This document shows, piece after piece, positions 1 through 37,183 of a stretch of 37,183 nucleotides of DNA. The stretch's first letter is position 1; the number at the start of each line of letters is the position of its first letter. The stretch spans positions 1 through 37,183 of the forward strand of contig JBDTOH010000002.1 of the NCBI GenBank assembly GCA_039933355.1. Reading direction: 5' to 3'. The notes under the pieces are model-generated. The model ran no database searches. It saw nothing but the letters and a program-made list of their open reading frames with translations, and had not been told where the DNA came from. The position numbers and the translations under genes were made by a program. The stretch is from Gemmatimonadota bacterium. GTDB taxonomy: Bacteria > Gemmatimonadota > Gemmatimonadetes > Gemmatimonadales > GWC2-71-9.

Positions 1-1224
1 GGCAGGAAGCCCGACGCCGTCCTCCACGCGCCCGGCCGGATCGAAGTGCTCGGCAAGCACACCGATTACGGCGGGGGCCGGAGCCTGCTCTGTGCGACGG
101 AGCAGGGCATTGCGTTCGCCGCCGCAGCGCGGAGCGATCGGGTGATTCGAATCACGGACGCCGCCTCCGGAGAATCGGCCACGTTTCCCGCCTCCGCGGA
201 GGTCGAGCCGGCGAGCGGGCATTGGAGCAACTATCCGATGACGGTCGCCCGGCGGCTCGCCCGGGACTTTCCGGCGACTCGTCTCGGAGCGGATGTCGCC
301 TTCGTCAGTGACCTTCCGCCCGCGGCGGGCGTGAGCAGCTCGGGCGCTCTGGTCGTCGGGTTTTTCACCGCGCTCGCCGCCACGAATCATCTCGAGCAAG
401 ACCCGGCCTATGAGCGCTACCTCAACACCGCCGAGCGGCGGGCCGGCTATTTGGGGGCAGTGGAGAATGGTCGTGCGTTCGGACCGTTCCGCGCCGATCG
501 CGGCGTGGGGACCGAAGGCGGAAGCCAGGATCAGACCGCGATTCTCTGCTCCCGGCCCGGGAAGTTGGTCCAGTACGGCTGGCTTCCGGTCAAGTTCGAG
601 CAGTCGATCGACTTCCCCGAGGAGCTGATCTTCGCGATCGGCGTGAGCGGCGTGCATGCGGAGAAGACCGGTCCGGCGCTCGAGCAGTACAACGCGCTGT
701 CGCGGATCACCGCGCGACTCCTCACGATCTGGCGAGAGGCCACCGGCGTCGACGATCGGAGCTTGGGGGCCGCCCTCGCGTCGACCCCCGACGCCACCGA
801 TCGGCTCGCTGCCCTCGTGCGCGCTCAGGGAAGTCCCGACCGGCTTCTTGCCCGACTCCAACAATTCCATCGGGAGGCGAGTGAGATCATTCCGGGGGCG
901 GTGGACGCGCTCGTCCGGAGGGATTATGCCGCGTTAGGAAAGTGGGTGACCGAGTCGATGGCCGAGGCCGAGGCGGGACTCGAAAACCAGGTGGACGAGA
1001 CCCGTCTCCTGGTTCGGAGCGCGCTCGACCTTGGCGCCGTAGCGGGATCGGCGTTTGGCGCCGGGTTCGGGGGGAGCGTGTGGGCCCTGGTCCGCCGCGA
1101 CGACGTCGCCGCGTTTCTCGAGCAGTGGGAGCGGCGCTACAGCACCGCGTTTCCGACCCGGGGTGGGTCCAGCCGGTTTGTGGCGACGGCGCCGAGCCCG
1201 CCGCTAATCGAGCTCACGCCGTGA
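1..1224 (+). CDS. GHMP-family sugar kinase, galactokinase-like (5' end outside window)
   Basis: The frame of ORF 46..1224 stays open back to base 1 (GRKPDAVLHAPGRIEVLGKHTDYGGG). The galactokinase-type N-terminal signature G-R-x-x-x-x-G-x-H-T-D-Y therefore lies upstream of the listed Met. GHMP ATP-binding motif PPAAGVSSSGALVVG is present. Third-codon positions are strongly G/C. Confidence 0.8.
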   Translation, partial: GRKPDAVLHAPGRIEVLGKHTDYGGGRSLLCATEQGIAFAAAARSDRVIRITDAASGESATFPASAEVEPASGHWSNYPMTVARRLARDFPATRLGADVAFVSDLPPAAGVSSSGALVVGFFTALAATNHLEQDPAYERYLNTAERRAGYLGAVENGRAFGPFRADRGVGTEGGSQDQTAILCSRPGKLVQYGWLPVKFEQSIDFPEELIFAIGVSGVHAEKTGPALEQYNALSRITARLLTIWREATGVDDRSLGAALASTPDATDRLAALVRAQGSPDRLLARLQQFHREASEIIPGAVDALVRRDYAALGKWVTESMAEAEAGLENQVDETRLLVRSALDLGAVAGSAFGAGFGGSVWALVRRDDVAAFLEQWERRYSTAFPTRGGSSRFVATAPSPPLIELTP

Positions 1225-1297
1225 GATCGCCGTGGTGATCGATAGAAACCAACGGCTGCCGGGTTGCGTCCGAATGCCGAGTTTTCACGAGGTTTTC

Positions 1298-2443
1298 ATG
1301 TTCCGATTCTCAGCCGTCATCCTCGGCATTGGTCTGCTTGCCTCAGAGTCGCGTGCCCAAGCACCGACCACCGCGCTCCGCGATACCCTCAACGCCCGCA
1401 GCACGGCCTTCTTGAAGTCGAGCGGTACCCCCGGCCTCGCGGTCGGCGTCTGGAAGGACGGCAAGGTCGTCTACGCGCGCGGGTTCGGCGTCCTCGCGCT
1501 CGGCGGCGGCCGGCCGGTCACGCCGCAGACGGTGTTTCACATGGCGTCGATCAGCAAGACCTTCGTGGCGATGGGCGTCCTGCAGCTCATGGAGCAGGGG
1601 AAGGTCAAACTCGACGATCCGGTCACGAAATACGTCCCGTACTTTCAGCTCAAGGATCCGCGCTACAAGATCATCACGGTCCGACAGGTGCTGAGCCACA
1701 CGGCCGGGATGCCCGACGTCACCGATTACCTCTGGTACAAGCCCGAATACGACGACAAAGCGCTCGAGCGGTACATCCGCGGGCTCAAGGATTCGACGCT
1801 GATCGCCGCGCCGGGCGAGAAGTGGCAGTACAGCAACATCGGGTTCGAGCTGCTTGCGGACCTGATCGCGACGGTGTCGGGCGAGCCGTTCGAGATCTAC
1901 GTCCAGCGCCATATCCTAACGCCGGCCGGTATGCGCCACTCGACGTTCTTGATGACCGACGTCGACTCGGCCAACCTCGCGACCGGCCACCTCCAGGGCA
2001 ACAAGGGCCAGGAACAGTCGGCCTACTATCCGTACAATCGTCGCCATGCCGGCAGCTCGACGCTGCACTCGAACGTGGACGACATGCTCCGGTGGGGCGC
2101 CATCAATATCGGCCGCGGGACGCTCGACGGAAAGAAGATCCTCGAGCCCGCAACGTACGACCTGGCCTGGAAGCCGCAGATCGATCTGACGGCCCTGTAC
2201 CTCGGATTCATGAAGCAGATGAAGATGGATCTGCCGATTCGCAAGGTCGAGATGGGGCTGGGCTGGCTCTTGATGGATTACAACGGGCATCGGGTGGTCA
2301 ACCACGACGGCTCCGATCGAGGATTCCGCTCGACGCTGTTTATCTCGCCGGACCGGCATACCGCCCTGGTCGTGTTCGCGAACAGCTCCGACGCAAACGT
2401 GGAGGCGTTCTCGTTTCCGCTCCTCGACGTCGTGCTCCGCTAA
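1298..2443 (+). CDS. Beta-lactamase-fold serine hydrolase (class C beta-lactamase / DD-peptidase-like), probably secreted
   Basis: ORF 1232..2443. The preferred start is ATG 1298 (GAGG 5 nt upstream), giving a signal-like N-terminus MFRFSAVILGIGLLASESRAQA. It carries the S-x-x-K motif in HMASISKTF and a Y-x-N motif in WQYSNIGF. Confidence 0.8.
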   Translation: MFRFSAVILGIGLLASESRAQAPTTALRDTLNARSTAFLKSSGTPGLAVGVWKDGKVVYARGFGVLALGGGRPVTPQTVFHMASISKTFVAMGVLQLMEQGKVKLDDPVTKYVPYFQLKDPRYKIITVRQVLSHTAGMPDVTDYLWYKPEYDDKALERYIRGLKDSTLIAAPGEKWQYSNIGFELLADLIATVSGEPFEIYVQRHILTPAGMRHSTFLMTDVDSANLATGHLQGNKGQEQSAYYPYNRRHAGSSTLHSNVDDMLRWGAINIGRGTLDGKKILEPATYDLAWKPQIDLTALYLGFMKQMKMDLPIRKVEMGLGWLLMDYNGHRVVNHDGSDRGFRSTLFISPDRHTALVVFANSSDANVEAFSFPLLDVVLR

Positions 2444-2444
2444 C

Positions 2445-3128
2445 TCAACCCGCGGCTTTCACGCCGCCATAGACCGTCGCGGGCCCATACTTCCAGACGC
2501 ACTCCGGACGGGGGAATCCGCCCGCCCGGAGCGCTTCGAACTCCTCTTCGAGCGAGAAGTATCGATCCTCGCCGGCCCACTCGGCGAAGTGCCGGTATGG
2601 GTTTTCAACGCCGGACGCCTCGAGGTGCTGAGCCCAGAAGGCGTACGTCGTCCGGTTGGTGAGAGGCTCGTCCGAGATCGTGACGTCGGCCGTGAGGAAG
2701 ACCCCGCCGGGCAGAAGGGCCGAATGGATTGCTCGATATAGCTCGCTCTTCCGGCTCAGCTCCCTGACGTGATGCAATGCCAGCGAGGCGACCACGGCGT
2801 CGGCGGGCGGCAGCGGATCGAAAAACGAGCCTTCCTTGAGCGTCACCCTGGACCCGAACTCCGCCAGCCGATCCGTCGCGACGCCGAGCATCGCAGGATC
2901 GAGGTCGATCAGGGTGACGTGTGCGGCCGGAAGCTCCGTCAGAATCCGCGCGGTGAGCGCGCCGGTCCCGCCGCCGAGATCGAACACGGCCCGAGTGTTA
3001 GGTCGGACCGCTTTGACCCAGCGCGCGACCGCATCGAGGATCGAGTCGTACCCGGGGATGAACTTCCGGACCGAACGATCGTAGTCCCGGACGTCGAGCG
3101 CGAGATGCTGAGAGACGGAGTGAGTCAT
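2445..3128 (-). CDS. Class I SAM-dependent methyltransferase
   Basis: ORF 2445..3197. The preferred start is ATG 3128 (MTHSVSQ, GAGG about 8 nt upstream). SAM-binding motif I is VFDLGGGTGALT, followed by the acidic loop TLIDLD. Confidence 0.75.
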   Translation of the reverse strand: MTHSVSQHLALDVRDYDRSVRKFIPGYDSILDAVARWVKAVRPNTRAVFDLGGGTGALTARILTELPAAHVTLIDLDPAMLGVATDRLAEFGSRVTLKEGSFFDPLPPADAVVASLALHHVRELSRKSELYRAIHSALLPGGVFLTADVTISDEPLTNRTTYAFWAQHLEASGVENPYRHFAEWAGEDRYFSLEEEFEALRAGGFPRPECVWKYGPATVYGGVKAAG

Positions 3129-3220
3129 CGTTCGGGCCTCGTGCTCGCGGAATTGAATGCGGTGGTGCAGATTGATGCCAAACCGGTGCTGACGCAAGGC
3201 ACCCGTCGGAGAAAGAAGCC

Positions 3221-4558
3221 ATGAGTCAAGACATGAGTCCCGTCATCCAGCTCCGGACCGAGATTCCCGGGCCCAAGAGCCGTGCCCTTACCGCCCGCCG
3301 GGCCGCCGCCGTGCCGAAGGGCGTGGCGATGTCGGCGCCGATCGCGCTGGCCCACGCGGAGAACGCGATCCTCACCGACGTGGACGGCAATCGGCTGATC
3401 GATTTCGCGGGCGGGATCGGCGTGCTCAACGCCGGCCATCGCAACCCGGCGCTGGTCGAAGCGGTGAAAGCGCAGCTCGACGAGTACACTCATGCCTGCT
3501 TCGCGGTCGCGAGCTACGAGCCCTATATCGCGCTGGCGGAGCGGCTCAATGCCATGACCCCCGGACGTCACGCCAAGCGAACGCTCCTCGTGAACACCGG
3601 CGCCGAGGCGATCGAGAACGGGGTGAAGATCGCGCGGTACGCAACCGGGCGGCCGGCCATCGTGGCGTTCGAGCACGCGTTCCACGGTCGCACCAATCTC
3701 GGCATGGCGCTCACGGCGAAGGTGATGCCCTACAAGAAAGGCTTCGGGCCGTTCGCGCCGGAGATCTACCGGATTCCATTTCCCTACTGCTACAGGTGCG
3801 AGCGCTCGGGTGGCGGCACCTGCTGCATGGCGAGCGAGGGCGCGCTGGCCCAGCTGTTCGCGGGCTTGGTCGATCCCGCGAGCGTCGCGGCGATCGTGAT
3901 GGAGCTCGAGCTTGGCGAAGGGGGCTTCGTGCCCGCACCGCGCGAAGCCGTCGCCGCGATCGCGGCGTTCGCGAAGGCCAACGGGATTCTCCTGCTGATC
4001 GACGAGATCCAGACCGGCTTCGGTCGCACGGGGAAGATGTTCGCCTGCGACCACTACGACCTGGCTCCCGATCTCATCGCGACCGCCAAGTCCCTCGCGG
4101 GCGGCCTCCCGCTCGCCGCCGTCACGGGCCGCGCCGAGCTGATGGACTCGGTCCACGTGGGCGGGTTAGGAGGGACCTACGGCGGGAACCCGCTGGCCTG
4201 CGCCGGCGCCCTCGCGATTCTCGACACGATGGAGCGCGATCAGCTGGCGGAGCGGGGGGCTGTGGTGGGGGCAACGGTCAGGGAGCGGTTCGAGGCGCTC
4301 GCGCGCACGCACGCGTTCATCGGCGATGTTCGCGGCCTCGGGGCCATGGTGGCCATGGAGCTGGTCACCGACCGGGCCTCCAAGACGCCGGACCCGGCAC
4401 GGACCAAGCGAATCCTCGCTCGCGCGCTCGAACACGGGCTGTTGCTCCTCTCAGCGGGTACCTTCGGCAACGTGATCCGGGTCTTGGTCCCGCTCACGAT
4501 CGACGATACGACGTTGAGCGAGGGGCTCGACGTTCTCGAGGCGGCGCTTGGGGCGTGA
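3221..4558 (+). CDS. gabT: 4-aminobutyrate / omega-amino acid aminotransferase (class III PLP enzyme)
   Basis: 445 aa. GabT-like N-terminus (EIPGPKS). Motifs LLIDEIQTGFGRTG and TAKSLAGGLPLAAV (PLP-lysine context) are present. Length and motif order match GabT-family enzymes. Confidence 0.8.
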   Translation: MSQDMSPVIQLRTEIPGPKSRALTARRAAAVPKGVAMSAPIALAHAENAILTDVDGNRLIDFAGGIGVLNAGHRNPALVEAVKAQLDEYTHACFAVASYEPYIALAERLNAMTPGRHAKRTLLVNTGAEAIENGVKIARYATGRPAIVAFEHAFHGRTNLGMALTAKVMPYKKGFGPFAPEIYRIPFPYCYRCERSGGGTCCMASEGALAQLFAGLVDPASVAAIVMELELGEGGFVPAPREAVAAIAAFAKANGILLLIDEIQTGFGRTGKMFACDHYDLAPDLIATAKSLAGGLPLAAVTGRAELMDSVHVGGLGGTYGGNPLACAGALAILDTMERDQLAERGAVVGATVRERFEALARTHAFIGDVRGLGAMVAMELVTDRASKTPDPARTKRILARALEHGLLLLSAGTFGNVIRVLVPLTIDDTTLSEGLDVLEAALGA

Positions 4559-4625
4559 TGTCGTCCCAAAGGGGGGACCGGGCCTCGTCCGCGTGGCCCG
4601 GCCTCGGCCGGGCTGAATCTCTCGG

Positions 4626-4724
4626 TCGCTGTCGCTCGCTCGGGATGACAGCTCTCTCTGCAAAATTGTTCGTGCGCTGGCGCCCGCTTTCTGTAATGCT
4701 GTCATCCCGAACGCAGCGAAGGAT
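4626..4724. repeat. Large imperfect palindromic (REP/MITE-like) element between gabT and potA
   Basis: Perfect 12-bp inverted repeat CGGGATGACAGC (4641-4652) / GCTGTCATCCCG (4698-4709), separated by 45 nt. The arms extend about 10 more nt with one mismatch and one indel. The right arm reads GTCATCCCGAACGCAGCGAAGGATC. Confidence 0.55.
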
Positions 4725-4772
4725 CTACTCCCCGCAGATCGGGCTCGACCTCCGGGCTCTCGCGGTCTCCGG

Positions 4773-5879
4773 ATGACGGAGATTCCGGCCGTCGAGCTCG
4801 ACCGCGTCACCAAGAGCTTCGGAACCACCAAGGCGGTCGATCAGCTCTCGTTCCAAATCCACCGCGGCGAATTCTTCTCGATCCTCGGTCCGTCCGGCTG
4901 CGGAAAGACCACGACGCTCCGGCTTCTGGCCGGCCTCGACGAGGCCGACAGCGGAACGATCCGGTTGAGCGGCGAGGTCGTCAACCGGAAGCGGCCCTAC
5001 GAGCGCGGCCTCGGCATGGTGTTTCAGAGCTACGCGCTTTTTCCTCACCTCACCGTGCATCGCAACATTGCGTTCGGCCTCGAGCAGCATCGGGTCGCTC
5101 CTGCCGACATTCCGACCCGGGTCGCGAAGGCGCTCGAGCTCGTCAGGCTCGATCCGGCCCAGTTCGCCGCTCGGATGCCGTCGCAGCTCTCCGGCGGGCA
5201 GCGGCAGCGGGTCGCGCTCGCGCGGGCGCTCGTGCTCGAGCCGGCCCTGCTTCTCCTCGATGAGCCGCTCGGCGCCATCGACCTCAAGCTCCGGAAAGCC
5301 ATGCAGCTCGAGCTCAAGGCTCTGAACCGATCGTTAGGCATAACCTTCGTGTACGTGACCCACGACCAGGAAGAAGCCCTCACCATGTCCGATCGGATCG
5401 CGGTGATGGATCAGGCCCGCCTCGCACAGCTGGGCACGCCGGCCCAGATCTACGAGAATCCTCGGACCGCGTTCGTGGCGTCATTCATCGGCGAGTCCAA
5501 CTTTCTCGGCGGAACGGCCGTCCGCGCCGTGCCGGGCGGTTGGGAGATCGAGGGCGCGCACGGGGCCGCGTTCCGGGTTGCGAACGCGGAGTCGATTCGC
5601 GCGGGCGAGCGGGTCGAGATCGCGATCCGGCCGGAATGGATGGACGTCTTCTCCCCCGACACAGTTCCGCCGGGGGAGAATCAACTGACCGGGATCGTGC
5701 AGGACGTCGTCTACCTGGGCGAGATGATGCATGTCGTGGTGGACGTGGAGCGGGTCGGTGAGATCAAGGTCGCGCTTCGGAACGAAGGCCAGCTCACCCG
5801 CCCGATTCCATGGCGTCGCGGAGACCGTGCCGTCGCCGCCTGGCTTCCCGAGGACTGTCAGGTGCTGGAGCCGGCATGA
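4773..5879 (+). CDS. potA: Spermidine/putrescine ABC transporter ATP-binding protein
   Basis: Walker A GPSGCGKTT, ABC signature LSGGQRQRVALARAL and Walker B LLLLDEP, plus a C-terminal TOBE-like regulatory domain. It is the first gene of a four-gene coupled operon. Confidence 0.85.
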   Translation: MTEIPAVELDRVTKSFGTTKAVDQLSFQIHRGEFFSILGPSGCGKTTTLRLLAGLDEADSGTIRLSGEVVNRKRPYERGLGMVFQSYALFPHLTVHRNIAFGLEQHRVAPADIPTRVAKALELVRLDPAQFAARMPSQLSGGQRQRVALARALVLEPALLLLDEPLGAIDLKLRKAMQLELKALNRSLGITFVYVTHDQEEALTMSDRIAVMDQARLAQLGTPAQIYENPRTAFVASFIGESNFLGGTAVRAVPGGWEIEGAHGAAFRVANAESIRAGERVEIAIRPEWMDVFSPDTVPPGENQLTGIVQDVVYLGEMMHVVVDVERVGEIKVALRNEGQLTRPIPWRRGDRAVAAWLPEDCQVLEPA

Positions 5880-6760
5880 GATCTCCCCGGCAGTGGCTCC
5901 TCGAGCGGGTCCACCAGCGGCCCTCCCTGCGCGGCTGGGCCCTGCTCGGCCCGGGCCTCGGCTGGCTCGGCATCTTCTTCGTGGTCCCGATGATCCTGAT
6001 GCTCGCGTACAGCTTCATGCATCGGGGGCGTTATGGCGGCGTCGAGGCCGGGTTTACGCTCGAGCACTACCGTCGCTTTTTCGATCCGCTCTATCTCCAG
6101 GTTCTCGAGCGCACCGTGCTCTGGTCGCTCGGCTGCACCGTGCTCTGCCTGCTCGCCGGATATCCGGTTGCCTGGGTCATCGCCCGGAGCACCCAGTGGC
6201 GGACCGTTCTGCTCTTCCTCGTGGTGCTGCCGTTCTGGACCAGTTTCCTGGTCCGCACTTTTGCGATGATCTTTCTTCTCAGGGACAGCGGATTCATCAA
6301 CAGCGTGTTGCAGAGCCTCGGCGTGATCGACCAGCCGCTCACGCTTCTCTATACCCCGTTTGCGGTGATGCTCGGGTTGGTCTATGGGTTTCTCCCGCTG
6401 ATGATCCTGCCGATCTACGCCTCGCTCGAGAAGCTCGACGGAGCGTTGCTGGAGGCCGCAGAAGTTCTCGGTGCGCGGCCGATGGCGCGGTTCTTCAAGG
6501 TCATCCTGCCGCTCTCGATGCCGGGGGTCGTGGCCGGCTCGATGCTGACGTTCATCCCGGCGTTAGGTTCGTTTCTGACCTCCGATCTACTCGGCGGCGC
6601 CAAAGAGATCATGATCGGCAACCTGATCCAGAATCAGTTTACCACCGCGCGCAACTGGCCGTTCGGCTCGGCGGCGTCGTTCGTTGTGATGGGCCTCGTG
6701 CTGGTCGCGGTGCTGGCGTACCTGAGGCGGCGCGACGTTGCGCCAACGGGCGTGGTATGA
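5876..6760 (+). CDS. potB: Spermidine/putrescine ABC transporter permease
   Basis: ATG 5876 overlaps the potA stop (ATGA), so the listed ORF 5810..6760 is trimmed to this start. It is a multi-TM permease with an EAA-type loop (LLEAAEVLGARPMARFFKVILP). Confidence 0.8.
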   Translation: MRSPRQWLLERVHQRPSLRGWALLGPGLGWLGIFFVVPMILMLAYSFMHRGRYGGVEAGFTLEHYRRFFDPLYLQVLERTVLWSLGCTVLCLLAGYPVAWVIARSTQWRTVLLFLVVLPFWTSFLVRTFAMIFLLRDSGFINSVLQSLGVIDQPLTLLYTPFAVMLGLVYGFLPLMILPIYASLEKLDGALLEAAEVLGARPMARFFKVILPLSMPGVVAGSMLTFIPALGSFLTSDLLGGAKEIMIGNLIQNQFTTARNWPFGSAASFVVMGLVLVAVLAYLRRRDVAPTGVV

Positions 6761-7551
6761 CCCATCCGCGGCGGGCTGGATCGCGGTGGGTCGCGTGGGC
6801 GGCGGCGGCCGTCTACCTGTTTCTTCACGCACCCCTCGTCGTCCTGGTCGTATTCTCCTTCAACCGGTCAAAGTTTTCGGTCAGCTGGACCGGCTTCACG
6901 CTCGAGTGGTACAGACGTCTGTTCGAGCGGGGCGACATCCTGCGGGGTTTGGGTCTGAGCCTCGTTGTCGGCCTGGTCTCGACGGTGGTCGCGGCGGTGC
7001 TCGGAACCTTGCTCGCCCTGGGACTGGGCCGGCACCGGTTTCGCGGGCGCCAGGCGGTCGAGAGCCTTCTCTACCTGCCGCTCGTGACGCCGGAGATCAT
7101 CGTCGGCATTTCGTTGCTCATTCTGTTTGTGCTGGTCGGGATTCCGCTCGGGCTCACGACCATCACCATCGCGCACATCACCTTCAACGTGTCGTTTGTC
7201 GCCGTTGTCGTCCGGGCCAGGCTCGCCGGGATGGACCGCCATCTCGAAGAGGCGGCGCTCACGCTCGGCGCCGACGAGCTGACCGCCTTCCGTCGGGTCA
7301 CGGTACCCCTCTTGTGGCCGGGCATCGTGGCCGGCGCCTTGCTCGCGTTCACGATGTCGTTCGACGACTTCGTGATCACGTCGTTCGTTTCGGGGAGCGG
7401 CTCGTCTACACTTCCCATAGTGGTGTACGGCATGGTTCGGCGCAGCGTCGAGCCGAGCATCAACGCGATCAGTACGATCATCCTCCTCGCGACCGCTGCC
7501 TTGATCTATGGCGCCGATCGGTTGAGGCGAAGCGAAAGGGCTGGAACGTGA
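6757..7551 (+). CDS. potC: Spermidine/putrescine ABC transporter permease
   Basis: ATG 6757 overlaps the potB stop (ATGA). This is the C-terminal 264 codons of listed ORF 5731..7551. EAA loop LEEAALTLGADELTAFRRVTVP is present and the protein is hydrophobic throughout. Confidence 0.8.
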   Translation: MTHPRRAGSRWVAWAAAAVYLFLHAPLVVLVVFSFNRSKFSVSWTGFTLEWYRRLFERGDILRGLGLSLVVGLVSTVVAAVLGTLLALGLGRHRFRGRQAVESLLYLPLVTPEIIVGISLLILFVLVGIPLGLTTITIAHITFNVSFVAVVVRARLAGMDRHLEEAALTLGADELTAFRRVTVPLLWPGIVAGALLAFTMSFDDFVITSFVSGSGSSTLPIVVYGMVRRSVEPSINAISTIILLATAALIYGADRLRRSERAGT

Positions 7552-8642
7552 ACGATTCGGTGACGCGCCGCGCCTTTGCGGAACAAGCGCTCCGTGCTGG
7601 TGTGAGCCTGGGCCTGGTCGACTGGTTGCTGAGTGGTTGCCGGCCCAAAGACGCTCCGAATCCCCCCGCCGGCGAAGGCGGCGGGATGCCGCTCGAGCAA
7701 GAGCTGAGCCTGTACATCTGGTCGGACTATCTCGCCGACACGACGGTACCGGACTTCGAGAAGGAGTTCGGCGTCAAGGTGACAGTCGACAACTACGAGA
7801 GCAACGAGGAGATGGTGGCCAAGCTCCAGGCCGGCGCCTCCGGCTACGATCTGGTCGTGCCGTCGAGCTACGTGCTGACCGTGCTCAGGGCCGCCGGATT
7901 GCTCGCGCCGGTCGACCGGACGCTCTTACCTAACGCCAAGAATATCGCGCCCCTGTTCCGGAACCCGCGGTGGGACCCGGGAGATCAGGTCTCGATCCCG
8001 TGGCAGTGGGGGTTCACCGGCATCGCGTACCGCAAGGACCATATTCAGGTCCCTCCGGATAGCTGGGCGATCTTCCTCGACCCCAAGTATCGCGGCAAGA
8101 TGACCATGCTGGACGACGGCCGCGACGTGTTAGGCTCGTTCCTCAAGTCCCACGGCCACTCGCTCAATTCTGTCGCGCCGGCCGAGCTCGCGGAAGCCAA
8201 GACCGACGCAATCAGCGCCAAGAAGAACCTGAAGGCGTTCCTGTCCGCGCCGGTCAAAGGTCAGCTGGTGGCCGGGGATGTCTGGGTGGCGCAGCTGTGG
8301 AACGGAGACACGGCGCAGGCTCGGGCCGAGTCGGATCAGATCGGGTTCGCCCCGGCGAAGGAGGGGGCGACGATCTGGCTCGATGCGCTCGTCATTCCGA
8401 AAGCGGCCAAGCACAAGCGCGCGGCGCACGCTTTCATGAACTACATCCTGCGGCCGGAAGTCGGTGCGGCGATCTCCGACAAGACGGGCTATGGCACCCC
8501 GAACGCAGCCGCGATCCCGCTTACCAAGGCAAAGCTCCCCTACCCGTCGTCCGCCGAGCTGGCGAAGCTCGAATACCAGATTGATCTCGGGCCGGCCGGC
8601 GAGATGTGGGACCGAGTCTGGACCGAGGTAAAGTCCGCGTAG
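7548..8642 (+). CDS. potD: Periplasmic polyamine-binding protein (PotD/PotF family), probable lipoprotein
   Basis: GTG 7548 overlaps the potC stop (GTGA). This is the C-terminal part of listed ORF 6738..8642. The N-terminus has a TRRAF twin-arginine-like motif and a LLSGC lipobox. Body length and composition fit the PotD/PotF solute-binding family, and its position after potABC supports the call. Confidence 0.75.
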   Translation: MNDSVTRRAFAEQALRAGVSLGLVDWLLSGCRPKDAPNPPAGEGGGMPLEQELSLYIWSDYLADTTVPDFEKEFGVKVTVDNYESNEEMVAKLQAGASGYDLVVPSSYVLTVLRAAGLLAPVDRTLLPNAKNIAPLFRNPRWDPGDQVSIPWQWGFTGIAYRKDHIQVPPDSWAIFLDPKYRGKMTMLDDGRDVLGSFLKSHGHSLNSVAPAELAEAKTDAISAKKNLKAFLSAPVKGQLVAGDVWVAQLWNGDTAQARAESDQIGFAPAKEGATIWLDALVIPKAAKHKRAAHAFMNYILRPEVGAAISDKTGYGTPNAAAIPLTKAKLPYPSSAELAKLEYQIDLGPAGEMWDRVWTEVKSA

Positions 8643-8670
8643 TCCGCCGCTGGAGGTTTGGGCGCCGCCT

Positions 8671-8987
8671 GCCTACCGCGATGCCGAGACGTGCTATGAG
8701 CGGCTCGTCGCCGACCAGGACAAGAAAAAGGAAGAGCTGCGGAAGCAAGCCAAAAAGGACCAGCGAAACTATGACGAGCTCAACTACCGCGACGATCAGT
8801 TCGATCGGATGCGGCGTCGGCGCTCGCGATCTCGCTCGTGGCGCTGACTGCGCTGACCCACAAGAAACGGCTGTACTGGCTGGCCCTGCTGCCGGTCGCT
8901 CTCGGCGTCGTGATGGGTCTGGCCGGTCTCTTCGGCTGGCACATGCACTCGGACACACTGGCGGCTGCTCTCCTGACATCCAGCTAA
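8671..8987 (+). pseudogene. Truncated and frameshifted DUF4337-like gene remnant
   Basis: One frame reads AYRDAETCYERLVADQDKKKEELRKQAKKDQRNYDELNYRDDQFD with no usable start codon. After a 1-nt frame change near 8811-8817, the other frame continues AASALAISLVALTALTHKKRLYWLALLPVALGVVMGLAGLFGWHMH and stops at 8985-8987. Joined, they resemble the coiled-coil plus C-terminal TM hairpin of DUF4337 proteins. The N-terminal half is absent because potD ends at 8642. Confidence 0.35.
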
Positions 8988-9021
8988 CTCGATCGGAGCG
9001 CTAAAGGCTGGCAGCGACAAA

Positions 9022-9057
9022 GACGAGGCGGTGGAGCATGAGCCCCACCGCCTCGTC
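9022..9057. terminator. Hairpin terminator between convergent genes
   Basis: Perfect 13-bp stem GACGAGGCGGTGG (9022-9034) / CCACCGCCTCGTC (9045-9057) with a 10-nt loop. On the minus strand it lies 17 nt after the stop of the 9074..9721 gene and is followed by TTTGTCGC. Confidence 0.6.
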
Positions 9058-9073
9058 ATCCGCAGTCTGCTTC

Positions 9074-9721
9074 CTACAGCTTGTGCGCCGCAAAGCCCTC
9101 GACGTGGACATCCAGGTTGTGATTGACCCGCAGGCCCACGACGCCGCTCGGGTCGTTACCCGCCTTGTCCATGGAGTAGACCGATTTCCCGTTGACGATG
9201 AAATTGACCTTGTCGCCGGCCGCATCGACCTCGATCTTGTTCGTCGCCTTACCGTCGTCGCCGGCCTTGTTGACCGCGGCGTTCGGCGTCCAGTCCACCA
9301 GGCTCGAGGTCTCGGCGCCCGTCCGCTTTTTCACGAGGTACGTGCCGTCGCCGCGGATCAGGAAGTAGATGTAGCTCTGATTCGCGCCGTCGAGGTCCTT
9401 GCCGGCGAAGAAGATCCCGTACCCTTCCGGGTGCATGGGCGCCTTCATTTGGGTAAAGCTCGCAACCGTGTGGAACTTGGGTCCAACCGTGCCGGTCGCG
9501 GTATTGTAAAGAATCGCCGCGGGGCCCAGCGTGACGTGGTAGCCGCTCCCCATTGGGACGAACTTCACGTTCGCGACGGGCGCATCTTTGTCCGGCTTGA
9601 CCGACCAGCCGGCGGGCGGCTTGCCTCCGCCCGCGACGTCTTTGTCTTTGTCGGCTTGGGCCAGGGCGGACGCCGTGGCCAGCACTCCCAGAGCGAGGGT
9701 GACAGCGATGGTGGCCTTCAT
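9074..9721 (-). CDS. Secreted hypothetical protein, beta-rich (jelly-roll/lectin-like by composition)
   Basis: ORF 9074..9853 is trimmed to ATG 9721, giving the signal peptide MKATIAVTLALGVLATASALAQA. The rest is a beta-strand-rich sequence with no catalytic motif I recognise. Confidence 0.6.
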   Translation of the reverse strand: MKATIAVTLALGVLATASALAQADKDKDVAGGGKPPAGWSVKPDKDAPVANVKFVPMGSGYHVTLGPAAILYNTATGTVGPKFHTVASFTQMKAPMHPEGYGIFFAGKDLDGANQSYIYFLIRGDGTYLVKKRTGAETSSLVDWTPNAAVNKAGDDGKATNKIEVDAAGDKVNFIVNGKSVYSMDKAGNDPSGVVGLRVNHNLDVHVEGFAAHKL

Positions 9722-9856
9722 TGGTAGCTCCTTGACTGCGCGTTGTAGGGGGCCGCTGGGGCGCTGCTGAACTGCCGGAATTGCCCCCAGGGCTGGTGCT
9801 GGTGTACAATAGTGACGCCTGAGAACGCTACCCGTTGAACACGAGACGCTCAAGCC

Positions 9857-10021
9857 ATGCTCGAAAAAGTCGGCCGGGTCCTTGCTATCCTTGGCGCCGC
9901 CGGTATCCTCGGCGCCTTGACCTTCGTCACCCTGCTGATCGGTGTCCTGGTCAACGCTATGGTGACCCTGATGGCCGGTCCGCTCGTAGATAAGCTCCTC
10001 AAGGAGAAGAGCCAGGCTTAG
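9857..10021 (+). CDS. Small (54 aa) hydrophobic membrane protein, hypothetical
   Basis: It is absent from the ORF track because it is under 60 aa. Sequence: MLEKVGRVLAILGAAGILGALTFVTLLIGVLVNAMVTLMAGPLVDKLLKEKSQA. There are two hydrophobic segments and third positions are mostly G/C. No clear SD is present. It overlaps the 3' end of the convergent 9999..10376 gene by 23 nt. Confidence 0.35.
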   Translation: MLEKVGRVLAILGAAGILGALTFVTLLIGVLVNAMVTLMAGPLVDKLLKEKSQA

Positions 10022-10376
10022 CCGGCGGTTTTTCCTCGACCTTCTCGGGAGTAGTGGCGGAGCGCATCGCCCCGTCGAAGTTGACCTTCAGGCTCGCCAA
10101 TCCCTCCCGCAGGCCCCGCACTTTCATCTGGATTCCACCGCCCCTGCGGGACATGATCGCCATCATTCCGCAGGTTTCCGCAAGCGCACCGAGCCCCATG
10201 CCGGAGGCCCCTGCTTTCATCTCGTCCAGCGTTCGTCCCAGCCGCCGGACCACCTGTTCGTCGGCGCGGAGCCCAGCGATCTCTTCGATGAGCCTGTGAA
10301 TCGTTTCCATCCTGGGAGGGAACGTCTCCAGCACCGCAACTTGGGCCTGCTGCCTGGAGGAGAGCTTGACCGCCAT
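9999..10376 (-). CDS. Hypothetical helical protein, Hpt-like by eye but lacking the phospho-accepting His
   Basis: ORF 9999..10478 is trimmed to ATG 10376 (MAVKLSS). The segment LGRTLDEMKAGASGMGLGALAETCGMM resembles the Hpt consensus H-x-L-K-G-S-x-x-x-L-G, with Asp in place of the His. Confidence 0.45.
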   Translation of the reverse strand: MAVKLSSRQQAQVAVLETFPPRMETIHRLIEEIAGLRADEQVVRRLGRTLDEMKAGASGMGLGALAETCGMMAIMSRRGGGIQMKVRGLREGLASLKVNFDGAMRSATTPEKVEEKPPAKPGSSP

Positions 10377-10495
10377 CGGAAGTGCCCCGCTGCTAAGACC
10401 GTTGCAATCTACTTGAAACGGGGCGGCGGGGGTGGGAAAGCGGACACTGCTACCACCTAGCCCATCCTCCGATATCACACCCTGAACCCGTCTCT

Positions 10496-10858
<363 letters not shown>

Positions 10859-10927
10859 CGCGTCGTTGCATGGGGGCGGTCCTCCGACGGGACGATTTGA
10901 AGCTACCGCTGTTCCGACCTGCCTGCC

Positions 10928-13900
10928 CTAGTCACGCCGAACGGCGTCTTCTCCGAGGACGGCACCGAGCGCGTCGATCAGCTGGTCGGTGTCGGCGGGA
11001 CCAAAGCACAGCGGGGGCTTGATCTTGATCACGTTATGATCCGGCCCGTCGGTGCTGAGCAGGACCCCCTTGTCCCGCATCCGGTTGACGATGTAACTCG
11101 CGGCGCGGGCATCGGGAAGTCGCTCCGAGCGATCCGCGACCAGCTCGATTCCCACGAAGAGCCCGACACCACGGACGTCTCCGATCACCGGGTGCCGAGC
11201 CATGAGCTCCTGAAGCCGAGCGAGGAGGTCGTTACCGGTTTCGAGCGCCCGCCATTGGAGTCGCTCCCGCTCGATCACGTCGAGAACCGCGAGCCCGATT
11301 GCGGCGGACACCGGATTCCCGCCGAAGGTGCTGAAGTACTCCATGCCGTTCGCGAACGACGCGGCGATCTCGGCGCTGGTCGCTACGACGCCTAACGGGT
11401 GCCCGTTGCCGGCCGGTTTTCCCATCACCACGATGTCCGGAACGACGTCCTGAGTCTCAAACCCCCAGAAGCGGGCTCCGACCCGGCCGAACCCGACCTG
11501 CACTTCGTCGGCGATCGCGACCCCTCCGGCGGCACGGACCCGCGCGTACACCTCCTTCAAGTAACCCGGCGGCGGGACGATCTGGCCGCCGCAGCTCAGG
11601 ATCGGCTCGGCCAGGAACGCACCTAACGGTTGGCCCGCTTCCGCCAGCGCCGCGATCGCCCCGTCTACGTGCGCGGCGTAGGCCGTGCCGATTGACGGAC
11701 CGGTTCCGCGGTAGAGGCCGCGATAGGGGTCGGGAAGGGGGAGCTTCCGCGCGTACGGCGCGAGCCCGCGGCCGCCCGGCCCTTCGCACTTGTAGGGGCT
11801 CAGCTCGACCAGCGTGGTGGTGTTGCCGTGATACGCGCCGTCGAGCACGATCGTTCCGCGGCGGCCGGTGTGGGTCCATGCCAGCCGGAGCGCCAGCTCG
11901 TTGGCCTCGCTGCCCGAGTTGACGAAGAAGCAGACCCGGAGCGGATCGGGCAACGTGGCGGTGAGCCGCTCGGCGTAGCGGATCACCGTCTCGTGGAGGT
12001 ACCGCGTGTTCGTGTTGAGCACCGCCATCTCGCGCCGGCCGGCGTGAACCACGGCGGGATGCGAATGGCCGACATGCGAGACGTTGTTGACCGCGTCGAG
12101 GAACCGGCGGCCCTCGGCGTCGTAGAGATGCTGCATCCAGCCGCGGACGATGTGGAGCGGTCGCCGGTATGACACGCTCAGGTTCGGACCGAGCAGCCCG
12201 CGCCGCCGCGCGAGAATGGCGGGGCCGTCGAGCGCGTCCCGATCCCGGAGGTCGGGCACGCCGGCCAGAACATGGGGATCCGGGCTCAGGCTCCGCCACA
12301 CCCGGCGCTCGGCCGGCCGCGCGACGCCCGGGAACTCGCCGGTCCGGTCGAGGAGATCCGTGATGAGCTGGAAGTGAACGTGCGGCGACCAGCCGCCGTT
12401 GACGGCCGGCCCGCCTAACCGTCCGACGATCGCCCCCGCGGAAACCGGCTGGCCGGGTGAGACATCGCGGAGCGTCTCGAGGTCGAGATGGCCGTAGAGA
12501 GTATAGAATCGCCCGCCGCCGTCGCCGTCCTCGAAGGAGTGCTCGACGATCACGGTGGGGCCGTAGTCGCCCGGAGCGGCGTTGTTCCGCACGCTCTGGA
12601 CTTTGCCCGCGACTGGTGTGCGCACCGGCGTGCCGGCGCTCGCAAACAGATCGACCCCGAGGTGAATCGTGCGCCACTCCGGCCCCTCGATCCCCTCGAC
12701 CCGGTACTGAGCCGTCGTGTAGACCAGCCGGGCCTCGTCGTACTCCCCGATCCCAACCCGCGCGCCGCGCTCGGCGAGGAACCTCTCGATCCTGCCGCTC
12801 AGGCGGGGCTCGTCCGCGAGTAATCTCAAGTCGTCGATGAATGGGCTTCCCACCGAAAGGTCGATCCGCGCCGTTCTTCCACCCTCGGCATCCAGCGGGA
12901 TCACCGGGTTGAGCTCGCTGCGGTGTGCCTCGATCCATCGCGAAACCCGGACCGACGCCGGGGCCGGGTCGCGGCTGCAGGCATCCCGAAGCCGATAGTG
13001 CGCCAGGCGCGGATGGATATCGGCGAGGCGGGTGAGAAGCTCCCAGGCCGGCGCTTCGCTGATCACGAGATACGCGTCGTCCGGCATCACGGCGCGCTGC
13101 ATCGCGGAATTGACGACGCTCACGGCCAGCCGGGCGACGACCAGCGGGAACACGGCGGCCAGCTCCTGGTCCGTCAGCGGGTTCACCCGGTTGTAGCCGG
13201 CCACAATCGCACCGGCGACCGCGATCGGGTCCGCGGAGCGGAGCATTGCGTACGCGGCCGCGACCGCGATTTCAGCGACTCGGGCCGTCCGGAGCATGTC
13301 GCCGAAGTCGATGATGCCGACGGTCGGCGCCGACTCGTCAGCGCCGCCGGCGACGAGCACGTTGTAGTCGTTGCCGTCGTTATGGATGATCTGCGCGGGC
13401 AGCCGGTCCCAGATCGGCGCCACCTGCTCGCGGTAGGCGCGGAACATCCGCTCGACGAGGGCGCGCCGGCTCGGGTCTCGGATTGCTTCGAAGTGCCCGG
13501 CGATCCAGCCCGCTTGAGCGAGGTCCCATTTGAGGCTCCGGGTCGCAGCCGGGTGGTCGAGCCCGGCGAGCGCGGCGTCGATCCGGCCTAACAGCTCGCC
13601 GAGGGCCTCGAGCTGCGCGGGGGTCTTGGGGTGGAGCTCGGCGAGGGGGACACCGGGGACCCAGGTCAGCATCCGGGCCAAGTGGTGCGTACCGCCGAGC
13701 GGGACCGTCACGATATCGCGCCGATCAGGCGTCCGGATGACCCTCGGGGCCTGGGCGAGAGGGGCGGCGGCCGCGATCCGCTCCATGGCCGCGTGCTGAA
13801 GCTCCAGGACGGACCGGTCTTCCGTGCCGTTGGCGATCTTGAAAACCGCCCGCTGGCCGCCCGCCGTCTCGATCAGGAAGTTGCGATCGCGCTCGCTGGG

Positions 13901-14032
13901 CAGCTCGGTTGCGGTTCCCTCGAGCCCGAAGTGCTCGGCGGCGAGCCGGGCCGCTTCGGCCGGGTCGATTGGAGGTCGTGGATAGACCAGTTGGACGTCG
14001 GTGCGGGGTGCGTTTGTCATGGGTCGGCTCAC
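10928..14032 (-). CDS. Tri-domain fusion: APH-family kinase (hydroxylysine-kinase-like) + M23 peptidase-like domain + class III aminotransferase-fold enzyme of the AGXT2L/phospho-lyase type
   Basis: Kinase part (about nt 13960-13000) has the Brenner motif IIHNDGNDYNVLV and IIDFGDM. M23 part (about nt 12760-12350) has HLGVDLFASAGTPV, YGHLD and SPHVHFQL. PLP part (about nt 12200-10940) has LDAVNNVSHVGHSHP, ADEVQVGFGRVG and MGKPAGNGHPLG. The start is GTG 14032, or alternatively ATG 14020. Confidence 0.85.
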   Translation of the reverse strand: MSRPMTNAPRTDVQLVYPRPPIDPAEAARLAAEHFGLEGTATELPSERDRNFLIETAGGQRAVFKIANGTEDRSVLELQHAAMERIAAAAPLAQAPRVIRTPDRRDIVTVPLGGTHHLARMLTWVPGVPLAELHPKTPAQLEALGELLGRIDAALAGLDHPAATRSLKWDLAQAGWIAGHFEAIRDPSRRALVERMFRAYREQVAPIWDRLPAQIIHNDGNDYNVLVAGGADESAPTVGIIDFGDMLRTARVAEIAVAAAYAMLRSADPIAVAGAIVAGYNRVNPLTDQELAAVFPLVVARLAVSVVNSAMQRAVMPDDAYLVISEAPAWELLTRLADIHPRLAHYRLRDACSRDPAPASVRVSRWIEAHRSELNPVIPLDAEGGRTARIDLSVGSPFIDDLRLLADEPRLSGRIERFLAERGARVGIGEYDEARLVYTTAQYRVEGIEGPEWRTIHLGVDLFASAGTPVRTPVAGKVQSVRNNAAPGDYGPTVIVEHSFEDGDGGGRFYTLYGHLDLETLRDVSPGQPVSAGAIVGRLGGPAVNGGWSPHVHFQLITDLLDRTGEFPGVARPAERRVWRSLSPDPHVLAGVPDLRDRDALDGPAILARRRGLLGPNLSVSYRRPLHIVRGWMQHLYDAEGRRFLDAVNNVSHVGHSHPAVVHAGRREMAVLNTNTRYLHETVIRYAERLTATLPDPLRVCFFVNSGSEANELALRLAWTHTGRRGTIVLDGAYHGNTTTLVELSPYKCEGPGGRGLAPYARKLPLPDPYRGLYRGTGPSIGTAYAAHVDGAIAALAEAGQPLGAFLAEPILSCGGQIVPPPGYLKEVYARVRAAGGVAIADEVQVGFGRVGARFWGFETQDVVPDIVVMGKPAGNGHPLGVVATSAEIAASFANGMEYFSTFGGNPVSAAIGLAVLDVIERERLQWRALETGNDLLARLQELMARHPVIGDVRGVGLFVGIELVADRSERLPDARAASYIVNRMRDKGVLLSTDGPDHNVIKIKPPLCFGPADTDQLIDALGAVLGEDAVRRD

Positions 14033-14101
14033 CCGGGAACGTATCCGATCGCCGGCCGCCTGTCACGTCCGTAGTGAGATCCCACGCCTATTAGCGACGC
14101 C

Positions 14102-14117
14102 GTTTCACGGCTGAAAC
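14102..14117. promoter_or_regulatory. Candidate operator palindrome upstream of the RND operon
   Basis: Perfect palindrome GTTTCA-CGGC-TGAAAC, 67 nt upstream of the RND pump start, in the 151-nt divergent intergenic region. A TATATT -10-like hexamer lies at 14148-14153. No regulator gene is adjacent. Confidence 0.25.
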
Positions 14118-14183
14118 CCCGCGCGCTCGATCGGCGTACCCCCGGTCTATATTGCGTCCAGGAATTTTCAGGAGTCCAGTCCA

Positions 14184-17100
14184 ATGGTCCTCTCGGATCT
14201 GTCGATCCGCCGGCCGGTCCTCGCCGCCATGTTCAGCGCGGGGCTTGTGCTGTTCGGCATCATCGGATATCGGCAGCTGTCGGTTCGGGAGTTTCCCGAC
14301 GTCGATCCCCCGATCGTCTCCGTCTCGGTCACCCTTCGGGGGGCCAACCCGGCCGTCATGGAGTCGGCGGTGACGGACGTGCTCGAGGAAGAGCTCTCGT
14401 CGGTCGAGGGGCTCCGCACGATGACCAGCAACAGCTCCGAGCAGCAGACCAACGTCACCCTCGAGTTCAACCTGAACCGGCCGATCGAGGACGCAGCCCA
14501 GGACACCCGGGACCTGGTCTCCCGAGTGCGGGGCAGGCTCCCGCAGGAGATCGAGGAGCCGGTCGTCAGCAAACAGGACGCGGACGCCCGACCGTTCATC
14601 TTCATTTCGGTCACCAGCGAAAACTACAACCTGCTCCAGCTTTCCGAGTTCGCCGATCGCTACGTCAAGACCCCGCTCCAGACGATCCCGGGCCTCGCGA
14701 GCGCGGCGATTCGGGGCGAGCGTCGCTACGCGATGCGGGTCTGGCTTTCAGCCACCGAGCTCGCCGCCCGCCGGCTCACCACGACCGACGTGATCAACGC
14801 GATCCGGAGCCGGAATGTCGAGATCCCGGCCGGCCGGATCGAGTCGGAGCGGCGCGAATTCACGGTGCGCTCGTTAGGCGAGCTCAAGACGCCGGAGGAG
14901 TTCGGGAACCTGGTCGTCGCCAACACCGGCGGCCAGATGGTCAAGCTCCACGACGTCGCCAAAGTGGAGCTGGCCGCGCAGGACGACCGGAGCCGGTTCC
15001 GCTTCAACGGCAAGCCCGCCGTCGGCGTCGCGCTCACTCGGCAGTCGAAGGCCAATCTGGTCGAGGTTTCCGACGCCGTCCGCGCGGCCATCCCGGAGAT
15101 CCAGGCCTCCGTGCCCAAGGGCGTCGAGCTGACCATCGGATTCGACCAGTCGATCTACGTGAAGCGGTCGATCAAGGAAGCCCAGGAAACCTTGGTGCTG
15201 GCGGGCGGGCTCGTCATTCTGATCATCTTCATCTTCCTCAGGAATCTCCGCGCCACGATCATCCCAGGCCTCGCGATCCCGACCTCGATCGTCTCGACTT
15301 TCGCAGTGATGTACTTCCTCGACTTCTCGATCAACAACCTCACGCTGCTCGCGCTCACGCTCGCGATCGGCATCGTCGTCGACGACGCCATCATCGTGCT
15401 CGAGAACGCGTTCCGCCATCAGGAAGAACTCCATGAATCTCCCGAAGAGGCCGCGATCAAAGGCACTCGGGAGATTGCGTTCGCGGTGATCGCCACCACG
15501 ATCGCACTGATTGCGGTGTTCACGCCGCTCGCGTTCCTCAAGGGATCGACCGGTCGGTTGTTCAACGAGTTCGGTATCGCGGTCGCGGCATCCGTGGCGA
15601 TCTCGGGGTTGGTGGCGCTCACGCTCACCCCGATGCTCTGCGCCAAGATCCTCCGGGTCCCCCCCCGCCACGGCACCCTCTACGTCATGCTCGAGCGCGG
15701 GTTCGAGGGGATCGCCACCGGCTATCAGCGCTCCCTCGGCGCAGCGCTTCGGCACCGGGGATTCGTCCTCGGCGGGGTCGGCGCGATGGTTGCGCTTGCG
15801 GTGCTGACGTTTACCCGGCTCAAGCGCGAGTTCGTGCCGCCGGAGGATCGCGGGCAGATCCAGGTCTCGGTGACCGCGCCGGAGGGGTCCACGCTCGGCT
15901 ACACGGACGAATACCAGAAGCGGGTCGAGGAGGTCCTGATGAAGACGCCGGAGGTCGAGACGACCACCGGTATCGTCGCCTTCGGTGGCGGGCGGGTCAA
16001 CAGCGGCTTCTCCTTCGTCCGACTCACCGACTGGTCGAAGCGTTCCCGGTCGGCTCAGGACATCATTGGCGAGCTGCAACCCAAGCTGAGCGCGATCCCC
16101 GGCGTCCTGGCCTTTGCAAATAACCCGCCCGCTTTCGGCGGCTTCGGCCAGCCGGTTCAGTTCGTGGTCCGCCACTCGGACTTCGAGCTGCTCGCAAAGG
16201 GAATGGACACGCTGATCAAGCGGGCCCGCCAGGTGAAGGGCCTGATCAACGTCGACACCGATTTGCGGGTTAACAAGCCCGAGCTCACGATCTCCTACGA
16301 GCGGGACCGGATGGAAGATCTCGGCGTGCCGGTCCGCGACGTCGCCAGCACGATGCAGGCGCTCCTCGGCGGGCAGCGGATCAGCACCTTCACCCGGAAC
16401 AACAAGCTCTACGACGTGATGGTCCAGCTTGCCGCGGAAGACCGTGCCACGCCGAGCGAGATGAGCGGTCTCACGGTGCGGGGGAGCGGCGGCGAGCTGA
16501 TCCAGCTCGATCAGGTCGCCCGGGTGACCGAAGGGGTCGGCCCCCGCCAGCTGAGCCACTTCGACCGGACCCGGTCCGCAACCTTGAGCGCGAGCCTCAT
16601 GCCCGGCTTTACCCTCGGCGAGGCGATCGATTCGCTCGATGCGCTCGCCACCGAAGTCCTGCCGGCCGGCAGCAGTACCCGGCTCGGCGGCGAATCGCGC
16701 GAGTTCAAGGAGAGCGGGAGCGCCCTCTATTTCGCGTTCCTGCTCGCGCTGGTCGTGGTCTTTATGGTGCTCGCTTCGCAGTTCGAGTCGCTGATCCATC
16801 CGCTCACCGTGCTGCTCGCCGTTCCGCTCGCGGTTACCGGCGCGATCTTCACCCTGTTCATCGCGAAGAGCACCATCAACCTCTACAGTCAGATCGGCAT
16901 GATTCTGCTGATCGGGCTGGTGACGAAGAACTCGATTCTCCTCGTGGAATACACGAACCAGCTGAAGTCCCGCGGCGTCGAGACGCTGGACGCGCTGCTC
17001 GAGGCGGGTCGAATCCGGCTCCGGCCGATCCTCATGACGTCGGTCGCCACCGTGATGGGCGCCATCCCGATCGCGTTAGGTCTGGGCGCGGGCTCGACCA

Positions 17101-17267
17101 GCCGGCGTCCGCTCGGCTACGCGATCGTGGGCGGCCTCGTACTCTCGACCGCGCTCACCCTCTATGTGGTGCCGGTAGCCTACTCGCTCATCGAGCGGCT
17201 CCGCGAGCGGGCGATGGGGCCCAAGGGCGTGCCGGTCGACGTCGCGACCGCGGGGGAATCGCGATGA
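14184..17267 (+). CDS. RND-family multidrug efflux pump, inner-membrane subunit (AcrB/HAE1-like)
   Basis: 1027 aa. N-terminus LSIRRPVLA, conserved GIVVDDAIIVLEN, and a 12-TM architecture with two large periplasmic loops. AGGAG lies 8 nt upstream of the ATG. Confidence 0.9.
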   Translation: MVLSDLSIRRPVLAAMFSAGLVLFGIIGYRQLSVREFPDVDPPIVSVSVTLRGANPAVMESAVTDVLEEELSSVEGLRTMTSNSSEQQTNVTLEFNLNRPIEDAAQDTRDLVSRVRGRLPQEIEEPVVSKQDADARPFIFISVTSENYNLLQLSEFADRYVKTPLQTIPGLASAAIRGERRYAMRVWLSATELAARRLTTTDVINAIRSRNVEIPAGRIESERREFTVRSLGELKTPEEFGNLVVANTGGQMVKLHDVAKVELAAQDDRSRFRFNGKPAVGVALTRQSKANLVEVSDAVRAAIPEIQASVPKGVELTIGFDQSIYVKRSIKEAQETLVLAGGLVILIIFIFLRNLRATIIPGLAIPTSIVSTFAVMYFLDFSINNLTLLALTLAIGIVVDDAIIVLENAFRHQEELHESPEEAAIKGTREIAFAVIATTIALIAVFTPLAFLKGSTGRLFNEFGIAVAASVAISGLVALTLTPMLCAKILRVPPRHGTLYVMLERGFEGIATGYQRSLGAALRHRGFVLGGVGAMVALAVLTFTRLKREFVPPEDRGQIQVSVTAPEGSTLGYTDEYQKRVEEVLMKTPEVETTTGIVAFGGGRVNSGFSFVRLTDWSKRSRSAQDIIGELQPKLSAIPGVLAFANNPPAFGGFGQPVQFVVRHSDFELLAKGMDTLIKRARQVKGLINVDTDLRVNKPELTISYERDRMEDLGVPVRDVASTMQALLGGQRISTFTRNNKLYDVMVQLAAEDRATPSEMSGLTVRGSGGELIQLDQVARVTEGVGPRQLSHFDRTRSATLSASLMPGFTLGEAIDSLDALATEVLPAGSSTRLGGESREFKESGSALYFAFLLALVVVFMVLASQFESLIHPLTVLLAVPLAVTGAIFTLFIAKSTINLYSQIGMILLIGLVTKNSILLVEYTNQLKSRGVETLDALLEAGRIRLRPILMTSVATVMGAIPIALGLGAGSTSRRPLGYAIVGGLVLSTALTLYVVPVAYSLIERLRERAMGPKGVPVDVATAGESR

Positions 17268-18541
17268 TCGGTGCCGTACTCGTCGCCGCGCTGCTGGCGG
17301 CGCCGGGAGATTCCATTCCCAGAATTTCCCTCGCGGAGGCGCTCAATCGCGCCACCCGGCTCGACCCCAACTACGTCTCCGCGCTCGCGTCGGTGAGCAG
17401 TGCGGATTGGGCTCGGCGGTCGGCCTTTGCGACGCTCGTGCTCCCGGCGATCAGCGTCGCCACAGATTACACCACGTATTCGACGGAAATCTTCAACACC
17501 GGCACCGCCCAACCGGCCAAGACGATCGTCACAGCGCGGGCCGACGCACGCTTCGAGCTCTTCAATGGCGGCCGCCATCTCGCGGACGTACGCCGGACTC
17601 GGGCCGAGCTCGAGAGCGCCGTCGCGACCGAAGTGCAGGTCCGGTATATCTCCGCGCTTCAAACCGAGTCTGCCTTTTATGCCGCCCTGAGCGAGCAGGA
17701 GCTTCGCGGGGTGGCTCAGGACCGTCTCCGGCGGGCCCTCGAACAGCTGGTCGTAGCCCGGGCGCGGGTCGTGAGCGGTGCCGTCGTGCAAACCGACTCG
17801 CTTCAGATCCTCCTCGAGGTGAACCGTGCCCGGGTCGGGTTGATCCGCGAGGAGGCCCGGCTCAACGTGGCCCGTCTCCAACTGGGCCGGCGAGTCGGGG
17901 AGAACGGGCCGGTCGAAGCGCTCCCGGCCGATACGCTGCATGCTCCTGCGCTGCCGCTCTCGCTGCCCGAGGCGATCGCCGTCGCGCTCGAGCAGGGGCC
18001 TGACTACCGGATCGCGCGCGCGAACGAACGAGGGGCGGTCGCGGCCTTGAGGGCGCAGAAGGCGAGCTACTTTCCAACCCTCGCTCTCTCCGCGAACATC
18101 TCATCGTTCGACGAGCGCTATTTTCCCACCGCGCTCACCCGCTCGTTCGCGTCGCTCTCGCTGAGCTTTCCGCTCTGGAACAATTTTGCTCGTGAGCTAG
18201 GAGTCGCCCGGGCTCGTGCGGGCCGCGATGTAGCGCAGGCGATCCGCTCGGACGTCGAGCGTGCCGCCGCCGCGGACGTGACCGACGCGTACCAGGCCTA
18301 TGAGACGGCCCGCGCCGCGACCGACTATGCGGTTCAGGGACTGACCATTGCCCAGGAGACGTTCCGGGTCCAGCAGGCGCGCTACCGGGCGGGCGCCAGC
18401 ACGATTCTGGACCTGCTCGAAGCCCAAACCGGCCTGACGGAGGCCGAATCCGAGCTGGTGCAGTCGCGCTATGCGATTCGACTCGCGCTCGCGGGACTGG
18501 AAGCCGTGCTCGGACGACGACTCTTCGAACTGAAGGAATGA
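17264..18541 (+). CDS. Outer membrane efflux protein (TolC/OEP family)
   Basis: The start overlaps the pump stop (ATGA). 425 aa with a duplicated coiled-coil / beta-barrel repeat pattern typical of OMF proteins (for example LDLLEAQ and RYAIRLALAGL near the C-terminus). Confidence 0.8.
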   Translation: MIGAVLVAALLAAPGDSIPRISLAEALNRATRLDPNYVSALASVSSADWARRSAFATLVLPAISVATDYTTYSTEIFNTGTAQPAKTIVTARADARFELFNGGRHLADVRRTRAELESAVATEVQVRYISALQTESAFYAALSEQELRGVAQDRLRRALEQLVVARARVVSGAVVQTDSLQILLEVNRARVGLIREEARLNVARLQLGRRVGENGPVEALPADTLHAPALPLSLPEAIAVALEQGPDYRIARANERGAVAALRAQKASYFPTLALSANISSFDERYFPTALTRSFASLSLSFPLWNNFARELGVARARAGRDVAQAIRSDVERAAAADVTDAYQAYETARAATDYAVQGLTIAQETFRVQQARYRAGASTILDLLEAQTGLTEAESELVQSRYAIRLALAGLEAVLGRRLFELKE

Positions 18542-19626
18542 CAGTGATACGACGGGTCCAAATCGGTATGGCGGTCATCCTCGCGGCCGGGTGCGGCAAA
18601 GCGGCTCCGCGGGCCCCCGCTGGAGCGGGCGCCCAAGCTGCCCAAGCCCCGGTCCTGGTCGAGGCCGCGGCCGCGCGATCGGATACCGTCATCGACGCGA
18701 TCACGGCGACCGGCCAGATCGAGGCGGTCCAATCGATCGAGCTTCGCCCCGAAGTGGACGGACGGTTGGTCGAGATCATGGTCCGTGAAGGCGCCGCGGT
18801 GGAAAAAGGCGCCGCGCTCTTCAAAGTCGACGATGGGGAGCTCAAGGCGCAGGTCGATCGCGCCGAGGCCGATCGGGATCTGGCAGAGCAAGCGCTCTCT
18901 CGAACCAAGACGCTGCTGACCGAGAAGGCAGCGGCGCCGGCGGACGTCGAGCGTGCGGAGGCAACGGCCCGGGGCGCCCGCGCCGCGCTCGACTTGCTGG
19001 CGCTCCGGCTCAACCGGACCGTCGTGCGGGCGCCGTTCGATGGCGTGGCGGGCCAGCGGCTCGCGAGCCTGGGTGACTATGTCAACAACAGCACCCGCCT
19101 CATCACGCTCCAGACCGTCTCCCCTCAGCGGGCCGTGTTTCAGATGCCGGAGCGCTATGCCGCGCAGCTCAAGGTCGGGCAGCGGGTGACGTTCCGGGTC
19201 GCCGCTCTGCGAGACCGGATCTTCACCGGCATCGTCGACTTCGTGGATCCGCGGGTCCAGCTGCCGGCGCGAACGATCACCGTCAAGGCGGTCGTCCCCA
19301 ATCCGGCCCGCGATCTCCAGGCGGGTATGTTCATCGAGGTGAGGCTTCAGACCGCGCTCCGGCCTAACGCGACGGTCATTCCGGAGGACGCCGTGCTGCC
19401 CGGCCCGACCGGAAGCACCGTGTGGGTCATCACCGGCGACAAGCCCGTGCGGCGCCCGGTCGAGCTGGGTGTCCGGACCCCGGGATTCGTCGAGGTCACC
19501 AAAGGCGTCGACGCAGGGGACTTGGTGGTGGTTGGCGGCGCTGAGCGGCTCTCCCCCACTGCGACAGTCAAGGTGACTATCGTCGAGCGAGTGCCGGCCC
19601 GGGTTACCGAGGGAGCAAAACGCTAG
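18538..19626 (+). CDS. Efflux RND periplasmic adaptor (membrane fusion protein, HlyD/AcrA family)
   Basis: The start overlaps the OMF stop (ATGA). Lipobox ILAAGC. Lipoyl-like and coiled-coil hairpin segments are present (LFKVDDGELKAQVDRAEADRDLAEQAL, then RAPFDGVAG). Confidence 0.85.
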   Translation: MTVIRRVQIGMAVILAAGCGKAAPRAPAGAGAQAAQAPVLVEAAAARSDTVIDAITATGQIEAVQSIELRPEVDGRLVEIMVREGAAVEKGAALFKVDDGELKAQVDRAEADRDLAEQALSRTKTLLTEKAAAPADVERAEATARGARAALDLLALRLNRTVVRAPFDGVAGQRLASLGDYVNNSTRLITLQTVSPQRAVFQMPERYAAQLKVGQRVTFRVAALRDRIFTGIVDFVDPRVQLPARTITVKAVVPNPARDLQAGMFIEVRLQTALRPNATVIPEDAVLPGPTGSTVWVITGDKPVRRPVELGVRTPGFVEVTKGVDAGDLVVVGGAERLSPTATVKVTIVERVPARVTEGAKR

Positions 19627-20147
19627 GCCCGCTCATCCCCGCTCGGTGCACCCTCTCTCAGTGACAGTGCCGGAATCGGATCGAGGTCCGGCTCGATCCA
19701 TTGCGCGCGGGCCTCGACCGAAAAGAGGCGCTCCCGCGAATAGTGGCGGAGCGGGAGGTTCCGGTCGCCCCACTCCGCGTAGAGCCCGTTCGCGCGATCC
19801 GCGAAGCTCGCGGATCCGCTCCACGCCGCTTTGAACCGCGCCGTGACTCTCATGTAGAAGACGGTAATTGTCTCGTGATATCCCTCGGTCGCCGAGTCGA
19901 CCGTCCCCACGGAGCGGTTGTAACGCTTGATGGCGTCGCGCATGAGCGCGAGCGCGCCGTGCGCCGGATGGTGGTCGAGGTGCCAGAGCGCCGCGGTGAG
20001 ATGAGCGCGATGGGTCCATGCGGCCTTGGGCAGCGTGCAGGCCGCGAAGGCGTCGCAGAGGAGCGTCGCCTCGGCTTCGGTCGCAAAGGGGCGGACGCCG
20101 AGGCGGGCCGTCCCGCCGCCCGCCCCCGATGGATAGGCGTCAGCCAT
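19623..20147 (-). CDS. Conserved hypothetical protein (174 aa)
   Basis: Clean ORF with G/C-rich third positions and no family I can name. It contains WTHRAHLTAALWHL and GYHETITVFYMRV. The stop overlaps the adaptor gene stop by 4 nt (convergent). Confidence 0.6.
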   Translation of the reverse strand: MADAYPSGAGGGTARLGVRPFATEAEATLLCDAFAACTLPKAAWTHRAHLTAALWHLDHHPAHGALALMRDAIKRYNRSVGTVDSATEGYHETITVFYMRVTARFKAAWSGSASFADRANGLYAEWGDRNLPLRHYSRERLFSVEARAQWIEPDLDPIPALSLREGAPSGDERA

Positions 20148-20161
20148 TTAACATAACAAAT

Positions 20162-20177
20162 GTAGCACTTATGCTAC
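20162..20177. promoter_or_regulatory. Perfect 16-bp palindrome in the AT-rich glnA upstream region (candidate regulator site)
   Basis: GTAGCA-CTTA-TGCTAC. It lies 12 nt upstream of the predicted -35 of glnA and 15 nt upstream of the start codon of the divergent 19623..20147 gene. Confidence 0.3.
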
Positions 20178-20188
20178 TTTCGTAGGCC

Positions 20189-20217
20189 TTTACACTAAAC
20201 TACTTGTTGAATATACT
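20189..20217 (+). promoter_or_regulatory. Near-consensus sigma-70-type promoter for glnA
   Basis: TTTACA (20189-20194), a 17-nt spacer, then TATACT (20212-20217). SD AGGAGA at 20255-20260 lies 4 nt before ATG 20265. The promoter sits in a stretch of roughly one-third G+C (hand count) within a genome of about two-thirds G+C. Confidence 0.5.
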
Positions 20218-20264
20218 ATACGTGACACCAATTATCATATCAGCCAATCCTGCCAGGAGAGCCG

Positions 20265-21701
20265 ATGACCTCCACTCTGCGCGACTTCCTCGAGATTCCC
20301 TACGACGAGCTCGAGACGATGAACCTCGAAGCCAAGCTGGAGCGGGTCAATCGGGTCAACCCCGACAAGATCCGCGAAAAGCGGATCAAGTATCTGGCGG
20401 AAGAAAAACGGATCAAGGCGGTCACGGTCTGCTTCACGGACCTCGAAGGTCGCCTCCACATGCTGGACTACGACAAGAAATTCCTCCTCAAGTCGTTCGA
20501 CAACCTGACCTTCGACGGCTCGTCGATTCGCGGCTTCTCGGCCCAGCAGGAGTCGGATCTCCGGCTCGCCATCGACTGGCCGGCGTTCTACTGGCTGCCG
20601 AGCGACGTATTCGGGCCGGGGAAGGTGCTGGTGTTCGGCGACGTGCTCGAGAAGGATGGGACGCCGTACGTCGCGGACATGCGGGCCAAGCTCAAGGCGT
20701 ATCTCGACCGGCTCTACAAGAAGGACGGCTACGTCTGCAACGCCGCCAACGAGATCGAAGGGTTTCTGTTCAAGGGGCGCGACGCCGAGCGGCACTATCA
20801 CGAGGCCGGACAGTTCGAATTCATCTCGACCGGCGGGTACTATCACTCGCTGCCGGGCGACGCGATGCGGCTGTTCATCGACACGACTGCGGAAGTGCAG
20901 CGGGCGATGGGCTTCGAGAACGAGAAGGACCACCCCGAGGTGGCGCCGTCGCAGTTCGAGATGAACTACAGCTACACCGAGGCCAGCATCGCCGCCGATC
21001 AGGTCCTGCTCTACAAGCTGATCTGTCGTCAGGTCGCGGCTAAGTTCGACCTCACGGCGAGCTTCCTGCCCAAGCCGGTGACCGGGGTCAACGGCTCGGG
21101 AATGCACACGAACTTGTCGATCAGCCAGCGCGGGAAGAACATCTTCTTCGATCCCAAGGGCCAGGACCGGTTGTCCAAGCTCGGCTGGAAGTTCATCGAT
21201 CGGATCCTGAGCAGCGGGCAGGACCTCTGTCTGATGTTCAACCCGTCGGTGAACGCATATCGCCGGCTCGATCCCCACTTCGAGGCCCCGAACCAGATCA
21301 AGGCGTCGCCGGTCGATCGCGGCTCGATGATCCGGATTCCGTTGGGCAACGAGAAGTCGGCCCGGATCGAGGTCCGGTCGATCGCGCCGGACGCCAACCC
21401 GTACCTGGCGATCTACGCGATGTTCAAGACCGGGCTCGAAGGGCCCGTGGAGCCGGTCAACGGCGACAAGAAGCGAGACCGGACCAAATTCCTTCCGGAC
21501 AACATCTACGACGCGATCCGGCTGTTCAAGGGCTCGAGGTTCTGCACCGACCTCCTCGGAGAGACCGTGCACCGGAAGTATGCCGATCTCAAGCTGGCGA
21601 CCGCCGATCGCTGCCCCAAGGCGTTAGGCGCTCAGATCAAGATCCCGGAGATTCAGTTCCATCACGAGGTCACCAATCAGTATCTCTGGAGCATGTTCTA
21701 G
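20265..21701 (+). CDS. glnA: Glutamine synthetase family enzyme
   Basis: 478 aa. Beta-grasp N-domain (VTVCFTDLEGRLHML). Catalytic-domain motifs KPVTGVNGSGMHTNLSI, NAYRRL and RIPLGNEKSARIEVRS are present. Strong SD and promoter upstream, terminator downstream. Confidence 0.85.
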   Translation: MTSTLRDFLEIPYDELETMNLEAKLERVNRVNPDKIREKRIKYLAEEKRIKAVTVCFTDLEGRLHMLDYDKKFLLKSFDNLTFDGSSIRGFSAQQESDLRLAIDWPAFYWLPSDVFGPGKVLVFGDVLEKDGTPYVADMRAKLKAYLDRLYKKDGYVCNAANEIEGFLFKGRDAERHYHEAGQFEFISTGGYYHSLPGDAMRLFIDTTAEVQRAMGFENEKDHPEVAPSQFEMNYSYTEASIAADQVLLYKLICRQVAAKFDLTASFLPKPVTGVNGSGMHTNLSISQRGKNIFFDPKGQDRLSKLGWKFIDRILSSGQDLCLMFNPSVNAYRRLDPHFEAPNQIKASPVDRGSMIRIPLGNEKSARIEVRSIAPDANPYLAIYAMFKTGLEGPVEPVNGDKKRDRTKFLPDNIYDAIRLFKGSRFCTDLLGETVHRKYADLKLATADRCPKALGAQIKIPEIQFHHEVTNQYLWSMF

Positions 21702-21726
21702 AGGCTGCAGGGTGACGGGGCCAGAG

Positions 21727-21750
21727 GGGCCGCAATGGCGCGGCCCTTTT
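21727..21750 (+). terminator. Rho-independent terminator of glnA
   Basis: Stem GGGCCGC (21727-21733), loop AATGGC, stem GCGGCCC (21740-21746), followed by TTTT. It lies 26 nt after the glnA stop. Confidence 0.7.
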
Positions 21751-21841
21751 GCGTTCCGGCCGGGCGACGCAACTCGGCCCCGCGATCTTCCGTATGTGAA
21801 TAGATCGAGCGAGTCCCATCGCGCTGTCCGAGGGTGTCACT

Positions 21842-22948
21842 ATGGTTCGATTGCTGCGACCACGATGGCTGGGTGTCTGGTCAGCACTCGTCTCAGTCGC
21901 TCCGGCGGCTGCGCAGACGATGACGGTAGAGGCCTACACACCGCGATCGACGCTCAAGGTGCCGGAGCATAGCCTCACGCACGCCAAGTATCCGTTCGTC
22001 GACGTCCACAATCACATCTGGAAGAATCTCTCCGACCGCGAGGTTGACAGCCTCGTCCGCGAGATGGATGGAATGGGCTTGCGCGTGATGGTCAACTTGA
22101 GTGGGACCTCCGGCGATACGCTCCGGTCTCGGGTCGACAACCTCGCGCGTCGCCATCCCAACCGCTTCGTGGTCTTTGCCAACGTGGATTTCCGTCGGAT
22201 CGACGCAGCTGGTTGGGGCGAGCGGGCGGCGGCGCAGCTCGCGCGGGATGTTCGCGAGAACGGGGCGGCAGGCCTCAAGATCTACAAGGATCTCGGGCTC
22301 GACCTCAAGGATGGGTCCGGTCGGCGGGTTCGGGTCGACGACCCGCGGATCGATCCGGTCTGGCGAATGGCCGGAGAGCTCCACATCCCGGTCCTGATCC
22401 ACAGCGGTGAGCCCAAGAGCTTCTTCGACCCGATCGACCAGTACAACGAGCGATGGCTCGAGCTCAAACAGTTTCCGGATCGGGCCCGGCCGCCTTCGCG
22501 CTATCCGCCCTTTGACTCGGTGATGGCCGAGCAGCACCGGGTCTTCCGGCGCCATCCGGGGACGACGTTCATTGCGGCCCATCTCGACTGGTACGGGAAC
22601 GACCTCGACCGCCTCGGCTCGCTGCTCGATTCGTTGCCGAACATGAACACCGAGCTCGGCGCGGTACTCTACGACCTCGGCCGGCAGCCGCGGCGGGCCC
22701 GCGAGTTCCTGATCAAGTACCAGGACCGTGTGCTGATGGGCAAGGACTTCTACGGCGGACCGCAGGAGTATCAGGTGTACTTCCGGGTCCTCGAGACGAC
22801 CGATGAGTACTTCGACTACTATCGCCGCCGCCACGCCTTTTGGAAGATGTATGGGCTCGGGCTTCCCGACGACGTGCTCAAGAAGGTGTACTACGCCAAC
22901 GCCGCGCGGATCATTCCCGCGTTAGGGAAGATCGGTTTCGATCCGTAA
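21842..22948 (+). CDS. Metal-dependent amidohydrolase (TIM-barrel, amidohydrolase-2-like), secreted
   Basis: Signal-like N-terminus MVRLLRPRWLGVWSALVSVAPAAAQ. Metal-binding start motif FVDVHNHIW, later IPVLIHSGEP and FIAAHLD. Confidence 0.7.
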   Translation: MVRLLRPRWLGVWSALVSVAPAAAQTMTVEAYTPRSTLKVPEHSLTHAKYPFVDVHNHIWKNLSDREVDSLVREMDGMGLRVMVNLSGTSGDTLRSRVDNLARRHPNRFVVFANVDFRRIDAAGWGERAAAQLARDVRENGAAGLKIYKDLGLDLKDGSGRRVRVDDPRIDPVWRMAGELHIPVLIHSGEPKSFFDPIDQYNERWLELKQFPDRARPPSRYPPFDSVMAEQHRVFRRHPGTTFIAAHLDWYGNDLDRLGSLLDSLPNMNTELGAVLYDLGRQPRRAREFLIKYQDRVLMGKDFYGGPQEYQVYFRVLETTDEYFDYYRRRHAFWKMYGLGLPDDVLKKVYYANAARIIPALGKIGFDP

Positions 22949-22979
22949 GCCTCAGACCGGGTGATGCGGCGGGAATGAC

Positions 22980-23001
22980 GGGGGTCGCGAGCGCGGCCCC
23001 C
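22980..23001. terminator. GC-rich hairpin between convergent genes
   Basis: GGGGGTCG-CGAGCG-CGGCCCCC (8-bp stem with one G-U pair), followed by TT. It lies between the stops at 22948 (+) and 23014 (-). Confidence 0.3.
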
Positions 23002-23013
23002 TTCGGCATTGGG

Positions 23014-23586
23014 TCAGTAGTACGCGACGAACGACCGGCTCACCTGGGCAACGATGAAGAAGAGAACGATCCAGCAGACGATGGCGGCGATCGTGTAGCC
23101 CATGCTCTTCTCCGGCGGGGATTTCATCATCACCGGGACCCCCGTGTAGAGAAGGTAGACGCTGTACAGGCCCAGGAAGCTGAGAATCGCCAAGCCGGGA
23201 AGGATCGCAAAGATGCCCGCAACCCAGCTCGCAGTGCTGGCGTAGACGCTCAGCTTGAGAGCCTGGCTCATGTCCTGCTTCCCGCCGAACGTCGGGGCAA
23301 GCGCGTTGAAGATGAAGGCGCCGACATACACGGCGACCAGCGCGAGCACGTACTGCACGATCCCATGCGTGATCCCCCGCATCAGTCCCACCCGCACCGT
23401 TCCAACGAGCGGCACGCCGATCCCGAACACCGAATAGCCGATCACGCTTGCGATCGGGCCGATGGCGGCGAGCGGAATGACGTAACCGGTATAGAGCTGC
23501 GCCGGAGTGGTCTGCTCCTGCTCGATCACGGGCCACTCCAGCTTCGGTGTGAGCAGGATGGCCTTGACGCGGGTCACGAGATCCAT
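23014..23586 (-). CDS. Yip1-family integral membrane protein
   Basis: ORF 23014..23808 is trimmed to ATG 23586 (MDLVTRVKAILLTPKLEWPVIEQE). This is the typical Yip1/DUF1282 N-terminus, followed by 5 hydrophobic segments. Confidence 0.7.
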   Translation of the reverse strand: MDLVTRVKAILLTPKLEWPVIEQEQTTPAQLYTGYVIPLAAIGPIASVIGYSVFGIGVPLVGTVRVGLMRGITHGIVQYVLALVAVYVGAFIFNALAPTFGGKQDMSQALKLSVYASTASWVAGIFAILPGLAILSFLGLYSVYLLYTGVPVMMKSPPEKSMGYTIAAIVCWIVLFFIVAQVSRSFVAYY

Positions 23587-23795
23587 GGCTTGGGGTCCCC
23601 CGGGTAGAGAAGTGCGATCGGGCGGCAATCGCCTCGGCTGAGGCGCCGGATCGTGAATCATGGCAGACGGCAGGGACAACGCAGGGGGTTGCAGAGCGAA
23701 TGTGCCTGCCTGAGCGGGTCCCGTCAAGGAGAGTCGGCGATCGGCGGCGGTCGGGACTTTCGCGAAAGGGCGACTAGGTTCTTCTTTCACGACCC

Positions 23796-25292
23796 ATGGA
23801 CGATTCAATTTTCCCGGCCGATCGGGCCACGCTGCTCGACCGGCTCGCCGCGCTGGAGCGAGCCTCCCGGCCGCTGGACCCCGGCACGACGAGGCGCCGT
23901 GCGCTCCGCGACCCGGTGCTCGCGTCGGCGGAGCGCTTTCTGCGCCGGATTCGGGACCTCAAGGCGTTCGACGAGACCGAGGATAAGGGCGCCGCGTTAC
24001 TGGAGTCGCCGGTGTCGGAAACCGGCCTGCCCATCGAGGAAGTCATCCGCATCTTCGAGCACGATGTGGTCCGGCCCGGGCTCAATCCGGCATCGCCCGG
24101 GCACCTGGCCTACGTGCCCGGGGGCGGCATCTATCACTCCTCGTTAGGCGACTATCTCGCCGCGGTCACCAACAAGTACGCCGGCATCTTCTTCACCGGT
24201 CCGGGGCCCGTCCGGATGGAGAACCAGCTGACCCGGTGGGTCGCCGATCTGGTCGGCTATCCGGCGGGCGCAGGCGGGAACCTCGCGTCGGGCGGCAGCA
24301 TCGCAAACCTCACCGCCATCGCAACGGCGCGGGACGCGCACGGGCTCAAGGGCGCCGACTTCCACCGGGTCGTGGTCTATCTCACGGACCAGGCGCATCA
24401 CTGCGTCGAGAAGGCCGTCCGGATCGCCGGCCTCGGCGAGGCTATCGTGCGGCGGGTCGCGGTGGATGATCGCTACCGGATGCGGCCCGATGCCCTCGCC
24501 GATGGGATCGCGGCCGACCGAGCCTCCGGGCTTCTCCCGTGGCTGGTGATCGCTTCGGCGGGCACGACGGATGTCGGCGCCGTGGACCCGCTCGACGCGA
24601 TCGCCACGGTCGCGGAGCGAGAGCGCTGCTGGTTCCACGTCGATGCGGCGTACGGCGGCTTCTTCCTGCTCACCGACTACGGACGCAAGATGCTCAAGGG
24701 CATCGAGCGCTCCGACTCCGTCGTGCTCGACCCGCACAAGAGCCTGTTTCTCCCGTACGGAACCGGCCTGGTGCTGGTCAAAGACGCGCGGGCGATGATG
24801 GCGACCAATCACTATTTCGCGAACTACATGCAGGACTCGCGGCGGGAGCCAAGCGACGTTTCGCCGGCGGACGTGTCGCCCGAGCTGACGAAGCACTTTC
24901 GCGCGGTGCGGATGTGGCTCCCGCTCAAGCTCCTCGGCGTCGCGCCGTTTCGGGCGGCGCTCGAGGAGAAGCTTCTCCTGGCCCGGTACTTTCACGCCGC
25001 GGTCGGCGAGCTGGGGTTCGAGGTCGGTCCGCCGCCGGAGCTGTCGATCTCGACTTACCGGTACGTCCCGCCGGGCGCTTCCCTCGCGGAGGCGAACGTG
25101 ATCAACCAGCGAATCGTAGACGCGGTCCGGCGTGACGGGCGGGTGTTTCTCTCGTCGACCATGCTCGACGGGCGCTTCACGCTCCGGATGGTAGCGCTGT
25201 CGTTCCGGACTCACCGGCGCACGATGGACCTGGCGCTCCGGGTGCTGCGAGACGCGGTCGCGAGCGAGGCGCCGAACGGAGTCCGGGTATGA
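23796..25292 (+). CDS. Group II pyridoxal-dependent amino-acid decarboxylase
   Basis: 498 aa. SGGSIANLTAIATAR, HVDAAYGGF and the PLP-lysine motif LDPHKSLFLPYGTG. Confidence 0.8.
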   Translation: MDDSIFPADRATLLDRLAALERASRPLDPGTTRRRALRDPVLASAERFLRRIRDLKAFDETEDKGAALLESPVSETGLPIEEVIRIFEHDVVRPGLNPASPGHLAYVPGGGIYHSSLGDYLAAVTNKYAGIFFTGPGPVRMENQLTRWVADLVGYPAGAGGNLASGGSIANLTAIATARDAHGLKGADFHRVVVYLTDQAHHCVEKAVRIAGLGEAIVRRVAVDDRYRMRPDALADGIAADRASGLLPWLVIASAGTTDVGAVDPLDAIATVAERERCWFHVDAAYGGFFLLTDYGRKMLKGIERSDSVVLDPHKSLFLPYGTGLVLVKDARAMMATNHYFANYMQDSRREPSDVSPADVSPELTKHFRAVRMWLPLKLLGVAPFRAALEEKLLLARYFHAAVGELGFEVGPPPELSISTYRYVPPGASLAEANVINQRIVDAVRRDGRVFLSSTMLDGRFTLRMVALSFRTHRRTMDLALRVLRDAVASEAPNGVRV

Positions 25293-25358
25293 ACCGGCGC
25301 CGGTTTCTGGCTCAGCTCTCGGCCGGATGATACCGATGCCTAACGATGACACCGACCG

Positions 25359-26246
25359 ATGACGCTCTTCCCTGGATTCGAGCCCCGATGGTTCGACGTA
25401 GGCGACGTGGTAATTCACGGCGTCGTCGGCGGCTCCGGCCCGCCGCTCCTCCTGCTCCACGGCTACCCGCAAACCCATGCGATGTGGCATCAGGTCGCCG
25501 GCCAGCTCGCCGAGCGGTTCACGGTCGTGGCCACCGATCTCAGGGGCTACGGTGCGAGTGGCAAGCCGGACGGCCCCTCCGATCACCGGAGCTACTCGAA
25601 GCGCGCCATGGCCCTCGATCAGGTGCGGGTGATGGGCTCGCTCGGCTTCGACCGGTTTTGCCTCGCCGGCCACGATCGCGGGGGGCGGGTCGCGCATCGC
25701 ATGGCGCTCGATCATGAAGCGCGGATCGAGCGCTGGGCGGTGCTGGACATCGCGCCGACTCGGACGATGTATCTCCGGTCGGATCGGCCCTTCGCGGAGG
25801 CGTACTATCATTGGTTCTTTCTGATCCAGCCGGCTCCGTTTCCGGAGCACCTGATCGGGTCCGACCCCGATTTCTTCTTGAGCTGGCATTTGGGGAGCCG
25901 CCATGGCGGGCTCGCGGCGTTCGATCCGGTTGCGCTGGCCGAGTACCGGGCGGCATTCCAGAATCCGGCGACGATTCACGCGACGTGCGAAGACTACCGG
26001 GCCGCCGCAACGATTGATCTCGAGCACGACGAGGCCGATCTCGCCCACCGGGTCCGCGCGCCGCTCTTGGTGCTGTGGGGACGACACGGCGTAGTGGAGC
26101 GCTGCTTCAAGCCGCTTGAAGACTGGCGCGAGCGAGTCGTCGAAGTGACGGGCCGCGCAGTCGACTGCGGTCACTATCTGGCCGAAGAGGCTCCCGCCGC
26201 CGTGGTGAAGGAGCTGGTGACGTTCTACCGAGGAGCGAAGCGATGA
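25359..26246 (+). CDS. Alpha/beta hydrolase, haloacetate dehalogenase / epoxide hydrolase-like
   Basis: LLLLHGYPQTHAMWHQV, nucleophile-elbow Asp motif LAGHDRGGRVAHRMA, and a C-terminal GHYLAEE. Confidence 0.75.
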   Translation: MTLFPGFEPRWFDVGDVVIHGVVGGSGPPLLLLHGYPQTHAMWHQVAGQLAERFTVVATDLRGYGASGKPDGPSDHRSYSKRAMALDQVRVMGSLGFDRFCLAGHDRGGRVAHRMALDHEARIERWAVLDIAPTRTMYLRSDRPFAEAYYHWFFLIQPAPFPEHLIGSDPDFFLSWHLGSRHGGLAAFDPVALAEYRAAFQNPATIHATCEDYRAAATIDLEHDEADLAHRVRAPLLVLWGRHGVVERCFKPLEDWRERVVEVTGRAVDCGHYLAEEAPAAVVKELVTFYRGAKR

Positions 26247-27808
26247 GATTCGGTCGGGTGATCGTGCTCGGGCTCGTGGGGGCGGCCGGAAGACTGGAGG
26301 CCCAGGAGCGGATCGACCTGGATGTCATCGCGAAGATTCGCGAGGAGGGATTCCAGCGATCCCAAGTGATGGACCTGGCCTGGTATATGACCGACGTCCT
26401 GGGACCGCGGCTCACCGGCTCGCCCGGAGCCCATCGGGCGGAGCGCTGGGCCAAGACGAAGATGGAGGAGATCGGGCTCAAGAACGCGGTGATCGAGCCC
26501 TTCGGTGAGCATGGCGTGGGGTGGACCAACGAATACACCTCGCTCCATCTGCTCGAGCCGACCTACCAGCCGATCATCGGCTACCCGCAGGCATTCACGC
26601 CGGGCACCGCCGGCAAGATCACCGGCGCGCCCGCGATCGTTGCGATCAGCTCGAGCGCCGACTTCGTCAAATACCGCGGCAAGCTCAAGGGCGCGATCGT
26701 CTTGTCGACGCCGCCGTTTCCGGCCGGTCCCCGTTTCACCGCCGACGCGAAGCGGTTCGGGCCGGACGAGCTCACGGCGATGGCGCGGTCGACCATCGGC
26801 TCGCCGCTCGAGTTCGAGGGAAAACCTAACGCCTGGAACGATGTGGTCCGGGCGTTCCTGCCGGTGGGCACGGAGGTGGACGGTCGCGGTCCGTCGCCGG
26901 TCGACGTCCTCAAATTCCTGAAGGCCGAAGGGGTTGCGGTGGTGCTGGAAGCCGCGCCCGGGGGAGACGGGACGGTGTTCGTCACCGGGCGAGCGGGGAA
27001 TCGGCAGGATCGGTCGCAGGCGGCGGTGCTCGCATCGCCACCGGTCGTGAGCGTGGCGGCGGAGCACTACAACCGGATCTATCGGCTGGCGCAGCGAGGC
27101 ATTCCGACCAAGCTCGAGATCGAAGTCCGTAACGCGCTCGACAACTCGGATACCAAGGGTTACAACGTGCTCGGGGAGATTCCGGGAACCGATCTCGCGG
27201 ACCAGCTGATCATGACGGGCGGGCACTTCGACTCATGGCACGCGGCCACCGGCGCGACCGACGACGCGGCCGGCGTGGCAGTGGCGCTCGAGGCGCTTCG
27301 AATCCTCAAGGCGGTCGGCGCGACGCCTCGGCGAACCATCCGGGTGGCATTCTGGAGCTGGGAGGAAGGCGGCGTCAACGGCTCGCGCGCGTACGTCAAG
27401 AATCACTTCGGCGACCGGGCCAATCCGACGGCGCTCTACGATAAGCTGGCCGGCTATTTCAACGTCGACAACGGCGGCGGCCGGATCCGGGGCGTCTACC
27501 TGCACGGCAACGAGCGGGTCCGTCCGATTTTCGAGGCGTGGATCAAGCCGTTTGCGGACCTCGACATGAGCACGATCACGATCGCAAACGAGTTCGGAGT
27601 CGATGCGGTGGCGTTCGACTTGGCAGGATTGCCCGGGTTTCAGTTCATTCAGGATCCGATGGACTACGAGAGCCGCACCCATCATTCGAACATGGATGTG
27701 TATGACAAGCTGGTGCCCGACGATCTCCGCCGGAACGCGGTGATTCTGGCGAGCTTTCTGTATCTCGCGGCGATGCGGGACCAGGCGCTGCCGAGGGAAG
27801 GGCGATAG
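26243..27808 (+). CDS. M28-family aminopeptidase with PA domain, secreted
   Basis: ATG overlaps the upstream stop (ATGA), with AGGAG 7 nt upstream. Signal-like N-terminus. Zinc-ligand region GGHFDSWHAATGATDDAAGVAVALEALRIL and WSWEEGGVNGSRAY. Confidence 0.8.
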   Translation: MRFGRVIVLGLVGAAGRLEAQERIDLDVIAKIREEGFQRSQVMDLAWYMTDVLGPRLTGSPGAHRAERWAKTKMEEIGLKNAVIEPFGEHGVGWTNEYTSLHLLEPTYQPIIGYPQAFTPGTAGKITGAPAIVAISSSADFVKYRGKLKGAIVLSTPPFPAGPRFTADAKRFGPDELTAMARSTIGSPLEFEGKPNAWNDVVRAFLPVGTEVDGRGPSPVDVLKFLKAEGVAVVLEAAPGGDGTVFVTGRAGNRQDRSQAAVLASPPVVSVAAEHYNRIYRLAQRGIPTKLEIEVRNALDNSDTKGYNVLGEIPGTDLADQLIMTGGHFDSWHAATGATDDAAGVAVALEALRILKAVGATPRRTIRVAFWSWEEGGVNGSRAYVKNHFGDRANPTALYDKLAGYFNVDNGGGRIRGVYLHGNERVRPIFEAWIKPFADLDMSTITIANEFGVDAVAFDLAGLPGFQFIQDPMDYESRTHHSNMDVYDKLVPDDLRRNAVILASFLYLAAMRDQALPREGR

Positions 27809-27875
27809 CATCGTTGTGGCGGTGAACAACGCGAGAGATCTCGCCGATCCAAGATGAGCTGAATCGAGGTAGACG

Positions 27876-29081
27876 ATGCGACTGATTGCCGGGGTCGTTC
27901 TCGCTCTGTCGTCCCCGCTTGCGGCGCAAGCGCCGGTGACGATCTACGCGAGCCGCCTGCTCGATGGGAAGGGCGGCCAGCAGAAGGATGTGACCGTCAC
28001 CGTGGACGGGCCGCGAATTCTCCGGGTCGAGCGCGGCAGGCCGGAAAAGCCGCCGACGTTCGACTACACCGGCTACACGATCATGCCGGGGCTGATCGAC
28101 GTGCACACCCACGTTACCGGCTACATCAATCGGAAGGGCCGCCTCCACACTCCGGACGACGGCGATACGCCCGCGGAGGCCGCGCTCTCGGCGGCGGCGG
28201 GAGCCTACGCGACGCTCATGGCCGGCTTTACGACGATTCAGAGCATCGGATCGATCGACGACAAGGATCTCCGCGACTGGATCGACCGAGGGGACATCCC
28301 CGGCCCCCGAATGCTCACGTCGCTCGAGCCGATCACCGACGCAAGCCTAACGCCGGACCAGCTCCGTGCGCAGGTGAGGAGCCGGGTCGAGCAGGGCGCC
28401 GACGTGATCAAGCTGTTCGCCTCGAAGAGCATCCGTGATGGCGGTACCCAAACGCTGAGCGAAGAGCAGCTGCGGGCGGCCTGCGGCGAGGCCAAGAAGC
28501 TCGGACGGCGCACCGTCGTCCACGCGCACAGCGCCGAAAGCATGCGGGCCGCCGTGCTCGCCGGGTGCAGCCAGATCGAGCACGGAATATTCTCCACGCC
28601 GGAGGTGCTCAAGCTCATGGCCGACCGGGGGACCTACTTTGGCCCGCAATGCGCGCTCATCTTCCGGAACTACCTCGACAACCGGCCCAAGTTCGAGGGC
28701 ATCGGGAACTACAACGCGGCGGGCTTCGCGGCGATGGAGAAGGCGATTCCGCTCGCGATCGGCGTGGTCCGCCAGAGCGCGTCGGTCCCCAACCTCAAGC
28801 TCGTGTACGGGACCGACGCGGTCGCCGGGGCGCATGGCAAGAACGCCGAGGACCTGGTGTGCCGGGTCCAGCAAGCGGGTCACAAAGCGATGGATGTCTT
28901 GGTCTCAGCGACGTCCGTCAACGCGACCTCGCTCGAGATCGCCGATCGAGTCGGCTCGATCGCTCCGGCGATGCAGGCCGACCTGATCGCCGTGAAGGGC
29001 AATCCGCTCGACGACATTACGACGATGCGCAGGACGGTGTTCGTGATGAAGGCGGGGAAAGTATTCAGGGCAGATAAGTAG
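27876..29081 (+). CDS. Amidohydrolase family protein (imidazolonepropionase / Xaa-Pro dipeptidase-like), secreted
   Basis: Signal-like N-terminus MRLIAGVVLALSSPLAAQA. Metal motif PGLIDVHTHV, later VVHAHS, IEHG and GTDA. Confidence 0.75.
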   Translation: MRLIAGVVLALSSPLAAQAPVTIYASRLLDGKGGQQKDVTVTVDGPRILRVERGRPEKPPTFDYTGYTIMPGLIDVHTHVTGYINRKGRLHTPDDGDTPAEAALSAAAGAYATLMAGFTTIQSIGSIDDKDLRDWIDRGDIPGPRMLTSLEPITDASLTPDQLRAQVRSRVEQGADVIKLFASKSIRDGGTQTLSEEQLRAACGEAKKLGRRTVVHAHSAESMRAAVLAGCSQIEHGIFSTPEVLKLMADRGTYFGPQCALIFRNYLDNRPKFEGIGNYNAAGFAAMEKAIPLAIGVVRQSASVPNLKLVYGTDAVAGAHGKNAEDLVCRVQQAGHKAMDVLVSATSVNATSLEIADRVGSIAPAMQADLIAVKGNPLDDITTMRRTVFVMKAGKVFRADK

Positions 29082-29085
29082 CCGC

Positions 29086-29757
29086 TCATTGGCTCTTCGC
29101 CTTCGACAGCGCGTAGGCGATGAGATTGTCGCCGTACCTCGTTACAGCGGGCTTGGCCGGGTACTGGTCGAACCGGGTGCAGGTGACGATGAACCAACCG
29201 TTTCCATAGGCGGCTTCGACCACCACGGGGTTTTTCCCGTCCTTTGACTGCTTCGCCAGCACCTTCCACTCCTTGCCCGGCTCGGCAATCGAGCAGTTGC
29301 CTACGTACGGTCCGTTGACGTCCTTGGCGAAATCTTTGAGCTTGTCGTCCGTGAATCCGTTGAACAGCGGGTGCTTCTTGTTCTCGATCTTGGCCTCGAG
29401 CGTGTACTCGCCGACAAAGATATCGTATGGCGACCAGGTCCGGGAAAAGCCGTCGACCTTGGGATTGATGATGAGCAACACGCCGCCGTTCTCGACGTAC
29501 GATTTGAACGCAGGCCCGGTGAGGTCCTGCAGCTTGAAGAGGTTGTCCACCACGAGCAGCCCGTACTTCGAGAGGCTGTCCGTGGACAGCTTGGCGGTGA
29601 CGTTCTCGAATGGAGTCTGATGGGCCTTGAGAATCGTTGCGGCGAACGATCCCATGGCGCCGCTGATCACGCCGATCCGGGGCGGATTGGTCTGGGCGAC
29701 CAAGGGCGCCGTCGCGAGCGCGAATGCCCCGAGAGCCTGAAATCGCCGGATCCGCAT
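29086..29757 (-). CDS. Secreted hypothetical protein, possibly class-I glutamine-amidotransferase-like (ThuA/DUF4159-like) fold
   Basis: Signal peptide MRIRRFQALGAFALATAPLVAQ. The body has an alternating beta/alpha pattern (GLLVVDNL, GGVLLIINP). The fold assignment is tentative. Confidence 0.5.
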   Translation of the reverse strand: MRIRRFQALGAFALATAPLVAQTNPPRIGVISGAMGSFAATILKAHQTPFENVTAKLSTDSLSKYGLLVVDNLFKLQDLTGPAFKSYVENGGVLLIINPKVDGFSRTWSPYDIFVGEYTLEAKIENKKHPLFNGFTDDKLKDFAKDVNGPYVGNCSIAEPGKEWKVLAKQSKDGKNPVVVEAAYGNGWFIVTCTRFDQYPAKPAVTRYGDNLIAYALSKAKSQ

Positions 29758-29833
29758 GGTTCGCCTCGGGAAGGGGTCGGGCCAAATCTGGAGGTAAGCC
29801 GACCGGATGCCAAATGGGGTCGGAAATGGGACT

Positions 29834-29917
29834 CGGAAATCGGAAGTCCGACATCGGGAATCGGGAGGGATTCGGTCCGGCCTCGGCTTCTGGCTTCTCC
29901 CGGACTTCCGATTTCCG
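29834..29917. repeat. 17-bp perfect inverted repeat (long hairpin) inside a GGA-rich intergenic segment
   Basis: CGGAAATCGGAAGTCCG (29834-29850) and its exact reverse complement CGGACTTCCGATTTCCG (29901-29917), separated by 50 nt. It lies in a 469-nt divergent intergenic region. Confidence 0.6.
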
Positions 29918-30226
29918 GCTTCCGAACCAGGGGCCTTGGCGCCTTCCCGTTAGGTGTGGCCCGGCCCGGACGCTGGAACGGGTCGTGCTAACCGACAGGG
30001 AACCGGCACGAGCGGTCCGACCCGAAACCGGACCAAAGTCGGTCCGCCCACGGTGGCCGAGACCGTTACGACGGAATAAGTTATGATTCGGCCGCGGGTG
30101 ATGGTCGGTCGGGCCTAGCCGCCGGTCGGGGACCCGCCGGATCCCTCCCGCGCCCGTGTAAATTGCGCGGAGACGGGGTCTTGCGAAGGGCCACAAGCGA
30201 TTTCCCTCGTTCTTGCCGGATTCTGG

Positions 30227-32152
30227 ATGAGCGAACGAACTCAAGTGAATGTTCCGGCCGGTGCCGGCGATCCGATCGATCGTCTCCTCGCCCAGGTGAG
30301 GGATGCGGCCGCGGGGATCTACGATGTCCTCGGCGAGATGGGGCGGAGCAAGCGCGGGAACGTCGTCTATCTCGCCCGCGAGATCGAGACGTCCCGGCTC
30401 GTGGGCCTCAAGCTCACCAGGAAAGGCACCGCCGCCGACGGCGAGGAGTTCGACCTCGAGGTGCTCCGGGCCCTCGACAACTCCGTTCCGGGACTCGAAA
30501 GCAAGTGTCCCGAGTGCAAAGCAGTGCTGCCCGACTGGGAGCGGTTCTGTTTCCGGTGCGGGGCTGATCTCTCGAGCGTCGGATTCAACCCCGGCGGTGA
30601 AGAGGCGGCGCAACTGCTCCAGGCGGTGAAGGACGCGACCGCCGGCGACTACGAGATTCTCGGCCAGATGGACCGGGCGGACGGATCCGGGGTGGTGTTC
30701 TTCGCGAAGGACATCAAGCGCGACAGACTGGTCGCGCTCCGGCTCAAACGCGACGAGACGAGCGCCGGCGACCAGGCCGCCTACTACATCGGCGAGACCC
30801 AGGTCTTCAAGCCGCTCGCCGCCGAGCTTGGCGCGACGCAGGTGTTAGGCGCGGCGCAGCAGCCCGCGCTGCCGACTCCGCCGTCCATGCCCGCCGTCTC
30901 GCCATCGCAGGCGTCAGAAGTAGCGGCGTCGTCGCCGTCGACGGAAGTGCCGGTCGCACCGCGCCTTCCTGCACCGCCGAAGAAGTTTCCGATGAAAGTT
31001 CTGCTCGGAATCGGCGGGCTTGCCGTGGTCGGCGTGATCGCCGCCTTGGTGTTCAAGCCCAGCGACGGCGGAGGCAAGACCGGGGGCCCGGTTACCCCCC
31101 CGCCCGCGCAGCCGCCCGCACCGCCGCCGGGACCGCCAACCGTACCGCCAACCGTGCCCCCGCCCGAGCCGCCGCCGGAGCCACCGCCGCCTCAGCCTCC
31201 GGTCGCGTCCACGAATCCGGACTCCGGCACGATCACGATCGCGACGAAGCTGCCCCGCGACGCCCGGGTCACGCTCAATGGGCGAGCGCAGCGCGGCCTT
31301 TCCTTCCGGGTGCCGCCCGGGAACCACGTGCTCGAGGTCGTCGCCCAGGGGTACCAGCCGGTCACTTCGAGAATCCAGCTCAAGGCAAATCAGGTGTATC
31401 GCTGGCGTCCCGAGCTCGCCGCCGTGGTAGCTCAGGCGCCGCCGCCGCCCCCTCGGCCCGATCCCGCGCCGCCGCCCCCACCCCCCAAAGAGACCTGCAC
31501 CCGCGCCTTTGGCCGGAACGATTGGGCCCTGGCCGCGGACCTCTGTCAGAAGGAAGCCCAGGCCGGCGACGTAGCGGCCGAGCGGACGCTCGCGAAGCTG
31601 CAAGAGGACGGCAAAGGTGTTCCACAGGACCGAGTCCAGGCCGCTAACTGGTTTCGCAAGGCCGCCGAGGCCGGCGATCGCGAATCGATGCTCAAGATGG
31701 GTTACCTGTATCGGACCGGTACCGGTGTGAAGAAGGACGAAACCCAGTCCGCCATCTGGTTCAAGAAGACCGCGGAAGCCGGCGACCCGGTGGGTGAGCT
31801 CGAATACGGCGTTGCGCTCGAAAACGGCGACGGGATCTCGAAGAACGAGTCCGAGGCGGCGGTATGGTACAAGAAGTCGGCGGATCACGGCAATTCCTTC
31901 GGGGCGCGCCGGCTCGGCCGGCTCTATGAGCGGGGCAAGGGCGTCCGGAAGAACGAGGCGGAGGCCAAGGTCTTCTACGAGGCGGCGGCCAACAAGGGCG
32001 ACTCCGAGGCCCAGTATCTGTTAGGCAAGCTCTACAAGGACGGGAAGGGCGTCGAGAAGTCGCCCACGATGGCGCTCGAGTGGTTCAAGAAGGCCGCCGC
32101 CCAGGGTCACAAGGGTGCGGCAGACGAAGTGAAGGACCTCCTGAAGCAGTAG
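30227..32152 (+). CDS. Single-pass membrane protein: duplicated kinase-N-lobe-like modules + zinc ribbon / TM / Pro-rich / PEGA / Sel1 repeats
   Basis: Zinc ribbon CPECKAVLPDWERFCFRCG (nt 30506-30559). TM segment MKVLLGIGGLAVVGVIAALVF. Pro-rich linkers. PEGA-like domain GTITIATKLPRDARVTLNG..PPGNHVLEVVAQGYQP (about nt 31226-31381). At least five Sel1 repeats (AANWFRKAAEAGD, AIWFKKTAEAGD, AVWYKKSADHGN, KVFYEAAANKGD, LEWFKKAAAQGH). Confidence 0.8.
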   Translation: MSERTQVNVPAGAGDPIDRLLAQVRDAAAGIYDVLGEMGRSKRGNVVYLAREIETSRLVGLKLTRKGTAADGEEFDLEVLRALDNSVPGLESKCPECKAVLPDWERFCFRCGADLSSVGFNPGGEEAAQLLQAVKDATAGDYEILGQMDRADGSGVVFFAKDIKRDRLVALRLKRDETSAGDQAAYYIGETQVFKPLAAELGATQVLGAAQQPALPTPPSMPAVSPSQASEVAASSPSTEVPVAPRLPAPPKKFPMKVLLGIGGLAVVGVIAALVFKPSDGGGKTGGPVTPPPAQPPAPPPGPPTVPPTVPPPEPPPEPPPPQPPVASTNPDSGTITIATKLPRDARVTLNGRAQRGLSFRVPPGNHVLEVVAQGYQPVTSRIQLKANQVYRWRPELAAVVAQAPPPPPRPDPAPPPPPPKETCTRAFGRNDWALAADLCQKEAQAGDVAAERTLAKLQEDGKGVPQDRVQAANWFRKAAEAGDRESMLKMGYLYRTGTGVKKDETQSAIWFKKTAEAGDPVGELEYGVALENGDGISKNESEAAVWYKKSADHGNSFGARRLGRLYERGKGVRKNEAEAKVFYEAAANKGDSEAQYLLGKLYKDGKGVEKSPTMALEWFKKAAAQGHKGAADEVKDLLKQ

Positions 32153-32158
32153 CCCGGC

Positions 32159-33691
32159 CTAACGGGTGAGGTGCTTGATCAGCTCGCCGATCGCCGTGGC
32201 GATCTGCTTGGCGGTGCCGGGGCCTTTGGTAACGATCCAGTGGATCAGCGGCGGCCCGTAGGTGAATGCGGCGTGGACGGCCAGCATCGCCATGCCGATG
32301 AACAGCAGGCTCACCCCCATCAGCAGCAACGCCCCCGCGGCCGCCACGACCATTCCGACGGCAAAGACCGCATAGGCGAAGGCCATGAGCGGAAACAGCA
32401 GGATTCGCCGGAGCAGGTGTCGCTCGACTTTTCCCGTCCCATGCACCACCACCGCCCCGGCGGCTTCGAGCCGGTTGCGCCGTTTCCAGACGTTAGGGTG
32501 GAACCCGCCCCATACCGGAATCGATCCCGAGCCGCTACCGGCCACGAACAGCAGTGAGGTCACGCCGGGCATCATGCTCTTGTCGCTGGAGTCGAGCAGT
32601 GGTAGCGCGGAGGCGAGCGCGGTTGGATTTCGGGTGAGCTGGACCGCCGACATATCCGCGAGATAGCGGCGCGCCCGCCACACGGCCGCGAGCAGCGGGC
32701 CATACACCATCTGGGAGCCGAGCATCGAGAGGAATTGCGCGGTGGCGGCGCCGAGCCCGACCGGAATGATGATGACCGCGAGGATCCCCGGACTCCGGCC
32801 CGACGAGCCCTGGTGGTGGTCCTTGGGGTCCGTGGCCTCACCCGAAGCAAGCAGGGCTGCGACTTGTTCGATCTCGGTTCGGTCGCGGCGCCGGAAGGTG
32901 CTCTTGATTGCCCGCCACAGGCTCCGGCGAGCGCCCGCCTCGGCCGGCGCAGCCAGGATCACGCCGAGCAGCCCGAACGCCTGGAACACTGAGAGGAGAC
33001 GGGTCAGGACGATGAGATCGCCGTTGACGATCGACGCGATCCCGTGGCCAATGATCGCCTGGGTCTGATTGCGATCGAGCTTCTCGAGGAGACCGCGGGT
33101 TACGACCAGCGCCGCATCGGTCTCCGACGACCCGACGGTCGCGACGTTGGCGGCGCTCCGGTCGAGCAGCATCACGGCCGGCGGACGAATCCCCGCTGCG
33201 ATCGACATCTCTTCGACGAGATTGACGAGCTGGCGCTCCTCGAGATCGTTGGGCTTCGGTAGACGGGCGCCGAGGCTGAGCAGCACGCCTCCGGTGCCGG
33301 CCCGCCGGAAGAGCGCCTTGACCCAGAGCCAGGCGAGAAGCATCGCTGCCATGCCGGGGATGATCACCGCGAGCGCGATCTCCGCCATCAGGGTCCAATC
33401 GACGCCGCCGAGGCTCTTGGTATCGACGACATGCTCGATCTGGGCCGCGACGACGGGAACCGTTCTCCCGGTCTGGTCGAGGAAAGCCCAGAACGCGGGT
33501 GAGATCGGCGTGAACAGGTTGATCAGGTGCGCCCCGGTGAGGACGAACAGGAACAAGATTGGCGTGACGATGACGCTGATCGGGATGCCCGCGAGGAGAA
33601 CGGCGAGGATCGAGAGACCGGCGAACTTGAAGGTGCGCCGCCGGTTTACGGCCTGTTCCTCGTAGAATGTGGTGCGTTCGATGGGGGTCAC
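32159..33691 (-). CDS. M48-family (HtpX-like) membrane protein with degenerate zinc site (HGIAS instead of HExxH)
   Basis: GTG start. The family-typical N-terminus is TTFYEEQAVNRRRT followed by a TM segment. The core GGVLLSLGARL..DLEERQLVNLVEEMSIAAGIRPPAVMLLD..ALVVTRGLLEKLDRNQTQAIIGHGIASIVNGDL is colinear with active M48 enzymes (..VIAHEFSHILNGDM). Nt 33032-33046 encode H-G-I-A-S. Confidence 0.7.
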   Translation of the reverse strand: MTPIERTTFYEEQAVNRRRTFKFAGLSILAVLLAGIPISVIVTPILFLFVLTGAHLINLFTPISPAFWAFLDQTGRTVPVVAAQIEHVVDTKSLGGVDWTLMAEIALAVIIPGMAAMLLAWLWVKALFRRAGTGGVLLSLGARLPKPNDLEERQLVNLVEEMSIAAGIRPPAVMLLDRSAANVATVGSSETDAALVVTRGLLEKLDRNQTQAIIGHGIASIVNGDLIVLTRLLSVFQAFGLLGVILAAPAEAGARRSLWRAIKSTFRRRDRTEIEQVAALLASGEATDPKDHHQGSSGRSPGILAVIIIPVGLGAATAQFLSMLGSQMVYGPLLAAVWRARRYLADMSAVQLTRNPTALASALPLLDSSDKSMMPGVTSLLFVAGSGSGSIPVWGGFHPNVWKRRNRLEAAGAVVVHGTGKVERHLLRRILLFPLMAFAYAVFAVGMVVAAAGALLLMGVSLLFIGMAMLAVHAAFTYGPPLIHWIVTKGPGTAKQIATAIGELIKHLTR

Positions 33692-33700
33692 TGGCGCCCG

Positions 33701-34057
33701 TTAGAACGGCGGGCCGTAATTGATCGCGGCGAGGCGGCCCGGCCGGGGGGTTGGACCGGGGAGTTGGAGCGCCCCGAACGGCGAAAGGAGGGGCCGGGAA
33801 ACGTCGAGCTGGTGAACGAAGAAGACGACCCGCGTCCTTCCGTCGGGAAGCTGCTCCACCGGCTGCTCATCGTGCGGGAGCGAATCGGTGTCGACTGCGT
33901 CCTCTCCCTCGGGGTTGGACGCGATATCCGGGTCGTCCTGCCGGAAGGAACCCCAGTCGACGTCGTCGAAGGCGTCGCTCACCAGCACCTCGACGAGATG
34001 GATGGGCTCTACGGTGTCGACCGGGTAAACCCCGACGATCTGGATGGTACCAGCCAT
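33701..34057 (-). CDS. Small acidic hypothetical protein (118 aa)
   Basis: ATG 34057 with GAAGGA about 8 nt upstream. G/C-rich third positions. The Asp/Glu-rich centre reads DDVDWGSFRQDDPDIASNPEGEDAVDTDSLPHDEQPVEQLPDG. The stop is 9 nt before the M48-like start. Confidence 0.6.
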   Translation of the reverse strand: MAGTIQIVGVYPVDTVEPIHLVEVLVSDAFDDVDWGSFRQDDPDIASNPEGEDAVDTDSLPHDEQPVEQLPDGRTRVVFFVHQLDVSRPLLSPFGALQLPGPTPRPGRLAAINYGPPF

Positions 34058-34137
34058 TGAACAATCCTTCTGATTCGTGATGGACCGCAGATGAAAGGCG
34101 GGATCCAGATTCCGTTCACACGCTCAACGCCGACGGC

Positions 34138-34488
34138 TCAGACAAAATCACGGCGATCCAGCTCGGGGAAGGTGATGGTGCACGTTGCCGGATCGATCCC
34201 CTCGATGCGGACCTTCCCGTTCTGATCGAGGCGGCCGGTGACATGCTTACCGTTACCGACGAGCACGTCGAACGCAGCGCCGGGGACCGGCTTCTTGTCG
34301 GTATCGACGAGCTCGATGCCGATGAAAACGTCGGCCTTGTCGGGATCGACGACGAGAACCGAAGGCCCGGGCTTCCCGCTGCCGATCGAGCCGACGGCAG
34401 GCTCGCCCGGAGGGGGAAGGGGGCCGAGCTGGCAGGGAATGCACTCACCGAAGGCTTTGGTCTGCTCGTCGCGGAGCTTGGCCGTCAT
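34138..34488 (-). CDS. Hypothetical 116-aa protein carrying a beta-domain paralogous to the PAAR protein mid-region
   Basis: ATG 34488 lies 1 nt after the DUF4123 stop, with GGAG 9 nt upstream. Residues 55-111 (nt 34156-34326) are FIGIELVDTDKKPVPGAAFDVLVGNGKHVTGRLDQNGKVRIEGIDPATCTITFPELD. They align with PAAR protein residues 170-226. The N-terminus contains ECIPCQ. Confidence 0.65.
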   Translation of the reverse strand: MTAKLRDEQTKAFGECIPCQLGPLPPPGEPAVGSIGSGKPGPSVLVVDPDKADVFIGIELVDTDKKPVPGAAFDVLVGNGKHVTGRLDQNGKVRIEGIDPATCTITFPELDRRDFV

Positions 34489-34489
34489 C

Positions 34490-35047
34490 CTAGACGCTCC
34501 GGACGACGACGGGCTGAGCGCGTTCGACGCCCGAAGCCGCTTCGGGTCTCATCATGACGGTGACGCCATAGGTCGCCGGGTTCGTGAAGCCGACCGCGCG
34601 GGCCGGCCCGAAGAAATCCGCCAGCTCGCTCGACGTGCAGGTGGGGAGATACGCTTCCAGCACCCGCGGATCGTAGAATCGAAAATACCACTGGTCGCCT
34701 TCGGGCGTCTCAGCGACGAGAAACTTTCGATAGTGCTGGCGGAGAGCTTCGAGCGGTTCATCGCTGAGGACGAAGAATCCCCAGGGGGTTGGCCAGAGAG
34801 TCGAAGTGATCCACTCGTACGTGAGCTCATCGACATCGAACAAGTAGGGGGCGATTGCCGCGAGATCTTCCTCCGCCCGCCCTTTATAGAGGGACACGGC
34901 GCCCCGCTCGCCGACGTCTCGAGCGCGGTGCCACACGCCGGGCGCATCGCACGCGTCGACGACGGCCCGGAGCCGGCCGGCTTCGGCCCACCGCCGAATC
35001 TGGAGCACCGTGAACTCGCGTTGAGTCAGCTGCACGGGTCGCTGCAT
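34490..35047 (-). CDS. DUF4123-family protein (T6SS effector chaperone/adaptor family, Tap-1/TEC-like)
   Basis: 185 aa. The family pattern as I recall it is RAVVDACDAP..LYKGRAEEDLAAIAPYLFDV..WGFFVLSDEPLEALRQHYRKFLVAETPEGDQWYFRFYDPRVLEAYLP..LADFFGP. The FRFYDPRVL block is the hallmark. Confidence 0.7.
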   Translation of the reverse strand: MQRPVQLTQREFTVLQIRRWAEAGRLRAVVDACDAPGVWHRARDVGERGAVSLYKGRAEEDLAAIAPYLFDVDELTYEWITSTLWPTPWGFFVLSDEPLEALRQHYRKFLVAETPEGDQWYFRFYDPRVLEAYLPTCTSSELADFFGPARAVGFTNPATYGVTVMMRPEAASGVERAQPVVVRSV

Positions 35048-35219
35048 CGTCTCTCACGGCGAACGGCGGACGCTTTGGCACCGGGGAAATCAACCTCAAG
35101 ATACCGCATCGCTCGTTCGATCGGGGAAGACCGGGACCGGGTCGGGCGCAAAGGCGCCCACCATGCCCGGTGTCCGCGCGGGCTGGACACCGGCCTGCCA
35201 GCCAAGGAGATTGGTCGCT

Positions 35220-36440
35220 GTGTCGAAGCCCGCCGCCCGCCTGCTGGACATGCACGTCTGTCCGATGATCACGGTGCTGGTCCCGCACGTAGGCGGCCCG
35301 ATCGCGGGCCCCGGGGCTCCCACCACGCTCATCGCCGGAATGCCCGCTGCGCGGGTGACCGACATGTGCGTGTGCGTCGGTCCGCCGGATGTGATCGTAC
35401 TGGGATCGTTCACCGTGCTGATCGCCGGGATGCCCGCGGCCCGAGTTGGCGATCTGACCGCTCACGGCGGAACAATCCTTCCGCCGGGTTGTCCCACGGT
35501 TCTGATCGGTGACTCGGGCGGTGGCGCCGGCAGTCCGCAGGCGCGGACGATGGGCGCGGCCAAGGCGCAGGGCGCCGCGTTCACTCGCATGGGCTGCGCG
35601 GCCGAAGGCGTTATGCAGGCGCTGAAGGACTCTCCGCTTTTGGCGACCGGAGATCCCAATAAAAAAAGCTGGATCGAAATCGAACTGGTCGACCAGAAGG
35701 GCAAGCCGATACCGCACGAGCGGTTTCGGGTCGTTCCGCCGGACAAAAAACCGGTCGAAGGGTTTCTGGACGACAAAGGGTTCGCGCGAGTAGGGGGAAT
35801 CGACCCGGGAACCTGCGTGATCAGCTTCCCCAACCTGGACGCGGCTTCGTGGAAGCCCGAGGCTGGAGATCCGGGCCGGCGGGCAAAACCCGAAGTCGTT
35901 CCGACCGCCGGGCGGCCATCGATTGGGCCGGTGACGGTGCGCGGGCTCTTTGTCGGCAGGCCGTCCGTTGGACCGGTCAAAGTCAAGACGGTCGGACCCT
36001 CGATTGATCCGGTGCCAACTCCGACTTCACGACCGGGTGTGGGGTCCGTCACTACCCGCCTCGTGGTCGGGCCGTCGATCGGTGCCGTCAAGGTCAAGGT
36101 CCTGCAACGCAAGGCGCGCTTCGTCACCCAGATTCCGAACACGGTCCGCAAGGGAACGGTCCTCACCGTGCGGGGCCGTGACGGGAAGGAACTCTCGCGC
36201 GAGGACGTGGCTGCCGGCGCGAAAGGTCCCACGTTTCTCACGATTCCGCTCGATGAATTTCTCACCGAAGGGCTGGTCACCATCGAGATCGCATTGGCCA
36301 ACGGCAAAGTCGTGAACGGATTCTCCGTCGACCTCACGACGCTCCTCGCGGTTCAGCAGGCAGGTGCGACGATCGAGCGATTCGCTAAAGACCTCGGGCT
36401 CAACTTGGGTCCCGCCATCACTTCGCGCGACGACCAGTAG
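35220..36440 (+). CDS. PAAR-domain spike protein with about 300-aa C-terminal extension (no recognisable toxin domain)
   Basis: The preferred start is GTG 35220 (SKPAARLLDMHVCP), with AAGGAG at 35204-35209. The listed ORF starts at ATG 35163. PAAR domain features: PAARLLD, HVGGPIAGPGAPTTLIAGMPAARVTDMCVCVGPPD, LIAGMPAARVGDLTAHGGTILPPGCPTVLIGD. The extension has a beta-domain (nt 35670-35849), short GPS-I/V-GPV-K-V-K repeats (nt 35907-36101) and an unknown C-terminal domain. Confidence 0.85.
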   Translation: MSKPAARLLDMHVCPMITVLVPHVGGPIAGPGAPTTLIAGMPAARVTDMCVCVGPPDVIVLGSFTVLIAGMPAARVGDLTAHGGTILPPGCPTVLIGDSGGGAGSPQARTMGAAKAQGAAFTRMGCAAEGVMQALKDSPLLATGDPNKKSWIEIELVDQKGKPIPHERFRVVPPDKKPVEGFLDDKGFARVGGIDPGTCVISFPNLDAASWKPEAGDPGRRAKPEVVPTAGRPSIGPVTVRGLFVGRPSVGPVKVKTVGPSIDPVPTPTSRPGVGSVTTRLVVGPSIGAVKVKVLQRKARFVTQIPNTVRKGTVLTVRGRDGKELSREDVAAGAKGPTFLTIPLDEFLTEGLVTIEIALANGKVVNGFSVDLTTLLAVQQAGATIERFAKDLGLNLGPAITSRDDQ

Positions 36441-36443
36441 CCC

Positions 36444-37183
36444 ATGGACGTCTTTCTTCTCCATGTCGCGGTGCTCGAGCTCCGGCACTCGTCGGATCAT
36501 CAGAGCTGTGGGTACGGGCGGACCACGGAGGCGACGGTCTCCGTCAAGGTGAACGACGCGGCCATCGCCCCGGTGCTCACGACTTTCGGAAGCGATTTCG
36601 CGTTCAGCTCCCCGCTCAACCCCGAGGATCGGCTCACCATTACGGTCACGCCGAAGAATCCCGATTTCCATGTGATCGATGGGGGCTTCGTCTACCAGGG
36701 CGACGGGCAGTTTCGCCGGCGCGCGGACACGCCGATCGAGCGGGCGGGTTTCGCGCCGCCGCAGTCGATTCAGTTCGACGTGACGCTTGGTCTGGTGCCG
36801 CTCAACGCGGCGCTGTTCCAGTGTTATGTCTCGAACCTCGCTGACGTCACCACGAAAGTCGCGGGCATCCTCTCCAAGGCGGCCGGCGGCGTCGACGTGA
36901 TCGCGCAGTTGGAGGCTGCGGAGAACAATCATTGGATTCGGCCAACACCGGTCCCGAACGCCGGGTCGCCGCCCCAGTACGAGGTTCGCCAAGTCGATCC
37001 GCGCGCGAACATCCGCTGCTACGAGATTGGCGGGAAGGTGATCCCCAAGCTGGTCATGACGACATGGCCCAAGAACGTCGACAACGCGGTCTCCGCGCTG
37101 CCGGGCCTCGTCATGGTTCATCCGATCCTCAGTGCCTACTACGCATCGAGCAAATACCCGTTCGGCAAGCAGCACCTGTGGGA
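36444..37183 (+). CDS. Unlisted ORF downstream of PAAR gene, 3' end outside window (candidate cargo/effector, function unknown)
   Basis: ATG 36444 is 3 nt after the PAAR stop. I checked the frame codon by codon and it is open for 246 codons to the window edge, with overwhelmingly G/C third positions. The product begins MDVFLLHVAVLELRHSSDHQSCGYGRTTEATVSVKVNDAAIAPV. It is absent from the ORF track, presumably because it has no in-window stop. The listed antisense ORF 36027..37175 is the mirror artefact. Confidence 0.7.
   Translation, partial: MDVFLLHVAVLELRHSSDHQSCGYGRTTEATVSVKVNDAAIAPVLTTFGSDFAFSSPLNPEDRLTITVTPKNPDFHVIDGGFVYQGDGQFRRRADTPIERAGFAPPQSIQFDVTLGLVPLNAALFQCYVSNLADVTTKVAGILSKAAGGVDVIAQLEAAENNHWIRPTPVPNAGSPPQYEVRQVDPRANIRCYEIGGKVIPKLVMTTWPKNVDNAVSALPGLVMVHPILSAYYASSKYPFGKQHLW

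Follow-up and report, generated by a model that had tools for sequence, protein, structure and literature searches.

At the right end of a Gemmatimonadota contig of 37,183 nucleotides, a PAAR spike-tip gene stands back to back with a DUF4123 adaptor gene. Which machine would use such a module, and is its layout an anomaly? The entire contig was analysed and is called the window here. The initial annotation had described a PAAR/DUF4123 cargo module with no visible core genes, and this description holds: PAAR_motif, DUF4123 and Peptidase_M48 were all matched in Pfam, and no tss gene was found in the window. The right contig end is probably an orphan (auxiliary) T6SS cargo island with a layout typical of Gemmatimonadota.

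Genes at the right contig end

The six-ORF cluster is real, and the coordinates bear out both the ORFs and the junctions that had been annotated. The features are as follows.

32159-33691, minus strand: M48 membrane protein gene (510 aa)
33701-34057, minus strand: acidic protein gene (118 aa)
34138-34488, minus strand: small TTR-like gene (116 aa)
34490-35047, minus strand: DUF4123 adaptor gene (185 aa, includes WYFRFYDPRVLEAYL)
35048-35219, no strand: intergenic region between the divergent DUF4123 and PAAR genes (172 nt)
35163-36440, plus strand: PAAR ORF in its longest form; translation probably starts at the GTG at 35220
35283-35480, plus strand: PAAR domain (Pfam)
about 35592-35852, plus strand: helical linker and TTR-like beta-sandwich of the PAAR protein (by paralogy to the 116-aa protein)
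between the TTR-like and X domains, plus strand: Gly/Pro/Val-rich spacer of the PAAR protein
about 36105-36419, plus strand: C-terminal 'X' domain of the PAAR protein (match to OmpA-like protein C-termini)
36444-37183, plus strand: candidate effector ORF (N-terminal 246 codons, running past the window end)

The minus-strand junctions are 1, 80 and 9 nt long (DUF4123/116 aa/118 aa/M48). The PAAR gene and ORF 36444 are separated by 3 nt, and the contig end falls inside the effector gene. The divergent starts lie 172 nt apart. This region presumably carries promoters; a sigma-70 consensus scan of it gave no match, a result that says little for this phylum. The larger ORFs of the left 33 kb were scanned with Pfam and revealed housekeeping families only and no T6SS core genes. 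A tblastn search of the window with VgrG, Hcp, TssB, TssC, TssF and ClpV detected nothing at E<=0.1 except a TTR-to-TTR match. Both searches agree with the earlier statement that the left 33 kb hold no vgrG, hcp or tss gene.

The spike-tip protein has 406 aa when counted from the GTG at 35220, a start read from the sequence, and begins MSKPAARLLDMHVCPMI. It matched PAAR_motif (2.6e-21) and carries three PAAR motifs, HVGGPI and PPGCPTVLIG. Its residues 144-230 were 42% identical to the 116-aa protein over 88 aa (E 9e-16), and the proposed paralogy of the two is thereby confirmed. The same region is also paralogous to VgrG C-termini in two related loci (L018, L088). The TTR assignment is based on sub-threshold Pfam matches and non-significant PDB profile matches: the 116-aa protein gave prealbumin-like sub-threshold Pfam matches only (CarboxypepD_reg 0.0028, SpaA 0.0051), and weak PDB profile matches included the TTR domains of EAEC VgrG1 and VgrG2b. 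Its homologues form 33 clusters, all without a name, and comparable small proteins are encoded after vgrG in loci of Planctomycetota and Pedosphaera.

The DUF4123 protein was matched in Pfam with 8.6e-31 over residues 28-143 of its 185 aa, and there was a weak NCBIfam match to Tla1. Aligned relatives have about 160-200 aa, some of them being partial extracts. In the bilobed Tap architecture the N-lobe comprises 177 aligned residues (PMC11582642). By this comparison, the protein would be about the size of the VgrG-binding Tap N-lobe alone, and with only 185 aa it has no space for a C-lobe. No vgrG precedes this DUF4123 gene, whereas one does in all gene neighbourhoods described for Taps.

Layout in related loci and the link to T6SS

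The arrangement had been called non-canonical, with a broken gene order. It does differ from vgrG-DUF4123-effector-immunity. However, the divergent unit of PAAR-TTR gene, DUF4123 gene and small TTR gene was found in 18 related loci, and so the order is not broken. Eighteen loci were divergent with both a TTR domain on PAAR and a small TTR protein and 24 were co-directional with neither, with one exception; the genomes counted are related, and the loci do not represent independent events. The divergent layout is thus a stable clade architecture common to many Gemmatimonadota. As the unit recurs and co-varies with the TTR domain on PAAR, the proposal that it is a spike-loading module of an undescribed type still stands. 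A small TTR gene followed DUF4123 in 18 of the 19 divergent loci. The 116-aa protein is therefore the constant downstream partner of the short-DUF4123 clade and does not fill the effector position, as had been thought; it is a candidate co-adaptor. Of the six genes that had been grouped together, those for the M48 and 118-aa proteins are variable.

A module without machine genes could in principle serve an eCIS or a similar apparatus, as the initial annotation had considered. PAAR-like tips are also found on other contractile systems, and the 33 kb beside the module hold no T6SS core gene. The related loci speak strongly against this reading. The DUF4123 family comprises T6SS adaptors. The PAAR domain shares 73-79% identity with PAAR genes within tssF-clpV-vgrG clusters of Gemmatimonadaceae MAGs; of the 63 PAAR-related loci, about 50 contain vgrG, clpV or tssF. 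Relatives of the DUF4123 protein (40-49% identity) lie inside clpV-vgrG-PAAR-DUF4123 clusters (L101, L123). In L088 the same divergent module reaches vgrG, in the order PAAR-TTR, then divergently DUF4123, TTR, a 162-aa protein and vgrG. The related loci inspected showed no sheath, tube or baseplate genes from another system. We therefore regard use by another contractile machine as extremely improbable. Because related PAAR and DUF4123 genes occur within clpV-vgrG clusters and full T6SS-i clusters are present in Gemmatimonadaceae MAGs, a T6SS is the likely user of the module, and we infer that this genome encodes one. In genomes with a T6SS, orphan PAAR/VgrG islands are well documented (PMC10433429).

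Candidate effector, acidic protein and M48 protein

ORF 36444 encodes the beta-rich N-half of a rare protein of about 520 aa, the C-half of which lies beyond the contig end. Full-length homologues (518-522 aa, 64-80% identity) were always found after a PAAR-X gene. The family is rare, with 13 representative clusters among 1.84 billion proteins. ORF 36444 had no Pfam match, and no Pfam or NCBIfam family was found for any member tested. An AlphaFold model (pLDDT 82, pTM 0.87) was compared by Foldseek, and the top matches were almost all alpha/beta hydrolases, albeit weak (E >= 3e-4, TM <= 0.39). Ser351, Asp381 and His495 are invariant across the homologues, and a GxSxG nucleophile elbow is present. 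The C-half is thus predicted to be an alpha/beta hydrolase with a Ser-Asp-His triad. In relatives, a conserved protein of 136-141 aa is encoded downstream and is a candidate immunity or partner protein. By eye, no N-terminal signal sequence is evident in the candidate immunity proteins, which is hard to square with a periplasmic target. In the PAAR protein, the X domain matched the C-terminus of OmpA-like proteins (E 1e-5 and 1e-4) whose genes immediately precede those of distant effector homologues, and in P0018 an OmpA-like protein with an X-type C-terminus is fused to the effector. These sequence relations suggest that the X domain binds the effector.

The same partners allow a different view, in which the hydrolase set is a cell-envelope, peptidoglycan-associated enzyme system captured beside PAAR genes and not an injected toxin. 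Partner proteins carry OmpA-like and PG_binding_1 modules, no toxin or immunity family was recognised in any protein of the set, and one complete genome has a PG-binding/OmpA-like/hydrolase/TTR gene set with no PAAR nearby (L073). In contrast, the X domain is fused to the PAAR-TTR spike protein and the hydrolase gene begins directly behind it. The cassette of PAAR, 118-aa, hydrolase and 141-aa genes is inserted in differing housekeeping contexts, like a mobile cargo island, and the cargo side is polymorphic between loci while the adaptor side is constant. The effector and its small partners also lack an evident signal peptide for Sec export (by eye). A captured envelope system is therefore improbable, and we favour a delivered hydrolase.

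The 118-aa protein is acidic, with 20 D+E against 6 K+R. It had no Pfam match, and homologues were found in 12 clusters. The model is a small all-beta fold (pLDDT 82.6) with no match in the PDB. Its gene is directly divergent from PAAR in L001 and L065-L072, precedes DUF4123 in L064 and L090 and is missing from the closest relative (L136). It travels with the PAAR-X/hydrolase cassette in variable position.

The 510-aa protein matched Peptidase_M48 (1.3e-9) and has about 6-7 hydrophobic segments by hydropathy. In an alignment to HtpX (3cqb), the HEVSH motif reads HGIAS; a 48% identical homologue (L064) has HLIGS. With Gly in place of the Glu of HExxH and Ser in place of the second His, it is a pseudo-protease, in line with the earlier proposal. 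Could this dead protease be a working part of the module, as inner-membrane immunity or decoy protein or as cargo or partner of DUF4123-TTR, so that DUF4123-TTR-(118-aa)-M48 is one unit? It sits downstream of the adaptor, where an effector is expected, and both homologues examined have lost the catalytic motif. Adjacency is kept across homologues 45-50% identical, and the junctions are tight (9 nt here; <= about 20 nt or overlapping in L078-L086, L090, L093, L136 and L138), but these loci were mostly fetched with M48 as query and the count of adjacency is biased. M48 was absent after DUF4123-TTR in 6 of the 8 metagenome loci with downstream DNA examined (L088, L091, L095, L102, L117, L118), and thus the operon need not end in M48, as had been supposed. 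In L095, L102, L117 and L118 the pair ends at a convergent gene, and in L088 vgrG follows. Conversely, no island accompanies the M48 homologues of L076 (alone after tig-clpP), L081, L082, L084 and L087. The M48 gene shares downstream synteny with housekeeping genes, and three loci also preserve its linkage to an ECF sigma factor. With 6-7 hydrophobic segments the protein is an unlikely T6SS cargo. A working role in the module is rather unlikely; M48 is probably a conserved chromosomal neighbour of the island, facultative, which may be co-transcribed.

From these data we propose how the island might work. On the plus strand, the spike tip would consist of a PAAR cone that carries a TTR-like adaptor domain as an extension and, at the C-terminus, the X domain. 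The candidate effector would be translationally coupled to the PAAR gene and held by the X domain; the 118-aa protein would belong to this cassette. The mini-DUF4123 and the free TTR protein may help to load the PAAR-TTR/cargo complex onto a VgrG trimer whose gene lies elsewhere, and T6SS firing would then deliver the spike with its cargo. In known systems, VgrG TTR domains bind lipase cargo and DUF4123 adaptors tether effectors to VgrG via the conserved N-lobe (PMC7043769; PMC10433429; PMC11582642).

Comparison with known systems

The M48 protein resembles HtpX in catalytic-domain sequence and multi-pass membrane topology and differs in the two substituted motif residues. Like the Tle1-Tle5 phospholipases, the effector is a predicted Ser-Asp-His alpha/beta hydrolase with GxSxG, encoded beside spike and adaptor genes. 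Unlike them, it belongs to a rare family outside Pfam and NCBIfam among members tested and has peptidoglycan-binding partners.

The P. aeruginosa PAAR4-TecT (DUF4123)-co-TecT-TseT system, reportedly described by Burkinshaw et al. in 2018, also has PAAR-centred delivery with a DUF4123 chaperone and a further small accessory protein from a neighbouring gene. Here, the genes are divergent and DUF4123 is of N-lobe size. The accessory is a TTR-like paralogue of a domain within the PAAR protein and hence looks like a different protein than co-TecT.

Tap6/Tap14-type Taps are bilobed, the N-lobe binding the C-terminal helix-turn-helix of VgrG and the C-lobe the effector, with vgrG upstream (PMC11582642). 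The cargo classes found together with DUF4123 include alpha/beta-hydrolase and Tle-type effectors (Colautti et al. 2024, PMC11582642). Our locus shares the domain and, by prediction, this cargo class, but its adaptor is short, PAAR-linked and without room for a C-lobe. As with the TTR domains of VgrG (EAEC VgrG1-Tle1; P. aeruginosa VgrG4b-PldA and VgrG5-PldB), a small beta-sandwich sits on a spike component beside a hydrolase/lipase-type cargo gene, and the same TTR-like domain ends the VgrG proteins of L018 and L088. In contrast to these, it is found here on PAAR and as a free protein, and similarity to solved TTR domains was not significant (E 1.5). Effector binding seems to have been taken over by the additional X domain.

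The orphan islands of known T6SS genomes (V. cholerae auxiliary clusters, P. aeruginosa vgrG islands) differ from this locus, where vgrG is missing, the adaptor is divergent from the spike and followed by a small TTR protein, and the effector follows PAAR. As in those islands, a spike-tip gene, a DUF4123 adaptor and coupled cargo lie away from the core cluster among housekeeping genes, with cargo that is polymorphic between strains. The module is a lineage-specific version of already known T6SS cargo islands and not a new machine.

Genes of the island and their divergent layout

The island at the right end of the window comprises six open reading frames, whose coordinates and junctions were confirmed from the sequence as the initial annotation had given them:

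32159-33691, minus strand: M48-like membrane protein, 510 aa
33701-34057, minus strand: acidic protein, 118 aa
34138-34488, minus strand: small transthyretin-like (TTR) protein, 116 aa
34490-35047, minus strand: DUF4123 protein, 185 aa
35220-36440, plus strand: spike-tip protein with PAAR, TTR-like and C-terminal X domains
36444-37183, plus strand: N-terminal half of a candidate effector (ORF 36444)

The PAAR gene most likely begins with the GTG at 35220, giving MSKPAARLLDMHVCPMI, and this start places 172 nt between the divergent PAAR and DUF4123 starts. Pfam searches bore out the domain assignments. The PAAR-repeat domain (PAAR_motif, PF05488) was detected at 2.6e-21 with 76.1 bits against a gathering cut-off of 27, and the spike-tip sequence shows three PAAR motifs. 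DUF4123 was matched at 8.6e-31 (107.1 bits, cut-off 25.8, residues 28-143) and Peptidase_M48 at 1.3e-9 (38.6 bits, cut-off 20.3); the M48 domain also matched HtpX (3cqb, E 2.4e-10). The 116-aa protein is indeed paralogous to a stretch of the PAAR protein, residues 144-230, with which it shares 42% identity over 88 aa (E 9e-16), and the 118-aa protein is acidic as described (D+E 20, K+R 6).

Secretion core genes had been reported as absent from the left 33 kb, and tblastn searches for VgrG, Hcp, TssB, TssC, TssF and ClpV were likewise negative there. Pfam scans of the larger ORFs in this region revealed ordinary metabolism, transport and efflux genes. If it is a real gene, one minus-strand ORF (10928-14032, 1034 aa) is an unusual fusion of a Peptidase_M23 domain (residues 456-557) with a complete class-III aminotransferase (626-1025). 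A suggested extension to the right was precluded, as the window is already the complete contig; exact look-ups with four window proteins and an exact 50-mer scan of genome contigs had no match. A promoter and terminator scan was uninformative, with no sigma-70-like site and a terminator count at chance level.

For the layout comparison, the window proteins were mapped on all fetched loci from other genomes and metagenomes (numbered with the prefix L). Counted over related loci, and hence not as independent events, 18 have divergent PAAR and DUF4123 genes, a TTR domain on the PAAR protein and the small TTR gene directly after DUF4123, and 24 have co-directional PAAR and DUF4123 genes with neither TTR present, a class to be read with the caveat that Bacteroidota PAAR extensions were missed by the TTR query. 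The one exception, L096, is divergent and carries PAAR-TTR without the small TTR protein. Divergent orientation, PAAR-TTR and small TTR travel together as one clade architecture; the order that had been viewed as a broken canonical arrangement is the conserved layout of this clade. A recent, window-specific insertion of the DUF4123-TTR pair was rejected; the pair is the conserved part and the acidic gene the mobile part.

The scan with the window PAAR protein yielded 63 related loci, about 50 of which contain vgrG, clpV or tssF by tblastn. The best match was L001, with 74% identity over the full length; this locus and several other close matches are Gemmatimonadota MAGs. Gemmatimonadaceae MAGs hold tssF...clpV-vgrG-DUF6931-PAAR clusters with PAAR domains 73-79% identical to that of the window, L004, L012 and L043 show this gene order, and a Chitinophagaceae locus has the order vgrG-DUF4123-PAAR(extended)-633 aa-OmpA-clpV-tssB-hcp-tssC. 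An unbiased metagenome scan with the DUF4123-clade alignment gave 48 loci, and clpV-vgrG-PAAR-DUF4123 was the order in two of them (L101, L123). In L088, the divergent module runs on into a vgrG gene whose product ends in a TTR domain. Sheath, tube and baseplate genes of eCIS type (Afp/PVC) were found neither in the window nor in the related loci whose ORFs were scanned. Since PAAR and DUF4123 relatives lie in vgrG-clpV clusters, L088 links the module to vgrG and the inspected loci contain no genes of the other contractile machine that had been considered as user, the module very probably serves a T6SS encoded elsewhere in the genome. It is probably a T6SS auxiliary cargo island, and T6SS genomes are well known to carry orphan islands of such kind (PMC10433429).

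The DUF4123 adaptor and the free TTR protein

Described Tap/Tec DUF4123 adaptors have two lobes: the conserved N-lobe, with 177 aligned residues, attaches to a helix-turn-helix at the C-terminal end of VgrG, the C-lobe is variable and effector-binding, and vgrG lies upstream of the adaptor gene (PMC11582642). The window protein has 185 aa and its aligned relatives have about 160-200 aa, some of them being partial extracts. Judged by length, it would correspond to the N-lobe alone. No vgrG was detected upstream of DUF4123 in the window by tblastn, and DUF4123 is linked to PAAR genes in every orientation. The cognate-effector slot after DUF4123 is occupied by the 116-aa TTR-like protein, whose gene lies 1 nt downstream. 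We hypothesize that this free TTR protein supplies the missing adaptor half or serves as a co-adaptor. The nearest precedent for an adaptor with an accessory protein is reportedly the PAAR4-TecT-co-TecT-TseT system of P. aeruginosa.

The small TTR proteins form 33 clusters, none of them named; the only two with source names are both annotated as Gemmatimonadota. Small TTR-like proteins are also encoded downstream of vgrG in Planctomycetota and Pedosphaera loci, and in one Bryobacteraceae VgrG (L018), as in that of L088, the TTR domain forms the C-terminal end. Pfam matches of the 116-aa protein stayed below cut-off (CarboxypepD_reg 0.0028, SpaA 0.0051), and the TTR profile matched the solved VgrG TTR domains 6sjl (residues 781-831) and 6h56 in the PDB only at a non-significant E of 1.5. 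An effector role of the 116-aa protein was rejected, as it is a constant partner without toxin features.

Both TTR cores of the window are preceded by a shared short motif, EQtkAFgeC in the free protein (34396-34488) and AQgaAFtrmgC in the PAAR protein (35550-35640). Planctomycete small TTR proteins read KAEQ..Q.GKYG at the equivalent place. The motif is a candidate docking helix for the short DUF4123 protein.

Variable neighbours: the M48 and acidic genes

The 510-aa protein had been called protease-dead, and it reads HGIAS where HtpX reads HEVSH. A 48%-identical homologue in L064 has HLIGS in place of HExxH. Loss of the motif in both makes this a conserved pseudo-protease; the window copy has about 6-7 hydrophobic segments. 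In many Gemmatimonadota loci, its gene directly adjoins the DUF4123-TTR pair; these loci were mostly fetched with M48 as the query (a single-sequence scan found none, a two-sequence alignment found 12). In the unbiased DUF4123 sample, M48 follows the pair in two loci (L090, L093) and is absent from six with visible downstream DNA. It also occurs without any island, after tig-clpP in L076 and further in L081, L082, L084 and L087, and it keeps synteny with downstream housekeeping genes. Pairs without M48 and island-free M48 genes rule it out as an obligatory member, and the operon does not necessarily end in it, as had been supposed. We read M48 as a conserved chromosomal gene beside the island, possibly co-transcribed with it; an immunity or accessory role in the module is a less likely reading.

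An ECF sigma factor gene adjoins M48 in three loci (L080 5194-5802, L087 4512-5114, L138 11876-12484). Given these neighbours, the pseudo-protease might take part in signalling at the membrane, for example as an anti-sigma-like factor. In L064 (3169-4837), genes for a TY-Chap1 protein and an AAA ATPase come after M48; such a pair is typical of conflict systems, and the window lacks it. Convergent on M48, the window encodes a 641-aa protein (30227-32152, plus strand) with a zinc ribbon, two protein-kinase-N-lobe-like repeats, a proline-rich segment, PEGA and five Sel1 repeats. Homologues with 50-52% identity are convergent on M48 in L078 and L079, the position thus being kept.

The acidic family comprises 12 clusters. 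Its gene is directly divergent from the PAAR-X gene in L001 and L065-L072, loci without DUF4123, TTR and M48; it precedes DUF4123 in L064 and L090, lies between the TTR gene and M48 in the window only, and is absent from L136, L085 and L138. The acidic gene moves with the PAAR-X/hydrolase cassette. The protein is modelled as a small all-beta fold, and although the model is good, Foldseek against the PDB gave only chance-level Ig-like matches. In L001 (193-1563) and L069 (2038-3405), the nearest loci of the short form, the acidic gene is followed by one for a 455-456-aa protein, and the next gene in L069 has a faint MmeI-type methyltransferase match. Read by eye, the 456-aa protein looks like an enzyme of restriction-modification or BREX type, so the cargo cassette may sit beside defence genes in these two loci.

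The candidate effector, the X domain and a possible loading route

ORF 36444 represents the first 246 codons of a rare family, with 2 matches in a word-indexed database and 13 representative clusters among 1.84 billion proteins in an exhaustive HMMER search. Unlike the pattern scans, which found no relatives in metagenomes and only L001 in genomes, the HMMER search recovered the family. Full-length members have 470-560 aa, and the predicted catalytic half of the candidate effector in the window lies beyond the contig end. The effector gene follows the PAAR-X gene by 3 nt in L065, L070-L072, L085, L138 and L140. Six members gave no Pfam match at E<=1, no NCBIfam model matched the family, Tle-associated models included, and PDB sequence searches with ORF 36444 and the acidic protein returned no significant match.

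An AlphaFold model of an 80%-identical full-length homologue (pLDDT 82, pTM 0.87) has a beta-rich N-half and an alpha/beta C-half. Among its leading Foldseek matches in the PDB, nearly all are alpha/beta hydrolases (chlorophyllase, DPP4/FAP, cutinases, PET hydrolases, esterases); the similarity is weak, E values starting at 3e-4 and TM scores reaching no more than 0.39. All full-length members share Ser351, Asp381 and His495 without exception, and a strand and a helix flank the G/A-x-S-x-G elbow that holds Ser351. The full-length homologues are thus predicted to have an alpha/beta-hydrolase fold with Ser-Asp-His in canonical order. Downstream of the effector, relatives encode a conserved protein of 136-141 aa, with 55% identity across two lineages; it is a candidate immunity protein or partner.

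The window contig (37183) and the L001 contig JAYUZK010000345.1 (4050), an independent Gemmatimonadota MAG contig about 80% identical at the effector gene, end at the same nucleotide, effector codon 246, ...CTGTGGGA. Other assemblies contain full-length effector genes. The last 90 bases before the shared end are the most conserved stretch and the ends share only 8 identical terminal bases; the coincidence could not be explained by local sequence conservation.

The X domain, the last ~110 residues of the PAAR protein, shares homology with the C-terminal end of OmpA-like proteins whose genes stand directly before those of distant effector homologues (L075, E 1e-5 and 1e-4; L073, weaker). In P0018, a member of the effector family, an OmpA-like protein is fused to the effector. 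The closest relative, L136 (identities: PAAR domain 90%, DUF4123 73%, TTR 77%, M48 80%), has a short PAAR protein without X, and its next genes encode a PG_binding_1 protein, an OmpA-like protein and a hydrolase homologue; the 85-kb contig L138 carries a string of such cassettes behind its PAAR gene. The short PAAR protein of L136 and the homology of X to OmpA-like effector partners indicate that the window lineage fused an effector-cognate X domain directly to the spike tip, and by this fusion pattern X would bind the hydrolase. Partners that bind peptidoglycan hint at a target in the envelope.

A similar cassette lies in the 5-Mb genome CP157005.1 (L073, 8237-13184), where an HTH_17 gene, an OmpA-like 436-aa protein and a 511-aa hydrolase homologue stand beside a PG_binding_1 protein and a 285-aa protein that ends in the same TTR domain as found in the island. 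No PAAR gene is near, so the cassette also exists outside a visible spike context. In the window PAAR protein, the Gly/Pro/Val-rich spacer between TTR and X (35860-36110, residues ~236-315) contains several copies of a GPS[IV]GPV-like peptide motif; a tandem-repeat scan found no DNA-level repeat in it.

A possible, if still doubtful, reading of the whole is PAAR-centred loading by a split adaptor in Gemmatimonadota. The N-lobe-only DUF4123 and the free TTR protein would together take the place of a bilobed Tap adaptor, with the free protein mimicking the TTR module of the spike tip, and would place PAAR-TTR-cargo complexes on VgrG. As cargo, the route would carry Ser-Asp-His hydrolase effectors of a hitherto unrecognised family, recruited by the dedicated X domain either on PAAR or on peptidoglycan-binding OmpA-like helpers. 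We put forward the protein contacts of this route as a hypothesis built on sequence.

To our knowledge, T6SS cargo loading is known almost entirely from Proteobacteria, where DUF4123 adaptors are bilobed and follow vgrG. Gemmatimonadota are a poorly studied soil and freshwater phylum. The window island and about twenty relatives appear to present a stable alternative: a half-sized adaptor linked to PAAR instead of VgrG, a constant adaptor partner that is a free version of the TTR domain found on the spike, and a rare predicted hydrolase effector family with a portable recruitment domain. If the contacts are confirmed, they would extend the T6SS repertoire by an effector family and a loading logic, both of them new, and cargo islands in Gemmatimonadota metagenomes would gain simple sequence markers; the picture of what a T6SS is would be unchanged. 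Compared with described T6SS auxiliary islands, the window island belongs to a host phylum with essentially unstudied T6SS biology, and its effector represents an undescribed predicted hydrolase family for which recruitment by the portable X domain is proposed. Its adaptor operon is divergent from the spike gene, and the adaptor is apparently N-lobe sized, tied to PAAR and paired with a free TTR paralogue.

Follow-up and report, generated by a model that had tools for sequence, protein, structure and literature searches.

A gene directly behind a PAAR gene belongs to a rare, unnamed protein family: a predicted serine hydrolase and probable T6SS effector

The window, that is the whole stretch of DNA analysed here, is an entire contig of 37,183 bp. 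At its right-hand end a gene for a PAAR spike-tip protein that continues into a long C-terminal extension (35220..36440, plus strand; PF05488, E = 2.6e-21, residues 41-106) is followed by the beginning of a second gene on the same strand (36444..37183). The product of this second gene and its family are referred to as X. The 246 codons present encode its N-terminal part, about 47% of a protein of about 520 aa; as the window comprises the entire contig, the gene was truncated by the assembly. The PAAR gene probably starts at GTG 35220 rather than at ATG 35163, judging from an AAGGAG upstream and from homologues that begin with MSKPAARL. Besides the PAAR motif, its product contains a TTR/prealbumin-like domain (residues 166-230 when read from ATG 35163, 425 aa), short repeats rich in Gly and Pro, and a C-terminal domain that is conserved, with 45-61% identity in nine loci.

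Divergent from the PAAR gene, the minus strand carries a gene for a DUF4123 protein (34490..35047; PF13503, E = 8.6e-31), a member of the T6SS Tap/Tec-type effector adaptor family with a weak match to Tla1. The same arrangement was observed in four related loci (L005, L006, L011, and L012), and DUF4123 is absent from several loci with PAAR and X (L002, L003). It is followed by a 116-aa protein (p116; 34138..34488, minus strand), which consists mainly of a TTR/prealbumin-like domain with weak CarboxypepD_reg/SpaA matches, is 42% identical to residues 147-230 of the PAAR protein and has homologues in L011 and L012. A TTR-like domain is common to the PAAR protein of the window, p116, a 285-aa protein of Methylomonas and the C-terminus of a VgrG of Methylomirabilis. 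Further along the minus strand lie an acidic 118-aa protein without signal peptide (33701..34057; pI 4.1), conserved in relatives, and a polytopic membrane protein of 510 aa whose core resembles M48/HtpX metalloproteases (32159..33691; PF01435 and HtpX models). The latter has five hydrophobic segments, is encoded by the last gene of the DUF4123 operon and is kept after DUF4123 in L011 and L012 (54-56% identity), but its membership in the PAAR module is uncertain. The DUF4123 protein may be a chaperone for X or for this downstream membrane protein. No T6SS core genes were found on the contig.

Direct reading confirmed the preliminary description of this DNA, according to which a frame from the ATG at 36444-36446 runs for 246 codons without a stop as far as the edge of the window, at base 37183. 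The PAAR gene ends with TAG (36438-36440), and CCC (36441-36443) forms the 3-nt gap between this stop and the ATG. As also described before, the ORF list shows here only an antisense ORF of 382 aa (36027..37175, minus strand) that is rich in Arg, Asp and Glu (16, 10, and 9%, respectively, as measured). The list leaves out frames running off the end of the sequence, and it is solely for this reason that the plus-strand frame is missing from it. GC contents at codon positions 1, 2 and 3 of the plus frame are 0.63, 0.44 and 0.84, the same pattern as in the neighbouring genes, in line with the earlier remark on third-position G/C. The antisense ORF gave 0.82, 0.45 and 0.64, the mirror image expected for a shadow frame. 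Compared with six homologous loci, the plus frame showed dN/dS values of 0.14-0.27, with substitutions falling mostly on third positions (for instance 42, 22 and 98 by codon position against L002), and is therefore under purifying selection. Both measures of coding potential, GC by position and dN/dS, favour the plus frame over the antisense ORF. One could still suppose that the plus frame is open by chance in GC-rich DNA and that the antisense ORF, being long and present in a mechanical list, is the real gene. This is practically impossible, as it is refuted by the GC pattern at third positions, by the dN/dS values and by the relatives of the plus-frame product, with 13 representatives of the family and numerous close homologues; moreover, the antisense ORF runs into the 3' end of the PAAR gene, which is itself well supported. 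The plus frame is a real coding gene and the antisense ORF its shadow.

The closest full-length relative of X (P0003) has 520 aa and is 80% identical over residues 1-246; full-length members range from 471 to 562 aa and include WP_347988924.1 of the isolate Methylomonas sp. AM2-LC. The family is very rare, with 13 representatives among 1.84 billion. When the 246-aa fragment was used in a word-indexed protein search, only the fragment itself and one of 176 aa were retrieved, and genome and metagenome locus scans with it found nothing; the locus scan of relatives used an alignment narrower than the divergent one of 12 sequences. Ten full-length members gave zero Pfam matches at E ≤ 1. Likewise, no match was obtained in NCBIfam, PADLOC or PHROG and no meaningful one in sequence or profile searches of the PDB, and when the family was compared by hhalign with the Abhydrolase_1 protein encoded in the window itself, the probability was 0.6%. 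The full-length relatives thus match neither a housekeeping family, an outcome against which the candidate was to be checked, nor any other. In the literature, neither the family nor the gene cassette discussed below was found described. X occurs in Gemmatimonadota, Acidobacteriota, NC10 (Methylomirabilis), Verrucomicrobiota and some Gammaproteobacteria, and its patchy distribution across phyla suggests horizontal transfer. X is an unnamed, conserved and rare family.

The AlphaFold (AF2) model of full-length X reached a pLDDT of 81.9 and a pTM of 0.86; a first model, calculated from a shallow alignment of close homologues, had a pLDDT of 40 and was discarded. Residues 1 to about 95 are predicted to form an all-beta sandwich. 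Residues from about 96 to 246 form a mixed region that enters the first strands of the predicted alpha/beta-hydrolase core, where residues 222-227 form a conserved strand end of the pattern L-x-x-x-H-P, and the C-terminal part adopts the alpha/beta-hydrolase fold in the model. The beta-sandwich proposed earlier for the first 90 or so residues is thus seen in the model, but its likeness to C2 domains found no support, Pfam giving no match. The sole domain-sized structural match for the sandwich was a PEGA/prealbumin-like domain in a viral structure library (probability 0.99, 90 columns). The rest of the fragment had been described as fitting no toxin family; no family match was indeed obtained, but the fold is recognizable as the start of an alpha/beta-hydrolase domain.

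In a Foldseek comparison with the PDB, the best 50 of 54 matches (E ≤ 1e-3) were all alpha/beta-hydrolase serine hydrolases, including DPP4/FAP/S9 peptidases (E = 4e-5), the esterase 6z68 and the chlorophyllase 8fjd (both with a probability of 0.98); E-values were modest and query-normalised TM-scores low (0.17-0.25), so that the likeness is at fold level only. In the viral library, most of the better matches were esterases, lipases or prolyl oligopeptidase. In the P0003 model, strand 345-350 and helix 353-363 flank the motif G349-F-S351-S-G353, which is where a nucleophile elbow would be; across the family the motif takes the form [GAS]-[FMY]-S-x-[GA]. D381 comes after strand 374-380, and H495 opens the last helix (494-509). 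All 18 sequences have S351 and D381, and 17 of the 18 have H495, which is absent only from the truncated P0004. X is therefore a predicted serine hydrolase with a putative Ser351-Asp381-His495 triad in nucleophile-acid-histidine order; in P0003 numbering, all three residues are past the end of the window and were seen in P0003.

Conservation of the gene beside PAAR genes in relatives, which the preliminary description had left to be examined, was found in about ten Gemmatimonadota-like loci with the order PAAR-X (the window, L001-L007, L011, and L012). In all nine loci examined for spacing, the distance from the PAAR stop to the X start was between −1 and +3 nt. Such tight spacing fits translational coupling, which had been suggested from the 3-nt gap of the window. 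Production of a PAAR-X fusion by stop-codon read-through was considered, since in the window the two genes share one frame (TAG CCC ATG), and rejected: the relative frame is not conserved, and homologous loci have a spacing of 2 nt or a TGATG overlap. Beyond this clade, in Candidatus Methylomirabilis (L016), TssBC and a genuine VgrG (TIGR03361, E = 2.6e-200) are encoded upstream of X at a distance of seven genes, and on the P0009 contig the order is DUF4280 (PAAR-like), PGB, OmpA-like, X. Spike genes (PAAR, DUF4280, and VgrG) are therefore near X in three lineages. No T6SS gene was found within 10 kb of X in L008 (Methylomonas), L010, L013, L014, and L015.

Outside the PAAR clade, X follows a conserved gene for a LysM/PG_binding_1 protein (PGB, about 215 aa) and one for a Cys-rich OmpA-like protein (about 410-550 aa) whose OmpA-like domain is N-terminal. 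P0006 is a fusion of the OmpA-like protein with X. The OmpA-like family, with at least 769 clusters, is more common than X by a factor of 50 or more. Elsewhere the third-gene slot behind the pair is occupied by PLD-family, metallophosphatase-like or unrelated unknown proteins. The abundance of the OmpA-like family and its varied partners suggest that X acts as an exchangeable cargo and not as a fixed subunit. We tentatively propose, as a possibility we hold at somewhat less than even, that X is one of many swappable cargoes of a widespread, undescribed T6SS cassette. The cassette would be composed of a LysM-PGB gene, an OmpA-like gene and a third gene that varies, and would recur as tandem copies behind VgrG, PAAR or DUF4280; its peptidoglycan-binding pair would be co-injected as an adaptor or anchor at the target wall. 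If so, the pair would represent a new class of adaptors or anchors that hold polymorphic toxins at the wall of the target. No N-terminal loading domain shared by X and the other cargoes (885/734-aa, PLD, 497-aa, and 517-aa proteins) was detected. An assignment to anti-phage defence systems was also considered and rejected, as the sole PADLOC signal was a weak similarity of the OmpA motif to ZorB.

The PAAR clade has two small conserved neighbours, one downstream of X and one upstream of the PAAR-X pair. A small gene downstream, to be looked for as an immunity gene according to the preliminary description, was indeed present in relatives of this clade; it encodes a protein of about 141 aa (136-151 aa) that starts with MAERIKARVGD. 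The protein has neither a hydrophobic N-terminus (maximum KD19 0.5-0.9) nor a signal peptide, and an immunity role is putative. A paralogue (29% identity) is located behind an unrelated protein of 885 aa, a place where one would hardly expect a specific immunity protein. The second neighbour is the 118-aa acidic protein, encoded divergently upstream of PAAR-X and 68-70% identical in L002, L003 and L005, and is another candidate for an immunity protein or chaperone. Beyond the PAAR clade, no small downstream gene suited as immunity gene was found.

We consider it moderately probable that X is a serine hydrolase effector of a new family, loaded on the T6SS spike and probably injected as a toxin. 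The preliminary designation as a candidate effector of unknown family stands. From synteny and fold we infer the effector function, as well as spike loading, secretion, toxicity, the substrate and the protecting neighbour gene. X would be co-translated with the PAAR protein, with its TTR-like domain and conserved C-terminal extension, and loaded onto the PAAR/VgrG spike, possibly aided by the neighbouring DUF4123 adaptor. The T6SS would fire X into a neighbouring cell, where it would cleave an ester or amide bond in the target envelope; the substrate would most plausibly be a phospholipid, in the manner of the Tle lipases, or else a linkage associated with peptidoglycan. The producer would be protected by the product of the 141-aa gene downstream or of the 118-aa gene upstream. 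Neither a Sec signal nor a TM segment was found in X or its peptidoglycan-binding partners, so these proteins need a non-Sec route to any periplasm.

Conservation of the PGB/OmpA-like/X core across phyla, the restriction of PAAR adjacency to one clade, the OmpA-like-X fusion in P0006 and the absence of an immunity-like gene from most non-PAAR loci would also suit a non-toxic X, serving as an accessory enzyme or scaffold in a three-part peptidoglycan-directed complex with the other two proteins, for example in anchoring or processing spike cargo or in local opening of the cell wall, and with the toxins encoded elsewhere. We regard this as unlikely, given the far greater abundance of the OmpA-like family, its pairing with many unrelated third genes including PLD-family ones, and the lack in all three proteins of a signal peptide to the producer's own periplasm. 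The module might instead be independent of the T6SS, for instance an envelope or defence module borne by mobile elements, and lie next to spike genes only because both occupy shared variable islands. Methylomonas sp. AM2-LC, in which the module adjoins an excisionase-like gene (HTH_17) and no gene of a T6SS was found in the surrounding 10 kb, fits such a reading, as do the other four loci devoid of T6SS genes at this distance and the patchy distribution across phyla. It is nevertheless rather improbable: PAAR, DUF4280 and VgrG are found upstream in independent lineages, the stop/start coupling to PAAR is conserved, the TTR-like domain is common to PAAR, VgrG and the 285-aa neighbour in Methylomonas, and the PADLOC signal is limited to the ZorB likeness. 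Orphan effector islands far from T6SS core loci are common, and the window itself is one.

Tle1-Tle4 are GxSxG alpha/beta-hydrolase phospholipases carried on VgrG/PAAR, often via DUF4123 adaptors; Tle1 is defined by DUF2235 and Tle3 by DUF3274, and their Tli immunity proteins are periplasmic. X resembles them in its predicted alpha/beta-hydrolase fold, the Gly-x-Ser-x-Gly elbow, the spike and DUF4123 neighbours and the lack of a Sec signal, and in a sister locus a PLD-type (Tle5-like) protein occupies the slot equivalent to that of X. X could accordingly be a diverged known lipase of this group and not a new family; its GxSxG-type elbow, predicted fold and spike-linked, DUF4123-adjacent context resemble Tle1 and Tle3 loci (Tle proteins are described in PMC9860674 and PMC13133936). 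We judge this to be quite improbable, since the ten full-length members have neither a Pfam match nor a detectable Tle-defining domain, NCBIfam gave no match, and no Tle structure was among the best 50 of the 54 PDB matches. The N-terminal sandwich also differs from the Tle architecture, and no gene for a periplasmic lipoprotein-type immunity protein is adjacent.

As a probable new family of spike-loaded serine hydrolases, X can also be compared with other systems. With S9 prolyl-oligopeptidases, DPP4/FAP and bacterial and plant carboxylesterases it shares a beta-rich N-terminus followed by an alpha/beta-hydrolase and the order Ser-Asp-His; identity to these structures is, however, only 8-13% at the low TM-scores given above, with a sandwich of about 95 residues in place of a propeller and no sequence match. 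Mycobacteriophage LysB-type esterases combine PG_binding_1 with an alpha/beta-hydrolase and attack an envelope linkage. X is similar as a predicted serine esterase paired with peptidoglycan-binding domains, and phage esterases were among the viral structural matches; it differs in showing no sequence similarity, in having the domains on separate proteins and in its T6SS context instead of phage lysis. Among polymorphic toxins, some of which carry PGB/LysM adhesion domains, Tox-OmpA forms the toxin domain at the extreme C-terminus of proteins delivered by PVCs (Zhang et al., 2012, PMC3482391). The proposed cassette would resemble these Tox-OmpA/PGB/LysM toxins in that OmpA-superfamily, PG_binding_1 and LysM domains are tied to injected toxins (PMC3482391). 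In contrast to Tox-OmpA, its OmpA-like domain is N-terminal in a separate protein before, or fused to, the variable partner, and is linked to T6SS spikes.

The present analysis adds an unnamed, spike-linked family of predicted serine hydrolases across several phyla. To our knowledge, T6SS effector repertoires are almost unexplored outside Proteobacteria and Bacteroidota. If confirmed, X would be a new catalytic scaffold among interbacterial toxins, and the peptidoglycan-binding protein pair a useful genomic marker when metagenomes of soils and sediments are searched for new T6SS toxins. With its DUF4123 gene divergent from a PAAR gene encoding a TTR domain, the window also resembles DUF4123 (Tap-1/Tec) cargo systems, and the Methylomirabilis VgrG upstream of X carries the same TTR-like domain C-terminally.

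The reading frame that starts at ATG 36444 on the forward strand contains 246 stop-free codons and reaches the final base of the window; its junction with the preceding PAAR gene reads CAG TAG CCC ATG GAC, with the stop codon at 36438-36440. As the window is a complete contig of 37,183 bp, the gene is cut off by the assembly, and the ORF list shows the antisense ORF 36027..37175 (382 aa) alone because ORFs leaving the source end are not listed. GC at codon positions 1/2/3 was 0.63/0.44/0.84 in the forward frame, a signature shared with well-supported neighbouring genes. The antisense ORF has the mirror image, 0.82/0.45/0.64, and a product rich in Arg, Asp and Glu, a combination typically seen in shadow frames of GC-rich DNA. 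Codon-aligned with six homologous loci, the forward frame had a dN/dS of 0.14-0.27, with differences mostly at third positions, confirming a genuine gene under purifying selection. The preliminary description had reported a hidden ORF, open to the window edge from 3 nt past the PAAR stop, gene-like in its third-position G/C and opposed by an Arg/Asp/Glu-rich antisense ORF. Sequence, translation and composition agree with it, and both GC pattern and dN/dS favour the forward over the antisense frame.

Searches with the 246-aa fragment against Pfam, NCBIfam and PDB sequences gave no match, and when 1.84 billion cluster representatives were scanned exhaustively with HMMER, only 13 relatives emerged; the protein family is here called X. 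The best, P0003 (520 aa), was 80% identical and aligned with residues 1-246 to residues 1-246 of the fragment, so the window carries the N-terminal ~47% of a protein of ~520 aa. Family members are 471-562 aa long, except P0006 (983 aa, X at residues 474-983), and every named member is annotated as 'hypothetical protein'. Hosts are Gemmatimonadota, Acidobacteriota (Pyrinomonadaceae, Vicinamibacterales), Verrucomicrobiales, Ca. Methylomirabilis, a gammaproteobacterial MAG and the isolate Methylomonas sp. AM2-LC, the nearest relatives being Gemmatimonadota MAGs (68-81% identity), which makes a Gemmatimonadota origin of the window probable. Even at E<=1, no meaningful Pfam match was obtained for ten full-length members, and PADLOC, PHROGs and NCBIfam returned nothing for X, in line with the earlier claim of an unknown family.

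An AlphaFold model of X from close homologues alone reached a pLDDT of 40, and a model of P0003 from a diverse alignment of 12 sequences a pLDDT of 81.9 and a pTM of 0.86. In the latter, residues 1 to ~95 are all-beta with nine strands, and strands and helices alternate in the C-terminal half. All 50 PDB matches listed by Foldseek were alpha/beta-hydrolase serine hydrolases (54 reach E<=1e-3), including DPP4/FAP/prolyl-oligopeptidase-type peptidases (E about 4e-5), a metagenomic esterase and a chlorophyllase (probability 0.98), with low TM-scores of 0.17-0.25. In a viral structure library the matches were phage and giant-virus esterases, lipases and one prolyl oligopeptidase, as well as a PEGA-domain match over 90 columns that presumably covers the N-terminal sandwich. 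That this N-terminal sandwich is C2-like, as proposed previously, could not be demonstrated.

In an 18-member alignment Ser351 and Asp381 were invariant, and His495 was present in 17 sequences, missing only from a truncated one. Ser351 lies in the motif [GAS]-[FMY]-S-x-[GA], which in the window's clade reads GFSSG. In the P0003 model this residue is flanked by strand 345-350 and helix 353-363, as in a nucleophile elbow; Asp381 comes after strand 374-380, and His495 starts the final helix. X is therefore very probably a Ser-Asp-His hydrolase; by fold and motif it belongs to the alpha/beta-hydrolase superfamily, but to no curated family. All three residues lie past the window end, leaving the active site off the contig; the window part extends from the sandwich through a mixed linker into the opening strands of the core, as far as a conserved L-x-x-x-H-P strand end (residues 222-227).

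The upstream neighbour of X in the window is a PAAR protein (PF05488, E 2.6e-21). Its probable start codon is GTG 35220 rather than ATG 35163, the first ATG and the start in the mechanical ORF call, because homologues begin with MSKPAARL and AAGGAG lies 9 nt upstream. As expected of a gene coupled to PAAR, X follows PAAR homologues of 385-404 aa in nine relatives' loci (L001-L007, L011 and L012), at -1 to +3 nt from stop to start. The PAAR protein contains a TTR/prealbumin-like domain and, at its C-terminus, a conserved domain. Between the two lie Gly/Pro-rich repeats, which are short and degenerate (GRPSIGPVTV, GRPSVGPVKVK, GPSIDPV, GPSIGAVKVKV; residues ~240-320, window 35880-36130).

Divergent from PAAR, an operon at 32159-35047(-) encodes a DUF4123 adaptor (34490..35047, E 8.6e-31), a 116-aa stand-alone TTR-like protein, a conserved, acidic protein of 118 aa and an M48/HtpX-like membrane protein with five TM segments; the operon is conserved in L011 and L012. 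It is unusual to find a polytopic metalloprotease-like protein beside a DUF4123 adaptor; this one may be a second effector or an immunity protein, or may have no connection. L011 and L012 are separate short contigs of one Gemmatimonadetes MAG (JAEUJH010000740.1, JAEUJH010000759.1) with near-identical M48-like/DUF4123/PAAR/X copies, either a true duplication or co-binned strain variants. Since the window contains no T6SS core gene, the locus is an orphan PAAR island. It is adjoined by a 641-aa protein (30227-32152(+)) that has a zinc-ribbon at its N-terminus, a linker rich in Pro, a PEGA domain and five Sel1 repeats. The remaining genes are housekeeping (AcrB/OEP/HlyD efflux, aminotransferases, ABC transporter, glutamine synthetase, peptidases); a 1034-aa ORF at 10928-14032(-), unrelated to X, is an unusual fusion of Peptidase_M23 (residues 456-557) and class-III aminotransferase (626-1025).

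The TTR-like domain, ~65 residues with the pattern W-I-E-I-x-L-V-D...F-P-x-L-D, occurs in four proteins neighbouring X: the PAAR protein (residues 166-230, window 35658-35852), the 116-aa protein (34138-34488(-)), the C-terminus of a VgrG from another phylum (L016:2913-3098) and a 285-aa Methylomonas protein (L008:12327-12545(-)), the C-terminus of which shares 45% identity with the PAAR domain. It may be a docking element.

In close relatives X is followed by genes for a protein of 136-151 aa beginning MAERIKARVGD, a ~215-aa LysM + PG_binding_1 protein (LysM-PGB) and a protein of 415-480 aa whose N-terminal domain is OmpA-like, and then by a variable gene (PLD-family, metallophosphatase-like or uncharacterised). 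No signal-peptide-like or TM-like hydrophobic segments were found in X, the 141-aa-type, 118-aa, LysM-PGB or OmpA-like proteins. Two assembly artefacts were seen: an X copy near a contig end whose sequence diverges and ends at codon 176 (L001:700-799), and an N run with duplicated flanks inside the 141-aa gene (L002:6500-6620).

Outside the Gemmatimonadota clade X is not beside PAAR and lies directly 3' of an OmpA-like gene, with a LysM-PGB gene alongside. The order is LysM-PGB, OmpA-like, X in L013 and OmpA-like, X in L010; in Methylomonas (L008) OmpA-like and X are followed by a convergent PGB gene and the 285-aa protein. The two most informative contexts are the P0009 contig (OmpA, PAAR-like DUF4280, PGB, OmpA-like, X) and the Ca. 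Methylomirabilis locus L016, where TssB/C and VgrG (TIGR03361, E 2.6e-200, carrying the C-terminal TTR-like domain) precede LysM-PGB, OmpA-like and a 734-aa protein, then LysM-PGB, OmpA-like and X, then an OmpA-like protein fused to another C-terminal region. This 779-aa fusion (L016:11704-14043) joins OmpA-like to a ~450-aa region unrelated to X, and P0006 (Verrucomicrobiales MCC7376602.1; L015:10001-12952) is an OmpA-like protein fused to X, which suggests that the OmpA-like protein and its downstream partner act together. The OmpA-like N-terminal profile covers at least 769 clusters, annotated merely 'OmpA family' or 'peptidoglycan-binding'. The loci of two were examined: L018 reads VgrG, 128 aa, PAAR, PGB, OmpA-like, 309 aa, OmpA-like, 441 aa, and L019 reads PGB, OmpA-like, 380 aa, 285 aa and lacks T6SS genes within 10 kb. 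A cassette of LysM-PG_binding_1 (~215 aa), Cys-rich OmpA-like (~410-550 aa) and a variable third gene is repeated (L016:3219-14043; L018:6625-12863; L005:4162-7673; L006:3764-9321; L019:9276-12595), frequently in tandem and frequently 3' of VgrG, PAAR or DUF4280. The most constant partners of X are two peptidoglycan-binding proteins, and the pair might, with less than even probability, define a widespread type of T6SS cargo cassette that has not been described before.

We consider it fairly probable that X is a spike-loaded T6SS serine hydrolase effector, because PAAR, DUF4280 or VgrG precedes X or its cassette in independent lineages, the TTR-like domain found on spike proteins accompanies it, several loci have a DUF4123 adaptor gene next to it, and its slot is elsewhere filled by unrelated enzymes, including a member of the PLD family, which is known among T6SS effectors (Tle5-like); such slot exchange and spike linkage is the logic of polymorphic cargo effectors. 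The suggestion of a candidate effector was essentially right, for a truncated gene, and is refined to a predicted serine alpha/beta-hydrolase. Nevertheless, T6SS genes are missing within 10 kb of many family members, and no obvious immunity gene was found outside the PAAR clade. Within it, the small 3' gene that had been sought exists in relatives, but lacks a signal peptide, and a 131-aa paralogue (L005:7708-8103(-), 29% identical to L005:3681-4136(+)) follows an unrelated 885-aa protein, which is hard to square with toxin-specific immunity. Peptidoglycan-binding partners without Sec signals would make sense as proteins injected into the target periplasm, which favours an envelope substrate for X; this could be a phospholipid, or an ester or amide associated with the wall.

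Neither X nor the cassette is described in the literature searched, which included a review of T6SS accessory factors from 2026 (PMC13584744), and X is a new, unnamed family of candidate T6SS effectors. It would work like a Tle-type lipase/esterase, but it has neither a family-domain match to Tle1-4 nor their lipoprotein immunity gene. The OmpA, LysM and PGB domains of its partners recall the adhesion domains and 'Tox-OmpA' domain of toxins (Zhang et al., 2012; PMC3482391), but differ from these in architecture and secretion context.
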